From: Candidatus Babeliales bacterium
Lineage (GTDB): Bacteria; Babelota; Babeliae; Babelales; RVW-14
Direction: 5' to 3'
NCBI GenBank assembly: GCA_041662445.1
Contig: JBAZSL010000007.1
Location: 7,064-71,063 of the forward strand
DNA length: 64,000 nt
Shown piece by piece: positions 1 to 64,000 of the stretch (position 1 is the first letter of the stretch; the number at the start of each line of letters is the position of its first letter). The notes under the pieces are model-generated. The model saw nothing but the letters and a program-made list of their open reading frames with translations, searched no databases and was not told the DNA's origin. The translations under genes and the position numbers were made by a program.

Positions 1-9228: not shown

Positions 9229-10665
9229 CTACCAATCGAACGCCGAGGAGCAGAAACGATGGAGTACTAATAACAAAGCGGCAACTGATGAAGAGATAAG
9301 CAACCACCACCCTAGATAGCCAAGACGCCGTCTCAACCGTGGGATAACACCCCATCGATAATAGGCATCAGTGACAATAATGAAAAGCGTCATACAACGC
9401 ATTACAACCAACCCTACCAAAAGAGCTATGGGAGATGAGAAAGCAGCGGAAGATATAAAGCCATAGAAGACAGCGCACTCTAATAGCTTAAAAAGACATA
9501 ACTTATCGGCAGCCTCTTCAATCACATAAAACTGCTCATACAAAACAAAGAAGAAATCGGCGAAAGAGATGACAAGATATAAGAACAAAACCGACAACGT
9601 ATACGTAGCGACCTCTTCCTTATTAGCCACTTGAAGAAGAGCTCTAAAATTAACCCCAAAAAAGATAAAAATGGGGAAGACAACAGTGACAAACTTCTGA
9701 CACAAAACATCGAACGCCTCTTTTTTTACCGATTGCCCAGCATTCTTTACTTCGGCCAGAAGCGCGTTTCCCGAATAACCAACAATAGCCTTAACAACTG
9801 CCTGTAAAGCACTAACGGTAACACTGGCAATATAAAATAACCCGGCCGCAGCAAGCCCAAACCTGACGGCGAAAAGAGGAGTAAGGAAATTACCGGTAAA
9901 AAAGTTTCTCCCTACCCGTAAAACGTAATTAAAAAGTCGAGTAGTGACTAACCGCTTAACCATTCCCGCGGGAAATACACCTACGCCATCCCTATCACGT
10001 GGCAACCGTTGATAATAACGATACGTAAAAACTATAAAAACAATGACCGCTACCAACGAATCAATAAGATGTGGAATGAAAATGAGATTAGGGGTCAATA
10101 CAAACGCTCCTGTTGTATAGAACGTAACAAGAAACGGTATCCATATGCCACCCAAATAGACCCCAATAAAGAGAAATAATTCGACGATAACAACGTAGCG
10201 TGCTTGAAACGTTACGTGGAGGAAAAAACGAAGGAAGCTTCTGATTGCTTCTAAGAATACCAGCACCCCGATAAGACCAAATGCAGGAACCATAGTAAAA
10301 CGACTTTGGACAATAAGCGATGTGACCACCGCACATATAATGACAAAAGGGATGTGCGGGATGAGCGCATAACGCACCATGAACGTGCGGAATGTTTTTT
10401 TGCTTTGCGTAAAAATATGCAGAAAAGGCGGGATTGAGTTAGTTGCCCCAAGATCAGCTACATACGATGCAAAGTAAAGCATGGCAAGAAGACTGCCTAT
10501 CGTACCAAAAAGAGCAGGTGACATTACTTGAAGCAGGAGAAAGCAGTGCGCGACTTTACACGTCTCATACACAATGCTACCGGCAAGTGCCCAATGTGCA
10601 TTTTTATGAAATTTGCGCTGCACTTCAGGCGCAATGGCTGAGACAATATTGGCATTGATGGACAT
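9229..10665 (-). CDS. polytopic membrane protein, possibly MOP/Wzx-type flippase
   Basis: 478 aa with about 12-14 hydrophobic helices throughout. The length and architecture resemble polysaccharide/lipid-linked oligosaccharide flippases. No diagnostic motif was recognised. Confidence 0.35.
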   Translation of the reverse strand: MSINANIVSAIAPEVQRKFHKNAHWALAGSIVYETCKVAHCFLLLQVMSPALFGTIGSLLAMLYFASYVADLGATNSIPPFLHIFTQSKKTFRTFMVRYALIPHIPFVIICAVVTSLIVQSRFTMVPAFGLIGVLVFLEAIRSFLRFFLHVTFQARYVVIVELFLFIGVYLGGIWIPFLVTFYTTGAFVLTPNLIFIPHLIDSLVAVIVFIVFTYRYYQRLPRDRDGVGVFPAGMVKRLVTTRLFNYVLRVGRNFFTGNFLTPLFAVRFGLAAAGLFYIASVTVSALQAVVKAIVGYSGNALLAEVKNAGQSVKKEAFDVLCQKFVTVVFPIFIFFGVNFRALLQVANKEEVATYTLSVLFLYLVISFADFFFVLYEQFYVIEEAADKLCLFKLLECAVFYGFISSAAFSSPIALLVGLVVMRCMTLFIIVTDAYYRWGVIPRLRRRLGYLGWWLLISSSVAALLLVLHRFCSSAFDW

Positions 10666-10926
10666 GAAGATCTCTCACAATTTCAAGTAGTACAAACAAG
10701 CATTAAAAGAACTAGTATGCGGTAACTACGGGCTTTTTGAAATCAAAAAAAGCAAATTGTTCAAGCTGACAACATTTTTGCCTATACTCACAATATCAAT
10801 ACCTGGATAAGGGTTGTGGGGGACAGGGGAAGCAGGCTTACAAGTTATCCTAAAATGCATAGCTTGTAAGCCATTTCCTTTTTTAAGATCAAAAAAGCCC
10901 AAGTCTATCCATATTTTAGAGCGCGC

Positions 10927-10955
10927 TTGAGACACCTGCCGGTTTTTTGTAGTAT
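10927..10955 (+). promoter_or_regulatory. candidate sigma70 promoter for the 11001..12074 gene
   Basis: TTGAGA (10927-10932), a 17-nt spacer, then TAGTAT (10950-10955), about 45 nt upstream of the ATG. Confidence 0.4.
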
Positions 10956-11000
10956 GGACTGTAGCAACGAATACGGTGGTTAATAGCAGTTGGGTGTTTG

Positions 11001-12074
11001 ATGAGAATCTCTATGCCACGTTTCGAGACAATTATTCTTAGTGTTGGGCTTGCGGGGACATCTTTTTTAGTGCCCTCATCAATCATTTTCGCTGCAGATA
11101 ACAACTCCCCGTGTTGCTGTTTATCTCCAGATGATATTCACCGTAGTACGAGCGAACTCAAAACTCATATACGGGTTCTGCACCCGCATATTTCATTTAT
11201 CGCTGCGCTTAATGGACCAGCAACGGTTGATGGTGCCATTTCATGGTTCGACAACCGCATCAACACCATGAGTAAAGAAGTTGAAACTATCAAAAACACC
11301 GCCGACACTCAAAAACTTCACACTTTAGTAGATCAAGTTTCCTGGCTTATAGCCACAAAGAATACGCTTATTGAGCACAAGGCGCAGCTTAATGCAGCAG
11401 TTACATCAACACTAACTCAGTTCCCGTTTGCTCAGGTAAGTAAGAAAATACACTCTGTTGCTTTGCAACGCGCACTAACACAATTAGGATCCCACCGTAG
11501 ATCAGACTTGTTGCTTCAGTGCTGGGAGGTGCTTGTTAATTTTGTCGAAAAAGGTGCACAGGATGAACGGTTCATTGCTCTATTCGCTGATGATATTGCA
11601 CGGCAAAAGGGGGGCACCATCCAGGAACGATCACAGCGTTGTGCCGTGGGGGCACTTAAGGATATATCAATTTTCGTCTACATCTTTTATATCTTTCTCG
11701 CACAAAAATGCGCCCATTCATTTTTCAACGAGCAGGAATTCGCGGCGCTCAGCGCGCAACTCTTACCAATAACTGATCATCACAAGTCTTTATTTAATAT
11801 ATTGTCCGATATTATTCAGATTATCGCCATCATAGAGAAACTTCCCATTGAACAAACACTTGATGCAATGAAACGATTCGTTAAAACATTTATTGCTCTT
11901 ATCAATAAAATTGAACAAACCTCTGAGGGTGGTTTTGTTACTTGGTTACGCAGTAGGTGGCTGCTTGTTCCACTCTCCGTAAGCATTATAGCCATTAAGG
12001 CTATTCACCACTTTGTTACTAAAGACTCAGTTGTTGGGGCGGGAAGTGTTTATAGCGGCGGGTATTTGTTTTAG
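11001..12074 (+). CDS. hypothetical secreted/membrane protein
   Basis: ATG at 11001 (the track starts at a TTG at 10998). Signal-peptide-like N-terminus (…VGLAGTSFLVPSSIIFAADN), helical body and a C-terminal TM segment. No family recognised. Confidence 0.5.
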   Translation: MRISMPRFETIILSVGLAGTSFLVPSSIIFAADNNSPCCCLSPDDIHRSTSELKTHIRVLHPHISFIAALNGPATVDGAISWFDNRINTMSKEVETIKNTADTQKLHTLVDQVSWLIATKNTLIEHKAQLNAAVTSTLTQFPFAQVSKKIHSVALQRALTQLGSHRRSDLLLQCWEVLVNFVEKGAQDERFIALFADDIARQKGGTIQERSQRCAVGALKDISIFVYIFYIFLAQKCAHSFFNEQEFAALSAQLLPITDHHKSLFNILSDIIQIIAIIEKLPIEQTLDAMKRFVKTFIALINKIEQTSEGGFVTWLRSRWLLVPLSVSIIAIKAIHHFVTKDSVVGAGSVYSGGYLF

Positions 12075-12116
12075 AACACAACTGGTAATCACTTACCCCC
12101 CGAGCGAAGGACGCGT

Positions 12117-12668
12117 ATGTTTAAACTCAAAGATCACGTGATCTATCCCGGGCATGGCGTTGCTCTAGTCGAAGCTATTATTAAAAAAGTTGTTGCTGGA
12201 ACAACAATTGACTTTCTCAAACTAACCTTCGTATTTAAGGATATGACTATTCTCGTGCCACTCTATAATGCACAGTCTATCGGCATTCGCTATCCATGCC
12301 GTGAGCGCGAAATTGAGGCTGTGATGAGTGAGCTTGCCAAAAGGCCAGAGCGGAAACTTGCCGGTGTTGATTTTACACCAAGCGGGTGGAATCGTCGTAA
12401 TCGTGATTATCAAGTAAAAATCTTGAGCGGAAACCTTTTAGAAATTGCTAGAATATATCGTGATCTGATGTATGTTGCACAACAAAAAGATTTATCATTT
12501 GGCGAACGCGCTGTATTACAGGCAACCGAGGATTTAATCCTACAAGAAATTCAAATCATACGTAACGAAAAACGCGAAGTCATTATGCAAGAACTGCGCA
12601 GCCCATTCAAACGATTTGAGTTTCATGACCGGTCTTTCCTTCAACAAGAAACATCATCAGCGATATAA
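12117..12668 (+). CDS. carD: CarD/CdnL-family RNA polymerase-binding transcription factor
   Basis: N-terminal MFKLKDHVIYPGHGVALVEAI… Tudor-like RNAP-interacting domain typical of the CarD_CdnL_TRCF family. 183 aa. Confidence 0.8.
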   Translation: MFKLKDHVIYPGHGVALVEAIIKKVVAGTTIDFLKLTFVFKDMTILVPLYNAQSIGIRYPCREREIEAVMSELAKRPERKLAGVDFTPSGWNRRNRDYQVKILSGNLLEIARIYRDLMYVAQQKDLSFGERAVLQATEDLILQEIQIIRNEKREVIMQELRSPFKRFEFHDRSFLQQETSSAI

Positions 12669-12674
12669 ATAATT

Positions 12675-13628
12675 ATGGCTTCGTCAGTTATCATTATCAT
12701 TGGTCCTACAGCTTCAGGGAAAACATTTCTCGCTGAGCATGCGGCTATTCATTATAACGGCCATATAATCAATGCCGATATGGGACAGTTCTATACACCA
12801 CTTACCATCGGTACCGCAAAACCAGCATGGCGCGATAAGCCATTTAAGTGCCACCTGTTTGATGTTATAGATACTCCAGAAACAATAGATGTGAAACGTT
12901 ATCGGCATATGGTACAGACAACAGTTAATGATTGCCTGGCACAACATACACTACCAATTATTGTCGGAGGCTCACTTTTCTACGTACAATCACTCTTCTT
13001 TCCACCACACGATATTGAATGTAACGGCGAAGAATTACCCATCGACTTTGAGACGGATACTGAGACGTTGTGGAATATGCTCAATGCCATCGATAGCGAA
13101 CGCGCTCAAGCATTACACCCCAATGACCGCTATCGCATTGTCCGCGCACTTAAAATTTGGCAAACAACACACCAAAAACCATCAACGCTTAAACCTTGCT
13201 ATAATGCGCCATTCACCACACCTACGCATATTATTGCGCTTGAGCCTTCACGCGAAGAATTATGCGAACGCATTCAACAACGAACAACCAATATGATCTA
13301 CCAAGAAGGTTGGCTCGAAGAAACTGAGACACTTCTGGACACACCATGGGAGCTTTTTGTACAACAACGCGGATTTATTGGTTACACCGAGATAATCTCA
13401 TGGATTCGCGCGGGGAAAAATCGCGATAGCCTACCAGAGCTTATTGCTTTAATCAGCCAAAAAACACAACAGTATGCAAAGCGACAAGTAACCTTCTGGC
13501 ATAAGCTTGAAAAACTACTGGTACCACACCGTGACACCACGTTGAACATTGACACACTTCCAACAACCGGCGAAACATCTCTTGCAATCTTGGACGATCT
13601 TTGTCAAAAGTTAAATATTTTCAAATAA
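12675..13628 (+). CDS. miaA: tRNA dimethylallyltransferase
   Basis: P-loop IIIIGPTASGKT near the N-terminus, GGSLFYVQSL motif, 317 aa. Confidence 0.9.
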   Translation: MASSVIIIIGPTASGKTFLAEHAAIHYNGHIINADMGQFYTPLTIGTAKPAWRDKPFKCHLFDVIDTPETIDVKRYRHMVQTTVNDCLAQHTLPIIVGGSLFYVQSLFFPPHDIECNGEELPIDFETDTETLWNMLNAIDSERAQALHPNDRYRIVRALKIWQTTHQKPSTLKPCYNAPFTTPTHIIALEPSREELCERIQQRTTNMIYQEGWLEETETLLDTPWELFVQQRGFIGYTEIISWIRAGKNRDSLPELIALISQKTQQYAKRQVTFWHKLEKLLVPHRDTTLNIDTLPTTGETSLAILDDLCQKLNIFK

Positions 13629-13693
13629 CAACTAAAATAATTTATTGCCAAGCAGAATGATAGCGCTTTGGCGATATTGCTTATTAATTAATA

Positions 13694-13754
13694 ACAAAAA
13701 AGCGTCCCCGTTGAGTTTGCCGTGTAAAACCATTATGCGATTCGAAAAAGTTCA
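13694..13754. repeat. partial/degenerate copy (D) of the intergenic element family
   Basis: ACAAAAAAGCGTCCCC…ATTCGAAAAAGTTCA parallels the right half of copy A (ACAAAAACCGCGTCC…TTTCGAAAGAGGTCTA). It lies 66 nt after the miaA stop. Confidence 0.35.
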
Positions 13755-13943
13755 GCCTGGGGCAAATTTATTTGTCATGCTTCATTTGCTCGATCTGGAG
13801 AGGCTTTCCAGCTACCGCTTCGGCAAACGAGAATTGTTGTTGGAAAAAAAGGGTGTTATAGAGTAAACTTCAATACCGTATGAGAAATCAAAAAAGAGCT
13901 TTTCTCAAGGGAAAAAGGAAGTCTTCCATCGAAAGGATCTAAC

Positions 13944-15905
13944 GTGATTTATATTTTTCGCAAAGAGATGAAAAAATGGCATACCGTTTTGTGGGTTGTG
14001 TTTGTTGCTCTTGGTGTTAGTACCGGTTCATTTTTCTTTTTTCGTTCGCGAAATCCTTCAGAAATGGCCATTGCAACCGTCAATGGGAGAGCTGTTTACT
14101 TTGATGCATACAAGCATCAACTCGCCGATGTGCATGCACGCATCGAATATTTACGACCACTTGCTCGCATGTACGGAATGTCAGAAGAAGCATTTTTAAG
14201 CACGTTTCTTGGGGCTGTCAAACCAGAAGAACTTGCACTTGATATGTGCGTTAGAGACGCCTTAATCGACTATATCAGAGAGCCTCTTAATCTTGAGCTA
14301 GATGATACATGGTTCAAAGACGAATTGGTCAAGACGGTGCCTTATCTTGCCGATGGACAAGGTCGCATCAATATGGAAGCTTATCATAACTACTTGCAAC
14401 GTCTTTCAACCTCTCCTTCACAGTATGAAAAATTCAAACGCGAAGCTTTCAAGAGAGATGTCGCGCAACATCTTGTGCAGGGGTCGCTCTATATTCCACG
14501 TTTTGAGGCACAAGAAATTTTTGATACGACACGTTCCGCAAAAAGTTTTGCTCTTGTTGAATTTCCTATGAGTTATTTCATAGATCAGGCAAAAAAGACG
14601 GGCGCAACTGATGCGGCGTTGGAGAAATTTTATCTAACCAATAAATCTTGGTACGAGGTTGGTGAAAAACGTAGTGCAAAGTACTGGCTGCTCTCACCAT
14701 CAACCTATGCACAGACTGTTGAGGTTGATGAACAATCAGTGCGTAACTTTTATGAAAAAAACAAAAGCAAACTCTATCGCATCCCTCCCAAGATTAAAGT
14801 TCGCCACATTTTGATCACCTCAACGCAGGACAAAGCAGAGTCCATCCAGAAACAGGCCGTACAACAGCCAGGCTCGTTTGCCAATCTTGCCAAACAGCAT
14901 TCACAGGACAGCAAGACAGCTGCAGCCGGCGGATTGACCGAAATGTTTGGACATGGAACATATGATCCTGATTTTGAACGCGCTGCTTTCCGTTTACATA
15001 CCGAGGGAGAAATTTCACCGGTTGTTAAAACTAAACGTGGTTATGAAGTGATTCAGTTGGCACAGCGCATTCAAGCAACTGAAAAACCATTTGATTCGGT
15101 AAAAAATGATATCGCCCAACAATTACGCGCTAAACGGTCACTTGCTGTCTTGCGTGGCGATTTAGAACAGTTGGTTCATGCTGCGCGTGAAGATGGTCAG
15201 GCAATTTCTCGTTTTGTAACCCAGCATCAGTTGCAAACCAAAGAATCAGGATGGTTGCTTGAAACAGAGACACGAAAAGATGACACGCTCGGCAAACTTG
15301 CTCAACAACTCTTTTCACCTACTAAACGGCTTCGTACTATCGGATATTTTACGCACGATGATAATTTTGTGCTCTACCAACCTCAAGGCGTTGAAAAAAG
15401 CTATACGCCATCCCTCGCTCAGATCAAGGAGACAGTTCTACAAGATTACCTTGCTGAACAGGCAGACAACCTTGCTCACAATACCCTTAAGAGTATGCGC
15501 GCTCGAATCTTGACCAAAAAGGCAACGCTTGAGGACGTCGCTCGTGAATGCGGCGGTTCGCTTAAGATAACTAAGCAAACTGACCCAGCCCAACCGGTTG
15601 TCGAACTTGGTAAAGATGGGGCTGCTCTGAGCAGTAAACTGTTTGCCATTACCGATCCATCCCAGGTTCTTGAGCTGGCGACAAAGACCGGATTCTACCT
15701 TGCCCAACTCCGCCAAGCCACCCCTCTTGAAGGGGTATCTTTCGCCTCAGAAGCCTCAAAAATTATTAAACAAGAGAAATATAAAGAAAATATGCTCTGT
15801 CTTACTGCATTTATTGCTTCGTTATATAGAAATGCTAAAATAGAAACTGATCGTGAAATTATGAAAATGCGACACGTTGATGTCGATACTACACCGGAAG
15901 ATTAA
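13944..15905 (+). CDS. periplasmic chaperone / parvulin-type peptidyl-prolyl isomerase (PpiD/SurA-like)
   Basis: N-terminal TM anchor. Parvulin domain (IKVRHILI…[21 protein letters not shown]…GYEVIQL). GTG start at 13944; an alternative ATG is at 13968. Confidence 0.75.
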
Positions 15906-15910
15906 TACAC

Positions 15911-16948
15911 ATGGAAGAGTTCACGTTTAAGACGTCAGCTGAACGAAACAAAGCCCTCGAGGTAGCGCTTGCCCAAATTGATAAGCAGTTTGGCAAGGGT
16001 TCGGTTATGCTCTTGGGACAAAAAAGTGATTGTAAATACGATACCATCTCAACGGGATCAATTTTAGTTGATCAGGCCCTTGGAATTGGTGGCTTTCCTC
16101 GTGGCAGAATAGTTGAGGTCTATGGACCTGAAGCTTCGGGAAAAACTACGGTTACCTTGCACGCCGTTGCCCAGGCTCAAAAAGCCGGGGGCGTATGCGC
16201 CTTTATCGATGCTGAACATGCGCTTGATCCAACATACGCTGCGGGCATCGGTATTAATATTAATGATTTGATTATTTCACAGCCGGATTATGGTGAACAG
16301 GCTTTGGATATCGCGGAGATGCTCGTCCGCTCCGGCGCTGTTGATTTGATTATTATCGACTCGGTGGCTGCGCTTGTTCCTAAAGCAGAACTCGAAGGTG
16401 ATATGGGAGATGTTCACGTTGGTCTTCAGGCCCGCTTGATGTCTCAGGCCCTTCGCAAGTTGACACCGGTTGTGCATAAATCAAAGACGGTTTTGATTTT
16501 TATCAACCAGATTCGTAGCAAAATTAACTCGATGCCTTTCGGCGACCACGAAACAACAACAGGCGGCAATGCCCTTAAGTTTTATGCGTCGATACGTCTT
16601 GAGATCCGTCGAGTTGCCACACTTAAGAAAAACGATAGAGCGATTGGCAATCGTGTTGTCATTAAGGTAGCAAAAAATAAAGTAGCACCGCCTTTCAGAC
16701 GGGTTGAGGTTGATCTTCTTTTTGGCGAAGGCATTAGTAAGGAGCTTGATCTTCTTGATGCTGCAGTTGCCAATGGTGTTGTTCAGCAGACCGGAGCATG
16801 GTTTGTGTACGGCGAAGAGAAGCTTGCCCAGGGGCGTGATAATTGCTTGAAAAAGCTAAAAGAAGAGAGTGGTCTTTTTGATAAACTGTATGCGGCTGTT
16901 CGTACAGCAATGGCGCAGCCAATAAAACAGGGATTAGAGGGTGAATAA
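15911..16948 (+). CDS. recA: recombinase RecA
   Basis: [16 protein letters not shown] Walker [12 protein letters not shown] and FINQIR motifs. 345 aa. Confidence 0.97.
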
Positions 16949-17498
16949 GAATTTGAAAGAAAAGAGTACTCCAGAAGCATTGAAATATTCTGTTAATGAA
17001 CGCATTCGAGCTGAGCGTGTCATGGTCATTGATCATGAAGGGCAGAGCCTTGGCGTAATACCAAAGTTCCAAGCGATGATGCGAGCCACCGAAGTTGGCT
17101 TGGATCTTGTTCAAGTTGGCGAAAAGGATGGCGTTCCTGTTGCCAAGCTGATGGACTTTGGTAAATTTTTGTACACCAAGAAAAAACAGCTTGCCGATGC
17201 AAAAAAGCATCAAAAAGTTATTGTCGTTAAAGAAATTAAAATGCGCCCACATATCGGTGAGCAAGATTATAAGACCAAAATTAATCAAGCCGAACAGTTC
17301 TTTAAGGATGGTAATAAAGTGAAATTTACGCTTCAGTTTCGCGGACGTGAAATGGCGACGGCTGAAGACACTGGACAGAAATTTTTTGTACGCGTTATCA
17401 ACGATTTGACCGCACGTAATGTTGGTGCCTTGGCTGAAGAAAAAGATGCTCGAGGTGGTGTGCTGTGGTCAAAGATATTTTATATTAAGGGAAAATAA
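16941..17498 (+). CDS. infC: translation initiation factor IF-3
   Basis: …[22 protein letters not shown]… and a C-terminal IF3 domain. The GTG at 16941 overlaps the recA stop. The true (possibly atypical) start codon is uncertain. Confidence 0.85.
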
Positions 17499-17500
17499 CA

Positions 17501-17695
17501 ATGCCTAAAGTTAAGACACATTCCGCTTGTAAAAAACGCTTTAAAAAGACAGCCTCAGGGTGCATCAAACGTTCGTCAGCATTCAGGCGGCATCATGCAT
17601 GGGCCAAGTCCCATAGAGTAATGCGCGACTTGCGTAAGGGTCGGTATATTGATACAACGCAAGTTGACAAAATAGCAACGTTGATGCCTTATTAA
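17501..17695 (+). CDS. rpmI: 50S ribosomal protein L35
   Basis: 64 aa and basic (MPKVKTHSACKKRFKKTASG…). It sits in the canonical infC-rpmI-rplT order. Confidence 0.9.
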   Translation: MPKVKTHSACKKRFKKTASGCIKRSSAFRRHHAWAKSHRVMRDLRKGRYIDTTQVDKIATLMPY

Positions 17696-17723
17696 TCTGC
17701 TTAATCTGTGTTAAGGAATTATA

Positions 17724-18080
17724 ATGAGTAGAATAAAACGCGGTGTTATATCCAGAAGACGTCATAAACGTCTCTTAAAACAAACCAAAGGTTTTTGGGG
17801 ACAACGTAGCAACGTATTCAAACGCGCCAATGAAACATTGATGCGCGCGATGCGTTTTGCATATATTGGTCGTCGCCAAAAGAAACGTGATTTCCGTGGT
17901 CTTTTTGTTATGCGTATTAATGCTGCATGTAGGCTGAGTAACATTAATTATTCCGGTTTTATCCATGGTCTTAAACAGGCTAAGGTTGAATTGAACCGCA
18001 AGATGTTGAGCCAACTTGCTATTGTTGATCCTGCAGCTTTTGCCCAATTAGCAAAGATTGCTATTTCAGCACAGAAATAA
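17724..18080 (+). CDS. rplT: 50S ribosomal protein L20
   Basis: MSRIKRGVISRRRHKRLLKQTKGFWG… is the canonical L20 N-terminus. 118 aa. Confidence 0.95.
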   Translation: MSRIKRGVISRRRHKRLLKQTKGFWGQRSNVFKRANETLMRAMRFAYIGRRQKKRDFRGLFVMRINAACRLSNINYSGFIHGLKQAKVELNRKMLSQLAIVDPAAFAQLAKIAISAQK

Positions 18081-18166
18081 AATTCTTGATTTTTGATATA
18101 GCCAGCCGCTAGCCTTAAAGGGAACGCGGTAATAGATTTGGTTATAAAGGAAAAAAGGAAAGAGAA

Positions 18167-18415
18167 ATGAGGTATTTGGAAGAGCTTGAACAAAAAGTTC
18201 TTCGCCTGATTCAAAGAAATCAGGAGCTGCAAACACGACTTGATGCATTGAGCAATGAGATCGAGCAGCTGCGTGAAAGAAACAGACAGTTTGAAAGTTC
18301 CTTGGATAAGGAGGCTCAAACGTCGCAGTCGCTCGAGCAAGAAAAAGCAGCGATTGTAAATAGTATCGAGGCACTCTTGAAGAGTATTAATACCCTTGAA
18401 AGTAATGCTGGCTGA
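18167..18415 (+). CDS. coiled-coil cell-division protein, ZapB-like
   Basis: 82 aa of pure heptad coiled coil (LEELEQKVLRLIQRNQELQTRLDALSNEIEQLRE…). It lies immediately upstream of zapA. Confidence 0.5.
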   Translation: MRYLEELEQKVLRLIQRNQELQTRLDALSNEIEQLRERNRQFESSLDKEAQTSQSLEQEKAAIVNSIEALLKSINTLESNAG

Positions 18416-18422
18416 TAATACT

Positions 18423-18689
18423 ATGCAAAAGCACATACGGATAACTATAAACGGAAAGCAATATTCCATTGCTACCGATGAAGATGAAACGGATGTACAA
18501 AATGCCGCCCAACTTTTGGATGGGCTTCTTCGCGATAAAACGGAGAAGTTACCGCCAGGAGACGAACAAAAGGCCATGTTTGCCATTGCCTTGCAACTCG
18601 CAACTGAGCTTGTTCGTAATAGGCGAAAACTCCAGATTTATGACGAGCGTGTTGAACGCCTCATAACGGTTATCGACACTCCGGCATAG
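18423..18689 (+). CDS. zapA: cell division protein ZapA
   Basis: MQKHIRITINGKQYSIATDEDETDVQNAAQLLD… fits the ZapA N-terminal domain, followed by a C-terminal helix. The ATG at 18423 lies just after the upstream stop (the track start at 18396 overlaps it). Confidence 0.7.
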   Translation: MQKHIRITINGKQYSIATDEDETDVQNAAQLLDGLLRDKTEKLPPGDEQKAMFAIALQLATELVRNRRKLQIYDERVERLITVIDTPA

Positions 18690-18850
18690 TATGCACGATC
18701 GACTTTTTACAATCTTTCGCATCGGACGTGGCTGAGGCTTCATACCTCGCTTATCTTTTCTCGTTTTCCACTTACATTTTTGCTTAGATACCGATCGCGG
18801 CGCGTCGCAGCGTCGATGATCGTTTTTATTGTGGAGCGTTAAACGAAAGA

Positions 18851-20410
18851 ATGATAATGACGATGCTAATATTAAGTGCGTTGGTCGGGGTGCTTGCAGG
18901 CATTTTGACAACACTTTTCTTTTTTTATAATCGTAAACGACAACTTTTTAATGCCAAAACCGAGGCTTTACAACAATTGCGCTCAGCGCGTGATGAGATA
19001 GATCGCGAGCGTCGCGACGCCATGAATGAACTCAAAAATGAAGTGGGCCGGAAACGCAATGATCTTGATCTTGAAATTAAGCGGGCAAAAATAGAACTCC
19101 AGCAGCTTCAGAACAAGGCCCAAAAGAAGCAGGATATGCTCGATCAACGAGAAGTCTTGCTCGATGAGTTGCGCAAAGACCTTCAACAAAAAGATCGTGA
19201 GCTTGCAAAACGGCTCGATCTTCTCAACACCGATGAAATCAGGCTCAAAAAGATTTATGAAGAGTTTGTTGCCAAGCTCGAGCGCTTGAGCAATATGAAG
19301 CAGGATGAAGCAAAGCGAATCTTGCTTGAATCCCTTGAAAAAGAAGTTAAACTCGCCAACCAAAAATTACTCTCAAAAATTGAAGAAGAAGCACGCGAAA
19401 CCGCCAAGGATAAGGCAGTCGAAATTGTGTGCACCGCTATGCAACGTCATCTGTCCGATACCGTAACGTTACATTCTTCAAGCATTGTGCATCTTCCCAA
19501 TGAAGAAATGAAGGGAAGAATCATAGGAAAAGAGGGGCGTAATATTAAAGCTCTTGAAATGGCGACGGGAATGGAATTTGTCATCGGAGATACCCCTGAA
19601 GTTATTACGATATCCGGCTTTAATCCCATTCGACGTGAAGTTGCTAAGCGCGCATTGGCTAAATTGATTCAGGACGGCCGCATTAATCCAACGCGTATCG
19701 AAGAAACGGTTGCCAAGTGCGAAGAAGAGCTTGATCAAAGTATTCTTGAAATAGGCCAACAAACGGTCTTGGAATTTGGTTTTCGTGGTATGCACCCAGA
19801 TTTGGTGAAGTTACTCGGCAAGTTGCATTTTAGAGCAAGCTATACCCAAAACAATCTGGTACACAGCAAGGAAGTCGCCTATTTTTCTCGTATGATTGCG
19901 CAGGAACTTGGCTTTAATGGTGAATTGGCCGCACGTTGTGGATTGTTACATGATATTGGTAAGGCAATATCGGCCGAAGTTGAGGGGCCACACGCCCTTG
20001 TCGGCGCCGATTTTGCACGTGAACATGGCGAAGATCCTGTTGTCGTTAATTCCATCGCAAGCCATCACGAAGAAGTTCCACCGGCAAGCATTTATGGCAT
20101 TATTGTACATATAGCCGATGCTCTTTCAGCCTCGCGTCCAGGCGCACGCAAAGAAACGCTCTCAACCTACATCAAGCGACTTGAGCAGCTCGAAGAAATA
20201 GCAAATAGCTTTGATGGGGTAAAAAAGGCGTACGCTCTGCAGGCCGGCCGTGAAATTCGCGTTATTGTTGACGAAGACCGCCTTGATGATCAAAAGGCTG
20301 AAATGCTTGCGTCTGATCTTGCCAAACGCGTTGAAGAAGAAATGGCATTTCCCGGAGAAATTAAAGTTAATGTTATTCGCGAAAAACGCTTTATTCAAGC
20401 GGCGCGCTAG
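18851..20410 (+). CDS. rny: ribonuclease Y
   Basis: N-terminal TM, coiled coil, KH domain (GRIIGKEGRNIKALE) and HD domain (LLHDIGKA…HH). 519 aa. Confidence 0.93.
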   Translation: MIMTMLILSALVGVLAGILTTLFFFYNRKRQLFNAKTEALQQLRSARDEIDRERRDAMNELKNEVGRKRNDLDLEIKRAKIELQQLQNKAQKKQDMLDQREVLLDELRKDLQQKDRELAKRLDLLNTDEIRLKKIYEEFVAKLERLSNMKQDEAKRILLESLEKEVKLANQKLLSKIEEEARETAKDKAVEIVCTAMQRHLSDTVTLHSSSIVHLPNEEMKGRIIGKEGRNIKALEMATGMEFVIGDTPEVITISGFNPIRREVAKRALAKLIQDGRINPTRIEETVAKCEEELDQSILEIGQQTVLEFGFRGMHPDLVKLLGKLHFRASYTQNNLVHSKEVAYFSRMIAQELGFNGELAARCGLLHDIGKAISAEVEGPHALVGADFAREHGEDPVVVNSIASHHEEVPPASIYGIIVHIADALSASRPGARKETLSTYIKRLEQLEEIANSFDGVKKAYALQAGREIRVIVDEDRLDDQKAEMLASDLAKRVEEEMAFPGEIKVNVIREKRFIQAAR

Positions 20411-20430
20411 CAGATGTGGATGGATGCACG

Positions 20431-21270
20431 ATGACAGAGACGTTGCGCTTTTTATGTATTGGTGATGTTGTTGGTCAGCCCGGGGTCTCCGTTTTTCAAC
20501 GATGGGTTCCTAAGCTTAAACAAAAATATGCCATTGATGCTGTTATTGTTAATGGTGAAAATGCGGCCAAGAACGGCAAAGGCCTTACCGCTAAAACTAT
20601 AGATTTTTTCAAACACAATGGTGCCAACATCGTAACTACCGGCAACCATGTCTGGGAACAACGGGAGGTATACACGGCACTTAATGAGCGTGACGATGTA
20701 ACGCGTCCCGCCAATTATCCACCCGGTTGCCCTGGTAAAGGGTATGCATTTTGCCTTGTTAAGGGTGTGACGGTTGCGGTTGTTAATCTTCATGGGCGTG
20801 TATTCATTCATGACTTGCTTGATTGTCCTTTTAGGGCTGTTGAGTCGCTTTTGACGTTTATTACCACCAAGACGAACATCATTTTTGTTGATTTTCATGC
20901 TGAGGCCTCATCGGAAAAAAATGCCATGGGGCTTTATCTTGATGGCAAAGTTTCTTGCGTCTTTGGTACACATACTCATGTTCAGACAGCTGATGAGCGG
21001 ATTTTGCCCCAGGGAACCGGCTTTATAACCGATCTTGGGAGTTGCTCTGCGCAGAATTCAATCATTGGTATGCAGCAGACAGAGGTTTTGCAAAAATTTT
21101 TATTTCATCCACGCATGGGCAAATTTGTAGTTGAACACAGAGGCCCCATCGTTTTTTCTGGTGCATTGGTGGAGGTTGATGTGACAACCGGCAAAACAGT
21201 CAAAATTGAACGTGTCCATATTGTTGACGAAGAGATGAGTCCATCAACGAGCAGCGATGTAGCGTTCTAA
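20431..21270 (+). CDS. ymdB: YmdB-family metallophosphoesterase (2',3'-cyclic-nucleotide phosphodiesterase)
   Basis: LRFLCIGDVVGQPG…VIVNGENAA…GNHVW…DFHAE…GTHTHVQTAD motifs. It sits directly after rny, as in Bacillus. ATG at 20431. Confidence 0.85.
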   Translation: MTETLRFLCIGDVVGQPGVSVFQRWVPKLKQKYAIDAVIVNGENAAKNGKGLTAKTIDFFKHNGANIVTTGNHVWEQREVYTALNERDDVTRPANYPPGCPGKGYAFCLVKGVTVAVVNLHGRVFIHDLLDCPFRAVESLLTFITTKTNIIFVDFHAEASSEKNAMGLYLDGKVSCVFGTHTHVQTADERILPQGTGFITDLGSCSAQNSIIGMQQTEVLQKFLFHPRMGKFVVEHRGPIVFSGALVEVDVTTGKTVKIERVHIVDEEMSPSTSSDVAF

Positions 21271-21279
21271 AGAGGCGTC

Positions 21280-22326
21280 ATGCTCGTTGGTTACTTTCTT
21301 AAATCTTTCTTTTATCAGTGGTGCGTTTTCTTTATGGTACTCACGGGGGTCTTTGCCTCGTGTAACCTTTTTCTACGTCTTCCCTTTATTGCAGATGCGG
21401 GAGCTATTCCGTTACTTGTTTTAACCATGCTGCCACTGATGACGCTTTTTTCGCTCCCAATTTCATCATCTCTGGCCATTGCAACGGTACGAGCCCAACA
21501 TGTTATCCATCAGGAGTTCTTAGTATTATCGTTTTTTAAAAATGCGCGCCGTGCTCTGATGCAGGCCATTTTGATATTTTCAGTGCTTGCAACTCTGTTA
21601 TACGTCATTCTTGTTTTTCAACTGGCACCTCAAAGTTACCAAAAAGGTAAGCAGTTGCTTATTAAAGCTGCCCAGGAACGTCTTTTATCGTTGGAGCCAA
21701 ATAAATTCCATGCTCCGTTTTCTTCGTTAACATTTTTCTTCCGTGAAAAAGATAAACGTGATCCAGAGAATCCTGCATTCAATAAACTTTTTTTAGTGTT
21801 TATCCCTGCACGCGAACGTAACGAACGGTACTTTTTTACTGCAGACCGAGGATGGATAAAGCGCGATAGACTGTTTCTGTGTAATGGATCAATGCATACA
21901 TTTAAGGGTGGCCATATCCACAGCGCGACATTTCAGGAAACAGAAATAGACTTTCAACGTTTTATTGATGCTGAAAAGAATCGTACCCAGCTTTCAAATC
22001 TTAAATTTTCTACGTGGGATAAACTTCTTGCCTCATGGAGGACTGAGCGTGATGCTCGTATTGAGTTTCATAAACGGATTGCACAGTCGTTGTGGCAGTT
22101 CTTTTCTCCCTTTATCGTTTTTTTTCTTGCAAGCGCGTTGTGTCTGACCTCGCTGATAGCCAATGTAATGCTCTGTGGCGTTGTGTATCTTTTTTCTTAT
22201 ATTTCGATGACGGGAGCGCAAACGCAGGGGACTGCACCCTGGCTTGCCTTATTGTTTTTGTATTTACCTTTGTTATGTTCAGTTGGTTGTAGCTTTTATG
22301 TGTATATGCGCCACGGGCGACTATAA
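21280..22326 (+). CDS. LptF/LptG (YjgP/YjgQ)-family permease-like membrane protein
   Basis: 348 aa. Three N-terminal TM segments, a large soluble loop, then three C-terminal TM segments. The N-terminus MLVGYFLKSFFYQW… resembles the family. The assignment rests on architecture. Confidence 0.5.
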   Translation: MLVGYFLKSFFYQWCVFFMVLTGVFASCNLFLRLPFIADAGAIPLLVLTMLPLMTLFSLPISSSLAIATVRAQHVIHQEFLVLSFFKNARRALMQAILIFSVLATLLYVILVFQLAPQSYQKGKQLLIKAAQERLLSLEPNKFHAPFSSLTFFFREKDKRDPENPAFNKLFLVFIPARERNERYFFTADRGWIKRDRLFLCNGSMHTFKGGHIHSATFQETEIDFQRFIDAEKNRTQLSNLKFSTWDKLLASWRTERDARIEFHKRIAQSLWQFFSPFIVFFLASALCLTSLIANVMLCGVVYLFSYISMTGAQTQGTAPWLALLFLYLPLLCSVGCSFYVYMRHGRL

Positions 22327-22335
22327 AAGGATGGT

Positions 22336-23229
22336 ATGTTTCTTGTTGTTGTTTTGTATGCCCTTCTCGCGTTGACATTCCCATTGGCAAAAAAAGCGGT
22401 CTGCTATGCGCATCCCAGCTTTTTAATTGGCTTTCGCATGCTTATTGCCGGGACATTTCTTTTAAGTTATCAGTACCTGTTTAAACGTGCGCGATGTTCT
22501 ATTAACCGTTCTGACTGGTGGCTTTTTTTCAAAACATCGTTGTTTCACATCTTTTTTGCGTTTACGCTTGAATTTTGGGCGCTGCAATATGTTACGGCGC
22601 TTAAAACAACGCTTATTTATGCCTCAACGCCATTTATCGCCGCCATATTGAGTTATCTGCTTATCAAAGAGCATCTTTCACTGCATAAAATTATTGGCAT
22701 CGTTATTGGACTTTGCAGCCTTCTACCAGTAATTGCTGCTGCGACAACGGGGCCAGAGTCGGCCATGGAGGTTGCGCGGATTTCATTGCCGGAGATATGT
22801 CTTTTGGGCTCTGTTATTTCTGCAACCTATGCATGGTTTTTGGTCAAAGAGCTTATGATAAAAAACTATTCGCTCAGCCTCATTAATGGTGTGGCGATGT
22901 TTATTGGTGGCGTGTTAAGTATGATTTTGGCTGCTTTTGTCGGCGGATTTAACCACCCGGTGTCTGCATGGATGCCTTTTTTAGGATGGGTTGGGTTATT
23001 GATTCTGGTTGCCAATATTGTTGTTTACAATCTTTACGGCTGGCTGTTGCACCGTTATTCAATAACATTTTTAACTTTTGCCGGTTTCTTGTGTCCAAGT
23101 TTTGGCATGCTCTATGAATGGCTTTTTATGGGTGGGGTAGTGACCTGGAATCATCTCATAAGCTTGGTGCTTGTCACCTTCGGCTTGTATATCTTTTATC
23201 GTGGCGAGTTGCGGGTACGAGGTCGATGA
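22336..23229 (+). CDS. EamA/DMT-superfamily transporter
   Basis: 297 aa with 10 TM segments in a duplicated 5+5 arrangement typical of EamA. Confidence 0.7.
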   Translation: MFLVVVLYALLALTFPLAKKAVCYAHPSFLIGFRMLIAGTFLLSYQYLFKRARCSINRSDWWLFFKTSLFHIFFAFTLEFWALQYVTALKTTLIYASTPFIAAILSYLLIKEHLSLHKIIGIVIGLCSLLPVIAAATTGPESAMEVARISLPEICLLGSVISATYAWFLVKELMIKNYSLSLINGVAMFIGGVLSMILAAFVGGFNHPVSAWMPFLGWVGLLILVANIVVYNLYGWLLHRYSITFLTFAGFLCPSFGMLYEWLFMGGVVTWNHLISLVLVTFGLYIFYRGELRVRGR

Positions 23230-23266
23230 TGTCTATGTCAGCTGCAGCGTTAATGAGCGTTCCCTA

Positions 23267-24775
23267 TTAAAGTAATTCCTCATACTTTATCGGAAAAATT
23301 AATGCGTCTTTGAAGTCTGTTGGTTCAGCTTCAGGTTTTACCGCAGGGCCAAAAAGATCAACATCAGCGTGAGCTTTGGCTTTTGCAGTTTGTTCATCGT
23401 TATTTTTTTTATAAAACGCAATAAGATTCTCCGGGAATGCGGCGATGATTCTTTCCCTGTAGTTTATATAATTTCCCCAACTGTCAATCGCAGAGTCTTT
23501 TGCCGCAGTAGCCCCATTATAAGACACACGGAGGTTCTGATCTGAAGTTTCTTCAAAAGTGAAAAGGGGATACGTTGGAGCCGCATAAAAAAAGAATGGA
23601 GATTTATGATTCAAAAGGGCGATAAAAGGAGAATCTTTAAAGGGGAAATCTTTTCTCTCTTTGGTATATATTACACCACGGAAAGTAAAAGTGAAAAAGC
23701 GCTGCGCAACCGGTGCTTCATTGATCTGTGTACGCCGGTCAATACCTCCTGATGATAATCTGACATAGGTAAGCAGCTTGAATCGCTCGAGAGGATCATA
23801 AACTGCATTCCAGCTATAGAGAAAAAAGTTATCAGGATACAACTTTTTATAATCCAAATATGCATGGGCAAGTCCCGACGGTGTGTCATAGCAATTTTTG
23901 TCCACAAAATAACCGATAAAAACGATTTTTTTATTTTCTGCTTTTTGAGCAAAAAAAGCTCTTAAAAATCCAAAAAATGAATGGTAATAATAAATTGGAA
24001 TCATGGTTGCAAAAAGTTTAAGCGTAATATTTGAAAACCCTGTTTCGTGAGTAAAGTTGATGGTGTTGTTGTTTGAAACTACAATTTTGCCATCAAATGT
24101 TACCTGCTTTTCAGTTATTTCCTTTTTGGTTGGGTTAAAAGGAAGTTTGAGCTGGCGGGCAAGCGCAGAAATAAAATCTTCGCTTAATAATATTTTGGTG
24201 TGTCTGGATCCTTCAATAATAATTCCTTCTTTGAGAGGGTATTGAGAATAAAGTGGATCAATGAGAAAAATTGAAACACTTTTTTGTGGAAAGTTTTTTG
24301 TCAGCGTGTCGAAAATAAACTCTGGAGCAATTTGTTCATGGACTATGTTGGGGCCAATGACCAGTACGACTACATCGCTTTTATCTTTTGCAAATTCGTC
24401 GACAAGCAGTTTTATTTCAGGGAAAAAGCGCTCTTTGCCGCCGATAAACGAGCTTTCTTCGCCTAGTTCTTTTTCATCGTCACCGTTGAATGCCAGCCCT
24501 TCAAACCACTTGTTTTTATGCGTTTGAATATGCCATAAGGTGCTTATTGCCGACGATGCATCTTGAAGATGGTCTTGAAGTATTGATGCAACATTTTGCA
24601 TGTGTTGCTGAGTGGCATTACGGGCAACCGTACGTTGGAGATCTTTGGTCAGCCCTTTGAAGAGGGCGGTGTTTGTTGCTTCTGATACACCTTGTCCTCC
24701 CATCGCATTGAGCGATGAAAGATAGCAACTGATAATACAAAATGTTGCAAATACAGTGATTCTAGCTCTCCTCAT
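23267..24775 (-). CDS. hypothetical secreted protein (~503 aa)
   Basis: A strong RBS AAAGGAG lies 5 nt before the ATG at 24775, inside the 3' end of gmk. Signal-peptide-like MRRARITVFATFCIISCYLSSLNA. No recognisable domain. Confidence 0.6.
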   Translation of the reverse strand: MRRARITVFATFCIISCYLSSLNAMGGQGVSEATNTALFKGLTKDLQRTVARNATQQHMQNVASILQDHLQDASSAISTLWHIQTHKNKWFEGLAFNGDDEKELGEESSFIGGKERFFPEIKLLVDEFAKDKSDVVVLVIGPNIVHEQIAPEFIFDTLTKNFPQKSVSIFLIDPLYSQYPLKEGIIIEGSRHTKILLSEDFISALARQLKLPFNPTKKEITEKQVTFDGKIVVSNNNTINFTHETGFSNITLKLFATMIPIYYYHSFFGFLRAFFAQKAENKKIVFIGYFVDKNCYDTPSGLAHAYLDYKKLYPDNFFLYSWNAVYDPLERFKLLTYVRLSSGGIDRRTQINEAPVAQRFFTFTFRGVIYTKERKDFPFKDSPFIALLNHKSPFFFYAAPTYPLFTFEETSDQNLRVSYNGATAAKDSAIDSWGNYINYRERIIAAFPENLIAFYKKNNDEQTAKAKAHADVDLFGPAVKPEAEPTDFKDALIFPIKYEELL

Positions 24776-24785
24776 GGGGACTCCT

Positions 24786-25367
24786 TTATCGCTTAATTTC
24801 ATCAATCACAATTCGTACCGTAGCATCAATTGCCTTTTGCAAATCATCATTCATCACATGATGAGAAAAAAAATGTTCTTTTTTTTCTTCTGCAATTTCT
24901 TGCGCAGCAAGCTTAATGCGTCGCTGAATGACTGCTTCAGCATCTGTTCCGCGTTTGCGTAACCGTTGTGCTATAACCGCGGCGTCAGGAACGGTAAGCC
25001 AAATAAGTACCGCATCAGGAATATTTTTCTTCCATGCATGTGCGCCATTGCGATCAGTAACAGCAATAAATGATTTTCCCAGTTCAAGGTCGGTACAGAT
25101 TGAGCGTGGTGAGCCATACCACTTACCGTCATAATTATTGGTTTCTAGAAAAAAGTTGGCCTCTTTTTTCTCAAGAAAGTCTTTTTCAGTAACAAAGTGA
25201 TAGTCGATACCGTTCTTTTCGCCAGGGCGTCGGGGACGGGTGGTGTAGGTGATGACGCGTGAGAAGGGATATTGTTTCCCAACAATACTTAATACGTTGG
25301 TAGCGATGGTTGTTTTCCCGCCGCCGGTTGGCGCGGAGAGGATAAAAAGGACGCCTTTACTTTGCAT
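24786..25367 (-). CDS. gmk: guanylate kinase
   Basis: P-loop LSAPTGGGKTT, …TTRPRRPGEKNGIDYHFV… motif. 193 aa. Confidence 0.92.
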   Translation of the reverse strand: MQSKGVLFILSAPTGGGKTTIATNVLSIVGKQYPFSRVITYTTRPRRPGEKNGIDYHFVTEKDFLEKKEANFFLETNNYDGKWYGSPRSICTDLELGKSFIAVTDRNGAHAWKKNIPDAVLIWLTVPDAAVIAQRLRKRGTDAEAVIQRRIKLAAQEIAEEKKEHFFSHHVMNDDLQKAIDATVRIVIDEIKR

Positions 25368-25606
25368 ATGTTTCTGCCCGTTTATAAGATGCTGCTAATT
25401 TTCCCTCAATTACGCTGAGCTGAGCCGTATCACACTGCTGCTTAGTGATTTCTCCCGTGGAGACTTTGGCGGCGCTTGGTGGCCATGCAGCCCGAGTAGC
25501 CTCTCTGCTTAAAGTTTAAAATTGGACACCCTTTAAAGAATTATTTCACTTTTTCTGCAAATTCTCTATATCTTTGTGTCCTGTGCGTTATATACAAGGA
25601 TAACTG

Positions 25607-27337
25607 GTGCTAAACCTTCGACAGATTCTTTCTGCAACGTTACTTACAGTTACCGTGCTGTTCTGCCAGGCCGGTACACCAAAACTTTCTGCAGCATTGC
25701 ACACCGAACCGGTAGTTAAAATATGGTCGATGGTAGCGCCGCATAGATCAATTGTGGTGGCTGACCTTTCATTGCACAAGTTTCTTCTGATTGTGCGCTT
25801 TAATATCGGGGCGTATCTCAAAGAAACCGCAGGTAAAGATAGTAGCAATTATCATAAAATGCAGGCGTGCGCAGCTGCGCTTGGTATCGTAGACAAGGCC
25901 ATTGAGCTGCTCCGTGAAAGCGTCAACGCCTTTAATAATCACTGCGTATCATACAATCCTGATATTGAAGCACGATTTTATAACCTATGTACCTACTTTG
26001 ATGATGTTGGCATCGCAAATCTTGAGCCGCGGCATGTGAGAGCTTTTGGCAAATCGGTTGCCGAATTTAATAGGTATATCTCGACCTATTATATGGACCG
26101 CAAAAGATTTTTATGCAAAGAAGATAGTGAGCTGTTTGAACGACTCATCAGACTTAATCTGATTTTGTCCGTTAGCCTGGTGAGTTCTGACTATATTGAT
26201 GTTGCCTGGTATGACAAAGTTATGGATTGGTTGCTGTATAGACCACTTGAATTTGCCAGCGATCATCCGTGGGTTGTAACGGCTGCATGTGTCGCTGTTA
26301 TATGTGCTGGCGCCTATTATCTTCACCAATCGCATCAGAAATCCTTGTATGCTATTTCTTATAAAGAAGTTCCGGGGCAGAAATGCAGGGAATGTGGGGT
26401 TAACGCTGTTGTTAATGCGCTGGTTCTTGCTCATCCTGAACTTGAATCACGCCATGCAGAACTTGTTGCTTCCGGGCGGCAGTACGTTGAGGATACGCGT
26501 AAAGCTAAGGTAGCCCCACCAGTACAGCAGGGTACTGCCAACCAGACACCAGAAGTCAAAGTGCAACCTCAAATCCCCGTTCGTGCGCAGGATCTTGATT
26601 TTCAGGAAGTGCAGGATTTGCTACAACACATTGCCGACCATGCCATTGCTGGTCAAAAGTTAAATGTTGCTAATATTGTTGCGGTGCAGGATGCGCGCAT
26701 ATCAACGCCAAGCATAGTGACTAAAGAATTGTTTGAGAGCTTTAAAGGTTTTCATAACCAACAATCGCAGGTGTGTGTGCTCTACCTTGGGTCTTTGCAG
26801 GTTGGTGGGTATGGCCATTGGATTGCCGTTCGTATTGAGCCATCGCCACAAGCTCCTGGCGGAATTCGAGCGCTTGTAGCCGATTCGCTTGGCGGTTGTT
26901 CGTTCCTGGACTCGTTCTTTGGTGGCGTCAACCCTAACCTTAAGTTATTGCTTGATTTCTACCATGCGCACAACCCGCTACTTGCACCTCTTCTGCCCCA
27001 AAACTTTAATTTTCAGGAGTTTATCCACGCTTTTCAGGAAGTAGAAAACGTTGCTGGCATTCTGGGCGCTGATGCGCAGGGATCAGTGCAAGACAAGGCA
27101 ACTCGTGGTTGTGGAGCATTTGCTAACGGCTTTAATGGTTTATCGGTCATGGGTTTTGATGCTACCGCCTACCCAACGTGGAAGCAATCATTTGAACAGG
27201 CGTTTGCGACACTTAAGGCATATTGCCTTGAGAACAAAATAAATCTGAATATTCCCAACCAGGCACCATTTGCCATGACGCAAGCAACAAGTTTTGAACA
27301 ATTTATTGGTTGGTGTCGAGGTTTGGGCGGAAATTAG
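25607..27337 (+). CDS. signal-peptide/TM protein with papain-fold Cys-protease domain resembling UCH/Josephin deubiquitinases
   Basis: GTG start with AAGGA RBS. Signal peptide and a TM helix at about aa 220-240. Q258-x4-C263-G-V-N-A-V-V-N, then GGYGH404WIAVRI and ALVAD426SLGG form a Q/C/H/D arrangement. Confidence 0.55.
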   Translation: MLNLRQILSATLLTVTVLFCQAGTPKLSAALHTEPVVKIWSMVAPHRSIVVADLSLHKFLLIVRFNIGAYLKETAGKDSSNYHKMQACAAALGIVDKAIELLRESVNAFNNHCVSYNPDIEARFYNLCTYFDDVGIANLEPRHVRAFGKSVAEFNRYISTYYMDRKRFLCKEDSELFERLIRLNLILSVSLVSSDYIDVAWYDKVMDWLLYRPLEFASDHPWVVTAACVAVICAGAYYLHQSHQKSLYAISYKEVPGQKCRECGVNAVVNALVLAHPELESRHAELVASGRQYVEDTRKAKVAPPVQQGTANQTPEVKVQPQIPVRAQDLDFQEVQDLLQHIADHAIAGQKLNVANIVAVQDARISTPSIVTKELFESFKGFHNQQSQVCVLYLGSLQVGGYGHWIAVRIEPSPQAPGGIRALVADSLGGCSFLDSFFGGVNPNLKLLLDFYHAHNPLLAPLLPQNFNFQEFIHAFQEVENVAGILGADAQGSVQDKATRGCGAFANGFNGLSVMGFDATAYPTWKQSFEQAFATLKAYCLENKINLNIPNQAPFAMTQATSFEQFIGWCRGLGGN

Positions 27338-27395
27338 GTATATTCTTATTCCCAATATTCAGATAAAAAGTTTTCTCTTTTACGAAAGTTAACCC

Positions 27396-28829
27396 ATGAC
27401 AAAGCTGCCTGATATTCATACACATTTTGCTGAGTGGTACCAAGAGGTTCTTGTTCAGGCTGAAGTTATTGACGCCAGCCCGACGCGAGGCTGCTTCGTC
27501 ATCCGTCCTTATGGTTATGCCCTATGGGAAAACATTCAAAAAGAATTGGATAAACGCATTAAAGAGCTTGGGGCTCAAAATGCCTATTTCCCTCTTCTGA
27601 TTCCAAAATCATTTCTTGAACGGGAAGAAAAACATATCGAGGGATTTTCTCCCGAACTCGCCGTTGTTACCATCGGTGGGGGAAAAGAGTTGGAGGAGCC
27701 ACTTGTTGTCCGTCCTACCTCTGAAACAATTATTTATTCCATGTTTGCCAAATGGATCTCTTCATGGCGCGATCTGCCTATGGCGGTCAATCAATGGGCT
27801 AATGTAGTTCGCTGGGAAATGAGAACGCGTCCATTTGTCCGTAGCTTAGAATTTTTGTGGCAAGAAGGGCATACGGCGCACCGTACCCATGAGGAAGCGG
27901 TTGCGATGGCAACAGCAGCTCTTGCTATCTACAAAGATGTCTATGAAAACTTTTTGGCAGTGCCGGCTATCGAAGGCATTAAAACCGAGAGTGAACGTTT
28001 TGCTGGCGCCGAACAAACCTATACCGTCGAAGGCCTGATGCCCGATGGCAAGGCGCTTCAAATGGCAACGTCACATCTTCTAGCGCTCAGCTTCCCTGAA
28101 TCTTTTGAGGTGCATTACCAAGATCAGGATGGCACGGTTCGTGTTCCTTATTGTACCAGTTGGGGTATGACAACGCGTTCGGTTGGAGCGGTTATCATGG
28201 CACACGGAGATGAGCAGGGGTTGGTAATGCCACCACGTGTTGCGCCTGTTCAGGCTGTTTTGATTCCGATCTACAAAACACCAGAAGAGCGCTCTGCAAT
28301 TCTTGAAAAGCTTGAAAATTTACGGTGCGATCTGGTTGCTGCCGGACTACGCGTTATTATTGATGATAACCAAGCAACAACACCTGGCGCTAAGTTTTTT
28401 CATTGGGAACTGCGCGGTGTGCCGGTGCGTATTGAAATGGGCCCAAAAGATATGGCTGCTGATCAGGTGGTCATGGTAAATCGTACCGAACGCGATAAAG
28501 CCAAAAAGAAAACTGCCGTTGCTCGTGAGCAAGCAAAGTCCCATCTGCTGAGCCTTCTTGACACCATTCAGAACAATCTCTTGTCAAATGCTCGAACCCG
28601 GATGCAGAGTCAGTGGTACCAAGCCGAAAAAATTGCCGAGTTTGGGAGTCGGCTTGATAAAGACAATGGGTTGTATCAGACAGGGTGGTGTGGTAAGGCG
28701 GAATGTGAAGCTGCAGTCAAGGAGTACAAAGGTACCGTTCGTTGCATCCTCCAAGAGCGCCGTCACAAAGAGTGTCTACATTGTTCGGCTGCAAGTCACG
28801 CCGATATCCTGGTGGCAAAAGCATACTGA
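27396..28829 (+). CDS. proS: prolyl-tRNA synthetase, archaeal/eukaryote-like type
   Basis: 477 aa with class II motifs and no bacterial INS editing insertion. Cys-rich C-terminal domain ending in ...VAKAY (terminal Tyr). Confidence 0.9.
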   Translation: MTKLPDIHTHFAEWYQEVLVQAEVIDASPTRGCFVIRPYGYALWENIQKELDKRIKELGAQNAYFPLLIPKSFLEREEKHIEGFSPELAVVTIGGGKELEEPLVVRPTSETIIYSMFAKWISSWRDLPMAVNQWANVVRWEMRTRPFVRSLEFLWQEGHTAHRTHEEAVAMATAALAIYKDVYENFLAVPAIEGIKTESERFAGAEQTYTVEGLMPDGKALQMATSHLLALSFPESFEVHYQDQDGTVRVPYCTSWGMTTRSVGAVIMAHGDEQGLVMPPRVAPVQAVLIPIYKTPEERSAILEKLENLRCDLVAAGLRVIIDDNQATTPGAKFFHWELRGVPVRIEMGPKDMAADQVVMVNRTERDKAKKKTAVAREQAKSHLLSLLDTIQNNLLSNARTRMQSQWYQAEKIAEFGSRLDKDNGLYQTGWCGKAECEAAVKEYKGTVRCILQERRHKECLHCSAASHADILVAKAY

Positions 28830-28847
28830 TTCTTTGGGGAGATAAGG

Positions 28848-29765
28848 GTGAATGGCGTAGGGCAAGCACTTGCTCAATTTCATGCGTATTTGATAACTGA
28901 AAAGCGCGTTGCGAATAATACTTTTATGGCGTATCGACGCGATATTGACCATCTTAATGCTTTTTTACTGCGTGAGAAAGTTCCTTTTGATAAAATCAGC
29001 AAACGGCATCTTACTGCCTATATAAAAACGCTCAAAGAGCAGGGGCTTTCGGCACGATCTTTATCTCGTAAAATCTCAACGTTTAAACTATTTTTTCGAT
29101 TCATTACGACAAACTTTCATCATGCCAATGCGGCGCAAGGGTTGGTATTTCCCAAGCTTGAAAAAACACTGCCACGTTATTTAACTGAACAAGAAATTGA
29201 AAAACTTCTATCCGCCGCAAACCGTGATGGCTCACATAAAGGTGTTCGTAACAAAGTCATGCTCTATATGCTCTATGCTACGGGAATGCGGGTATCAGAG
29301 CTGGTCAATGTTACTATTGATCAAATTCTTTTCGACGAGGGCTTTATTTGTATTCATGGCAAAGGTGGCAAGGATCGTATGGTGCCACTGCCAAAAAATA
29401 TTATCGAATTGTTACGCTACTATTTAACGCATGTGCATCCAAAAATGGTGCGTCCTAATATCGAAGAGGCTCAACAGCCGCGATATATGTTCGCAACCTG
29501 CCATCGCGGACACATTAAGCCCCTTTCGCGCCAATCGCTGTGGATAGCGCTCAAAAAAGTAGTGCGGCAGGCGGCTATTGTAAAGAATATATCGCCACAT
29601 AGTTTACGGCACTCGCTTGCTACGCATTTACTCAGCAAAGGTGCGGATTTACGTTCGTTGCAGCTTCTTTTGGGGCATCAAAATTTATCTGCCGTTCAAA
29701 TTTATACGCATCTTGGTGACGCTACGCTCAGGAAAATTTACGACGCCAAGCATCCCCGTGCATAA
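28848..29765 (+). CDS. tyrosine recombinase XerC/XerD family
   Basis: N-terminal SAM-like domain plus a catalytic domain with R…HxLRH…Y (…SPHSLRHSLATHLL…LLGHQNLSAVQIYTHL). GTG start. Confidence 0.85.
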   Translation: MNGVGQALAQFHAYLITEKRVANNTFMAYRRDIDHLNAFLLREKVPFDKISKRHLTAYIKTLKEQGLSARSLSRKISTFKLFFRFITTNFHHANAAQGLVFPKLEKTLPRYLTEQEIEKLLSAANRDGSHKGVRNKVMLYMLYATGMRVSELVNVTIDQILFDEGFICIHGKGGKDRMVPLPKNIIELLRYYLTHVHPKMVRPNIEEAQQPRYMFATCHRGHIKPLSRQSLWIALKKVVRQAAIVKNISPHSLRHSLATHLLSKGADLRSLQLLLGHQNLSAVQIYTHLGDATLRKIYDAKHPRA

Positions 29766-29778
29766 GACAATACACATC

Positions 29779-30408
29779 ATGAAGAATACTGTATTGATGC
29801 TCATTGTGTGGTCTTGTTATCTTTTGAGTACGCACGCCGAATGTGCTCTTTCGGTCAATTGGGAAACACATGCGTTTGAGTGTGCCGATCTTATTGCCAC
29901 TATGCCTGAAGATGATCCTGAATTTGATGAAGTAAGAAGTATCTTTTTGTGTTATATGCAACGCGCATTTGATGATGGTGAAACGCTTCTTCATGCACCC
30001 TATAAATATAAGTTTTGTGCCAAAGACACTCATCTCAAAACTATTGAAATTGCTTTATGTCGCGCGATTGGAAGGAATACAGACTTTTTTGAATCGGTCT
30101 TGCTGCAGCAAGATGATGCTGGCGATACTCCCTTTCACGCAGCTATATGGTATGGCCATGAAGATTGGTTGCAGCTGCTCATTCGTGTGGCGCTTGCCTG
30201 TACTTCGGCATGCTCTTTGGCTTATGTTGAGGAGATTTTGCTCATTAAAAATAAACAGGGTCAGTCAATTTTTGACCTTGCTCTTGCTGAAATCAAAAAG
30301 TTTACCACGCAAGGCGATCCGTTGAGAGCGTTTGCATGTAGCACCATGTTTGTGTCGTTAGTCCAATTTCGGCATGATCTTGAGGAAAAGAGTTCAGAAC
30401 TTTACTAA
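29779..30408 (+). CDS. secreted ankyrin-repeat-like protein (209 aa)
   Basis: ATG at 29779 (the track ORF begins inside the recombinase gene). Signal peptide MKNTVLMLIVWSCYLLSTHA. ANK-like units (DDGETLLHAP…, DAGDTPFHAAIWYGHEDWLQLLI). Confidence 0.6.
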   Translation: MKNTVLMLIVWSCYLLSTHAECALSVNWETHAFECADLIATMPEDDPEFDEVRSIFLCYMQRAFDDGETLLHAPYKYKFCAKDTHLKTIEIALCRAIGRNTDFFESVLLQQDDAGDTPFHAAIWYGHEDWLQLLIRVALACTSACSLAYVEEILLIKNKQGQSIFDLALAEIKKFTTQGDPLRAFACSTMFVSLVQFRHDLEEKSSELY

Positions 30409-30514
30409 ATCGTTAACCAACAGAATCTCCTGAAGGTTGCATTCATATTTTTGCCTATGTCATGATGCTGCATGGCGATATTCAAAATTATTAAAAATAT
30501 TTTCTGGAGAAAAC

Positions 30515-33367
30515 ATGGCGACACGTTGGCTATGTATTGCAACTGTTGTAAGCATGTGTTTGAGCTTTTTGTGCATGCGGACTGTACATGGTATGAAGCA
30601 GCAACCGGTTTCCACCACGATCAATCTGATTATTTTGATTGAAACTGGAACTGAGCTTCTTAGTAGAATAGAAAAAATTCACGAGCTTAAGGTTTCGACC
30701 GGCTCCATTGCTGATAAGTTTATTTCTGCGCTTGAACAAGAATGTTCCTTCATCCTCATCCAGTCTGAAATGTGGGATTATTTTTTACACGCAGAATACA
30801 AATATAAAAAAGATAAATTTGTTGATTGTACCCAGCTTATTGATTGGAATAAATGGGAAATGTACAGGATTTATGTCGATCAAGAAGCGGAAGCGGCTTC
30901 TCAGGAGAAAAAAGAAGAGAAACAACCCCATGACAAGCTCGCGGATTTTTATATTTTTTGTCCGATAGCATATAAACAGATGCTTGTCCAAGCTTCGGCA
31001 CTACCACCTATCAAAGAAGCCCTCAAAAAAATACCTGGTCCTGTTACAGCGCCGACGGCATTGGCGATAGAGGCTATTAACAATCTCCCTGATATTGGCA
31101 TTGCGCTGCCGGGAGATAATGACAAAGTTTCAAATCCTCTTCAAGAGCGTGGGAAGTTGCGTGATATTTTTGATAAGTATGCGCAATGGTTAGCCCAACA
31201 AGGCTCTAACAGAAATATTCAAGAGCAACAAAAATATTTACAAGACGCGTTGGAAGCTTATGAAGAAAAGTCGACAAAACTCCTCGGAGATAACTTTTTA
31301 CAATGTTTGGAGAAGATTTGTGTTTTAAAAACGGTAAAGGTTACGTCTGATATACCACATCTGCCACGATACAATGTGTATATCAATGGTCATGGAAGTT
31401 CAACGGTTTACACCGCTCAGTTAGAAGATTTAATGGCTCAAGCTCAGAGATTTGGATATTGGCCAATGGGGAAAATTTCGTCATATGACGTAGGCGAGGT
31501 ACACAAGTTCAAAGAAGCCCGCGATGCAGTTAAAACCACATTGGATGAGGAATCAGGATATATTGCCGGACTTTCCCCGGTTATCTATGGCAAGACATTG
31601 GATTTTTTTAACGGGATTGCCAACTTTGTGTTTGTTTCAACATGCTATGGGGCTGGGACACATCTAGCGCTACCCTTTGTCTTTATGAATGCCCAGTCGT
31701 TATCGTATACATTAATTACTGGAGCGTTGCTTGATGCAGAAAGTTCCTCAAAATCACCAAGTGTAACCGAAGAGAGCACCCAACCCAATAGTTATAGCGT
31801 TAAAAGCAATATTCATTTTAAAGAGTATTTTGAAGGAACGGGTAATTTTGAGAATTTTGTACGCAAAGAAGAACAGGAAATAGCCGCATCTGAAAAAGCA
31901 CGTGGGAAACAAGAGCCAAGAAACTATTTTGCACGGTTGCTTAATTCTGTTGGTAATTTTTTGGATGAAGCAGGAACCATGAAAAAAGACTATCACATTC
32001 AAAATTTACCATGGATAAAACTACCAGGGCCTACCGATTGGCATGTTGTTATGCATATGGATAACCAAGTCTTGGTTATTAATGATGCGCTGTTAGCAGC
32101 TAAAAAATTAGAAAAGAAATTAAAATTCAAACCGTCCCCGCGAGAGCTCCAAAGCGACGAATTGGTTCCATGGGTATCACTGCCGCCAGAATTGACGGCT
32201 GCTTGGACGGAAAAATGGGGTGCCTGGGAAAAGAAGAGAAAACAGCCTGCATTTTCTTCCGCATGCATTGACGCACATAATAAAACATTAATTTTTGTTG
32301 CTACGGCTCAAACCATTATACCAACTATTGAATTTGGCTGTCCCAGTTCGCCTGTGGCGATAATTCCTCTGCATCGGCCACAAAGCCCTTCAGCGCCGAT
32401 AATTATCTCTTTTGAAGCTATGCGTGTGGGGAGTGCGTTTGCTAGCTTTTTTAATTACGTTTTAAAGCCAGCAGAACCATTGGTGAAAATACCTCAAAAA
32501 ACACTTATAGTAATAAAAAAAATTGAATACGGTACTGCTCGGGATTATGTAACAGATACAAAAGATCAACTTATTACGTTCATAAAATCTATATGCCCGC
32601 AGTTAGACGCTAAGAAAGAGCTCAGTAACTGCATCGTTGTTTTTGGCGCTGACAACATGCGGTCCTACGATTGTTATGTTTCATGTGATGATCACTATTT
32701 TGGGATTAAGCACAAAATAGATAGAATGATTGAAATCAAGGAGATATCACTTAATGAGGCGTTCGAGCTTGCCGCTAAGGATTGGAATGCTGGGTTGCTT
32801 GGTGAATTAATGAAGCTTGGCGCCAAGTCAGGTCCAGATGCGCGAGGTGATACTGCACTTATGAAAGCAGCTGAAGTAGGAAGCGTAGCTGTCGTTAAAA
32901 AGTTGATTGACGCAGGAGTTGATCTTGATGCGCAAAATGATTTTAAAGAAACCGCACTTATCTATGCAGCAGAAAAAAATCAATTGGAGGTAATCAAGCT
33001 GTTAGTTGAAGCGGGGGTAAAGGTAAATTTACAGGCGACGTCAGGATGGACGGCTCTTTGCAAGGCGGTTTACAATAAAAATATGCCTGCGATCACCTAT
33101 CTTCTTGATCATGGCGCTGATCCAAAATTGGGTATAACGTTAGTTGCATCCGCAAAAGACTTTCAGTTCATCGCCTCTCGCACAACCCACACATCACCAC
33201 ATTTCAAAAAAGCGCTTCAAACAACACAACAAACGTGTGCTAGAGAATTATGGCGCCAACAAAAGACTGGGGGCTCGCAAACAGCTCGTGATATTGTTAC
33301 GCAACAAATGCAGAGGATGAATATCCCTAAACTTATCCAAGAGACTGAAGCTTGGCTGAAGGCGTGA
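30515..33367 (+). CDS. large secreted protein (950 aa) with C-terminal ankyrin repeats
   Basis: GGAG RBS before the ATG at 30515. Signal peptide MATRWLCIATVVSMCLSFLCMRTVHG. Three or four canonical ANK repeats at the C-terminus (GDTALMKAAEVGSVAVVKKLIDAGVDLDAQN…ETALIYAAEKNQLEVIKLLVEAGVKVN…GWTALCKAV…YLLDHGADP). Confidence 0.8.
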   Translation: MATRWLCIATVVSMCLSFLCMRTVHGMKQQPVSTTINLIILIETGTELLSRIEKIHELKVSTGSIADKFISALEQECSFILIQSEMWDYFLHAEYKYKKDKFVDCTQLIDWNKWEMYRIYVDQEAEAASQEKKEEKQPHDKLADFYIFCPIAYKQMLVQASALPPIKEALKKIPGPVTAPTALAIEAINNLPDIGIALPGDNDKVSNPLQERGKLRDIFDKYAQWLAQQGSNRNIQEQQKYLQDALEAYEEKSTKLLGDNFLQCLEKICVLKTVKVTSDIPHLPRYNVYINGHGSSTVYTAQLEDLMAQAQRFGYWPMGKISSYDVGEVHKFKEARDAVKTTLDEESGYIAGLSPVIYGKTLDFFNGIANFVFVSTCYGAGTHLALPFVFMNAQSLSYTLITGALLDAESSSKSPSVTEESTQPNSYSVKSNIHFKEYFEGTGNFENFVRKEEQEIAASEKARGKQEPRNYFARLLNSVGNFLDEAGTMKKDYHIQNLPWIKLPGPTDWHVVMHMDNQVLVINDALLAAKKLEKKLKFKPSPRELQSDELVPWVSLPPELTAAWTEKWGAWEKKRKQPAFSSACIDAHNKTLIFVATAQTIIPTIEFGCPSSPVAIIPLHRPQSPSAPIIISFEAMRVGSAFASFFNYVLKPAEPLVKIPQKTLIVIKKIEYGTARDYVTDTKDQLITFIKSICPQLDAKKELSNCIVVFGADNMRSYDCYVSCDDHYFGIKHKIDRMIEIKEISLNEAFELAAKDWNAGLLGELMKLGAKSGPDARGDTALMKAAEVGSVAVVKKLIDAGVDLDAQNDFKETALIYAAEKNQLEVIKLLVEAGVKVNLQATSGWTALCKAVYNKNMPAITYLLDHGADPKLGITLVASAKDFQFIASRTTHTSPHFKKALQTTQQTCARELWRQQKTGGSQTARDIVTQQMQRMNIPKLIQETEAWLKA

Positions 33368-33415
33368 GATATCATTTCATTAAAGCGTTAACAGACAAAA
33401 TATCATGCTATATAC

Positions 33416-33590
33416 TAGACTCTGTTGATTTTTACGACAACAAAGTCATTCCCTCGGAAGAGGGAATCCAGGAGCCTAGATCCCCGCTTTCGCGGGGACG
33501 ACGTAAGAAGTCGGCGGCCTGCCCTTCGAAGCTAGCCTCAGCGTAGGAGGGGGATGACGTAAAAGTCAGGACGGTGGTGTAAAAAGTCAA
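33416..33590. mobile_element. MITE/REP-like intergenic element, copy B (~175 bp)
   Basis: The left end TAGACTCTGTTG resembles the copy A end, and the right end AAAAAGTCAA forms an imperfect TIR. Hairpins are attccctc-ggaa-gagggaat (33448-33467) and tccccgc-tttc-gcgggga (33481-33498). GGGGACGACG and GGGGATGACG subrepeats are present. Confidence 0.5.
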
Positions 33591-33653
33591 CGAAACCTAA
33601 GAAAGTTTTTTGATTGCATGGTCATCAGTTAGACCTTTAATAATGGTACCTAT

Positions 33654-34778
33654 ATGAATTGTACGTTTTCCGCTCCGCAAAAAGATTTATTGATGCTTCT
33701 TGGCTCAATGCAGCCAATTTGTAACAAACGAACAACACTTGATATTACCGAATCAATTTTGTTCCACATAACGCCTCGCGAGCTTGTTTTGAAGGCAACC
33801 GATATGGAGATAAGCCTTCAAGCAAATACCGATGTTGAAAGCGATGCAACAGAAAGTTTAGCATTCTTGATTTCAGGCAAGCGCATTTTTGAACTCATTA
33901 AGGAGCTTGATGGAATCATAACTTTTAAAGTAAGTGATGGACAAGTTCGCCTTCAAGTTGGAGCTGTTGATTTGGCCCTCAATATTAAAGACTCTCAAGA
34001 ATTTCCACCATTTCCTGAACGTATCGAAAACTTCATGGATATGGAGGCACGATTCTTCCTTGATATGCTTAATAAAGTTGCCTTTGTTATTCCACAAAAC
34101 AATGCCAACGCTGCCCTGAATGGCATGCTTCTTGAAATCAATCCCCATGAACTCTCTATTGTAGCTACTGATGGCCACAGCCTTGCACGTGTTACTACGA
34201 CGAAATATGTTTTAAGCGAAGAAAAGAAATGGTTGATGCCTAAACGCGCCGTTCTTGAGCTTAAAAAATTGTTAGAAGCTTATCCTGATGACAAGGTTTT
34301 TGTGGGCGTTTGCGGTAATCAACTGGTTTTTTCAGGTAAAAACTTTAACTTTTTCACCAAACTCATTGCCGACCCATTTCCACAATACCAATCAGTACTC
34401 GCCAGGGAAGGCTTTATTCCGGCTCGTCTGAGTAAGGATCCTTTGGTGAGAACGCTCAAACGCACTAACTGCTTATTGGCTGGCCAATTTGTTTCAACGA
34501 ATTTTGCGTTCGGTTCCGGCAAACTCAAAGTGAGCATGCGCAATAAAGAGGTTGGTGAGCTTGAAGAAGAGTTGTCTCTTGAAGCATATGATGGCGAAGG
34601 CATGGAAAGCCGTTTTTATGCACCGTATATCTTGAACGGCCTTCAAGCATTTTCGGACGAAGCGGTTAATTTCTATGTTAAAAACAACACCAAGCCAATT
34701 ATTTTTGAAGCTTCACGTGACGATGTGCATATGACCTACCTGGTAATGCCTGTTTCTCTTGCGCAGCAAGAAGGATAA
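33654..34778 (+). CDS. dnaN: DNA polymerase III beta sliding clamp
   Basis: 374 aa with a three-domain clamp pattern (…LEINPHELSIVATDGHSLA…, …MTYLVMPV…). Confidence 0.93.
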   Translation: MNCTFSAPQKDLLMLLGSMQPICNKRTTLDITESILFHITPRELVLKATDMEISLQANTDVESDATESLAFLISGKRIFELIKELDGIITFKVSDGQVRLQVGAVDLALNIKDSQEFPPFPERIENFMDMEARFFLDMLNKVAFVIPQNNANAALNGMLLEINPHELSIVATDGHSLARVTTTKYVLSEEKKWLMPKRAVLELKKLLEAYPDDKVFVGVCGNQLVFSGKNFNFFTKLIADPFPQYQSVLAREGFIPARLSKDPLVRTLKRTNCLLAGQFVSTNFAFGSGKLKVSMRNKEVGELEEELSLEAYDGEGMESRFYAPYILNGLQAFSDEAVNFYVKNNTKPIIFEASRDDVHMTYLVMPVSLAQQEG

Positions 34779-34795
34779 TCAGACGGGTTGGCAGA

Positions 34796-35890
34796 GTGTT
34801 TGTTGAATCATTAACGTTACAAAACTTTCGGTGTTTTTCTGAGCGATCATTTACGTTCAATGGTCGTTTGGTAGTCATTGAGGGCCCTAATGGATCTGGT
34901 AAGAGTTGTTTGTTAGAGGCCCTTCATTATTGTTGCTACCTGCGTTCGTTTCGCACACGTTTGAACCGCGATCTTGTTCAGTTGGGCAAGGAACACTTTT
35001 TTGTGCAGGCCAATGTGCGGCAAGAGGCTGCAGCGCTGACTGATGACATTCAGGTAGGTTTTTCGGGCACTGAAGGCAAGGTCGTCCGTTGGAATCGCAA
35101 CCTTGTTCAATCATACAAAGATTTAATGGCGCATTTTAAAGTGATCACGTTGGTTGCCGATGATATCAATGTGGTACAGGGTGAGCCTGAAATACGGCGT
35201 GATTTTTTGAATTATGCTATGACGCTTGGCAATCCTTCGCTGTTGGGACAATTTAAAACCTATCGACAAATTCTTGACCAGCGCAACAGCCTGCTTACGC
35301 GTGGGAGTGGGGTGGACGACACGTTTATGACCTGGACCGAAAAATTATGGATTGAGGCAACACTTCTTCGGCAGCAGCGTGAAAGTTACCTGGGCACGCT
35401 TGAAGTGACTATTAATAAACTTTTAGAGACGTATTTTGCGGATGATAAGGATTCAGACTTTCGCATTGAGCTCGTTTATGCAACTAAACATGGGGCTGAT
35501 ACTGCAACCTTTGATGCGTTTTGGTGTGCTTTTGAAAAATCTCATGTAGCAACGGAGTGGTTGTGGCGGCGGAGCCTTTTTGGTGTCCATCTTGATGATG
35601 TAGTAATTAATTTTCAGAAGAAGAGGGCGCGGGTGTATGCATCACGAGGGCAACAGAAGTTGTTAGCGTTTTTGTTGAAAGTTGCGCAGCTTGAACAGCT
35701 ATCGGCGCAGAGTAGTGAACCTGGAGTTTTGCTGCTTGATGATTTTATGACCGATTTTGATAGGGGTAGGGTGGAGCGGTGTTTGAGGATTTTGCAAAAC
35801 TTTAATGTTCAGATTTTTTTGAGCACGCCCATCGATCCGCGCGCGTTTTTAAACGGGTTTGATGATGTGATGTGTCATATTCAATTATAA
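34796..35890 (+). CDS. recF: DNA replication and repair protein RecF
   Basis: MFVESLTLQNFRCF…GPNGSGKSCLLEAL Walker A and LLLDDFMTDFD Walker B/signature region. GTG start. Confidence 0.92.
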   Translation: MFVESLTLQNFRCFSERSFTFNGRLVVIEGPNGSGKSCLLEALHYCCYLRSFRTRLNRDLVQLGKEHFFVQANVRQEAAALTDDIQVGFSGTEGKVVRWNRNLVQSYKDLMAHFKVITLVADDINVVQGEPEIRRDFLNYAMTLGNPSLLGQFKTYRQILDQRNSLLTRGSGVDDTFMTWTEKLWIEATLLRQQRESYLGTLEVTINKLLETYFADDKDSDFRIELVYATKHGADTATFDAFWCAFEKSHVATEWLWRRSLFGVHLDDVVINFQKKRARVYASRGQQKLLAFLLKVAQLEQLSAQSSEPGVLLLDDFMTDFDRGRVERCLRILQNFNVQIFLSTPIDPRAFLNGFDDVMCHIQL

Positions 35891-36132
35891 GCCATAATCT
35901 CATACAATACTTTTTAGCCCCCTCTCAGTCCCCTTATTACAATGAACCCGTTCAGTGTTTTGCAAGCCTTGTGAGCAAAACGTATCGAGCCGCGAACACA
36001 TTTATACGTTAAAACCTTGCTTTTTCCTGGCAATACAGTATATTTTCCACTCTTTTCTCTAGATCTTTGACGAATATATAAGTATTTCTACTTGAAACTT
36101 TGTTTTAAAAAGCGTTGGTTTTTGACATATTT

Positions 36133-36162
36133 TTGAAATGAATATTGATTTTCTTGTAGAAT
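36133..36162 (+). promoter_or_regulatory. candidate sigma70 promoter of small-RNA candidate
   Basis: TTGAAA (36133-36138), an 18-nt spacer, then TAGAAT (36157-36162). An overlapping TTGACA lies at 36122-36127. Confidence 0.4.
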
Positions 36163-36168
36163 CGCTTA

Positions 36169-36282
36169 TAGTTTAGTCACATCGAGTTTGGGAACAGTCA
36201 CCGCTCGATTTTAAATAAGACTTCATTACTACTCTCCTTTCTCCTTTTTCCGCCATGCAGTCCTTGCATGGCGGTTTTTTTT
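36169..36282 (+). ncRNA. candidate small RNA (~115 nt), promoter-to-terminator unit in the recF-downstream gap
   Basis: It lies downstream of the promoter candidate. There is an internal stem ATCGAG…CTCGAT (36181-36209), a CU-rich tract ACUCUCCUUUCUCCUUUUUCC, and a perfect terminator. It contains no ORF. Confidence 0.4.
36250..36282 (+). terminator. Rho-independent terminator
   Basis: CCGCCATGCA-gtcct-TGCATGGCGG (perfect 10-bp stem, 5-nt loop) followed by T8 (36275-36282). Confidence 0.85.
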
Positions 36283-36309
36283 ATGCGTGCGAGGGAAAAT
36301 ATTTTTTGC

Positions 36310-36425
36310 TTTTTGGTTGAAAAACGGGGTTGTTTGGAGATATTTTTGGTTAAAAATCGGGGTCGAGCTTGGAGGTTTTTGGTTGAAATTGCAAGTGAAG
36401 CGCTAGGAATGTAGGAAAATGGAGG
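36310..36425 (+). repeat. three tandem 33-nt direct repeats (TTTTTGGTTGAAAAACGGGG… core)
   Basis: Units start at 36310, 36343 and 36376, an exact 33-nt period. The first two end in TTGGAG. The third degenerates after about 15 nt. Confidence 0.7.
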
Positions 36426-36460
36426 AAAACAGCAGTCGTCGCATGGCGGTTTTTTTTTAT

Positions 36461-36566
36461 TCTACCCAGCTGCCGCCCCCCCCATGGACATTCGTCGTCC
36501 CCATAAACATTTGTCGTCCCCGCGAATGCGGGGACCCATTACACAAATAGGTTTCGAAAAAGTCTA
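36461..36566. repeat. intergenic element family, copy C (rearranged/truncated)
   Basis: ATTCTACCC… resembles the copy A interior. TCGTCGTCCCC and TTGTCGTCCCC are the reverse complement of the GGGGACGAC subrepeats. Hairgpin gtccccgc-gaat-gcggggac. The right end AGGTTTCGAAAAAGTCTA matches the copy A end and stops 3 nt before the stop codon of the 36569..37246 gene. Confidence 0.5.
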
Positions 36567-36568
36567 TG

Positions 36569-37246
36569 TTACTGCTTTTTTAGGATGAGAAGTGACGAGG
36601 TGATTGTTGTATTCTGTGCATTGGTAAAACCGCGCGCAAACTCCTTGGCGGAAGTAAGCATTTTTTTGAAGTTCTCAAAGCTTATGCTGTTTTTATAAGC
36701 AGGCTTAATAGTTAATTTCTTTTTATTACTAGTGCGTATGCCCACCGTAGCTATGAGATTTGTGATAACGGTGCCAAGTTTTTGAGCATTTGTCTTATAT
36801 ACAGTATTGTCGAGTTCTGCAGTTTTTGGCAGATACCCTTCGTTCGCCAAAAGTTGATTAATGGCCGTCACGGCATTGGCATATTCGCCTGCGGTAAAAA
36901 GTCCCTGTATGGCAATAACTTTAACGATGAAATTTTTCTGTAACGCAGTGACGCGGTCGGCTAGATCTTGTTTGGCGGGGTTTGTAGTTCCTTCTGATAG
37001 TATGCTAGTTTTTTGCGATGTACTTGCGGTTCCTGCTGATGATGTTTGGCTTGGTTTTGTTATCGCAGATGAAGTCGATGGAGTTTGTACTGAAATGGCA
37101 CTTGTTGAAGTAGGTCGGACGATGAGTGTTCCCCCCGCTTGGCTACTCGTGCCTGATGGATTTACCCCTCCGCCTATTCGTGGTGATACCATGCAGAAAG
37201 GCGCAAAGATAGTGATCGTGAGCAAGGTTATGTGTTGGTTGTTCAT
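36569..37246 (-). CDS. secreted Ser/Thr-rich hypothetical protein (225 aa)
   Basis: Hydrophobic N-terminus, then a long S/T/P-rich low-complexity region (…TSTSAISVQTPSTSSAITKPSQTSSAGTASTSQKTS…) and a helical C-terminal half. It is the last gene of the co-oriented array. Confidence 0.55.
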   Translation of the reverse strand: MNNQHITLLTITIFAPFCMVSPRIGGGVNPSGTSSQAGGTLIVRPTSTSAISVQTPSTSSAITKPSQTSSAGTASTSQKTSILSEGTTNPAKQDLADRVTALQKNFIVKVIAIQGLFTAGEYANAVTAINQLLANEGYLPKTAELDNTVYKTNAQKLGTVITNLIATVGIRTSNKKKLTIKPAYKNSISFENFKKMLTSAKEFARGFTNAQNTTITSSLLILKKQ

Positions 37247-37276
37247 TTGAGCTCCTATTTTTTGTTCCTATGGTGA

Positions 37277-37316
37277 AAACTGAGGGGGCGCCGCCGTTCG
37301 TTCGGTCACCCCTTTT
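37277..37316 (-). terminator. possible intrinsic terminator after the 37327..37806 gene
   Basis: The minus strand reads GGGGUGACCG-aacgaa-CGGCGGCGCCCC (imperfect GC stem) followed by CUCAGUUUU. Confidence 0.35.
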
Positions 37317-37326
37317 GAATTCAGGC

Positions 37327-37806
37327 TTATCCGAAGGTTTCTTCTTTTTCATTAATTTCGTTGAGCAGTTTTTCAAGTCTTGTCTGCTCTTTTTCAAGCA
37401 CTTTGACGACATCAGGTTTGCCCTCGGCTTGGGCCTTGAGTGTTTCTATTTCTTTTTTTGCGTTATTAACAGTACGCCGTGCTGAGCCAGTATCAGTCGT
37501 TGCCGTAACTTTTATTGCATGAATATCGGCATATTTTGTTTCAACAAGATATTTGACGACTTTGGCGTGGCCTTTGTCTATGGCAGCGGTGATGGCGTCG
37601 CCAATTCTGTTATACTGTGTTTGAATAATATCTGGATTATCTTTGATAATTTTTTTTACTTCTTTAAGATCTCCATTCGTTGCCGCAACAATGAGCTCGT
37701 TTGCTGTCTTTTCTTCAACTTCAGCATAATGCTCTGTTAGAAGCACCCCGTATCCATACGGCATCACCATCACCGCCGCTAGCGCTATAAATAGTATCTT
37801 GCGCAT
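37327..37806 (-). CDS. small secreted ankyrin-like protein, array paralog (159 aa)
   Basis: Signal peptide MRKILFIALAAVMVMPYGYG. ANK-like helices (ATNGDLKEVKKIIKDNP…AAIDKGHAKVVKYLVE). C-terminal KPDVVKVLEKEQTRLEKLL motif shared with neighbours. Confidence 0.65.
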   Translation of the reverse strand: MRKILFIALAAVMVMPYGYGVLLTEHYAEVEEKTANELIVAATNGDLKEVKKIIKDNPDIIQTQYNRIGDAITAAIDKGHAKVVKYLVETKYADIHAIKVTATTDTGSARRTVNNAKKEIETLKAQAEGKPDVVKVLEKEQTRLEKLLNEINEKEETFG

Positions 37807-37829
37807 AAAATCTCCTTTCAGTTTTTGGT

Positions 37830-38345
37830 TTATCTATAAAATATTGCGGTGCGCTGCTCTCTATCAATATTCCTATCGATCATCTTCTGAAGTCGCGCTC
37901 GTTCTTTTTTAATAACTTTGACAACTTTGTCATAACGTTTGTAGTCGCTTGTTTTCTTGTCATTGCCACGCTTAGTTTGTGCTTGTTCTAAGAATGGGGT
38001 TAATTCATTTTTTGCGTATTGTAGGTCTGTATTAGTTTTTGTATTGATTTTGGCGTTTTTTGTTGTGATAAGATATTCGACGACTTTGGCATGGCCGCTG
38101 TCTATGGCAGCTTTGATTGCCTCATCGAGGACGCCGTATGTTGGGTCGGTGAGTTCGGGAGTTTCTTTTTTTAAATCTTCTTTGATGAGCTCTTTTACTT
38201 TGGATAGATTGCCGTTTTCTGCATTACTTATAAATTCGTTTTTTAAGAGTGCGAATTGATCTCGTTCTTCTCCACGCATCTGCGCCCCATATCCATACGG
38301 CATCACCACCGCCGCAGCTAGCGCTATACATAATATCTTACGCAT
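37830..38345 (-). CDS. small secreted ankyrin-like protein, array paralog (171 aa)
   Basis: Signal peptide MRKILCIALAAAVVMPYGYG, AAIDSGHAKVVEYLI, and C-terminal DYKRYDKVVKVIKKERARLQKM. Confidence 0.65.
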   Translation of the reverse strand: MRKILCIALAAAVVMPYGYGAQMRGEERDQFALLKNEFISNAENGNLSKVKELIKEDLKKETPELTDPTYGVLDEAIKAAIDSGHAKVVEYLITTKNAKINTKTNTDLQYAKNELTPFLEQAQTKRGNDKKTSDYKRYDKVVKVIKKERARLQKMIDRNIDREQRTAIFYR

Positions 38346-38368
38346 AAAATCTCCTTTCAGTTTTGTGA

Positions 38369-39451
38369 TTAGAGGTACGGATTGTAATCAGGTGCCGGCG
38401 CAACCTCTGGGTACCATGGTCCTCCAGCCTGATTTGGGTCTGGAGTATCCTTCCAGCCAATCCGCCGTTCACGCTCCATCAACTCGCGGTGTTCTCGTAT
38501 CTGCTGCGCTTTTTCTAGCTTTTGAAATCGTGCTTGTTCTTTTTCAATCACTTTGACGACGACGTCGTAGCGTTTGTAGTCACTTGCAAGGCCAGCGTTC
38601 CATTTTTCACGTTGTTCTTGTGCTCGCGTTAGTAATTGTGATAACCATTGTATTGCATCTTCATCTATCTTTATTATGGTGCTTGCTGTTTTGATAAGAT
38701 ATTCGACGACTTTGGCGTGGCCATTGTCTATTGCAGCTGAAATGGCGGGAGTGATGTTGGCTCTAATACGATCTAGATATTTTCCTATGAAAAACTTTAC
38801 TATTGGAAGATGGCCTTTAGCTGCGGCTGCTATGAAAGCGTCATCAAAATATTTTTGCTTTATAATCCAAGTAACTTGTTGTACGAAATTTTTTACATCG
38901 GATAACTTACCGTTCGTTACATATTCTTGGAAAACATCTACAGCTGCTTTGGGTTGCGCGCCAAGCTGTAAGAGCAAATTTACCATCTTGAGATCTTGAT
39001 TTCGGATTGCTTGGATCAACGGTGTTGTACCGTCTATATCTTGTGCTTCCAGGTTTGCGCCCTTTCCCTTAAGATAGCTAACTATCTTATAATTCCCTTG
39101 AGCGACGGCCCAGATTAATGGGGTTCGTTTTTTGAAGTCTTGTGCTTCTAAATTTGCATTTTTCCCTACGAGGTATTCTACGATGTCACGTTTCCCGTCA
39201 ATGACGGCCTCGGTTAGTGGGGTTGTTCCCCACTCATCACGTTTTTCTATGCCTACCGTATCAATTAAATTTTTCACTTCCTCTAGGTCACCAGCTTTAA
39301 TCGCCGCGAAAAGTTGCTCTTGTCGGTATTTTTTTTCTTTAGCAATGGAAAATTTGCTTTTTGGCGCTTCTCCTTGCGCGGTGTGAAGCACGTCGCTGCT
39401 GCATACCATCACCATCGCCGTCGCAAGCGCTAGGCACACTATCTTACGCAT
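38369..39451 (-). CDS. secreted ankyrin-repeat protein, array paralog (360 aa)
   Basis: Signal peptide MRKIVCLALATAMVMVCSS. Canonical ANK repeats (GTTPLTEAVIDGKRDIVEYLVGKNANLEAQD…RTPLIWAVAQGNYKIVSYLKGKGANLEAQD…GTTPLIQAI…). C-terminal DYKRYDVVVKVIEKEQARFQKL motif. Confidence 0.8.
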   Translation of the reverse strand: MRKIVCLALATAMVMVCSSDVLHTAQGEAPKSKFSIAKEKKYRQEQLFAAIKAGDLEEVKNLIDTVGIEKRDEWGTTPLTEAVIDGKRDIVEYLVGKNANLEAQDFKKRTPLIWAVAQGNYKIVSYLKGKGANLEAQDIDGTTPLIQAIRNQDLKMVNLLLQLGAQPKAAVDVFQEYVTNGKLSDVKNFVQQVTWIIKQKYFDDAFIAAAAKGHLPIVKFFIGKYLDRIRANITPAISAAIDNGHAKVVEYLIKTASTIIKIDEDAIQWLSQLLTRAQEQREKWNAGLASDYKRYDVVVKVIEKEQARFQKLEKAQQIREHRELMERERRIGWKDTPDPNQAGGPWYPEVAPAPDYNPYL

Positions 39452-39460
39452 CTCATCTCC

Positions 39461-40087
39461 TCATTGTTTTTCGTCGCTGCATGCTTTTTGGCACTCTTCC
39501 AGGTATTCTGTAATCTTAGTTTGTTCGTAATACCGCGCGTAATCTAAGGCGGTTGGCTTGTCTACAGACGATTGATCCTTCGCTGCGAGCGCTTCTGCCC
39601 GTTGACCTTGTGGTATTGCTTTGAAAAGCTTTTTTACAATTTCAAGATTTCTGGTTAGAACGGCCGTTATAAGTGGCGTGTGTCCGCTCACATAGTTGAT
39701 TAATAAATCGTATTTTTTTTGTTTGACTATTTGGTCGATGAGATAAGCTGCTATTTTAGAACGGTGAAATCCAATAGCGTCGTCTAAAGCACTTGTCTGC
39801 AGCTCTGCTCCCTGGTCTACCAGATACTGTACTATTTTAAAATTACCTTTTAGAATTGCGGAATTTAACGGGAAGAGGTTCTTGCCGTATTTGCCCAGAA
39901 GCTCTGTTTTCTCCTTCGTGGTTTCAAGTAAGCGTTTAACATCTTTTAGTCGTCCCCGATCAATTGCCCTGAAAAGTTGTGCTTGTTCGTTGGGCTCGTC
40001 TGAACTTTCTACTTGCGCGGCGTTGACGTTCATGTTGCACATCATCAGGATGCTGGTTGTGAGAACTCCACACACTATTTTTTTCAT
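39461..40087 (-). CDS. secreted ankyrin-repeat protein, array paralog (208 aa)
   Basis: Signal peptide MKKIVCGVLTTSILMMCNMNVNAAQVES. ANK units (…FPLNSAILKGNFKIVQYLVDQGAEL…, GHTPLITAVLTRNLEIVKKL). Confidence 0.75.
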   Translation of the reverse strand: MKKIVCGVLTTSILMMCNMNVNAAQVESSDEPNEQAQLFRAIDRGRLKDVKRLLETTKEKTELLGKYGKNLFPLNSAILKGNFKIVQYLVDQGAELQTSALDDAIGFHRSKIAAYLIDQIVKQKKYDLLINYVSGHTPLITAVLTRNLEIVKKLFKAIPQGQRAEALAAKDQSSVDKPTALDYARYYEQTKITEYLEECQKACSDEKQ

Positions 40088-40105
40088 TGAAAACCTCCTT
40101 TGGGT

Positions 40106-41176
40106 TTAATCTTTTTTGGCTGGAGCCTTTTTGTGTTGTGCTTTTTTTAGTAGCGATACAAATTTTTTGTAGTCTGGGTTCCATGTAGCACGCGCAGTTG
40201 CTGCACCTATATCCTTATCGGTGGGCTGAACGCCTAGGTCGACAAGCATCTTTGCCATCGATAGATTTTCTTTATCGATTGGAACCATAAACACACTAGT
40301 TCCATCCGATTGTACTGGATTCGCTTTATGCGTTAGGAGGTATTTTATGATGCCAGGGTTGTTTGCCTTGACGGCTAAGATTAATGGTGATCCCGCTCCT
40401 GAAACACCGTCTACATCTACATTACATGTTTCTATTAGATACTTTATGATTTTCATGTTGCCCATGGCGACAGCTTTGCTTAAAGGCGTATAGTCCGAAT
40501 TAGGTTCGTTCGGGTCTGCCTTTTTTTCTATGAGATACGTAACGATATCAAGGTTACCGGTTCCAACAGCTTGGATTAAAGGGTTCTCATCATAGCCATG
40601 CTGTTTCCACGTATTTTCAAGTAAGTTTATTCCAAACAGCTCTGCCGCCTCTATGAGCTTTTTTATCAGGTCGAAGTTTCCTGTTTCTATCGCAAGCATT
40701 AAGACGGTGCGGCCTTCACACATATCGGTTAGCACATTACGGAGATCCGCAGCTGTTAGAATTTCACTCTTTCCGTGCTCGATCATCTTACCAATGAGGA
40801 ACTGAGATATCGGTATATGACGTTCGGCGAGAGCATGGTATAAAGCTGTTTTCCCTTCAGTATCTTGGGCATCTAGTTTTGCTCCGTTGTCCACAAGACA
40901 TTGTACTATCGCACCATACCCACGGCTGGCTGCTACCGTTAAAGGTGTTCCGCGGGACACAGCAGGGCCTAAAAGAGGTTGGGGGAGGAGTTTATTAAGA
41001 AGCTCATCTTGCTCGGCCTTGGGGGTAGCTGAGAGTAAACGTTTAACTTCTGCCAGGTCGCCGTTCTCAGTTGCTTCCAACATTCGATATAGGCAATCTT
41101 TTTTTGCTACTTGCTCCCCGTATCCATAAGGCAGCACCATCGCCGCCGCTAGCGCTATACATAGTATCTTACGCAT
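40106..41176 (-). CDS. secreted ankyrin-repeat protein, array paralog (356 aa)
   Basis: Signal peptide MRKILCIALAAAMVLPYGYG and at least 7 ANK repeats (GTPLTVAASRGYGAIVQCLVDNGAKLDAQD…GKTALYHA…, YTPLSKAVAMGNMKIIKYLIE…). Confidence 0.85.
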   Translation of the reverse strand: MRKILCIALAAAMVLPYGYGEQVAKKDCLYRMLEATENGDLAEVKRLLSATPKAEQDELLNKLLPQPLLGPAVSRGTPLTVAASRGYGAIVQCLVDNGAKLDAQDTEGKTALYHALAERHIPISQFLIGKMIEHGKSEILTAADLRNVLTDMCEGRTVLMLAIETGNFDLIKKLIEAAELFGINLLENTWKQHGYDENPLIQAVGTGNLDIVTYLIEKKADPNEPNSDYTPLSKAVAMGNMKIIKYLIETCNVDVDGVSGAGSPLILAVKANNPGIIKYLLTHKANPVQSDGTSVFMVPIDKENLSMAKMLVDLGVQPTDKDIGAATARATWNPDYKKFVSLLKKAQHKKAPAKKD

Positions 41177-41218
41177 CGAGTCACCTTTTTCAGCTCTTGT
41201 TAAGTTGTGTGATTATTT

Positions 41219-43369
41219 TCACGTGATTACTCGCACTTTTTCAAGAACCGGTACTTTTCCCTCTTCAAGTTTTTTTCCCTCAGGTCTGATAGGTCCGGAA
41301 GGTGCGTCTGGAGCCCCCTGTATAACCGCATAGGCTTCATCTTTTTTTTCTTCATCACCTGCTTTTTGGGCCTTTGCTGCTGCTGCATCTTCTTTAGCTT
41401 TGCCGGCAACCGTTGCTGCTTCTTTTTTCTCTTCAACAGCTACTGGTTTTTTCGCTAGTCTTTCTCGTGCTGCTTGTATGTGCTCACCTATCTCATAACG
41501 CTGAGGATGCCTGCCTAAGTCGGCTTGTGCTTCCCTCAGCTGATCATCTGTGAGGTCAACATTATCGATGATATATATGGCAAGCTTCTTTACACCTGTA
41601 CACGTCTGAAAACCAGCTCTAAAGATAGCTTCGGAAAGTGCGAAACTTATTCCGTCCGCGCGTGGTTGATCAAGATAAGGCATCTCACCCGAACCCTTCT
41701 TCTCCTTCCATCGGGAGACTTTGTACAGTTTTTCCTTTAAAGCAGCGGCCATTTTAGGGTTTTTTTCTTTTACCATAAAATACGCTATTTCAGCTGGTAC
41801 ATCATCGAGGGAAGGCGCCTCATCGAAAGATAGAAATTGTTTATAGTATGTATCCATGAGATGCATCACTACTTCTTCGTGACCTTTTACCGTAGCAGCA
41901 AGCAACGCAACTTGGAAGGCTGATACAATGGTTTCCATGTGTTGGTCGATCGGACGCATCTGTTCTTTGCGCTGTGCGATATCTGCTTGGCAAGCGTCCC
42001 AAAAAGGCTGGCGAAATTCGAAATATTTTCTACGACCTTCTCTGCTATCGCGATCTTTTTCGATGCTGCCTATCTCCGCTGCAATCTTATCTGCCTTGAT
42101 TTTTTGGACTGTGTATTTAGCGGCTAAACTAGCGCTTGATTTTATTACCGCGTCAAGGTCTCCTGCTTCCGCCGCTTGTATAAGATCTATTTTGAGTTTT
42201 TCAATATCTTGATCTTGTAAGCGAGCCCGTAAGCGGGCTTGTTTTATTTTTCCAGCCACATAATCACTGAGAGGATTGGTTTTCAAGCAATCCTCTGGAA
42301 AATCTTCCGGCGTTGACCCCAAGAAGTTATCGCCAATATATTGGGCGATTTCCTGCAAGCCCTTAGTCCGCAGTCGATCGTAATCAAGATAAGAGATAGC
42401 TTTGCGCAATACGTCACGCTTCCCGAACCCAAAGATTTTATTAATATCGTCATCACAACGTTTAAGTAATGCCCATATCAAATATTCCAGATTATAACCG
42501 CCACTACTATCGAACTGCTCTAATGGTTGAAACTTTACGTAAAGTGATCCAACATCTTTTTTAAAGATCTCTTTAATCACTGTTCGTAGCGCAGGCGTTG
42601 CAAGCATATAAGCTATTTCAAGTGGCGTATTGATGTAGTCGTGCCGCAATGAAAAAAAATATAGAAATTTTTCATAGTATGTATCCAAGAGATAGTGCAC
42701 TATCTCTTTTTTGTCTTGTGCTGTAGCGGCAACTAAAGCAACTTCGAACGCACTTTGAATGATTTCTTTACTGACTTGATCGTCTGTTTTAACACGGGCT
42801 AGGCGTCCGCTTATAGTTCGTACCTCGTCTAACTCACCTGATTCTGCGGCCTGTATAAGTTGTCGCTTAAGTTGCCCAAGGATTTTCGCATCATCTTCTG
42901 TTGCTTCTTCATAGGAAGGTGGTGGTAACTCTTTATAGGGAGGAGGTGGTAGGACATAGGGCGGTGGTGGGACACTTTTTTGTATGGCTGCTTTGTAGGA
43001 AGGTAGTTGTTCCTTGTTAGCGTTTGTTAGTAGTTTTCTAATAGCTTTATAATTCTTGTCTTTAGGATCTAGCGTGGCAAGAGCTATAGATGGATCTGCT
43101 CCTTGTTTAAGGAGATATTCTACTATTTTGGTATCTCCAGCACGGACGGCGTGAATTAAAGGTGTATTGCCAATCTCCTTATAAGGTTTTTCAAGGAGAC
43201 GTTTATCTTTTTCGTTAATCAATTTTTCAACCGCGTTGAGGTCTCCTTTATCTATCGCGGTAACAAGTTGTAGTTCTGGACTTTCTATTTGTGCAGCATT
43301 GAGTGGCGATGCGATAAATGTTGTGAGGATGGCCGTAATGAGGGCTATCGGGCGCGTATATTTCTTCAT
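41219..43369 (-). CDS. secreted ankyrin/PPxY-motif protein (716 aa)
   Basis: Signal peptide …FIASPLNAAQIES. One N-terminal ANK pair. PPPPYVLPPPPYKELPPPSY cluster (aa 133-153). Two copies of an LIQAAExGxLD…ALVAAT…Y-rich helical module. Lys/Glu/Ala-rich tail. Confidence 0.8.
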   Translation of the reverse strand: MKKYTRPIALITAILTTFIASPLNAAQIESPELQLVTAIDKGDLNAVEKLINEKDKRLLEKPYKEIGNTPLIHAVRAGDTKIVEYLLKQGADPSIALATLDPKDKNYKAIRKLLTNANKEQLPSYKAAIQKSVPPPPYVLPPPPYKELPPPSYEEATEDDAKILGQLKRQLIQAAESGELDEVRTISGRLARVKTDDQVSKEIIQSAFEVALVAATAQDKKEIVHYLLDTYYEKFLYFFSLRHDYINTPLEIAYMLATPALRTVIKEIFKKDVGSLYVKFQPLEQFDSSGGYNLEYLIWALLKRCDDDINKIFGFGKRDVLRKAISYLDYDRLRTKGLQEIAQYIGDNFLGSTPEDFPEDCLKTNPLSDYVAGKIKQARLRARLQDQDIEKLKIDLIQAAEAGDLDAVIKSSASLAAKYTVQKIKADKIAAEIGSIEKDRDSREGRRKYFEFRQPFWDACQADIAQRKEQMRPIDQHMETIVSAFQVALLAATVKGHEEVVMHLMDTYYKQFLSFDEAPSLDDVPAEIAYFMVKEKNPKMAAALKEKLYKVSRWKEKKGSGEMPYLDQPRADGISFALSEAIFRAGFQTCTGVKKLAIYIIDNVDLTDDQLREAQADLGRHPQRYEIGEHIQAARERLAKKPVAVEEKKEAATVAGKAKEDAAAAKAQKAGDEEKKDEAYAVIQGAPDAPSGPIRPEGKKLEEGKVPVLEKVRVIT

Positions 43370-43427
43370 TACTTAGATCTCCCTTCTCCCTTTTTTGGTT
43401 AATACACACAAAGGTACGTGTGGTTAG

Positions 43428-44912
43428 TTACGCAGGAACTAGCACGCGCGCAGGTGCTACTTTCTCTGGTTTTTTCTCAACAGGCGGCACTTCTTCTGGC
43501 TTTTCGCCAAGCTTTCTCAGGCGATCTTCCGCGTTTGCGACAAATGCAGCGTCTGCTTCAGCTTTTTTGCGTTCGGCTTCTTCTCGAGCCAAACGGGCAG
43601 CTACTTGTTCTTGCGCTACTGGTACTGCTACAGGTGCCGCTTCTTTTTTCTCTTCTTCTCCTTTCTTTTCTTCTACTGCGTCCATCGCCGCTTTTTTTGT
43701 TGCGTATAGATATGCACGCAATTCTTTCTTGCGAAGCTCTATCTTTTCTATATCGATCTGTGCACGATCTTCCTTTGTGAAGAGCTCTTCCACAATATAT
43801 GTAATAATGGGCCCTAGGTCATCCCAAAGATCATCCGAGCAAGCGCGTACAGCGCGATTAAAAGCAGCGATAAGAGGAGTCTCCCCAGTCCTTGCTGGAT
43901 GGTCTTCTTTAGCAAGCTTTCTATTGAAAATTCTTTGCATTTCGCTTCCATATTGTGCAAACAAAGAGGCTATTTGAGTTGGCATGTCGCCACGACCTGC
44001 AAAAACGTTTGGGAGCGCTATGAAGTTATAGTAGTCCTCTCCCATGAGATGGGCTACTATTGCTTCGTGGCCTTTTGCGGCAGCTGCAACCAACGCAACT
44101 CGGAATGCTGCTTCCCGCATCCTTCGAAGCGGGATCTTGTCATAGGAACTAATGTCAAGGTTGGCTAGGCGGGCGCTTATAACTTTTACCGTTTCTAAAT
44201 CCCCTGATGCTGCGGCTTGTATAAGTTGGTGTTTAAGTAAGTTAAGAATAGTTGTTTGAGATTCTTCAGACATTTCCTCTTTTTCTTCACTGGGGAGCAG
44301 TGGTGCTGATGGAACTTGTGGTGCTATTTTCGCTACTTTTGCTTCTGCATCATAAGGCGGTAGTTTGACATCTTTTTTTATGGCTTCTTCATAAGAAGGT
44401 GGTGGCGTGTCGTCTCCATAAGGCGGTAGTATGTCTCCTCTTATTGCTTGTTCGTATGAAGGAGGAGGTGTTTGTGGTCTCAAGCGACCAACGGGGACGC
44501 CGCGGCCGTCACGTCTCTTTTGAGGTGGTTCTTGCATTTGCGCGAATTTTTTTTCAACTTCGTTTTGTTCTTCCTGTAATAATTTTACGATGCCTGCATA
44601 TTTTTTGGGAGTTAGAGATGTTGCAGCTAAGGCTTCGGCATAGTGCAGTGGCGTAATAACAACGCCGGGACGGGTGCTTTTAAGGTATAGCCAAATCGCC
44701 CCTTTTTCATCAACAAAGTCCTGTGGCATTTCGGCGAAGATATCAGCGCCTTGAACTAATAGTTTTTTTACGTCTTTAATATTCCCATCTCTGATCGCGA
44801 CAAACAGGCGATCTCTTGGACTTTCTACTTGTGCCGCGTTGACGCTCGTGCTGCACATCAGCAGGATGCCGGTTACGATGGTTATCAGGTTCATATATTT
44901 CTTCATCTTCAA
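43428..44912 (-). CDS. secreted ankyrin/PPxY-motif protein (494 aa)
   Basis: Signal peptide …LMCSTSVNAAQVES. PPPSY, LPPY, PPPSY and LPPY motifs (aa 148-187). One copy of the LIQAAASGDLE… module. Charged tail. Confidence 0.8.
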   Translation of the reverse strand: MKMKKYMNLITIVTGILLMCSTSVNAAQVESPRDRLFVAIRDGNIKDVKKLLVQGADIFAEMPQDFVDEKGAIWLYLKSTRPGVVITPLHYAEALAATSLTPKKYAGIVKLLQEEQNEVEKKFAQMQEPPQKRRDGRGVPVGRLRPQTPPPSYEQAIRGDILPPYGDDTPPPSYEEAIKKDVKLPPYDAEAKVAKIAPQVPSAPLLPSEEKEEMSEESQTTILNLLKHQLIQAAASGDLETVKVISARLANLDISSYDKIPLRRMREAAFRVALVAAAAKGHEAIVAHLMGEDYYNFIALPNVFAGRGDMPTQIASLFAQYGSEMQRIFNRKLAKEDHPARTGETPLIAAFNRAVRACSDDLWDDLGPIITYIVEELFTKEDRAQIDIEKIELRKKELRAYLYATKKAAMDAVEEKKGEEEKKEAAPVAVPVAQEQVAARLAREEAERKKAEADAAFVANAEDRLRKLGEKPEEVPPVEKKPEKVAPARVLVPA

Positions 44913-44927
44913 ATATCCTTTCCCTCT

Positions 44928-45467
44928 TTATTTCTTTTTTGGGGTGAGCATCTTTACAATTTTTTTGTAGTTTGATGCATAGTCTGTACGTATTTCCAAA
45001 GCTTTGGCAATCTCGAGTGCAGTGTAAGAGCCAGTTCCTTCTTCTGCAAAGAGCCCGTCGAGACTGAATTCGCCTTCTTTTTCGATAACTGTTGTTTTTG
45101 TTGTGTCTGCGCCCATTTTGAGAAGATATTCAACTATTTTCGGATTGCCTCTTATAACGGCGTAGATGAGAGGGGTTGGGGAGTTTTCGCCGTCTTCTCG
45201 CACTTCGAGAAGGTGTTTATCTTTTTTGGTAATTAATGTTTTGACCGTTTTGGAGTCTTTTGGGGTTATCGCGTTAAATAATTTTTTGATTTGAAGGGAT
45301 GCGTAACGGGAGGGTAGTTGGTGGTGGCGTGGAGGTTTGGGTAGGTTGAAATTTTTAGCTAGTGGTGGCGGTTGAGAAGTTTGAGCTACTAGGGGTGAGA
45401 TGAAGATGGTACTGACGAGGAGTGGTAAATAAATAATTTTCTTTATTTTCACTATGTTTATCCTCAT
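44928..45467 (-). CDS. secreted ankyrin-like protein, first gene of array (179 aa)
   Basis: Hydrophobic leader, Pro-rich linker, and an ANK unit (SPTPLIYAVIRGNPKIVEYLLKMGADTT). RBS AAGGAG lies 9 nt upstream of the ATG at 45467. Confidence 0.65.
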   Translation of the reverse strand: MRINIVKIKKIIYLPLLVSTIFISPLVAQTSQPPPLAKNFNLPKPPRHHQLPSRYASLQIKKLFNAITPKDSKTVKTLITKKDKHLLEVREDGENSPTPLIYAVIRGNPKIVEYLLKMGADTTKTTVIEKEGEFSLDGLFAEEGTGSYTALEIAKALEIRTDYASNYKKIVKMLTPKKK

Positions 45468-45476
45468 TCTTTGTTC

Positions 45477-45562
45477 TCCTTATTTTCCTTAACGTCCTTA
45501 TTATTTATTCTTATATCCTTATCCTTATCTTTATTTGTTATTTGTATGTTTAATATCCTTAT
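45477..45562 (-). promoter_or_regulatory. AT-rich leader/promoter region with six (A/U)UAAGGA repeats upstream of the ankyrin array
   Basis: On the + strand, TCCTTAT occurs at 45477, 45495, 45516, 45522 and 45556, and TCCTTAA at 45486. On the gene strand these read ATAAGGA/TTAAGGA. The proximal copy is the RBS. Confidence 0.45.
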
Positions 45563-45821
45563 GTCTTTTTTATTCATCCTTTTTTTTAATTATTAAAGCC
45601 TTGTTTAGTTTAAATATTTATTTTTAATGCCTGGGAATAAGCATAGGCAAGATGGAATGATGAAAGCAATAATTTTGCTCGTCATGGCAATAAATTAACA
45701 TAATAATCATTATCAGACGTTATGGATATGCACCCTTTCGCCGCGAAGCCCACCAGCAACACATCGCCTGAGAGATTTTTGATTGATCCAATATTTGGTG
45801 ATTCTGGGTCGAGATCTATAA

Positions 45822-46337
45822 CTACAACTTCATTTGATACAGTGATTGCCGCTGGCACGCCCAAACGCCACAGAGGCATATTGCAAGGGCATCGGTTACA
45901 TCCGCTCGTTCGATAGCGCCAAATTCCGTCAGCCCCGGGAATAGCCGTAGTACCATCGCCGCAACCTGCTCTTTACTCGCCCCGCCAAAGCCCGTAGTTG
46001 CCATCTTAACTTCCCGCGGTGCAAATTCCGAAAGCGTCAACCCCTTTTGGTCGGCTAATAAATAAAGGATTCCCCGAAGATACCCCAACTTAAGAAACGT
46101 TTGCGCATTCTTACCCAAGAACGAAGTCTCAAGCGCAAGCGCCGTAACATTAAAGGTTGCAATTTTATCGTTCATGAAATTATAGAACTGCCCTACTCGC
46201 TGGGACAAGTGGTGCTGCGGGCTCATTTTTAAAAAGCCACAATCACGCAGAAGCACCCGACGGTCCTCTATGCTACTGACGGCATAGCCGGTTATATGAA
46301 AACCAGGATCAACGCCAAGAATAACCGTTGGCTTCAT
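45822..46337 (-). CDS. ruvC: Holliday junction resolvase RuvC
   Basis: ILGVDPGFHITGYAV…, …LALETSFLGKN…, …DVTDALAICLC. The ATG overlaps the dnaB stop (TAATG). Confidence 0.9.
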   Translation of the reverse strand: MKPTVILGVDPGFHITGYAVSSIEDRRVLLRDCGFLKMSPQHHLSQRVGQFYNFMNDKIATFNVTALALETSFLGKNAQTFLKLGYLRGILYLLADQKGLTLSEFAPREVKMATTGFGGASKEQVAAMVLRLFPGLTEFGAIERADVTDALAICLCGVWACQRQSLYQMKL

Positions 46338-47722
46338 TACAACTCCCCAGGGCCAAGATCCTCAAAACGCGTTATCTCTCCGATAAAACGAACGTTAAAA
46401 TTCCCCACCGGACCGTTACGCTGTTTTCCCACAATGACTTCGGCAATGTCGGGACGCTCAGTATCCGGGTTATATACTGCCTCACGATAAATGAAAAATA
46501 TGACATCGCCATCCTGCTCAATAGCGCCAGATTCACGCAAGTCTGAAAGCAATGGCCGTTTATCCATCCTGTTTTCAAGCGATCGTGATAACTGCGAAAG
46601 GGCCAACACGGGAATATCAAGTTCTTTTGCCAGCGCCTTAAGCGCTCGCGAAATAGCAGAGATTTCTTGCGTTCTATTTTCATGCCGCTGATGAGAATGC
46701 AGCAATTGTAAATAGTCGATAACGATTAAGGAAACATTCTCTTGAGCCTTTAGTTTGCGAGCCTTTGCGCGCAACTCCATAATATTAAGTGACGGTGAAT
46801 CATCGATAAAAATCTTTGCTTCAGCAAGCCTACCTGCAGCATTAGTCACCGTTATCCATTCATCAGGACTCACCAACGCATTACGTATTTTTTGGTGAGG
46901 AATTCGAGACTCGGCTGAAAGCATACGCAATACCAGCTGCTCGGCAGCCATTTCAAGCGAGAAGATTCCAACCGCCCCACCGGCTTGCCATGCCGAAAGT
47001 GCGATATTAAGAGCCAAGGCCGTTTTGCCCATCGAAGGGCGAGCCGCCAAAATTAAAAGATCACCCCGCTGCATTCCGGAGGTCATACGATCAAAAGCGA
47101 CAAATCCCGTCGGCACACCCGTCACCCCCTCGTGAGTCGTTTTGACCAGCGCCAATTGCTGAAAAGTTTTTTTGAGCAGGTCATCAATACGAACAAACGC
47201 TGGAGCTACGAGTCGATTTGAAATTTGAAAAATTTTCTGTTCGGCACTATCAAGAACTGTATCAATTTGTTCACTCGAGCGATCGTAGCACGAGGTAATA
47301 ATGCCAGCAGCTGAGTGAATCAGTTCACGCAGCACCGCCTTATCTTTGACAATGCGCGCATGTTGCGCCATTAATCCAAGAGCAGGAATATCTTCCTGCA
47401 ACTCCATGAGGTAGGCAATGCCCCCTGCCGCTTCCAATAAGTTTTTGTTTTGGAGATGGTCCTGGAGAACCAGAAGATCAATTTTTTTATTGGCCTGCGT
47501 AAGCTCAAGTATCGCCTGATAAAGAGTACCGTGCTGATTGCTATAAAAATCGGCCGGCCTCAGAATATCTGCAACAAGTGTAATCAGTTGATCATCAAGC
47601 AAAAGCGCGGCAAGCACCGATTTCTCAGCCTCGATACTTGCCGGTAAACTTTTACCTAATAACCCCTCAGGCGATGCTGATTCCCTACGCCATTGCCCTA
47701 CACGTGAAGGGTTCTCGGTCAT
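46337..47722 (-). CDS. dnaB: replicative DNA helicase DnaB
   Basis: N-terminal PASIEAEKSVLAALLLD, Walker A ILAARPSMGKTALALN, and IVIDYLQLL. 461 aa. Confidence 0.95.
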   Translation of the reverse strand: MTENPSRVGQWRRESASPEGLLGKSLPASIEAEKSVLAALLLDDQLITLVADILRPADFYSNQHGTLYQAILELTQANKKIDLLVLQDHLQNKNLLEAAGGIAYLMELQEDIPALGLMAQHARIVKDKAVLRELIHSAAGIITSCYDRSSEQIDTVLDSAEQKIFQISNRLVAPAFVRIDDLLKKTFQQLALVKTTHEGVTGVPTGFVAFDRMTSGMQRGDLLILAARPSMGKTALALNIALSAWQAGGAVGIFSLEMAAEQLVLRMLSAESRIPHQKIRNALVSPDEWITVTNAAGRLAEAKIFIDDSPSLNIMELRAKARKLKAQENVSLIVIDYLQLLHSHQRHENRTQEISAISRALKALAKELDIPVLALSQLSRSLENRMDKRPLLSDLRESGAIEQDGDVIFFIYREAVYNPDTERPDIAEVIVGKQRNGPVGNFNVRFIGEITRFEDLGPGEL

Positions 47723-47733
47723 ATCAATAACCG

Positions 47734-48186
47734 TTATTTCTGAAGTGATGGCTCAACTTTGAGCGTCAACTGTGGTTGCAACTTTGACGTAAGTCGAATC
47801 GTAATTTTGTGTTCGCCGATGCTCTTAACAGATTTGTTGAACTCAACTTGTTTCTTGTTAATCACAATGTCTTTTTCGCGCAGAAGAGCAACAATTTCCT
47901 CGGCGCCTACTGACCCATACAATTTTCCATCATCGTGAACACGTTCTTTGATGAGAAGGTGAAGAGATTTAATACGCTCAGCAACCATGGCAACTTTGCT
48001 GCTCACAACTTCAACAGCCACCTGCTCACGATGCTTTTTCGTTTTATAAAAATCGGCATTGGCGGGTGTTATTTCAACCGCTAAATGGCGTGGGATAAGA
48101 AAATTTGTTGCGTAACCATCTGTTACGGTAATAATCTGCCCTGTCATCCCTACGCGTTCAACGTCTTTAAGCATGTAGACTTGCAT
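47734..48186 (-). CDS. rplI: 50S ribosomal protein L9
   Basis: MQVYMLKDVERVGMTGQIITVTDGYATNFLIPRHLAVE… is a canonical L9 N-domain. 150 aa. rplI-dnaB adjacency is common. Confidence 0.92.
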   Translation of the reverse strand: MQVYMLKDVERVGMTGQIITVTDGYATNFLIPRHLAVEITPANADFYKTKKHREQVAVEVVSSKVAMVAERIKSLHLLIKERVHDDGKLYGSVGAEEIVALLREKDIVINKKQVEFNKSVKSIGEHKITIRLTSKLQPQLTLKVEPSLQK

Positions 48187-48293
48187 GACACCCTCATTTG
48201 TTTTTTATATATAAGACTCTTGTTTTAGATTGCCACCAGTATAAAGCAAAAATTGGTCAATGGCACATCCCGTAGAAAAGAGCCAATAAACCC

Positions 48294-49544
48294 TTAGATC
48301 GTTTCAGGAATAATTTTGTGATATCCAAAATGCCCACAATATACAACGGGAAGATGAATGTAATTTGCTTTAAGTTGTGCTGATAGAAAAAGAATTTTTC
48401 TAAAAACACCGTCGAACCAACTATCATTAGCAAATAAAAAAACCCAAACATTACGCGTGCCCTTACGCACGTCATCAAAATCATGTGGCTGACAAAAGAA
48501 AAATTCTAGGCAAATACGCGGGACAACGCGCAGATTGTTTTCCATATCAAAAAAAGAGACCCCACACGTATCAACACCATCACAAAATTCAACCGTGTCG
48601 CCAATAAATGCCTTCTTAAGGGCAGAAACTCTTCTCCATGAAGGAGGCATCTTTTCAACAAATGGGGTAAGAAGTTTTTTAACATAAAATTTAATTATCA
48701 GACCTTTGTGCAACCAAAAAACAGCCTGAAAAAACCGTCCATCCCGCTCAATCACGCTTCCCATAAGCACATGCTCATTAAGCGCACACGCCCGATCCCA
48801 TTGCGCAATAACACATGGATAATAATTCAACGGAAAACAAAACATGCTTTCTGGCGTAACCCATATCGTTGCTCGCGGCGCAGAGAGTTGCTGCGCATGC
48901 AACCGAACAAACTGTTCATAAATCTTCTGTCCAACACCGTAAGGATTCCTCCGCCACGCAGCATCTGCATTCATCACGCGGTTAACAACCGGAGGACAAT
49001 ATCCAAGACCCTCAACATCATGTACCGTTGTCTGTTTGCCAACCACCATCATCGCGCACAATGAAACAATACGAAGAAATGGACGATACGCCGCAAGCGG
49101 CACCAATGGGTTGATAAACGGATATCCAACAAATCCCAAGGGACGAACCACCCAATCAATGGCGACAAACCAATACACCAATGAAACACCTACAAACCAA
49201 AAAATTTTACGCGTGCCCGAAAAAAAACGTGCCGCGCTCCACAGCCAAAGACCACTTGAGAGCGAAAAGCAGGTCACAACGACACTATAAATGAGAACCG
49301 CCAGCAACCAATGCGCCGAAGAATGACGAAGCACCACTAACAACAACCACGAAAAATGCGGCCCGAAGGTGCATAACCCCCACATAAATCCATCACGCCC
49401 AGCGTGACGTGATGCGCGCGCAACGCCAACGAGTGGCACGAGAAAAAAAAGTATAAGCACGCCACAATATTCAGGACAAAAAAAAGCGAGATTAAACATC
49501 AACGCCGAAAGTCCAATGCGATACCACAAAGCGCTTCTCCTCAA
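48294..49544 (-). CDS. lnt: apolipoprotein N-acyltransferase-like (Lnt)
   Basis: N-terminal polytopic membrane part plus a CN-hydrolase domain with an E/K/C triad context: IWVTPESMF, KKLLTPFVEKMP and RICLEFFF. Confidence 0.7.
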   Translation of the reverse strand: MRRSALWYRIGLSALMFNLAFFCPEYCGVLILFFLVPLVGVARASRHAGRDGFMWGLCTFGPHFSWLLLVVLRHSSAHWLLAVLIYSVVVTCFSLSSGLWLWSAARFFSGTRKIFWFVGVSLVYWFVAIDWVVRPLGFVGYPFINPLVPLAAYRPFLRIVSLCAMMVVGKQTTVHDVEGLGYCPPVVNRVMNADAAWRRNPYGVGQKIYEQFVRLHAQQLSAPRATIWVTPESMFCFPLNYYPCVIAQWDRACALNEHVLMGSVIERDGRFFQAVFWLHKGLIIKFYVKKLLTPFVEKMPPSWRRVSALKKAFIGDTVEFCDGVDTCGVSFFDMENNLRVVPRICLEFFFCQPHDFDDVRKGTRNVWVFLFANDSWFDGVFRKILFLSAQLKANYIHLPVVYCGHFGYHKIIPETI

Positions 49545-49980
49545 TCTGAGCCGTTGTACAAGATACTTTGGTCAGCATACAACGAAGGCTGCAAATGAGA
49601 ATACCGCGTTCACACAATTGTATACCGCACAAAAGAGCAGGATCTTGCCGCTTTGCATCACGCGCACAGCGCAGCGATAATACTATCGATCGTTGCGCTG
49701 CCGATGGAAACCAGTAATGCAAAAGTTTGCTCATATCATATACAAGCACGTTGTCGGCACCCAACGTTTTTTTATACAGCGCATCAAAGTGATGTTGTAT
49801 AAAAACAAGATCGGCATCAAAAATTGCTTCTGCTTGAGAAAAGTTGTGATGACATATGGCGCGTTGGCACGCAAGATCATGATACAAGCCCGCAACAAAC
49901 CACGCATGGAGCACGAGCATTGTTAACAAAAGAGACATCACCATAACAATGAGCAACGCTGAACCTTGCTTACTCTTCAT
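49492..49980 (-). CDS. minor pseudopilin, GspK/PilX-like (no Glu+5)
   Basis: The ATG at 49980 overlaps the upstream stop (ATGA). N-terminus MKSKQGSALLIVMVMSLLLTMLVL matches the GspK-type 'G-x-ALL/I-x-V' hydrophobic start. Confidence 0.55.
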   Translation of the reverse strand: MKSKQGSALLIVMVMSLLLTMLVLHAWFVAGLYHDLACQRAICHHNFSQAEAIFDADLVFIQHHFDALYKKTLGADNVLVYDMSKLLHYWFPSAAQRSIVLSLRCARDAKRQDPALLCGIQLCERGILICSLRCMLTKVSCTTAQIEEKRFVVSHWTFGVDV

Positions 49981-50522
49981 GTCAGCATCCGAGATCGTAA
50001 CTTCACGGGGTGGTGGTAACAAACTTGTCCATCATGTGTCTCATAGCGTATGCGTGCACGTTTAATCATACGCCGATCGCGGCCCAGGAATAATTCAAGT
50101 CTCAATGTACTCAGAGCGCACCCCATAATACTTATGCCCCGCTTGGTCCATCGACGCGTATGGAAATTATACACACCCTCACTCCGCCGCACCCCACTTC
50201 TTCCATTAGCAAGCACCGTTGTCTCCCATCCAACCTGCACACGCACCGGAGCATAGGCAGCGTCTAAATATTCGCACGTCATCACAAAATTTTTAGTATC
50301 CCATGATGCAGGACTTGGTGAGGAGGACATAAGATCACGTGCAATGACATCAAGGATTGTTGCTGTCTCAACTGTTGCACATGCTGGCCGTTGAAGCTTA
50401 ATAAGCGACGAATAGATTGTGGAACAAAAGCCGCCCACGCCAAGAGCAAGCAACGATACCAATGTGGCGTATACCAGCAGCTCAAGAAGCGTAAATGCTG
50501 ACGCCTGCTTTATCATCATCAT
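49977..50522 (-). CDS. type II secretion / type IV pilus minor pseudopilin
   Basis: MMMIKQASA|FTLLELLVYATLVSLLAL is a prepilin-type N-terminal methylation motif with Glu+5. Confidence 0.7.
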   Translation of the reverse strand: MMMIKQASAFTLLELLVYATLVSLLALGVGGFCSTIYSSLIKLQRPACATVETATILDVIARDLMSSSPSPASWDTKNFVMTCEYLDAAYAPVRVQVGWETTVLANGRSGVRRSEGVYNFHTRRWTKRGISIMGCALSTLRLELFLGRDRRMIKRARIRYETHDGQVCYHHPVKLRSRMLT

Positions 50523-50880
50523 CAACCACCGTAACGTCGAATGACGTATGACGTACATCATTGTGTGGATGCACCACTATTCTATGCGCCATAACATGCT
50601 GGGCTATCCATGAAAAAACATCCTGCGCGGGAGCAACAGCGTTACTTGTAGTCAGGGGATGAACTGCAACGTCAAAACTCTCCGCAACGTCAGCATCGCG
50701 CTGTTCGTTACCACCCTCGTATACCGCTTGTGTTACACGCAACAACGACGTCGACACGATAACTTCGCGATACAAGATGGCAATATCGTTAACAAGATGT
50801 AACGTCACCACCACCACACTACTCATCAAGACAAGCGCTACCGCTAACTCAAGAAGCAAGAAACCGTCTGAACCCTTCAT
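50482..50880 (-). CDS. type II secretion / type IV pilus minor pseudopilin
   Basis: The ATG at 50880 follows RBS GGTGAAAGG. MKGSDG|FLLLELAVALVLMSSVVV is a prepilin motif with Glu+5. The track ORF's upstream 66 codons were rejected. Confidence 0.7.
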   Translation of the reverse strand: MKGSDGFLLLELAVALVLMSSVVVVTLHLVNDIAILYREVIVSTSLLRVTQAVYEGGNEQRDADVAESFDVAVHPLTTSNAVAPAQDVFSWIAQHVMAHRIVVHPHNDVRHTSFDVTVVDDDDKAGVSIYAS

Positions 50881-50978
50881 CCTTTCACCTTTCAACCCGG
50901 TAATACCAGAGTGTTGACACTCCATGGCAAAGAGCATAGATTTTATAATAGTAATATTTAAAAACTGAGGGGACCAAT

Positions 50979-53078
50979 ATGAAGAACATTTTTTCATGTA
51001 GTGCGTACATCGCCATCCTCCTCTTGTCCTGCAACGGCCCAGCTTTAGCACAACCGGCACAACCAACAGAAGAGTCATTTGATATTGAGTCGTTTTTCAA
51101 AGAGCTTGAGGCAGAACTTAAAAAAGCAGAAGAACAAGAAGCTACTCATAAAACACGCAAAGATTCAGATGGCGGCGCCTCGGTCGCTGGTACACCCCGG
51201 TTGCCAGAACAATTACCGCCGGCACCAGTTATCACGCAACTACCATTACCCGAAAAAACAGATCCTGAATCTATTTTTGTAACACCTGAGTTACAGACCG
51301 TAGAAATTGACCGTCAGAAAATCACCGAACCTACACTCGATTCTATTGCAGCATTCCGTACGGTCATGGATGACAATAACGCCGATCGCCCGGAGCCAAC
51401 ATACGATGGATTTATTACCCATCTCACCGAACTTAAAAATACGATAATGAGTCGTTCTTCAGCGCTCTCTGATCACTTTAGATCTGATTTCCGTACGCTG
51501 TATCAGAAATCTTTGGAGCACATCATTATCATGGTCAATCAAATTGGTGGAAACACAAACTACATAAAACTATTTTTGGTGCCACCGCAAACCATGGCCA
51601 AGGACATCGACGAAACACGCCGGAAAATTGTCGATTGTTTGAAAACGATAAAAAGAGTTCTCCCTCAAATCACCATACTTAATGAAGAAGAAGAACCCAT
51701 TACATTACTTCAAGAGCTTGCGCGCAAAGGCGCGTCGTCAACAAAATCATCTGACGAGCACCAAGAAAAAGATCAACATCAGCACGATTCCCCTCTTGGC
51801 GTGTATCGTCACCAAGGCACGCTTTCGCAACTTGAGCGGTCAATTAACAATGCACTCAACTACCTGAGCTCCATTGAAAAAGGGCTCACTACATTTGTTA
51901 CCTCAAAAGAAATTGAAGAAGCCACCCAAAAACTTGTTACTGTTCAAACCGCAAAAGAAAAAGCGGCACAAGCTAAGCGGGCACAGAAAACTTACCAAGG
52001 AAGCGCAGGAGATTGGTGGCGCAGCCCCTATCAACCTTCGCGTAGCCCTTATGCGCCATCTACGGCTCCCTATACCCCCTATCATGAGCCGCAGGCCGCT
52101 CCCTGGTGGAACAATCTCAACTCATTGTGGAATCCTGATACAACCGCACCGTCAGGCTATACACCTTCAGCGTCTGGATTATCTACATCTACATCGCAAC
52201 CAGGCGGCACAAGCAAACAGGCTCCCGGAAAAGTCACCAAAGAAAAAGAAGCTGAGACGGCTCATGGCAGGTCGCCTGACCAAGCAGCAGGGCAAGATCC
52301 TGTTAGCCATGCCATAAACACCATAAATCGAACGGCTGAAACCGCAAAACAGGCGCTTGCTGCTACCAAAGCAATGGCACCAGATGAAGCAGCTCGCTAC
52401 CTTCTTACCACGCAAACACTTTCAAAACTTGCCCACCAGCTTGAACGCATTGAACGGGCAAAAGAGAATTTACCCGAAGAAGCCACCGAAAAAACATCGC
52501 AGGCTGGAGGCATCAAGAAGCGAGGGCATATGGCTCGTCTTATGGAGCCAAGCTCCACAAAACAGCCCGACAAAATAAAAGCTGCCGAGAAAAATCTTAG
52601 CAAATTTTTTACAGAACTTGCGCCGCTCATCCTCAGAGCTGCTACGATTACTGCGCCGGGCAGAGAACAAGAACAAGCGGCAACGCTTAAACTTTACCCA
52701 CAAGCGGACATACAGCATGCACTTACGCAAAATAATAACAAAATCGTTGAAGAGCGTGCGCGAGAGCTCTTAAATCAAGATCAAGCAGAATGGAAAAAAC
52801 AGTTTGCCGCAGTGCGTGATATTGAAGCTCCGGCACAAGTCGACGCGATTCGCAGCGCTTTCAAAGAGCAAAAGAAACGGCTTGAGACGCTCGGGTCACA
52901 ATTCCCCTTCCCCCCAGAAGCTTTTACGAAAAAACTTGAGCAGATTAACAAGAAGCTCAACAAGTTGGAGCCTGCGCCAAAACCTGCTGCGCCCGCTCCG
53001 GTAGCTGCTCCCGCGCCAGTTGCAGCACCAGCAGCAGCTGTAGCACCAGATCCCGCAGGAAAAGCAGCGGCCGTTTAG
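50979..53078 (+). CDS. secreted lipoprotein-like, Pro/Tyr/Ala-rich low-complexity protein (699 aa)
   Basis: Signal peptide with lipobox-like ILLLSC|NG. Helical acidic regions, an SPY/APY/TPY-rich segment with two WW dipeptides, and a C-terminal (APAPVA)n tail. Confidence 0.7.
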   Translation: MKNIFSCSAYIAILLLSCNGPALAQPAQPTEESFDIESFFKELEAELKKAEEQEATHKTRKDSDGGASVAGTPRLPEQLPPAPVITQLPLPEKTDPESIFVTPELQTVEIDRQKITEPTLDSIAAFRTVMDDNNADRPEPTYDGFITHLTELKNTIMSRSSALSDHFRSDFRTLYQKSLEHIIIMVNQIGGNTNYIKLFLVPPQTMAKDIDETRRKIVDCLKTIKRVLPQITILNEEEEPITLLQELARKGASSTKSSDEHQEKDQHQHDSPLGVYRHQGTLSQLERSINNALNYLSSIEKGLTTFVTSKEIEEATQKLVTVQTAKEKAAQAKRAQKTYQGSAGDWWRSPYQPSRSPYAPSTAPYTPYHEPQAAPWWNNLNSLWNPDTTAPSGYTPSASGLSTSTSQPGGTSKQAPGKVTKEKEAETAHGRSPDQAAGQDPVSHAINTINRTAETAKQALAATKAMAPDEAARYLLTTQTLSKLAHQLERIERAKENLPEEATEKTSQAGGIKKRGHMARLMEPSSTKQPDKIKAAEKNLSKFFTELAPLILRAATITAPGREQEQAATLKLYPQADIQHALTQNNNKIVEERARELLNQDQAEWKKQFAAVRDIEAPAQVDAIRSAFKEQKKRLETLGSQFPFPPEAFTKKLEQINKKLNKLEPAPKPAAPAPVAAPAPVAAPAAAVAPDPAGKAAAV

Positions 53079-53207
53079 AATATTTTGCTTATAGCCCTCT
53101 GCCAGCCCTAGTATCAAAACAAATCTTAAACTCTTGCATTCCCATAAACCACCCAAATATGCTGCAGCCATGTCTTTGATAATTTCCACAAAAAGGAGAT
53201 CATTCTC

Positions 53208-56200
53208 ATGGCATTTAGCTATCGCTGCAAAAACACCATTACTATCATCGCGCCTTTTATTTTATTTTTCCCAACACCAACGCTTCATGCCGTAAGCTAC
53301 GGTTCAGATACCGCGGTCTCCATCGTCAACCCCTTCAGCATTCCGGGTAGCACCGACAACATCATCAGAACATTTGGCGCCGCCAAAAACGGTTTTGCAT
53401 TTGTTGATAGCTCCGTAAGCTGTACCTTCAATTCCATTTATCCCGTTGCAGGCCCGGTTTCACTACGTGGCGGCAAACTGTATCTTCAAAGCGACCTTAC
53501 CCTTACCAATACCGGAACGTTTGCCGACCTTGGCAGCATTATCGGACAAGATCATGCGGTCAATCTTTCTCAAAGTTCCAACACTTTTGCAAGCCGCACC
53601 AACCCATCAGGAGCTCGCACGCTCGCCCTTGTTGCACGTACAACAGCAACACGAGCTATCTTTTCAGTCGACTGGTCATACAACAATCAATACTTAGCAG
53701 TCGTCATGAGCAGTGGAACGGGTAACGAGCTGCTTATCTACTCTTTTAACGGCACCGCGCTGAGCCTACTTAGAGGCGTCGAGTTGAGTGGTAGTGGCAC
53801 CTCGGTTCGGTGGCGACCAAATAGTTATTATCTCGCGGTTGCATCATCCTACACATCCGGCAAAATTCGCGTATATCTCTTCACCCCTGGGCCGAATACG
53901 CTCACTCTTAAAAATACTCAAAACCCTCCCGGAACCATAGCATCAGTTGCATGGCAAGGACGCGGAAGCTATCTCGCAGTTGCTGGTTCTGTAGTGTATG
54001 CCTATCGCTTCAACACCGGCACAGAACTCCTGGATAATCGCTGCACCGCAACTAACAACGCCGCGCTTGGCGGAAGTTCCACTTATGACAATATTCACTG
54101 GGCGCCAGTAGGGAACAAAGATGACTTTATTGTTGGTACAAGTGGCGGAAGATTACATTTATATAATTTCGATAGCACCGCCTCGACAAGTCTTAGCCAC
54201 TTAAAAAATTATAATATTGCCACAGGAATCAGATCTCTCGATTGGTCTCCAACCAGCACCTATATTGCTCTTGGTTTTACCAGCGGCAACATTAGAACCT
54301 ATCAACACACCGCGGCGACCAATACCATAGGATTCAAAGCACTAGCAACCATCGCTGCAATAACAAATGCTCTCAGTTGGAAACCAAATGCAACAGAGCT
54401 CACTGCTGGATTCGGCTCATTTTCTGGCAGCGAACACCAATTTTTTCTCTTTAACACCACATCGTATGCGCTCACCAATGTATACAACATTGAAACAGGA
54501 AATCCGGTCAACGCCGTAAAATTTTCCAACACCGATGGCACCTACATAGCACGTGCTGATAACACAACCCGCTATCTTTCGATCTACAAAGAAAACTACT
54601 CACCTTTCATCTTCAACAATGTTAATCTTTTTCTTAACAGCAATCTCACCATTGGCACCCCTCTCACCTTTATTGGCAACTGCACCGTCAACGGCCGTGG
54701 CAATGGCATGACTTTTACTGGAGATGGTACCATCAACATTGCCACCAATAGTTTTCTCGGCGTTAGCAATAGTAATTTATTCTTTGAACGACCCAATGCC
54801 TTTGCCTTGCAGGGAAAAACATCACGACTAAGCCTCAATGATAGTAAAATAGGACTTAATAGCGACGTTGTTTTTGGTGACGGCTCGTGGGAAGTGTATA
54901 ACGATGTTGTGGTAACCGGCCCCCATACGTTTGCTTATTCAACCGCAAACACCTCAACCATTCACAGCAACGCATTTCTTACGTTTAGTAACAAAGCCAT
55001 ATTTGAAATAGGCAAGTCCCAAGATACCGGACTAGGGGCATCCGCAAGCACAAGCCAACCGCTTGAATTTGAAAACAGTTCTGCACATCTGGTGATTGAT
55101 AACGCCACGCTTCACGTCACCAACTCAGGGCTTGTCCTTAAAAAAGGTACTATTGATGTTTACAATAAATCAGACTTCGTTGTTGATTACACCGATACAA
55201 ATCAAAGTAAAACAACACAAGCGCTTGTCTTTGGCGACGGCGTTTCCAGTATTAATAGCCCAACGCTCATACTTCATGGAAATGGCACCAACCTTACCAT
55301 AAGCAACGGCGCTATTGTTCTTGATGCTTACCAAACACCCACATTGTTGCAATTCGACGGACAGGCAAAAATGACCCTCATTGAGACCGTATCGTTATAT
55401 TTTAAACAACCAGTCTCGCTCATCGATGGATGGATGAGACCATCAATGGACAGCTCTTTTTATTCCGACCCTAATGTGTATGTAACCGCACACAACGTAC
55501 GATTTGAGTACGCCGATATCTTCGCTGATTACAACGTAACCGGAACACTGCTCAATCCATTTAATACAATCCTCGGCTCTAATGATTACATTTTTGTTAA
55601 TCGCGGCAACTCCGTCGAAAACCTCATCATTAACGGACAAGGCGCTTCAGTTTCTGGTCTCGGCGGTCCGCTCGGCACCATCACGCTTTATGATGCAAAC
55701 GCAAGTTTCATATGGGACGTTGCAGGTGAGATTGGGGAAAGCGCTATTTATCTGAACGGAGGTATGCTTGCTATAACCCAAGACGTTAAAGCTACCACTG
55801 GTTTTACCTTTGGCGGAACGGGAACGGTAGATATAAGTGACAGAACATTCGAATTAGGATCAGCAGCCACCGAATGGGCTGGGAATATCTACTGGGCAAG
55901 CAATGGAGGATCTCTCAAGCTCAACAACAATGTGACCCTATCAGGAATTTGGACATTCAGCGGGAATCTTGCTGTCGATGGACAAGACTATCTCATTGAT
56001 TTAGGCCAAACCGGTACCATTATTCTTGAGCGTGGTGCACACGTAACATTCAGCCATATGTCCTTGTACAACTTGTCGAGAAGGAACCAGATAGTATGCA
56101 AGGACAATAATTGCGAAATTAAACTTATAATTGCTGACCTGTTGCTTGCTGGAGATTACTTGTTTGATAAGGGTAGTCTTTATGTTTATTACAACTCTAC

Positions 56201-64000: not shown

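What the first reader, a model, noticed from the sequence alone, without database searches (positions are those of the whole stretch)
42911..42973. Triple PPxY cluster (PPPPY-VL-PPPPY-KEL-PPPSY) in the 716-aa array protein
Three PPxY motifs lie within 21 residues (aa 133-153), directly after the N-terminal ANK pair and before an acidic stretch (EEATEDD). PPxY is the canonical ligand of WW domains (NEDD4-family E3 ligases, YAP) and serves as a viral late-domain motif. Bacteria lack WW-domain partners, so a clustered and duplicated motif on a secreted protein suggests recruitment of host WW proteins.
Basis: partly seen in the sequence, partly recalled or inferred. Interest (0 to 1): 0.65.

Follow-up and report, generated by a model that had tools for sequence, protein, structure and literature searches.

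The report
Conserved PPxY docking motifs, exported ankyrin protein
An exported ankyrin-repeat protein of an uncultured groundwater bacterium that probably lives inside protists carries a floppy linker with three to four copies of the short motif that eukaryotic WW-domain proteins (such as Nedd4-type ubiquitin ligases) dock onto, and the motif is kept in its only two relatives, so it is a good but untested candidate for host mimicry.

Summary
The 716-aa ORF (41219-43369, minus strand) reads PPPPY-VL-PPPPY-KEL-PPPSY at aa 134-153 (nt 42911-42970), and there is a further LPSY at aa 122. Chance predicts about 0.09 PPxY in this protein and 0.8 in the whole window. Six are present, and five of them lie in this protein and its 494-aa neighbour.

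A profile search of 1.84 billion proteins finds only three family members: these two paralogs and one syntenic metagenome ortholog. All three keep the motifs. PPSYEEA is the longest invariant run in their alignment, its codons differ synonymously, and it lies in a linker that AlphaFold predicts as coil between ankyrin-type helical domains.

The extended form [LP]PSY[DE][EQ]A[ITLV] matches the critical PY motif of the animal Nedd4 adaptors Comm and PRRG4.

My best reading (about 0.5) is a Sec-exported ankyrin effector that docks host WW domains multivalently, in the manner of Ndfip or Comm.

Three caveats apply. Export to the host is inferred only. The host is unknown. Nedd4-type ligases were found only in opisthokonts and apusozoans in the one survey I read, so the partner may be another WW protein. 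No binding was tested.

I class it as a new variant of a known kind (motif mimicry), of moderate interest.

The parts
41219..43369 (-). CDS of the 716-aa exported ankyrin-type protein that carries the PY cluster
   Evidence: ORF list. A GGGAG Shine-Dalgarno-like site lies upstream of the ATG. The identical protein is called on 4 public contigs.
43295..43369 (-). Predicted Sec signal peptide (aa 1-25: MKKYTR, a hydrophobic core, then LNA|AQ)
   Evidence: Read from the sequence. MKKY and NAAQ are invariant in all three family members. No signal-peptide predictor was available, so this is an inference.
43088..43261 (-). N-terminal ankyrin repeat pair (aa 37-94)
   Evidence: Pfam Ank_2 E=1.1e-11 and Ank E=2.6e-9. 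AlphaFold pLDDT is 70-83 over aa 30-130.
42995..43006 (-). LPSY (aa 122-125), an additional L-type PY motif
   Evidence: It is not aligned to a PY motif in the relatives.
42911..42970 (-). PY cluster PPPPY-VL-PPPPY-KEL-PPPSY (aa 134-153), in a predicted disordered linker
   Evidence: pLDDT is below 50 with no secondary structure over aa 131-158. PPSYEEA is the longest invariant run in the family alignment.
42906..42951 (.). 24-nt tandem duplication (1.9 copies, 86% matches) that generated PY units 2 and 3
   Evidence: Tandem Repeats Finder.
42890..42910 (-). Acidic stretch EEATEDD (aa 154-160). Its first residues belong to the extended motif PPSYEEAT.
42215..42892 (-). Helical module, copy 1 (aa 160-385). 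It opens with a divergent ankyrin pair (LIQAAESGELDEV ... AFEVALVAATAQDKKEIVHYLL).
   Evidence: Alignment A2. The profile's only outside matches are ankyrin repeats.
41435..42214 (-). Helical module, copy 2 (aa 386-645), an internal duplication of copy 1
   Evidence: two stretches in P0001.
41222..41434 (-). Lys/Glu/Ala/Pro-rich low-complexity C-terminal tail (aa 646-716)
   Evidence: Sequence. pLDDT is about 30.
43428..44912 (-). Paralog, 494 aa, with the same layout: leader, weak ANK, PY linker, one helical module, charged tail
   Evidence: BLASTP against the 716-aa protein gives 29% identity, E=9e-24. AlphaFold gives pLDDT below 50 over aa 128-213.
44352..44471 (-). PY cluster of the paralog (aa 148-187): PPPSYEQAI, LPPY, PPPSYEEAI, LPPY
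   Evidence: Three of the four motifs are kept in the ortholog P0002.

Best explanation
The 716-aa protein and its 494-aa neighbour are Sec-exported ankyrin-type effector candidates of an intracellular, protist-associated bacterium.

Between the N-terminal ankyrin pair and the ankyrin-like helical module(s) lies a flexible linker. It displays three to four PY motifs of the extended form [LP]PSY[DE][EQ]A[IT] or PPPY. I propose that, once outside the bacterium, this linker docks class-I WW domains of a host protein multivalently. The most attractive partner is a WW-HECT (Rsp5/Nedd4-type) ubiquitin ligase. The helical repeat modules would bind something else, so the protein would act as a soluble Ndfip/Comm-like adaptor that recruits, and possibly switches on, the WW protein at a place or on a target of the bacterium's choosing. 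Alternatively the protein would itself be ubiquitinated and sorted.

Shown here:
- the motifs exist;
- they are non-random;
- they are conserved under synonymous change;
- they lie in a predicted disordered linker;
- the flanking domains are ankyrin-like;
- there is a Sec-type leader;
- the family is restricted to three proteins.

Inferred:
- export beyond the periplasm;
- access to host cytosol;
- WW binding;
- the identity of the partner;
- the adaptor function.
For: (1) Non-random occurrence. 0.09 PPxY are expected per protein and 3 are seen, with 0 of 5000 shuffles reaching 3. The window expectation is 0.8 against 6 seen, 5 of them in the two paralogs. In the relative's 13.8-kb locus the ortholog is the only ORF with [PL]PxY, and it has three.

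(2) Conservation. 716 vs 494 is 29% identical. 494 vs the syntenic P0002 is 38% identical. Yet PPSYEEA is the longest invariant run (7 aa) of the three-way alignment. The copies use different synonymous codons, which indicates selection on the peptide rather than recent gene conversion.

(3) Accessibility. Both AlphaFold models put the PY blocks in coil with pLDDT below 50, between better-predicted helical domains.

(4) Motif grammar. PPPSYEQAI, PPPSYDEAI and PPPSYEEA[IT] follow the extended PY motif that is critical in the Nedd4 adaptors Comm (GLPSYDEAL) and PRRG4 (GLPSYEQAV) (PMC5578492).

(5) Multiplicity matters in known systems. NDFIP2 needs its three PY motifs to bind and disinhibit WWP2 (PMC12720080). 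Closely spaced PY pairs bind WW tandems synergistically (PMC6744271).

(6) Context. The gene is one of eight leader-bearing ankyrin genes in a co-oriented array. In Chromulinavorax destructans (Dependentiae), 78% of 98 ankyrin proteins carry signal peptides and are regarded as secreted effectors (PMC6561590). TM6 genomes share a type II secretion system (PMC4776705).

(7) An unrelated Coxiellaceae MAG protein with two membrane helices ends in SSPPSYQQV...LPPPSYEQAT. This suggests convergent use of the same motif by another intracellular lineage.
Against: - No experiment exists, and no WW partner is known.
- The host is unknown. The window is held by groundwater metagenomes only.
- Nedd4-like C2-WW-HECT ligases were found only in Opisthokonta and Apusozoa in the survey read (PMC3673628), whereas known Dependentiae hosts are Amoebozoa and a stramenopile.
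- A Sec leader takes a protein to the periplasm. Further export and entry into host cytosol are assumed.
- Conservation rests on only three proteins from two related genomes. A profile search of 1.84 billion proteins found no more.
- Two of the three motifs in the 716-aa protein are a fairly recent 24-nt tandem duplication.
- The AlphaFold alignments had only three sequences, so low pLDDT is weak evidence for disorder.
- The protein has no membrane anchor, unlike Ndfip, Comm and PRRG.
- The taxonomic placement (Babeliales) was not verified here.
Confidence: 0.5

Rival explanations
1. The linker is a functional short linear motif but not a WW ligand. It could be read by another proline- or tyrosine-recognition module. 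One option is an SH3 domain (PPPPYK fits PxxPx[KR]), profilin or EVH1. Another is an SH2 domain after tyrosine phosphorylation (YEEA/YEQA/YDEA resemble the acidic pYEE-type sites used by EPIYA-like bacterial effectors).
For: The conserved part extends beyond PPxY to Y-[ED]-[EQ]-A. PPPPYK is present in the 716-aa protein. That tyrosine-phosphorylated effector mimics exist in bacteria is established knowledge recalled from memory, not tested here.
Against: PxxPx[KR] is not conserved in the 494-aa protein or in P0002. What is invariant is exactly the class-I WW core (P-P-S-Y) plus the acidic/hydrophobic extension documented for Nedd4 adaptors. The LPPY copies have no acidic YEE context, yet they are conserved between 494 and P0002.
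Confidence: 0.15
2. The protein stays with the bacterium, in the periplasm or on the cell surface. The proline-rich block would then be a spacer, or a ligand for a bacterial partner, with no host mimicry.
For: Only a Sec-type leader is present. No dedicated effector-translocation signal can be recognised. Proline-rich spacers are common in envelope proteins (general knowledge).
Against: A spacer does not need an invariant PPSYEEA while its surroundings diverge. Ankyrin repeats with leaders are the hallmark of the putative effector sets of this phylum. WW domains are essentially eukaryotic (general knowledge). I could not scan the genome for WW-like domains.
Confidence: 0.12
3. The cluster is a neutral by-product: a low-complexity, slippage-prone proline/tyrosine tract with no specific function.
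For: Units 2 and 3 are a 24-nt tandem duplication. The family is small and evolves fast.
Against: The motifs persist across a paralog split at 29% identity and an ortholog split at 38% identity, with synonymous codon differences. Their non-repetitive spacing in 494 and P0002 is not explained by slippage. The window-wide excess is confined to these two genes.
Confidence: 0.08
4. The PY dipeptides are part of a PY-type nuclear localisation signal ([KRH]-x(2-5)-P-Y) read by transportin.
For: KSVPPPPY (716), KLPPY (494) and KDVLPPY (P0002) fit the loose C-terminal consensus. The consensus itself is recalled from memory.
Against: The best-conserved copies are P-S-Y, not P-Y. The region is acidic rather than basic. 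The consensus is very degenerate.
Confidence: 0.03

Closest known systems
Ndfip1/Ndfip2 (yeast Bsd2): PY-motif adaptors and activators of Nedd4-family HECT ligases
   Same: They have three clustered PY motifs (PPxY, PPxY, LPxY) in a flexible region. Multiplicity is needed to bind several WW domains and to release ligase autoinhibition (PMC12720080). The proteins here carry 3-4 PPxY/LPxY within 20-40 residues.
   Different: Ndfips are polytopic membrane proteins of eukaryotes. The proteins here have no membrane span after the leader, show no sequence similarity to Ndfips (no Pfam hit), are bacterial, and are built of ankyrin-type modules.
Commissureless (Comm) and PRRG4: extended PY motif GLPSYDEAL / GLPSYEQAV
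   Same: The extended grammar is the same, [LP]-P-S-Y-[DE]-[EQ]-A-hydrophobic. Compare PPPSYDEAI, PPPSYEQAI and PPPSYEEAI/T here. In both cases additional PY motifs lie nearby, and conservation outside the motifs is very low.
   Different: Comm and PRRG4 are single-pass animal membrane proteins that sort receptors. No homology exists outside the motif. Animal hosts are not indicated for this bacterium.
Viral late domains (PPxY of filovirus VP40, retroviral Gag, arenavirus Z)
   Same: A pathogen-encoded PPxY in a disordered segment recruits host Nedd4-family ligases (PMC6803667 and PMC6874086, listed).
   Different: Late domains sit in structural proteins that bud through membranes and usually occur as a single copy. 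Here the carrier is a soluble multi-copy ankyrin protein of a bacterium.
Bacterial effectors that engage Nedd4-family ligases: Salmonella SteD, Ehrlichia TRP32/TRP120
   Same: These are bacterial proteins that use or are modified by WW-HECT ligases.
   Different: SteD has no PY motif and works through the host adaptor TMEM127 and the C2 domain of WWP2. TRP32 lacks a canonical PPxY. The proteins here carry canonical, multiple PY motifs of their own.
Signal-peptide ankyrin-repeat proteins of Dependentiae (Chromulinavorax destructans, Babela massiliensis)
   Same: A Sec leader plus ankyrin repeats, in large fast-evolving paralog sets regarded as secreted host-manipulation factors (PMC6561590, PMC4776705).
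   Different: No PY motifs or WW targeting have been described for them in the papers read. This subfamily has only three members in 1.84 billion proteins.

Membership tests
Class-I WW-domain ligand (PPxY / LPxY short linear motif) | Sequence matches [LP]PxY | tested here: met
   PPPY135, PPPY142, PPSY150 and LPSY122 in the 716-aa protein. PPSY150, LPPY162, PPSY171 and LPPY184 in the 494-aa protein.
Class-I WW-domain ligand (PPxY / LPxY short linear motif) | Located in an accessible, disordered region | tested here: met
   AlphaFold pLDDT is below 50 with coil at aa 131-158 (716) and aa 128-213 (494). This is a prediction only, from 3-sequence alignments.
Class-I WW-domain ligand (PPxY / LPxY short linear motif) | Motif conserved in homologs while flanks diverge | tested here: met
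   PPSYEEA is the longest invariant run of the three-way alignment. Codons differ synonymously. Only three homologs exist.
Class-I WW-domain ligand (PPxY / LPxY short linear motif) | Shares a compartment with WW-domain proteins (host cytosol) | not testable with these tools
   A Sec-type leader is the only export signal seen. The host and the route of delivery are unknown.
Class-I WW-domain ligand (PPxY / LPxY short linear motif) | Physical, tyrosine-dependent binding to a WW domain | not testable with these tools
   This needs pull-down, ITC or peptide-array experiments.
Ndfip/Bsd2/Comm/PRRG-type adaptors of Nedd4-family ligases | Two or more clustered PY motifs, including the extended [LP]PSY[DE][EQ]A-hydrophobic form | tested here: met
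   compared with PMC5578492 and PMC12720080.
Ndfip/Bsd2/Comm/PRRG-type adaptors of Nedd4-family ligases | Integral membrane protein with cytosolic PY tail | tested here: not met
   The only hydrophobic segment is the N-terminal leader. The rest is soluble helical repeats.
Ndfip/Bsd2/Comm/PRRG-type adaptors of Nedd4-family ligases | Sequence homology to the family | tested here: not met
   Pfam gives only ankyrin families. The profile search and the PDB search give only ankyrin repeats.
Ndfip/Bsd2/Comm/PRRG-type adaptors of Nedd4-family ligases | Activates or redirects a WW-HECT ligase | not testable with these tools
   This needs an in vitro or in-cell ubiquitination assay.
Ankyrin-repeat effector proteins of intracellular bacteria | Ankyrin repeats detectable by profile | tested here: met
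   Ank_2 E=1.1e-11 and Ank E=2.6e-9 at aa 37-95. The module profile hits ankyrin proteins only. Foldseek's best hits are DARPins, with weak scores.
Ankyrin-repeat effector proteins of intracellular bacteria | Organism is an intracellular associate of eukaryotes | not tested
   The Babeliales/Dependentiae assignment comes from earlier agents' notes. The genome search was shut and the one genome-contig scan did not return the window's own genome. Indirect support: an array of eight leader-bearing ANK genes and a groundwater-metagenome origin.
Ankyrin-repeat effector proteins of intracellular bacteria | Delivered into the host cell | not testable with these tools
   No experiment exists. Only a Sec leader is seen.
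Viral PPxY late domain | PPxY in a membrane-budding structural protein | tested here: not met
   The carrier is a bacterial chromosomal gene beside ruvC-dnaB-rplI. The only PHROG matches are weak ones to three families of unknown function (best E=1e-4).

The most novel reading that the evidence does not exclude
These proteins would be the first bacterial stand-ins for Ndfip/Comm-type adaptors. They would be soluble ankyrin effectors, exported by Sec plus type II secretion or by vesicles rather than by an injection machine. Their own multivalent, extended PY cluster would bind several WW domains of one host Rsp5/Nedd4-type ligase, release its autoinhibition, and aim it through the ankyrin modules at host targets. 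This reading would also imply one of two things: either this Dependentiae lineage infects an opisthokont or apusozoan-type host, or WW-HECT ligases (or equivalent PY-reading WW proteins) are more widespread in protists than surveys show.
Probability: 0.2. Interest if true: 0.8.

Novelty: new variant of a known kind. Interest (0 to 1): 0.55.

Why it matters
Mimicry of eukaryotic short linear motifs is a known strategy of pathogens. PPxY mimicry, however, is documented for viruses. The bacterial effectors known to use Nedd4-type ligases (SteD, TRP32) lack canonical PY motifs.

A bacterial protein family with several conserved PY motifs of the same extended form as Comm and PRRG4 would be a directly testable case of a bacterium speaking the WW-domain code. 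It comes from a phylum (Dependentiae) whose large arsenal of exported ankyrin proteins has no assigned function and which is not known to have an injection system.

It would also give a biochemical handle for finding the unknown host factor, and perhaps the host lineage. The PY peptide could be used as bait against protist WW domains.

Tried and rejected
- The genome search on the window's own genome.
- Genome-contig scan with the family alignment. It returned neither the window's genome nor any true homolog, only an unrelated Coxiellaceae protein that shares the motif.
- Word-indexed search with the whole 716-aa protein. It found one real homolog (P0002); the remaining hits were ankyrin proteins.
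- Profile search of the helical module against 1.84 billion proteins. It found no further family members. The longer-looking hits (P0048, P0053, P0057 and others) proved to be ordinary ankyrin proteins without PY motifs.
- Search with the PY linker alone. It found only itself, because short motifs cannot reach significance in a database of that size.
- Laying contigs of four metagenome runs on the two genes to find allelic variants of the motif. Only short or identical fragments were laid, so there was no variant information.
- Foldseek of the full 716-aa model against the PDB. Only weak DARPin, TRPA1 and solenoid matches appeared (TM about 0.1). This says nothing beyond 'ankyrin-like'.
- PDB sequence search with the module profile. 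Only marginal ankyrin hits appeared.
- Promoter and terminator scan of the array. Counts were no higher than in shuffles, and no minus-strand terminator was found inside the array.
- Literature searches for characterised bacterial effectors with canonical PPxY. None was found in the open-access library. One search was badly designed and uninformative.
- YxxPhi sorting signal (YKEL at aa 145-148). I considered it and rejected it because it is not conserved in the relatives.
- Lipoprotein signal. Rejected because the 716-aa leader has no Cys and the others have no good lipobox.
Full report
**1. What is in the sequence**

The finding lies in a 716-aa ORF on the minus strand (41219..43369). A GGGAG ribosome-binding site precedes the ATG.

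- Residues 134-153 read PPPPY-VL-PPPPY-KEL-PPPSY and correspond to nt 42911-42970.
- There are three PPxY matches: 135-138, 142-145 and 150-153.
- There is an L-type PY motif, LPSY, at 122-125.
- EEATEDD follows directly.

**2. Is it more than chance?**

- From the protein's own composition 0.09 PPxY are expected. None of 5000 shuffles had three.
- In 47 non-overlapping ORFs of the window (19,371 aa), 0.8 PPxY are expected and six occur. Three are here, two are in the adjacent 494-aa ORF, and one is in a 94-aa, probably spurious, ORF.
- Tandem Repeats Finder shows that units 2 and 3 (VLPPPPYK / ELPPPSYE) are a 24-nt tandem duplication with 86% matches. The exact number 'three' in this protein therefore owes something to local duplication.

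**3. Architecture**

- The N-terminus (MKKYTR, a 17-residue hydrophobic core, then LNA|AQ) looks like a Sec signal peptide. This is read from the sequence, since no predictor was available.
- Pfam finds an ankyrin pair at aa 37-95 (Ank_2 E=1.1e-11).
- AlphaFold2, run on a three-sequence alignment, gives mean pLDDT 61. It predicts helices with pLDDT 70-85 for aa 30-130, coil with pLDDT 37-43 for aa 131-158 (the PY block), then two helical regions and a disordered tail.
- The helical part is an internal duplication: aa 160-385 and 386-645. Each copy opens with an ankyrin-like pair (LIQAAESGDLD.V ... AFQVALVAAT.KGHEEVV.HLM).
- A profile of this module finds only ankyrin repeats in the PDB, at marginal E-values. 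Foldseek of the whole model gives only weak DARPin-type hits.

**4. Relatives**

- The neighbouring 494-aa ORF (43428..44912, minus strand) is a paralog: 29% identity, E=9e-24. It has the same layout but one module.
- The word-indexed search of 5.8 billion clusters found a single outside homolog, P0002, 515 aa, from a JGI metagenome.
- P0002's 91-kb contig is syntenic: rplI-dnaB-ruvC-P0002-ankyrin genes, against rplI-dnaB-ruvC-179aa-494aa-716aa-ankyrin genes in the window.
- P0002 is the ortholog of the 494-aa protein (38% identity).
- A profile of the helical module searched against 1.84 billion representative proteins found just these three proteins at E<1e-30. The other 53 hits match only about 20 residues of ankyrin helix, and the ones I read were ordinary ankyrin proteins.
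- The family is therefore an orphan of two related genomes. The 716-aa gene is a lineage-specific duplicate that also doubled its module.

**5. Conservation of the motif**

All three proteins carry PY motifs at the same place:

| Protein | PY linker |
|---|---|
| 716 | LPSY...PPPPY-VL-PPPPY-KEL-PPPSYEEAT |
| 494 | TPPPSYEQAI-RGDI-LPPY-GDDT-PPPSYEEAI-KKDVK-LPPY |
| P0002 | TPPPSYDEAI-QEDEGEAV-PPSYEEAT-EKDV-LPPY |

.

- In the three-way alignment the longest invariant run is PPSYEEA (7 residues). The next longest are NAAQ, at the predicted signal-peptidase site, and MKKY.
- The codons of the shared residues differ synonymously between copies (Ser TCC/TCA/TCT; Pro CCA/CCT/CCG/CCC; Ala GCA/GCC/GCT). 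The identity is therefore maintained at the protein level and is not the trace of recent gene conversion.
- The AlphaFold model of the 494-aa protein also places aa 128-213 in low-confidence coil, with short helical turns right after each PPSY.
- In the relative's locus, P0002 is the only ORF with any [PL]PxY.
- Together this is the usual signature of a functional short linear motif: disordered context, an island of conservation, and multiplicity.

**6. What the motif resembles**

- PPxY and LPxY are the ligands of class-I WW domains (PMC8509885 and PMC2824488, abstracts).
- The form conserved here, [LP]-P-S-Y-[DE]-[EQ]-A-[IT], equals the 'extended PY motif' described as critical in Drosophila Comm (GLPSYDEAL) and matched in human PRRG4 (GLPSYEQAV). 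Both are adaptors of Nedd4-family ligases, and their sequences are otherwise barely conserved (PMC5578492).
- Multiplicity is functional in known systems. NDFIP2 needs its three PY motifs (PPxY, PPxY, LPxY) to bind and disinhibit WWP2 (PMC12720080). PY pairs a few residues apart bind WW tandems synergistically, most strongly with a two-residue gap and modestly with three (PMC6744271). The first two PPxY matches in the 716-aa protein are three residues apart (V-L-P) and the second and third four apart (K-E-L-P).
- From memory, and not checked here: structures of Nedd4 WW domains with ENaC and Comm peptides show a helical turn just after the Tyr. This would fit the predicted turns.

**7. Organism and delivery**

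- I could not verify the taxonomy. The genome search was shut, and the one genome-contig scan did not return the window's genome.
- Several earlier agents of this scan place the genome in Babeliales (Dependentiae). They also report an exported RING-finger family elsewhere in the same genome. I treat these as unverified leads.
- Points consistent with that placement:
  - the window is held by groundwater metagenome runs;
  - eight of nine co-oriented array genes are leader-bearing ankyrin proteins;
  - the published Dependentiae genome of C. destructans has 98 ankyrin proteins, 78% of them with signal peptides, and these are interpreted as secreted effectors or vesicle cargo (PMC6561590);
  - TM6 genomes share type II secretion components (PMC4776705).
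- Export beyond the periplasm and access to host cytosol remain inferences.

**8. The main caveat on the partner**

In a 44-taxon survey the C2-WW-HECT (Nedd4-like) group was found in Opisthokonta and Apusozoa only. Amoebozoa and heterokonts had other HECT families (PMC3673628). The cultured Dependentiae infect amoebae and a chrysophyte.

Three possibilities follow:
- this lineage's host belongs to the opisthokont/apusozoan side;
- the partner is a different WW protein, since WW domains are pan-eukaryotic (general knowledge);
- the survey's sampling missed protist WW-HECT ligases.

**9. Comparison with known bacterial cases**

- Salmonella SteD activates WWP2 but has no PY motif. It works through the host PY adaptor TMEM127 and the ligase's C2 domain.
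- My searches of the open-access library found no characterised bacterial effector with a canonical multi-PY cluster. This is not exhaustive.
- Earlier notes of this scan list other bacterial PPxY candidates in other genomes, so the theme recurs in uncultured intracellular bacteria.
- The genome-contig scan also turned up an unrelated 229-aa Coxiellaceae MAG protein with two membrane helices and a tail SSPPSYQQV...LPPPSYEQAT...APPSI. It has no Pfam family.

**10. Verdict**

It is very likely (about 0.75-0.8) that the block is a selected short linear motif. It is fairly likely (about 0.5) that it is a WW ligand displayed by an exported effector. That the partner is a Nedd4/Rsp5-type ligase which the protein activates in the manner of Ndfip is possible (about 0.2).
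- It is not a member of the Ndfip, Comm or PRRG families: it has no membrane span and no homology to them. But it may work like them.
- Novelty: a new variant of a known kind (motif mimicry by an intracellular bacterium). It sits in a three-member orphan family of ankyrin-type proteins.

Noticed in passing
L002 9500-10189 (+): An unrelated 229-aa protein of a Coxiellaceae MAG (CBDCAS010000017) has two adjacent hydrophobic helices, an Inc/Ndfip-like hairpin. Its C-terminal tail carries SSPPSYQQV, LPPPSYEQAT and APPSI. It has no Pfam family. This may be convergent use of the extended PY motif by another intracellular lineage.
   Followed up: partly
window 42906-42951: A 24-nt tandem duplication (1.9 copies, 86% matches) generated two of the three PY units of the 716-aa protein. 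PY motif number is therefore being changed by slippage in this lineage.
   Followed up: yes
window 41219-44912 vs L001 10001-11548: The related genome has one PY gene after ruvC where the window has two, plus a 179-aa ankyrin gene. The 716-aa gene is a lineage-specific duplicate that also doubled its helical module.
   Followed up: yes
window 38369-39451 (-): The 360-aa array member ends in a Pro/Tyr-rich tail, ...PDPNQAGGPWYPEVAPAPDYNPYL (APDY, NPY). This may be another short-motif tail. I did not examine it.
   Followed up: no
window 44928-45467 (-): The 179-aa first gene of the array has a proline-rich stretch right after its leader (SQPPPLAKNFNLPKPPRHHQLPSRY) with PxxP-type spacing. I did not examine it.
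   Followed up: no
window 39461-40087, 41219-43369, 43428-44912 (-) and L001 10001-11548: Four leader peptides share the cleavage-region motif VNAAQ(V/I/M)ES. The other array members share a different leader, MRKILCIALAAA.V(M/L)PYGYG. The array thus has two leader classes.
   Followed up: partly
window 36000-46000: No terminator-like site lies on the minus strand inside the nine-gene array, and promoter-like sites are no more frequent than in shuffles. This is compatible with co-transcription from upstream of 45467.
   Followed up: partly
window 43418-43977 (+): The 120-aa and 185-aa ORFs antisense to the 3' end of the 494-aa gene are probably artefacts of its Lys/Glu/Ala-rich tail.
   Followed up: no
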